A DNA stretch of 2,870 nt from Naegleria gruberi. Lineage: Eukaryota. The first letter of the stretch is position 1. Every line of letters begins with the position of its first letter. The stretch is from the NCBI GenBank assembly GCA_000004985.1, contig GG739242.1. One strand, written 5' to 3'. This document shows, piece by piece, positions 1 to 2,870 of this stretch. A model generated the notes under the pieces. That model made no database searches and had not been told where the DNA came from. It worked only from the letters and a program-made list of their open reading frames with translations. A program made the translations under genes and the position numbers.

Positions 1-184
1 AGTTTACAAAGCAATCAAACATTAAAAATGTCACAAATGGTCATGTTATGTGACGTGTTGGTTGGAAACAATTCTAAACAATAAGATTATTAATAGATTA
101 TTTCTATTTTGAATATTTGGGAAAATCTCTTCATTGAATTGGTGAGAAAGGAAAAATGTTGAGACTTTTTGATGGTTGGTGAGA

Positions 185-190
185 TTTAAT
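185..190 (-). promoter_or_regulatory. Candidate poly(A) signal variant ATTAAA on the minus strand, about 170 nt after the stop.
   Basis: Plus-strand tttaat at 185-190. No canonical AATAAA (plus-strand tttatt) occurs in 1..356. This is a weak motif-only call. Confidence 0.15.
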
Positions 191-321
191 ACAAACACTT
201 AAAAGAACATTGTAGTAGACTTTCTGGAATACACAAAAGAGTTACCATCATACAATGATTGTATCAAATATTATTAGAAATGGTTGTTGTCTGAATAGTA
301 AATGGAACAACTCTAATTGTT

Positions 322-350
322 GACGCCATTTTTTTACTGTTATTGGCGCC
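322..350 (-). promoter_or_regulatory. GC-rich stem-loop in the 3'UTR, 7 nt downstream of the stop codon. It forms a 7-bp stem and 15-nt A-rich loop on the mRNA strand.
   Basis: The plus strand reads GACGCCA-tttttttactgttat-TGGCGCC. On the minus (mRNA) strand this is GGCGCCA AUAACAGUAAAAAAA UGGCGUC, giving 7 contiguous pairs including one G.U wobble. On the plus strand the same position is an A.C mismatch. It is the most GC-dense spot in the flank. Confidence 0.3.
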
Positions 351-356
351 AAATCT

Positions 357-918
357 TTAAAGATGGATTGTGAAGATTAATTGATTCAATGCTTGAGTTA
401 TTTGTTTGAAGGTTGGTCTGTTGTGGGGATTTTGATCCCAACATTGTTTCATGAGGTCAATGTATTGAGAGCATACTTTCGAATAATTTAAATCACTTTC
501 GATTGATTTCACATATTCTCCAATCCAAGTTTCTAGCTCAGTTGAGTTATTCCAGGGAATATCTGGTCTCTCACCTTTCACTACTCTCATTGGTATTGAA
601 AAGGAAAATTGTTGCAGATCTCCTTCTCTACTATCCAATGTATTCGAAATGACTTTCCTCATCTTGATCGAATTCGAAGGATAGTAAGGTTTCTCCTCAA
701 AGAATAATTCATACATTATCATACTAAAACTATAAACATCAATTGCACTTCCAATTTCATGTCCACTTCCAATAATTTCTGGAGCCATATACAGAAAAGT
801 TCCCAAGTTCATTGTCATGGTTGAGCTTCCTGAACTTGAAGTCAATTTGGATAATCCAAAATCACATACTTTGGGATTCAAATTTGAATCTAGTAAAATA
901 TTGCCTGGTTTCAAATCT
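357..918 (-). CDS. Receptor-like TKL kinase, exon 2. Covers the catalytic loop (R)DLKPGN, DFG, activation loop, APE and C-lobe to the C-terminus, including the TAA stop at 357-359.
   Basis: Translation gives RDLKPGNILLD (Asn codon 900-902), KVCDFGLS (DFG at 855-863), YMAPE, DVYSFSMIMYEL (subdomain IX), KGERPDIP and CWDQNPHNRPTF (subdomain XI). It ends ..FTIHL then TAA. All invariant kinase residues are present. Confidence 0.85.
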
Positions 919-1338
919 CTATTTTTCAATAAATTCTCAATTGACCAAAAAAAAAACGTACCTATGAATGAGTGCTCTTGGTTTCAGTGAATGTAAATAA
1001 TCCATACCACTTGCAATTCCTTTCAAAATTTCAATCTTACTTTTCAAATCAAGATTTTTCCTTCCACATTTGCATTGTGCAATAATAGAATCTAAACTTC
1101 CATTTTCCAAATATTCCACAACCATATACTTGTTAGTATTCGAAAGGGTAACCCCATAAAACCTCACAATACTTGGATGCCTCAAGCTATTCAAAAGGCT
1201 TGCCTCATGTTCAAACTCATCATTGGATATCTCACTACTTTCAGTCTTGATACTTTTCAGCGCAACTTTAGTTTCGTTCCAATTTGCTAAAAAAACAGTA
1301 CCCATCGCTCCTTCCCCAATTCTCTTTACAATTTCAAT
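375..1338 (-). other. Protein kinase catalytic domain (TKL-like, predicted active), interrupted by the intron at 919..961.
   Basis: Subdomains I through XI are recognisable in order: GxGxxGxV, VALK, alphaC Glu, H|RDLKPGN, DFG, APE, DxYSF, CW..P..RP. KVCDFGLS and DVYSF are typical of the TKL group, including Raf/MLK-like and amoebozoan TKLs. Confidence 0.85.
919..961 (-). other. Spliceosomal intron, 43 nt, GT..AG, phase 2. Sense strand: GTACGTTTTTTTTTTGGTCAATTGAGAATTTATTGAAAAATAG.
   Basis: Exon 1 ends ..ATT CAT AG (His at 964-966, AG at 962-963). The minus-strand donor is GTACGT at 961-956 and the acceptor is TAG at 921-919. Joining AG to A(918) gives AGA, so the spliced sequence reads H-R-D-L-K-P-G-N, the universal kinase catalytic loop. 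Without splicing the frame runs HRYVFFLVN then TGA (937-939) and the HRDLKPGN motif is destroyed. Confidence 0.8.
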
Positions 1339-2870
1339 ATCTTCTATTGGAATAATAATATTACTAGCATTGGAGGTCAGTAAATTAATCAAGAGTGGTG
1401 ATTCATCTCCAAATACGAATTGCTTGTCAATTAATTTAAAAGCAATTTTCTTCTCCTTTCGTTCTCTGTTATAGAACTTGATGAGGGTCTGAACTATTTT
1501 AATGCATGACACAATTCCAATAATTAATAGCACCAATAAAATGGTAAATCCGAAAACAGCTGCCAAAATAATTGCAGTATGTGCTTTGAAAACACAAACT
1601 CCTGTGGAAGTATCAATTGAATAATCAAAAGGACACTTCTCCACTTGAATTCCAATTTTAAATGAAAAATCTCTGTCTACAAATTGAACTGTCACATTCA
1701 CAAGTTCTTGTTTGTCAGTCAGTTTCGTATTTTGAATAAAGATATTGAATACAGTATTGTTATAGAGATCTAATGAATTTGTAACAATTCTGTGTGTACT
1801 GTTTGAATTTAAGGAAATGGAAGGAGGAGTTAGGGAATTTTGTAAAGTATTATTGAAATAGTCAATTAGTGAAAATGAGACAGTTACAGATTGGCCTGGA
1901 TAGAGAGAAATGATATTGAATTCATTAGAACTGAATGGAGTTTCTCTTCCAATAATTCTATACTCTACACTTTGCAAATTTCTAGATCCAATATGAGTAA
2001 TGGAAAGTTTAGGTTCTTGATTCGGCAAGGTTCCATAGAAAACCACATCTCCAGAATAGCTTGCCTTATTATTAATAAATTGATTGGATTCTCCAAACAA
2101 GCACTCATTAAAACAAATCCCTCCTTTCACTGCATGATTGTTTTGAAACTTTGATTTACTGAAAAAACCATACGAATCTGAATAAACTATTCCTCCACTT
2201 CCACATTCTACAAGGTTATTACAATCGAAAAATCCAGAAAGTGCTTCATTTGAAATGAACTCAGAGTTGAAATCTGAAAATGTAGCTCCTTTCAAATAAA
2301 ATACACCTCCATTTGCAGCTCTATTCGAAACGAACTTACAATCAGATATTTTCAAATTAGTATTAATTGAGTTAATGACCCCTCCATTATCTCCTATATT
2401 GTCTTGAAATATCGAAAATGCAATTTGTATATAAAAAATAACTCCCTCCAAAAATGTAGGATTCGTTACTCGAATAGGTTTTACATTTCGAATAAAATTG
2501 CATGCTTCCATTTGAGTGGCAGCCACATATTCTAAAGAGAGTGCATTCAAACTGTTTGAGAAATTAGAATTCGCTACTACTAATTGTTGTGTTCCTACTA
2601 TTGATAGAGAACTATTCATTGTGAAATTTGACATTAAAACTTCAAAACTTGTCGTTCCAATCTCAAGAATTGATGAATTGATAAAACTAGATAGAGTAAT
2701 GATGGAATTAATTCCTCCTCTCAAATCCAACTGTGAATCGAGTATTGTTGATGAAATAATTGAAATAGCTCCTAATTCATTCTGAACAGAAGTGGAAACT
2801 ATATTCGAATCTTCAAAAGTACATCCACGTAAGGATTTAATCTTACTCTTCTTAATATCACAATTTCTAT
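962..2870 (-). CDS. Receptor-like TKL-family Ser/Thr protein kinase, exon 1 (5'-partial). Covers the ectodomain, transmembrane helix, juxtamembrane region and kinase N-lobe up to the His of HRD.
   Basis: The minus-strand frame is continuous and stop-free from 2870 down to 964 (my translation of 2731-2870: ..RNCDIKKSKIKSLRGCTFEDSNIVSTSVQNELGAISIISSTILDSQLDLRGG..). The ORF-track start at 2730 is a TTG codon inside this frame, not a true ATG. The translation contains GEGAMGTV (glycine loop), VALK (beta3 Lys, codon 1255-1257), the alphaC Glu and ..YLHSLKPRALIH. The exon ends CAT AG|GTACGT, with the donor G at 961. Confidence 0.85.
1501..1575 (-). other. Single transmembrane helix, AIILAAVFGFTILLVLLIIGIVSCI, followed by the stop-transfer cluster KIVQTLIKFYNRERKEKK.
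   Basis: This is the only long hydrophobic segment, 25 uncharged residues. A Lys/Arg-rich stretch lies immediately C-terminal (positive-inside rule), so the kinase is cytoplasmic and the N-terminal part is extracellular. Confidence 0.75.
1576..2870 (-). other. Extracellular or lumenal ectodomain (partial; continues beyond the window). Rich in N-x-S/T sequons and predicted beta-rich.
   Basis: N-glycosylation sequons include NSS, NFT, NSS, NFS, NNT, NST, NNT and NVT. The region is Ser/Asn/Thr/Ile/Phe-rich with alternating hydrophobic patterns typical of beta-strands. A membrane-proximal Cys pair, C..13 aa..C, lies at 1594..1635. Confidence 0.6.
2026..2418 (-). repeat. Protein-level tandem repeats of Pmp (polymorphic membrane protein) type: FxxN ... 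GG[AV][IF], about 25-residue period, at least 5 copies. Predicted parallel beta-helix.
   Basis: The repeats are FQDNIGDNGGVI, FVSNRAANGGVFY (NGGVFY confirmed at 2296-2313), FISNEALSGFF / FDCNNLVECGSGGIVY, FQNNHAVKGGICF and FINNKASYSGDVVFY. The FxxN Asn positions are spaced 25, 25, about 37 (with an extra degenerate copy) and 23 residues apart. A second, shorter-period F-x-N-S-x-L..G repeat (SFINSSILEIG / SNFTMNSSLSIVG / SNFSNSLNALSLEY) lies N-terminal at about 2524..2688. Confidence 0.5.

What the first reader, a model, noticed from the sequence alone, without database searches (positions are those of the whole stretch)
357..2870. Unusual architecture: Pmp-like beta-helix ectodomain fused through one TM helix to an active TKL kinase
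A catalytically complete TKL-type kinase, with all invariant residues present, sits behind a single TM helix. Its ectodomain is built from FxxN/GG[AV][IF] repeats of the kind that define chlamydial polymorphic membrane proteins. Pmp-type repeat proteins are known as bacterial adhesins/autotransporter passengers and as surface proteins in a few protists (Trichomonas Pmp-like family). In those proteins the repeat domain is an adhesin with at most a short tail. Here it appears to serve as the ligand-binding domain of a signalling receptor kinase. I do not recognise this domain combination as described. It would mean adhesion or contact sensing is coupled directly to Ser/Thr phosphorylation.
Basis: partly seen in the sequence, partly recalled or inferred. 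Interest (0 to 1): 0.7.

Follow-up and report, generated by a model that had tools for sequence, protein, structure and literature searches.

The report
Naegleria receptor kinase with Pmp-like β-helix ectodomain
The window encodes most of a single-pass membrane receptor from a Naegleria-like amoeba whose outside part is a bacterial-adhesin-style β-helix and whose inside part is an intact Ser/Thr-type protein kinase; it belongs to a small, unnamed family in Naegleria, including the brain-eating N. fowleri, that split or truncated gene models have hidden.

Summary

Four to five helix coils (aa 154-277) carry FxxN-x4-GG units with Pmp spacing. The window itself does not reach Pfam PF02415. Its profile, however, finds thousands of Pmp-repeat proteins, and three family members pass Pfam's Chlam_PMP threshold.

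The same module order occurs in N. gruberi NAEGRDRAFT_73913 and in two environmental contigs as clean ORFs. It also occurs at one N. fowleri and two N. lovaniensis loci, where annotation splits it into a "Pmp-like" gene and a "kinase" gene. I found no paper describing the combination.

I read it as a lineage-specific type I receptor Ser/Thr (TKL-like) kinase, a new ectodomain variant of a known receptor class. Ligand, localisation, activity and the adhesion-sensing idea are untested inference.

The parts
962..2870 (-). Exon A (partial CDS, open at the window edge). It encodes aa 1-635 plus two bases of R636: ectodomain, TM helix, juxtamembrane segment and kinase N-lobe up to 'IH(R)'.
   Evidence: ORF list and six-frame translation; spliced model.
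1999..2868 (-). Right-handed parallel β-helix part of the ectodomain (about aa 1-290, roughly 12 coils). It is truncated at the N-terminus by the window edge.
2038..2409 (-). Five Pmp-type coils (aa 154-277): FQDN-IGDN-GGVI, FVSN-RAAN-GGVF, FISN-EALS-GFF with insert CNNLVECGSGGIVY, FQNN-HAVK-GGIC, FINN-KASY-SGDV.
   Evidence: Motif counts against shuffles. hmmsearch and phmmer hits to Pmp-repeat proteins map to aa about 140-280. BLASTP to the PF02415 protein P0002 aligns the repeats in register.
1639..1986 (-). Membrane-proximal all-β domain (about aa 295-410) with a conserved YPGQ...D.F.N signature. It is predicted to be an Ig-like/Big-type β-sandwich.
1576..1638 (-). Cys-containing stalk (aa 411-431, KCPFDYSIDTSTGVCVFKAHT). 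The first Cys and the CP motif are conserved across the family.
   Evidence: Alignments A2 and A3: C412 is invariant in both, and the second Cys (C425) is also invariant in A3.
1501..1575 (-). Single transmembrane helix (aa 432-456, AIILAAVFGFTILLVLLIIGIVSCI).
   Evidence: Direct reading of the sequence. A hydropathy scan of the homologue P0001 finds one segment at the equivalent place.
1345..1500 (-). Basic, conserved juxtamembrane segment (aa 457-508), including ...KREKKEK...LIDKQ...IIIPIEDIEIV.
   Evidence: 75% identical to N. gruberi P0001, against 45-51% for the ectodomain. The motif is shared with L002, L003, L004 and the EGF-ectodomain relative P0167.
962..1344 (-). Kinase domain, N-terminal part (aa 509-636): G-loop GEGAMGTV, VALK, αC Glu, hinge, up to HR.
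   Evidence: Pfam; motif table; 87% identity to P0001.
919..961 (-). 43-nt intron (GTACGTTTTTTTTTTGG...AAAAATAG), phase 2, splitting the HR|D catalytic-loop codon.
   Evidence: Removing it restores HRDLKPGN and a 186-codon open frame. The N. gruberi model P0001 ends exactly at ...SLIHR.
357..918 (-). Exon B: kinase C-terminal part (DLKPGN, DFG, 29-aa S/T-rich activation segment, APE, DVYSF, a long insert between subdomains IX and XI, CW..RP) and the stop codon at 357-359.

Best explanation
The window holds the 3' about 2.5 kb of a gene from a Naegleria-like heterolobosean. The closest relative is N. gruberi; the species was not determined.

The gene encodes a type I, single-pass receptor protein kinase. 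From outside to inside it has these modules:
- a right-handed parallel β-helix whose last 4-5 coils keep the Pmp-type FxxN-x4-GG signature
- an Ig-like β-sandwich
- a short Cys stalk
- one TM helix
- a basic, conserved juxtamembrane segment
- an RD-type, TKL-like Ser/Thr kinase with a complete catalytic apparatus and an S/T-rich activation loop.

Shown by sequence or tools: the continuous frame, the module order, the predicted folds, the catalytic motifs, and conservation of the whole arrangement in several Naegleria genomes and environmental relatives.

Inferred, not tested:
- The protein sits in the plasma membrane with the β-helix outside. Homologues with complete 5' ends have signal peptides.
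- The β-helix and β-sandwich bind an extracellular ligand. For a bacterivorous amoeba the most likely ligand is a surface glycan or a particle or cell surface.
- Ligand-driven dimerisation or clustering brings the kinase domains together for trans-autophosphorylation of the activation loop. This would start a Ser/Thr, or possibly dual-specificity, phosphorylation signal.

The ectodomain evolves much faster than the kinase, as expected for the recognition end of a receptor.
For: One frame carries ectodomain, TM helix and kinase. The kinase scores Pfam 3e-57 and has all invariant residues. Its nearest solved kinases are TKL and TK members: CTR1 at 5e-38, then Eph, TAK1, ZAK and CERK1.

- A profile of the window plus the N. 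gruberi ectodomain finds 3,508 proteins at E<=1e-3 and 313 at E<=1e-10, matching positions about 145-280.
- All 7 sampled hits carry PF02415 above the gathering score.
- The window alone finds 28 of the top 150 at E<=1e-3, scaled to 1.84e9 sequences.
- Family ectodomains from L005 (43.9 bits), L004 (25.6) and L002 (24.0, plus Beta_helix 31.1) pass Pfam's thresholds.

The same colinear architecture appears in:
- N. gruberi XP_002670975.1, 636 aa
- L002 and L003 as clean ORFs with one 40-nt intron; L003 has a signal peptide
- N. fowleri L004 and N. lovaniensis L005 and L006, each as adjacent same-strand 'Chlam_PMP (faint)' and kinase gene models 45-92 bp apart.

The window ectodomain aligns with L003 over aa 149-418, through both the repeats and the β-sandwich (E = 4e-13). 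Identity to the N. gruberi homologue rises from 45% (β-helix) to 51%, 56%, 75% and 87% (kinase).
Against: There is no experimental or transcript evidence here for expression, splicing, membrane topology, kinase activity or any ligand.

The window lacks the N-terminus, so its own signal peptide is unseen. The window's repeats do not reach any curated Pmp model and contain no strict GGA[ILV].

AF2 confidence is only moderate. Mean pLDDT is 60 and 62, from very shallow alignments, and the region aa 180-290 and the β-sandwich are weakly supported.

The N. fowleri and N. lovaniensis loci have unexplained frame breaks, so those copies could be split genes or pseudogenes rather than single receptors.

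The TKL assignment was not made with kinase-group HMMs.
Confidence: 0.72

Rival explanations
1. Adhesion receptor reading. The Pmp-like helix is primarily an adhesin that sticks the amoeba to prey, substrate or host cells, and the kinase reports contact.
Against: The conserved FxxN/GGA residues face the helix interior and are considered structural (PMC11166332), so homology of the repeat does not transfer adhesin function. Most β-helix structural neighbours are glycan-binding or glycan-cleaving proteins. No binding data exist. This reading cannot be separated from the best explanation with the tools used here.
Confidence: 0.3
2. Tethered enzyme. The β-helix is a catalytically active pectin-lyase-fold glycanase or lyase displayed on the surface, and the kinase regulates or reports its activity.
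For: The top structural neighbours are tailspike depolymerases, GH110, GH28 and GH87 enzymes, and PL1 and PL6 lyases.
Against: No CAZy-type Pfam family is hit at E<=10. Sequence relatives are Pmp-repeat proteins, not enzymes. Identity to the structural neighbours is only 8-15%, and no catalytic residues were identified.
Confidence: 0.07
3. Annotation or evolutionary artefact. The ectodomain and kinase are really two neighbouring genes, as annotated in N. fowleri and N. lovaniensis, or the window copy is a decaying pseudogene.
For: The N. fowleri and N. lovaniensis annotations list separate genes. Those loci contain frame breaks and one in-frame TAG.
Against: In the window, the frame runs unbroken from the β-helix through the TM helix into the kinase N-lobe, 635 codons with no stop. 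The same holds in L002, L003 and the N. gruberi model. The annotated N. fowleri 'kinase' gene starts inside the extracellular β-sandwich at MYPQQPLEWSIYPGQ, which makes no sense as a stand-alone start. All catalytic residues are intact, and kinase identity to N. gruberi is 87%.
Confidence: 0.05
4. Generic β-helix rather than a Pmp relative. The FxxN/GG units are convergent features of any three-sided β-helix coil, and the Pmp label is misleading.
For: The window gives no PF02415 hit and has no strict GGA[ILV]. The GG-to-FxxN spacing is 11-13 residues, shorter than the chlamydial 14-18.
Against: Profile hits reach 9e-35 and are multi-stretch matches to proteins that carry PF02415. Three family members pass Pfam's own gathering score. 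The FxxN-x4-GG spacing is the canonical one.
Confidence: 0.12

Closest known systems
Dictyostelium TKL receptor kinases (GDT family, DRK rk1-rk3)
   Same: They are protist single-pass receptors: signal peptide, lineage-specific extracellular domain, one TM helix and a C-terminal TKL-group kinase. They form small paralogous families, and rk3 uses an Ig-like TIG domain (PMC1420674).
   Different: They come from a different supergroup, Amoebozoa rather than Heterolobosea. Their ectodomains are described as unique 'gdt' and 'drk' domains, not Pmp or β-helix. No sequence relationship beyond the kinase fold was found here: the nearest kinases to the window are all heterolobosean or environmental.
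Trichomonad Pmp-like surface proteins (48 in T. vaginalis)
   Same: They are eukaryotic type I membrane proteins whose ectodomain carries Chlamydia-type Pmp repeats followed by one TM helix (PMC6701047).
   Different: Their cytoplasmic part is a short tail with endocytic motifs such as NPx[YF] and an acidic cluster, with no kinase. Here a 366-aa juxtamembrane-plus-kinase module replaces the tail.
Chlamydial polymorphic membrane proteins (Pmp autotransporters)
   Same: The extracellular domain is a β-helix whose coils carry FxxN followed 4-5 residues later by a GG-hydrophobic motif, one unit per coil (PMC11166332).
   Different: Chlamydial Pmps have 20 or more coils, a Pmp middle domain (PF07548) and a C-terminal 12-strand β-barrel translocator. 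The window protein has about 5 motif-bearing coils, no middle-domain or autotransporter hit, an α-helical TM anchor and a kinase.
Plant receptor-like kinases (RLK/Pelle) and Raf-like TKL kinases such as CTR1
   Same: The best solved-structure match of the kinase domain is CTR1 (5e-38). CERK1 and LysM RLKs also score about 1e-31. RLKs share the 'variable ectodomain, one TM helix, Ser/Thr kinase' logic, including glycan-sensing ectodomains.
   Different: There is no orthology. Identity is about 30-35%. The ectodomain types differ (LRR, LysM, lectin and others). The kinase here has a long insert between subdomains IX and XI that its heterolobosean relatives share.
Entamoeba transmembrane kinases (TMKs)
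   Same: They are an amoebal multigene family of single-pass receptor kinases implicated in sensing and phagocytosis (my own knowledge; mentioned in papers found).
   Different: TMK ectodomains are Cys-rich CXXC repeats, not β-helices. Many are pseudokinases. The lineage is unrelated. None of this was tested here.

Membership tests
Chlamydial Pmp autotransporter family | Multiple GGA[ILV] and FxxN tetrapeptides with regular spacing (GGA[ILV]-x14-18-FxxN; FxxN-x4-5-GGA) | tested here: inconclusive
   FxxN-x4-[GS]G occurs 4 times and GGxx-x11-13-FxxN 4 times, far above shuffles. Strict GGA[ILV] occurs 0 times in the window, against 3 in the N. gruberi homologue, and the spacing is slightly short (definition from PMC11166332).
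Chlamydial Pmp autotransporter family | Match to Pfam PF02415 (Chlam_PMP) or NCBIfam POMP repeat at the curated threshold | tested here: not met
   The window gives no hit at E<=10. The threshold is met by the family members L005 (43.9 bits), L004 (25.6) and L002 (24.0) against a gathering score of 20.6, and by 7 of 7 reverse-search hits.
Chlamydial Pmp autotransporter family | Pmp middle domain (PF07548) and C-terminal autotransporter β-barrel | tested here: not met
   No such Pfam hits. The C-terminal half is a TM α-helix plus a kinase.
Chlamydial Pmp autotransporter family | Right-handed parallel β-helix passenger fold | tested here: met
Eukaryotic Pmp-like surface proteins (trichomonad type) | Pmp-repeat ectodomain, a single TM helix and a short cytoplasmic tail with endocytic motifs | tested here: not met
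   The ectodomain and TM helix are present. The tail is replaced by a 366-aa juxtamembrane-plus-kinase module.
Eukaryotic protein kinase superfamily, active enzyme | G-loop, VAIK Lys, αC Glu, HRD Asp, catalytic-loop Asn, DFG, APE, subdomain IX Asp and subdomain XI Arg | tested here: met
   All are present at the expected positions. Pkinase scores 3.3e-57. Activity itself was not tested.
TKL (tyrosine-kinase-like) group | Kinase-group classification: closest to TKL families, with an HRDLKxxN Ser/Thr-type catalytic loop and high scores on both Pkinase and PK_Tyr_Ser-Thr | tested here: inconclusive
   The best PDB hit is CTR1 (TKL). TAK1, ZAK and CERK1 (TKL) are interleaved with Eph, EGFR and LCK (TK). 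The catalytic loop is HRDLKPGN. The two Pfam scores are 194 and 185 bits. No kinase-group HMM library was available.
Type I single-pass receptor kinases | N-terminal signal peptide | not testable with these tools
   The window cuts off the N-terminus. Signal-peptide-like N-termini are present in the homologues L003, L004 and L005.
Type I single-pass receptor kinases | Exactly one TM helix between the extracellular domain and a C-terminal kinase, with a positive-inside juxtamembrane segment | tested here: met
   The TM helix is aa 432-456 and is followed by KIVQTLIKFYNRERKEKK. The same layout is seen in P0001, L002, L003 and L004.
Dictyostelium GDT/DRK receptor kinases | Shared 'gdt' or 'drk' extracellular domain, or kinase orthology | not tested
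   No Dictyostelium sequence appeared among the 120 nearest kinases or the top 150 ectodomain hits. No direct comparison with GDT or DRK sequences was possible.

The most novel reading that the evidence does not exclude
Naegleria and its relatives built a private family of prey- or host-contact sensors. They did so by fusing a bacterial-type Pmp β-helix, possibly acquired by lateral transfer from Chlamydiae-like or other bacteria that live with amoebae, to a TKL kinase. The kinase clade swaps ectodomains: a sister receptor carries EGF repeats. The N. fowleri member(s) take part in recognising bacteria or mammalian cells. That would give the first receptor-kinase entry point into Naegleria feeding and pathogenesis signalling, and the first case of a Pmp-type domain used for transmembrane signalling rather than passive adhesion.
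Probability: 0.2. Interest if true: 0.7.

Novelty: new variant of a known kind. Interest (0 to 1): 0.45.

Why it matters
Receptor kinases outside animals and plants are poorly charted. Published surveys of Naegleria sensing list GPCRs, histidine kinases and cyclases but no receptor Ser/Thr kinases.

This family shows that Heterolobosea assembled their own single-pass receptor kinases, using a β-helix of the Pmp type as the outside module. Such repeats have so far been discussed only as adhesins or autotransporter passengers.

There are also two practical points. First, current N. fowleri and N. lovaniensis annotations split these loci into two unrelated-looking genes, and the N. gruberi model is truncated at an intron. 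Domain-architecture databases therefore cannot show the combination, and these models need re-examination (re-annotation or re-sequencing). Second, a surface-exposed, kinase-coupled protein in N. fowleri is a reasonable candidate for host or prey recognition studies and a potentially druggable target.

It is not a new principle of signalling. It is a new ectodomain choice within a known receptor design.

Tried and rejected
- Pfam and NCBIfam scans of the window ectodomain for PF02415, PF07548 or POMP gave no hit at E<=10.
- A word-indexed search with the full-length protein at E<=1e-30 was too strict and returned only P0001. That search was wasted.
- phmmer of the window protein against the L002 and L003 ORFs returned nothing because HMMER's bias filter removed both targets. 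I re-ran with BLASTP and --nobias. For the same reason, the empty phmmer result against the 119 nearest kinase hits is weak evidence.
- The look-up of encoding contigs could not locate the N. gruberi locus for P0001. I therefore could not check whether that gene continues past the shared HR| intron site.
- The metagenome scan with the ectodomain alignment found no confirmed relatives.
- I tried to bridge the N. fowleri and N. lovaniensis frame breaks with GT..AG segments of 29 nt and 21 nt. These are shorter than the 40-43-nt introns seen elsewhere in the family, so I do not claim them. Long-read indel errors or pseudogenisation remain equally possible.
- I tested synteny of the window's 3' neighbour with the convergent RGS gene seen in L001 and L004. 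The 27-codon open frame at window 1-84 shows no similarity to those C-termini.
- The multi-pass C-terminal block of some other Pmp-repeat proteins gave no Pfam family.
- The window contains no tRNA, Rfam family or DNA-level tandem repeat of note.
Full report
WHAT IS IN THE WINDOW

The window has 32% G+C. Its only substantial coding feature is on the minus strand. A 597-codon ORF (937-2730) continues open to the window edge at 2870, and a 190-codon ORF (357-929) follows in another frame. The two are joined by a 43-nt segment at 919-961 with canonical ends (GTACG...AATAG). Removing it fuses ...LKPRALIH-R to DLKPGNILL, which recreates the kinase catalytic loop HRDLKPGN. Without splicing the frame stops nine codons later. 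The spliced product is 822 aa, lacks its N-terminus, and ends at the stop codon 357-359. The finding's coordinates are therefore right. The rest of the window (1-356) contains no tRNA, no Rfam family and no meaningful tandem repeat.

THE CYTOPLASMIC HALF

Residues 432-456 form the single strongly hydrophobic stretch and are followed by a K/R-rich segment.

Residues 512-811 match Pfam Pkinase (3.3e-57) and PK_Tyr_Ser-Thr (1.6e-54). Every catalytic signature is present:
- GEGAMGTV
- VALK
- the αC glutamate
- HRDLKPGN
- DFG
- APE
- DVYSF
- the subdomain XI arginine.

The activation segment is 29 aa with ten Ser/Thr. The best solved relative is the Raf-like TKL kinase CTR1 (5e-38). It is followed by a mixture of TK members (Eph) and TKL members (TAK1, ZAK, CERK1/LysM RLK). 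'TKL-like, Ser/Thr-type catalytic loop' is a fair description. I could not run a formal kinase-group classification.

THE EXTRACELLULAR HALF: REPEATS

- FxxN occurs 10 times, against 3.7 expected from shuffles.
- GG[AVI][IVFLY] occurs 3 times, against 0.13.
- FxxN-x4-[GS]G occurs 4 times, against 0.09.
- GGxx-x11-23-FxxN occurs 4 times, against 0.012.

The published definition of the Pmp coil is FxxN, then 4-5 residues, then GGA[ILV], then 14-18 residues (12-23 relaxed) to the next FxxN, one unit per β-helix coil (PMC11166332). Against that definition the window has five consecutive units starting at aa 154, 179, 204, 241 and 264, which is window 2038-2409. The FxxN-to-GG gap is canonical. The GG-to-FxxN gap is slightly short at 11-13 residues. 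The alanine is replaced by Val or Ile, so strict GGA[ILV] does not occur. The third unit carries a Cys-containing insert (CNNLVECGSGG) that recurs in homologues.

The direct database test is negative. Neither Pfam PF02415 or PF07548 nor the NCBIfam POMP repeat is hit even at E<=10. The reverse test is clearly positive:
- An exhaustive HMMER search with a profile of the window and N. gruberi ectodomains finds 3,508 proteins at E<=1e-3 and 313 at E<=1e-10.
- Apart from the N. gruberi protein, all listed hits (the top 150) match profile positions about 145-280, many times over.
- Seven of seven sampled hits carry PF02415 above the gathering score, and one also carries Beta_helix.
- The window sequence alone recovers 28 of the top 150 at E<=1e-3, scaled to the whole library. 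The best is 7e-12, and coverage is concentrated on aa 140-280.
- BLASTP against a bacterial PF02415 protein aligns the repeats in register.

THE EXTRACELLULAR HALF: FOLD

An AlphaFold2 model from a two-sequence alignment has pLDDT 73-92 over aa 10-180 and a regular three-short-strand pattern. Confidence falls after aa 180.

The ectodomain is therefore composite, not simply 'built from Pmp repeats'.

RELATIVES

The closest protein is N. gruberi NAEGRDRAFT_73913 (XP_002670975.1, D2VXZ4), annotated as 'predicted protein'. It has the same ectodomain, TM helix and kinase N-lobe. Its model stops at ...SLIHR, exactly the window's intron site.

Identity between the two rises along the protein: 45% in the β-helix, 51% in the β-sandwich, 56% in the TM helix, 75% in the juxtamembrane segment and 87% in the kinase. 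This is the pattern expected for a receptor with a fast-evolving recognition end.

The nearest kinases are all heterolobosean (N. gruberi, N. fowleri, N. lovaniensis, Acrasis kona) or environmental. Inspecting their contigs showed the following.
- L002 (JGI) and L003 (ENA) each have a long Pfam-less ORF directly upstream of the kinase ORF. Removing a 40-nt GT..AG intron just before the VAxK motif gives 1,004-aa and 1,101-aa proteins with Pmp-type coils, a β-sandwich, a Cys stalk, a TM helix, the same juxtamembrane motif and a full kinase. L003 begins with a signal peptide.
- In N. fowleri (VFQX01000067.1), a 629-aa gene flagged 'Chlam_PMP (faint)' lies 45 bp upstream of kinase gene FDP41_009158. 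That kinase's annotated start, MYPQQPLEWSIYPGQ..., lies inside the conserved β-sandwich.
- In N. lovaniensis two loci repeat this arrangement.

The ectodomains of L005, L004 and L002 pass Pfam's own Chlam_PMP threshold with 43.9, 25.6 and 24.0 bits against 20.6. L002 also passes Beta_helix. The family is therefore a genuine Pmp-repeat family, and the window copy is its most degenerate member.

The window ectodomain aligns with L003 over aa 149-418, through both repeats and sandwich (E = 4e-13).

The N. fowleri and N. lovaniensis loci contain one to three frame breaks that I could not resolve. The candidate GT..AG bridges are 29 and 21 nt, shorter than the family's 40-43-nt introns. Long-read indel errors or gene decay are equally possible.

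A further relative, P0167, has the same juxtamembrane motif and kinase behind an EGF-repeat ectodomain. This points to ectodomain shuffling within the kinase clade.

HOW IT PROBABLY WORKS

Shown:
- a single frame
- the module order
- the predicted folds
- an intact RD-type catalytic core
- an S/T-rich activation loop
- conservation of the arrangement across species.

Inferred:
- Type I topology, with signal peptides seen only in homologues and a positive-inside juxtamembrane segment.
- Surface exposure.
- Ligand binding by the β-helix and β-sandwich.
- Activation by ligand-induced dimerisation or clustering and activation-loop trans-autophosphorylation, as in other single-pass receptor kinases.

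The ligand is unknown. Structural neighbours are mostly glycan-binding or glycan-cleaving proteins and adhesins, so a microbial or cell-surface glycan is the most economical guess for a bacterivore.

The adhesion-sensor idea cannot be separated from this reading. It gains nothing from the motifs themselves, because they face the helix core and are considered structural.

COMPARISON WITH KNOWN SYSTEMS

In design the protein resembles Dictyostelium GDT/DRK receptor TKL kinases, plant RLKs and Entamoeba TMKs. Each has a lineage-specific ectodomain, one TM helix and a Ser/Thr kinase.

Its ectodomain is of the kind seen in chlamydial Pmps and trichomonad Pmp-like proteins. It fails the defining features of the Pmp autotransporter family: no middle domain, no β-barrel, and no curated-model hit for this copy. 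It also differs from trichomonad Pmp-like proteins, which have short endocytic tails.

NOVELTY

Six literature searches found no description of a Pmp or β-helix ectodomain on a protein kinase, or of receptor Ser/Thr kinases in Naegleria. The 2023 Naegleria pangenome paper's account of environmental sensing does not mention them.

The sequences are public but unnamed, and the architecture is masked by truncated or split gene models. I rate this a new variant of a known kind: a known receptor design with a previously unreported ectodomain choice, conserved as a small family.

It is of moderate interest. It would not astonish a specialist, since ectodomain shuffling on receptor kinases is common. 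It does open a concrete, testable entry into Naegleria surface signalling, and it identifies annotation errors in the N. fowleri and N. lovaniensis genomes.

Noticed in passing
L004 6067-9800 (N. fowleri VFQX01000067.1); L005 2489-6375 and L006 3672-6847 (N. lovaniensis PYSW02000006.1 and PYSW02000015.1): Public annotations split what reads as one receptor kinase into a 'Chlam_PMP (faint)' gene and a kinase gene 45-92 bp apart. The loci contain frame breaks and one in-frame TAG. Only 21-29-nt GT..AG segments could bridge them, so the cause (micro-introns, long-read indels or pseudogenes) is unresolved.
   Followed up: partly
P0001 (N. gruberi XP_002670975.1), C-terminus: The N. gruberi gene model ends exactly at ...SLIHR, the position of the window's intron, so it lacks the whole catalytic and C-terminal half of the kinase. 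It also starts without a signal peptide. The model is probably truncated at both ends.
   Followed up: partly
P0167 (JGI metagenome protein, 501 aa): A close kinase relative (49% identity) with the same juxtamembrane 'IIPIEDI' motif has an EGF-repeat ectodomain instead of a β-helix. This suggests ectodomain swapping within the kinase clade.
   Followed up: partly
P0011, P0014, P0031, P0032, P0046, P0047, P0048, P0050, P0060 (hits): Several long Pmp-repeat proteins from large ENA contigs end in a Cys-rich stalk followed by a conserved multi-pass block of about 5-7 TM helices ('NxTVAVGxxNxxxFYANI...') that matches no Pfam family. Pmp-type ectodomains may therefore also sit on an uncharacterised multi-pass membrane module.
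   Followed up: partly
window 360-780 (aa about 696-795): The kinase has an unusually long stretch of about 95 aa between subdomain IX (DVYSF) and subdomain XI (CW..RP). The relatives L002, L003 and N. fowleri P0153 share it with partial conservation (...VVKGERPDIP...). Its function is unknown.
   Followed up: no
window 1-84, + strand: An open frame runs from the window start to a TAA at 82-84 (SLQSNQTLKMSQMVMLCDVLVGNNSKQ*). It could be the C-terminus of a convergent neighbouring gene. It shows no similarity to the RGS-domain genes that lie convergent to the kinase in L001 and L004.
   Followed up: partly
L001 1088-2356 and L004 9917-11782: In an environmental contig carrying the closest kinase relative (P0152, 53% identity) and in N. 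fowleri, an RGS-domain gene lies convergent immediately downstream of the kinase gene. This may be conserved synteny.
   Followed up: no
window 919-961; L002 3089-3128; L003 3857-3896: The family's introns are very short (40-43 nt) and sit at different positions: inside HR|D in the window, and probably in N. gruberi, but before the Trp preceding VAxK in L002 and L003.
   Followed up: no
window 2038-2409: The Pmp-type protein repeats leave no DNA-level tandem-repeat signal (TRF finds nothing there). The coils are therefore old and diverged, not a recent expansion.
   Followed up: yes

What the first reader, a model, noticed from the sequence alone, without database searches (positions are those of the whole stretch)
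2026..2418. Bacterial-type Pmp repeats in a eukaryotic intron-containing gene, a candidate for ancient horizontal acquisition or convergent beta-helix
The 25-residue periodicity, with Asn of FxxN and the Gly-Gly pair recurring in register, is visible directly in the translation. The repeat type is predominantly bacterial (Chlamydiae and others). The gene itself is clearly eukaryotic, with a GT-AG intron, N-glycosylation sequons and a eukaryotic protein kinase (ePK). That makes the ectodomain a candidate for horizontally acquired adhesin material later fused to a kinase, or for a lineage-specific expanded surface-receptor family.
Basis: partly seen in the sequence, partly recalled or inferred. 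Interest (0 to 1): 0.55.

Follow-up and report, generated by a model that had tools for sequence, protein, structure and literature searches.

The report
Pmp-repeat beta-helix receptor kinase, Naegleria-like
The flagged stretch really does encode five adhesin-type "Pmp" repeats, which form part of the outer beta-helix domain of a membrane-spanning protein kinase from a Naegleria-like amoeba; this domain combination seems undescribed, but there is no usable evidence that it was acquired from bacteria.

Summary
On the minus strand, window 2038-2415 encodes five FxxN...GG(V/I)x units spaced about 25 residues apart. They score 62 bits against a Pmp-unit HMM built without Naegleria sequences, versus at most 11 bits for 500 shuffles. 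They also align collinearly with PF02415-positive proteins (hhalign probability 99.8%). The direct Pfam Chlam_PMP score is below threshold (13-14 bits against a cutoff of 20.6).

The only relative with the whole ectodomain is a Naegleria gruberi "predicted protein". Its ectodomain is 43-50% identical and its kinase 87% identical.

- Convergence is unlikely.
- No family expansion is seen.
- Horizontal transfer cannot be tested. The repeat-region tree is unresolved, and the best hits mix methanogen archaea with likely eukaryotic contigs.
- Base composition is uniform across the gene.
- N-glycosylation sequons occur at chance frequency.

Pmp repeats in eukaryotes are already known. The fusion to a kinase is a modest new variant.

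The parts
962..2868 (-). Coding exon 1. It is open to the window edge, so the 5' end and any signal peptide lie outside the window. It encodes the ectodomain, transmembrane helix, juxtamembrane segment and kinase N-lobe up to ..IH(R).
   Evidence: Open frame of 644 codons. The spliced product is 822 aa.
2434..2841 (-). N-terminal degenerate beta-helix rungs (aa 10-145). Only faint xNxF/CxF..N traces remain, and no Pmp score is detectable.
   Evidence: AF2 pLDDT is 78-97 with short strand triplets. The Pmp-unit HMM scores at shuffle level. Identity to N. gruberi P0001 is 43%.
2356..2415 (-). Pmp unit 1 (aa 152-171): SIFQDNIGDNGGVINSINTN
   Evidence: 9.9 bits, i-E 4e-5.
2281..2352 (-). Pmp unit 2 (aa 173-196): KISDCKFVSNRAANGGVFYLKGAT. 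This is the best-conserved unit.
   Evidence: 25.9 bits, i-E 3.5e-10. Translation checked.
2176..2268 (-). Pmp unit 3 (aa 201-231), with a 12-residue Cys-bracketed loop (FDCNNLVEC) inserted between FISN and GGIV.
   Evidence: 7.2 bits. Both Cys are invariant with N. gruberi. pLDDT is lower in the loop, 58-75.
2107..2160 (-). Pmp unit 4 (aa 237-254): SKSKFQNNHAVKGGICFN
   Evidence: 9.1 bits. Pfam Chlam_PMP gives 14.1 bits on this segment, below threshold.
2038..2085 (-). Pmp unit 5 (aa 262-277): NQFINNKASYSGDVVF. The GG is degraded to SG.
   Evidence: 8.3 bits.
1579..2025 (-). Membrane-proximal stalk (aa 282-430). It is beta-rich, carries conserved Cys412 and Cys425, and has no family assignment.
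   Evidence: No Pfam or NCBIfam hit. No similarity in the top 150 Pmp relatives. AF2 pLDDT is 27-66. Identity to P0001 is 50%.
1501..1578 (-). Single transmembrane helix: TAIILAAVFGFTILLVLLIIGIVSCI. A basic stretch follows (KIVQTLIKFYNRERKEKK), so the kinase should face the cytoplasm.
   Evidence: Translation. The orientation is inferred from the positive-inside rule.
1339..1500 (-). Cytoplasmic juxtamembrane segment (aa 457-510).
   Evidence: 75% identical to P0001.
962..1338 (-). First part of the protein kinase domain (aa 511-635 and the first two bases of the Arg636 codon). It contains GEGAMG, VALK and H-R.
   Evidence: Pfam Pkinase 2.3e-56 and PK_Tyr_Ser-Thr 2e-53, continuous across the splice junction. 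Motifs located.
919..961 (-). 43-nt spliceosomal intron, GTACGT...AATAG, phase 2, inside the Arg codon of HRD.
   Evidence: Removing it restores IHRDLKPGNILL and one open frame to the stop codon. Unspliced, the frame stops after HRYVFFLVN. The N. gruberi gene model ends at ..IHR, the same point.
357..918 (-). Coding exon 2. It holds the rest of the kinase (D of HRD, DFG, APE, and a C-lobe about 40 residues longer than the Pfam model) and the stop codon at 357-359.
1..356 (.). 3' flank (UTR or intergenic), GC 29%, with no recognisable feature.
   Evidence: No Rfam family or tRNA. Only short ORFs. Composition.

Best explanation
The window holds most of a gene for a type I, single-pass transmembrane receptor-like kinase from a heterolobosean amoeba. 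Its closest known relative is in Naegleria gruberi.

[quoted passage not shown] That helix forms the outer part of the ectodomain. After it come an unassigned beta-rich stalk, one transmembrane helix, a conserved juxtamembrane segment and a catalytically intact TKL-group kinase.

Proposed mechanism: the rigid beta-helix displays a fast-evolving surface that binds an extracellular ligand, most plausibly a glycan or surface polymer of prey or substrate. Occupancy or clustering is then passed through the membrane to the conserved kinase.

Shown here:
- the repeat type and the predicted fold;
- the gene structure and domain order;
- intact catalytic motifs;
- the contrast between fast ectodomain evolution and slow kinase evolution.

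Inferred:
- surface location and orientation;
- ligand binding;
- signalling.

The origin of the Pmp module (vertical or transferred) is left open. It is old and fully domesticated.
For: Repeat type:
- The profile of the two Naegleria ectodomains finds 3531 proteins at E <= 1e-3 and 320 at E <= 1e-10. All except P0001 match only profile columns of about 145-282.
- 12 of 12 hits tested carry strong PF02415 matches, as do 35 of 42 hits.
- The independent unit HMM gives 62.1 bits against at most 11.4 for shuffles.
- hhalign gives probability 99.8% and E = 5e-28 over 134 columns.

Fold:
- AF2 pLDDT is 78-98 for aa 10-277.
- Pmp repeats are known to form one beta-helix rung each (PMC11166332, PMC10715098).

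Kinase:
- Pfam Pkinase 2.3e-56.
- The closest solved structure is the Raf-like TKL kinase CTR1 at 5e-39.
- GxGxxG, VAxK, HRD, DFG and APE are all present.

Gene structure: the intron restores HRD.

Receptor-like evolution: identity to N. gruberi P0001 is 43-50% in the ectodomain and 87% in the kinase.

Precedents:
- Protist single-pass transmembrane kinases with lineage-specific ectodomains (PMC10463195).
- Trichomonad Pmp-like proteins with a single transmembrane helix that raise adhesion (PMC6701047).
Against: - Direct Pfam Chlam_PMP scores are below the gathering cutoff: 12.9-14.1 bits here and 15.8 in the orthologue, against 20.6. NCBIfam gives nothing.
- The canonical GGA(I/L/V) motif is absent from the window.
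- The N-terminus is outside the window, so a signal peptide, and hence surface exposure, is untested.
- AF2 is known to over-predict confident beta-solenoids for repeat sequences (bioRxiv 10.1101/2024.10.30.621056). For aa 1-145 the alignment was effectively two sequences deep.
- Trichomonas Pmp-HA fusions localised to the ER rather than the surface (PMC6701047).
- There is no ligand, expression or activity data.
Confidence: 0.72

Rival explanations
1. Horizontal origin. A fragment of a bacterial or archaeal Pmp-type adhesin was acquired by a heterolobosean ancestor. It lost its prokaryotic export and anchor modules and was fused to a host transmembrane helix and TKL kinase.
For: - Pmp repeats are very abundant in prokaryotes. 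The hits that carry an organism name are prokaryotic, mostly methanogen archaea plus one Chloroflexi MAG, apart from one Ascophyllum record.
- Outside the two Naegleria proteins, only the repeat region has relatives. The N-terminal rungs, the stalk and the kinase fusion have none.
- HGT has been proposed for trichomonad Pmps (PMC6701047).
Against: - No donor is identifiable. The window region is 35-40% identical to many unrelated Pmp proteins and only 43% identical to its own orthologue. The NJ bootstrap gives no sister above 12 of 100.
- Several top hits lie on sparse, eukaryote-like contigs, next to BIR, LRR_8, LolA_2nd_metazoa, Asteroid_N or ANF_receptor genes, or in a cluster that includes an Ascophyllum record.
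- A Tetrahymena protein in PDB 7W5Z matches the family profile at 1.8e-20.
- GC and GC3 of the repeat region match the neighbouring ectodomain.
- The architecture is shared with N. gruberi, so any transfer would be ancient.
Confidence: 0.2
2. Convergent beta-helix. The FxxN/GG periodicity arose independently under the geometric constraints of a beta-solenoid, and the region is not homologous to Pmp repeats.
For: - The conserved positions (F, N, A, GG, hydrophobic) are the structural ones.
- The Pfam model itself does not reach threshold.
- The canonical GGA motif is missing.
- Identity to any Pmp protein is only 27-40%.
Against: - Five consecutive units align collinearly with five units of many PF02415 proteins.
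- The single sequence reaches E = 1e-17 to 1e-18 at a library size of 1.8 billion.
- hhalign gives 99.8%, and shuffles never approach the observed score.
- The other beta-helix Pfam families seen in the hits, such as PF13229 Beta_helix and PF05048 NosD, did not match the window's ectodomain.
Confidence: 0.05
3. Member of a lineage-specific, expanded and variable surface-receptor family, analogous to Entamoeba TMKs or the Trichomonas Pmp/BspA expansions.
For: The ectodomain diverges much faster than the kinase, 43-50% against 87% identity. That pattern is typical of diversifying receptors.
Against: - Only one other protein (N. gruberi P0001) shares the ectodomain in the word-indexed search, the exhaustive search and the full-length search at E <= 1e-40.
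- Scans of metagenome and prokaryotic genome contigs found no relative.
- None of the top 150 Pmp relatives has a kinase.
Confidence: 0.1
4. The beta-helix is a tethered carbohydrate-active enzyme (lyase, hydrolase or epimerase) rather than a passive binding module. The kinase would then report on, or regulate, that activity.
Against: - Those matches are at 7-14% identity and reflect the generic fold.
- No catalytic family is detected by Pfam.
- The sequence-level relatives are Pmp-type adhesin-like proteins.
- No catalytic residues could be assessed.
Confidence: 0.08

Closest known systems
Naegleria gruberi 'predicted protein' (P0001, 636 aa; NCBI/UniRef)
   Same: The same ectodomain from end to end (46-47% identity over 98% of it), the same Cys pattern, and the same transmembrane helix, juxtamembrane segment and kinase N-lobe (87% identity). 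It is the likely orthologue, or a close paralogue.
   Different: The gene model stops at ..IHR, exactly where the window's intron begins, so its second kinase exon appears to be unannotated. It keeps canonical GGAI/GGAV in three units. Its precomputed Pfam annotation lists only the kinase.
Chlamydial polymorphic membrane proteins (Pmp autotransporters; Pfam PF02415 repeat)
   Same: Alternating FxxN and GG-hydrophobic tetrapeptides, about one pair per 25 residues, each pair forming one rung of a right-handed beta-helix. They act as adhesins (PMC2997323, PMC11166332, PMC10715098).
   Different: - The window has no Pmp middle domain and no C-terminal autotransporter beta-barrel (no Pfam hit).
- Only five recognisable units are present.
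- GGA is replaced by GGV or GGI.
- The Pfam score is below threshold.
- The protein is anchored by an alpha-helical transmembrane segment and coupled to a kinase.
- It is a eukaryotic gene with an intron.
Trichomonad Pmp-like proteins (TvPmp; Handrich et al. 2019, PMC6701047)
   Same: Eukaryotic proteins with N-terminal Pmp repeats in which the prokaryotic export modules are replaced by a single transmembrane helix near the C-terminus. Over-expression increases adhesion.
   Different: - Trichomonad proteins have short cytoplasmic tails with endocytic motifs and a conserved ATPITK motif. Here the cytoplasmic part is 366 residues with a kinase, and no ATPITK is seen in the sequence.
- The trichomonad family is expanded (48 genes in T. 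vaginalis), whereas this one is not.
Protist single-pass transmembrane Ser/Thr/Tyr kinases and plant receptor-like kinases (Yin et al. 2023, PMC10463195)
   Same: An ectodomain, one transmembrane helix and a TKL-like kinase, with lineage-specific sensor domains recombined with conserved kinases. The closest solved kinase here is plant CTR1, and LysM and CERK1 receptor kinases are also among the hits.
   Different: That paper does not mention Pmp, 'polymorphic', 'beta-helix', 'pectin' or Naegleria. I found no description of a Pmp beta-helix sensor joined to a kinase.
Archaeal (methanogen) adhesin-like proteins with Pmp repeats plus Ig-like domains
   Same: They are among the best-scoring named relatives of the repeat region: Methanobacteriaceae, Methanosphaera and Methanomicrobiales MAG proteins. 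A beta-helix followed by a beta-rich stalk-like region is a shared layout.
   Different: - They are much longer, with dozens of units.
- Their Big_1, Big_3_5 and CarboxypepD_reg domains are not detectable in the window's stalk.
- They have no kinase.
Trypanosomatid DGF-1 (bioRxiv 10.64898/2026.07.27.741050) and Tetrahymena 7W5Z chain U2
   Same: Both are eukaryotic membrane proteins with beta-helix regions. DGF-1, from another Discoba lineage, has large extracellular right-handed parallel beta-helix modules. The Tetrahymena chain, from a ciliate, matches the Pmp-region profile at E = 1.8e-20.
   Different: DGF-1 uses PbH1-type 'rib' modules and 7-9 transmembrane helices, and was reported absent from N. 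gruberi. Neither protein has a kinase.

Membership tests
Pmp-type repeat family (Pfam PF02415 Chlam_PMP / IPR003368) | The protein reaches the Pfam gathering score (20.6 bits) for PF02415. | tested here: not met
   12.9 bits (E 0.15) for the region and 14.1 bits (E 0.058) for unit 4-5. There is no hit when the whole ectodomain is scanned. Orthologue P0001 scores 15.8 bits. The NCBIfam library gave no hit of any kind.
Pmp-type repeat family (Pfam PF02415 Chlam_PMP / IPR003368) | Repeated, paired FxxN and GGA(I/L/V) tetrapeptides at regular spacing of about 25 residues. | tested here: inconclusive
   FxxN occurs five times in register. The GG motif occurs four times but as GGVI, GGVF, GGIV and GGIC, with SGDV in unit 5, so none is canonical GGA. 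Spacing is 25/25/37/23. The orthologue has three canonical GGA(I/V) motifs. Non-canonical partners are also accepted in the literature (PMC10715098).
Pmp-type repeat family (Pfam PF02415 Chlam_PMP / IPR003368) | Significant sequence or profile similarity to bona fide PF02415 proteins, above composition-matched controls. | tested here: met
   - 3531 hits, with a top E of 7.9e-35.
- All 12 hits tested are PF02415-positive at 33-174 bits.
- The unit HMM scores 62.1 bits against a shuffle maximum of 11.4.
- hhalign gives 99.8% and E = 5e-28.
- phmmer gives E = 2.9e-18.
Pmp-type repeat family (Pfam PF02415 Chlam_PMP / IPR003368) | [quoted passage not shown] | tested here: met
Chlamydial Pmp autotransporters (type V secretion) | A Pmp middle domain and a C-terminal autotransporter beta-barrel. 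| tested here: not met
   No Pfam hit other than kinase families at E <= 10. The C-terminal half is a transmembrane helix plus a kinase.
Chlamydial Pmp autotransporters (type V secretion) | An N-terminal Sec signal peptide. | not testable with these tools
   The 5' end of the gene lies outside the window. The N. gruberi model also starts inside the beta-helix.
Trichomonad Pmp-like type I membrane proteins | Pmp repeats, then a single transmembrane helix near the C-terminus, with a short tail carrying endocytic motifs and a conserved ATPITK motif (PMC6701047). | tested here: not met
   A single transmembrane helix is present at aa 431-456. However, it is followed by 366 residues including a kinase, and no ATPITK is seen in the sequence.
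Eukaryotic protein kinase, TKL-like receptor kinase | A complete ePK domain with the catalytic motifs GxGxxG, VAxK, HRD, DFG and APE. | tested here: met
   Pkinase 2.3e-56 covers model positions 2-259 of 263. The motifs are GEGAMG, VALK, HRD, DFG and APE. The best solved match is the Raf-like TKL kinase CTR1 at 5e-39, followed by Eph receptors and the TKL kinases MLT/ZAK and TAK1. The TKL assignment rests on nearest solved relatives, not on a kinome phylogeny.
Eukaryotic protein kinase, TKL-like receptor kinase | One transmembrane helix between the extracellular domain and the kinase, with type I topology. | tested here: inconclusive
   A 26-residue hydrophobic helix is followed by a basic cluster. 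Topology is inferred from the positive-inside rule. The signal peptide cannot be seen.

The most novel reading that the evidence does not exclude
Heteroloboseans built a previously undescribed class of eukaryotic receptor kinase by coupling an adhesin-type Pmp beta-helix, possibly of ancient prokaryotic origin, to a TKL kinase. The amoeba would then sense bacterial-prey or substrate surface polymers with the same scaffold that bacteria and archaea use to adhere.
Probability: 0.2. Interest if true: 0.55.

Novelty: new variant of a known kind. Interest (0 to 1): 0.33.

Why it matters
If the protein is a working surface receptor, it adds a new sensor type to the receptor kinases of eukaryotes: a Pmp-type parallel beta-helix. 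It would also give Naegleria, a bacterivore with a pathogenic relative, a candidate molecule for recognising prey, substrate or host surfaces.

The case also shows that the Pfam Pmp model misses diverged eukaryotic members, and that the N. gruberi gene model is probably truncated at a conserved intron.

It does not provide a usable case of bacterium-to-eukaryote transfer, because the repeats carry almost no phylogenetic signal.

Tried and rejected
- **Direct family scans.** Pfam gives only sub-threshold Chlam_PMP scores, and NCBIfam gives no hit.
- **Naive autocorrelation** within the 131-aa region is not significant on its own (p = 0.235). The first attempt at this script timed out.
- **Full-length homologue search.** I set the cutoff too strictly (E <= 1e-40). 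It shows only that no close relative other than P0001 exists. It does not enumerate more distant kinase paralogues.
- **Third homologue search** with the 21-sequence repeat profile returned only short, mostly unnamed metagenomic proteins, so it gave little taxonomy.
- **Cluster look-ups** named few hits.
- **Genomic context of P0001** is not on record.
- **Collection scans for relatives or the source contig** found nothing:
  - metagenome contigs with the ectodomain profile;
  - metagenome contigs with an exact 33-mer;
  - prokaryotic genome contigs with the repeat region;
- **Solved structures.** The two-sequence profile gave no hit. Only the broader Pmp profile reached 7W5Z_U2 and Rhombotarget A.
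- **Foldseek** against PDB gave only weak beta-helix matches, best E = 1.8e-3. The afdb50 library was unavailable.
- **Phylogeny.** The first run, on 182 segments, timed out. The 40-taxon run is unresolved.
- **Shared Cys-loop search.** Only one of the 155 hit-set sequences, P0046, has a similar loop, so it is not a usable synapomorphy.
- **Other features.** Rfam, tRNA and tandem-repeat scans of the window were negative in the region. Plus-strand ORFs over the region are short (87 aa or fewer), and nothing suggests they are genes.
Full report
**Gene model**

The only long open frame is on the minus strand and runs off the window's right edge. Read without splicing, it ends after ..IHRYVFFLVN. 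A second minus-strand ORF then begins with ..RDLKPGNILL.

Removing 43 nt (919-961, GTACGT...AATAG) joins cat-ag|a-gat into IHRDLKPGN. This gives a single 822-codon frame ending at a TAA stop (357-359). Pfam Pkinase (2.3e-56) and PK_Tyr_Ser-Thr (2e-53) then match continuously across the junction, covering model positions 2-259 of 263. The intron is therefore real.

The gene is incomplete at its 5' end. Window GC is 32%.

**Checking the observation**

The finding's span, 2026-2418, corresponds to aa 151-281.

- FxxN occurs at aa 154, 179, 204, 241 and 264.
- GG occurs at aa 162, 187, 225 and 249, with SG at 272.
- The register is broken once, by a 12-residue insertion (FDCNNLVEC) in the third unit.
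- That break is why a naive lag autocorrelation inside the region is not significant (p = 0.235). Over aa 1-300, lag 25 beats all 1000 shuffles.

For a proper test I built a 25-residue Pmp-unit HMM.

- It was seeded on eight units that Pfam itself assigns to PF02415 in non-Naegleria proteins.
- It was then iterated on 155 such proteins.
- The flagged region scores 62.1 bits, against a shuffle mean of -3.4 and maximum of 11.4 (0 of 500).
- The N-terminal 150 residues, the stalk and the kinase all score at shuffle level.
- Five units are delimited: aa 152-171, 173-196, 201-231, 237-254 and 262-277, which is window 2038-2415.
- One caveat applies: the 155 proteins were themselves retrieved with the Naegleria profile.

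No DNA-level tandem repeat exists in the region.

**Is it a Pmp repeat?**

Direct model scans say 'not quite'. Chlam_PMP scores 12.9-14.1 bits here and 15.8 bits in the orthologue, against a cutoff of 20.6. NCBIfam finds nothing. Every other test says yes:

- An exhaustive HMMER search of 1.84 billion representatives, using the two-sequence ectodomain profile, gives 3531 hits at E <= 1e-3 and 320 at E <= 1e-10. Apart from the N. gruberi protein, all match only columns of about 145-282.
- All 12 hits that I scanned carry PF02415 at 33-174 bits.
- The window's 136-residue region alone reaches E = 2.9e-18 at that library size.
- The five units align collinearly with five consecutive units of 19 other proteins at 27-37% identity.
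- hhalign of the Naegleria pair against those 19 gives probability 99.8% and E = 5e-28 over 134 columns.

Independent convergence is therefore unlikely. The window lacks canonical GGA(I/L/V) (it has GGVI, GGVF, GGIV and GGIC), so it is a diverged member.

**Structure**

An AF2 model of aa 1-430 was built from a 45-row alignment.

- It gives pLDDT 78-98 for aa 10-277 as a stack of short strand triplets.
- The stalk (aa 278-430) has low confidence, 27-66.
- Foldseek finds the same class only weakly.

So the Pmp units are the last rungs of a longer beta-helix whose N-terminal rungs have lost the motif. This agrees with published models in which each FxxN/GGA pair is one rung (PMC11166332, PMC10715098). 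AF2 can over-predict solenoids for repeats (bioRxiv 10.1101/2024.10.30.621056). For aa 1-145 the alignment is essentially two sequences deep.

**The rest of the protein**

- **Stalk.** Aa 282-430 are beta-rich, with conserved Cys412 and Cys425 and no family match.
- **Transmembrane helix.** Aa 431-456 form one hydrophobic helix followed by a basic cluster.
- **Kinase.** GEGAMG, VALK, HRD, DFG and APE are all present. The closest solved structure is the Raf-like TKL kinase CTR1 (5e-39). Next come Eph receptor tyrosine kinases and the TKL kinases MLT/ZAK and TAK1, with LysM and CERK1 receptor kinases further down.

The layout is that of a type I receptor-like kinase. Topology and surface exposure are inferred, because the signal peptide cannot be seen.

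**Relatives and source**

The only protein sharing the whole ectodomain is a Naegleria gruberi 'predicted protein' (P0001).

- It is 46% identical over 98% of the ectodomain and 57% identical overall.
- By segment, identity is 43% (N-terminal rungs), 47% (Pmp units), 50% (stalk), 59% (transmembrane helix), 75% (juxtamembrane segment) and 87% (kinase N-lobe). This is the pattern expected for a receptor with a fast-evolving sensor and a constrained signalling module.
- P0001 ends at ..IHR, exactly at the window's intron. Its second exon is probably unannotated and the intron position is probably conserved.

The source organism is not in the searched collections. It is presumably another heterolobosean, or an unannotated paralogue.

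None of the top 150 Pmp relatives contains a kinase, the stalk or the N-terminal rungs. An expanded family is therefore not supported. My full-length search used a strict cutoff (1e-40), so distant kinase paralogues were not enumerated.

**Origin**

The premise that the repeat is 'predominantly bacterial' is dated. Fewer than a third of PF02415 proteins are chlamydial and about 200 are non-bacterial (PMC11166332). The motif is documented in Methanobrevibacter, Phycisphaerae and Trichomonas (PMC10715098, PMC6701047).

Among the hits here, those that carry an organism name are:

- methanogen archaea;
- one Chloroflexi MAG;
- one Ascophyllum nodosum record.

Several of the best hits lie on long, sparsely coding contigs with eukaryote-type neighbours:

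- P0003 sits next to BIR and LRR_8 genes.
- P0044 sits on a 1.09-Mb contig beside LolA_2nd_metazoa genes and a tandem Pmp paralogue.
- P0032 sits next to Asteroid_N and ANF_receptor genes.
- P0153 and P0046 lie on 819-kb and 171-kb sparse contigs.

The family profile also matches a Tetrahymena protein in PDB 7W5Z (E = 1.8e-20) and bacterial Rhombotarget A (2.9e-11).

A neighbour-joining analysis of 40 five-unit segments (126 columns, 100 bootstraps) gave little resolution.

- It recovers the two Naegleria sequences as a pair in only 66 replicates.
- It gives no sister group above 12.
- The window is 43% identical to its orthologue but up to 40% identical to unrelated proteins.

The repeats are saturated toward a structural consensus, as was also noted for trichomonads (PMC6701047). 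GC and GC3 of the repeat region (0.32 and 0.24) match the rest of the ectodomain. Horizontal acquisition is neither supported nor excluded. If it happened, it predates the split from N. gruberi.

N-glycosylation sequons, cited as eukaryotic evidence, occur at chance frequency and are absent from the Pmp region.

**Mechanism and comparison**

The best-supported reading is a receptor-like kinase. Its rigid beta-helix presents a variable binding surface for a glycan or surface polymer, given what this fold usually binds, and the conserved TKL kinase signals. The binding and signalling steps are inferred.

The protein works like protist transmembrane kinases and plant receptor-like kinases in layout (PMC10463195), and like Pmp and trichomonad Pmp-like adhesins in its sensor (PMC2997323, PMC6701047). 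It is not a chlamydial-type autotransporter, because it has no middle domain or beta-barrel. It is not a trichomonad-type Pmp protein either, because it carries a long kinase-bearing tail.

I found no description of a Pmp beta-helix fused to a kinase in the literature searched.

**Verdict**

This is a real feature with the repeat type correctly recognised. It is a modest new variant: an unannotated sensor-kinase architecture confined, so far, to Naegleria-like amoebae. The horizontal-transfer, convergence and expansion readings are unsupported.

Noticed in passing
window 919-961 and P0001 C-terminus: The N. gruberi gene model (P0001, 636 aa) ends at ..SLIHR, exactly where the window's 43-nt intron starts. 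The public model therefore probably lacks its second kinase exon, and the intron position is probably conserved between the two species.
   Followed up: partly
P0011, P0014, P0030, P0031, P0045, P0046, P0050, P0054, P0059; L001 6001-18045: A subgroup of the Pmp-repeat hits (1259-2346 aa, about 2-3% Cys) ends in 3-6 hydrophobic, transmembrane-like segments. P0046 sits on a sparsely coding 171-kb contig next to a 2009-aa tandem paralogue. This beta-helix plus multi-pass layout recalls trypanosomatid DGF-1 (bioRxiv 10.64898/2026.07.27.741050). Its organism is unknown.
   Followed up: partly
L007 8001-13546 (ENA ERZ21788760, 1.09-Mb contig); L003: Two tandem Pmp-repeat genes (889 and 900 aa) lie beside four LolA_2nd_metazoa genes. 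The best non-Naegleria hit, P0003, comes from the same sample and sits near BIR and LRR_8 genes. This suggests Pmp-type beta-helix proteins in an animal or other eukaryotic genome deposited as a metagenome.
   Followed up: partly
window 2203-2223 (aa 216-222): Pmp unit 3 carries a Cys-x5-Cys loop (DCNNLVEC) just before the GG, invariant in N. gruberi. Of the 155 hit-set sequences searched, only P0046 has a similar loop (CKHDVLCGYGG) at the aligned position. It may be a disulfide-stapled surface loop, or the match may be coincidence.
   Followed up: partly
PDB 7W5Z chain U2 (Tetrahymena thermophila complex IV dimer): A 3634-aa 'Transmembrane protein, putative' in a solved mitochondrial respiratory complex matches the Pmp-region profile at E = 1.8e-20 (residues of about 2984-3097). 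This is an unexpected cellular context for this repeat type.
   Followed up: no
window 387-918 (kinase C-lobe, aa 637-813): The kinase domain spans 300 residues against 258 matched model positions. The C-lobe therefore carries about 40 extra residues, between the APE region and the CW..P..RP motif. Its function is unknown.
   Followed up: no
window 1579-2025 (aa 282-430): The membrane-proximal stalk is conserved with N. gruberi (50% identity, with a CPFDY...C motif). It has no detectable relative in Pfam, NCBIfam or the top 150 Pmp proteins, and it folds with low confidence. It may be an orphan domain.
   Followed up: partly
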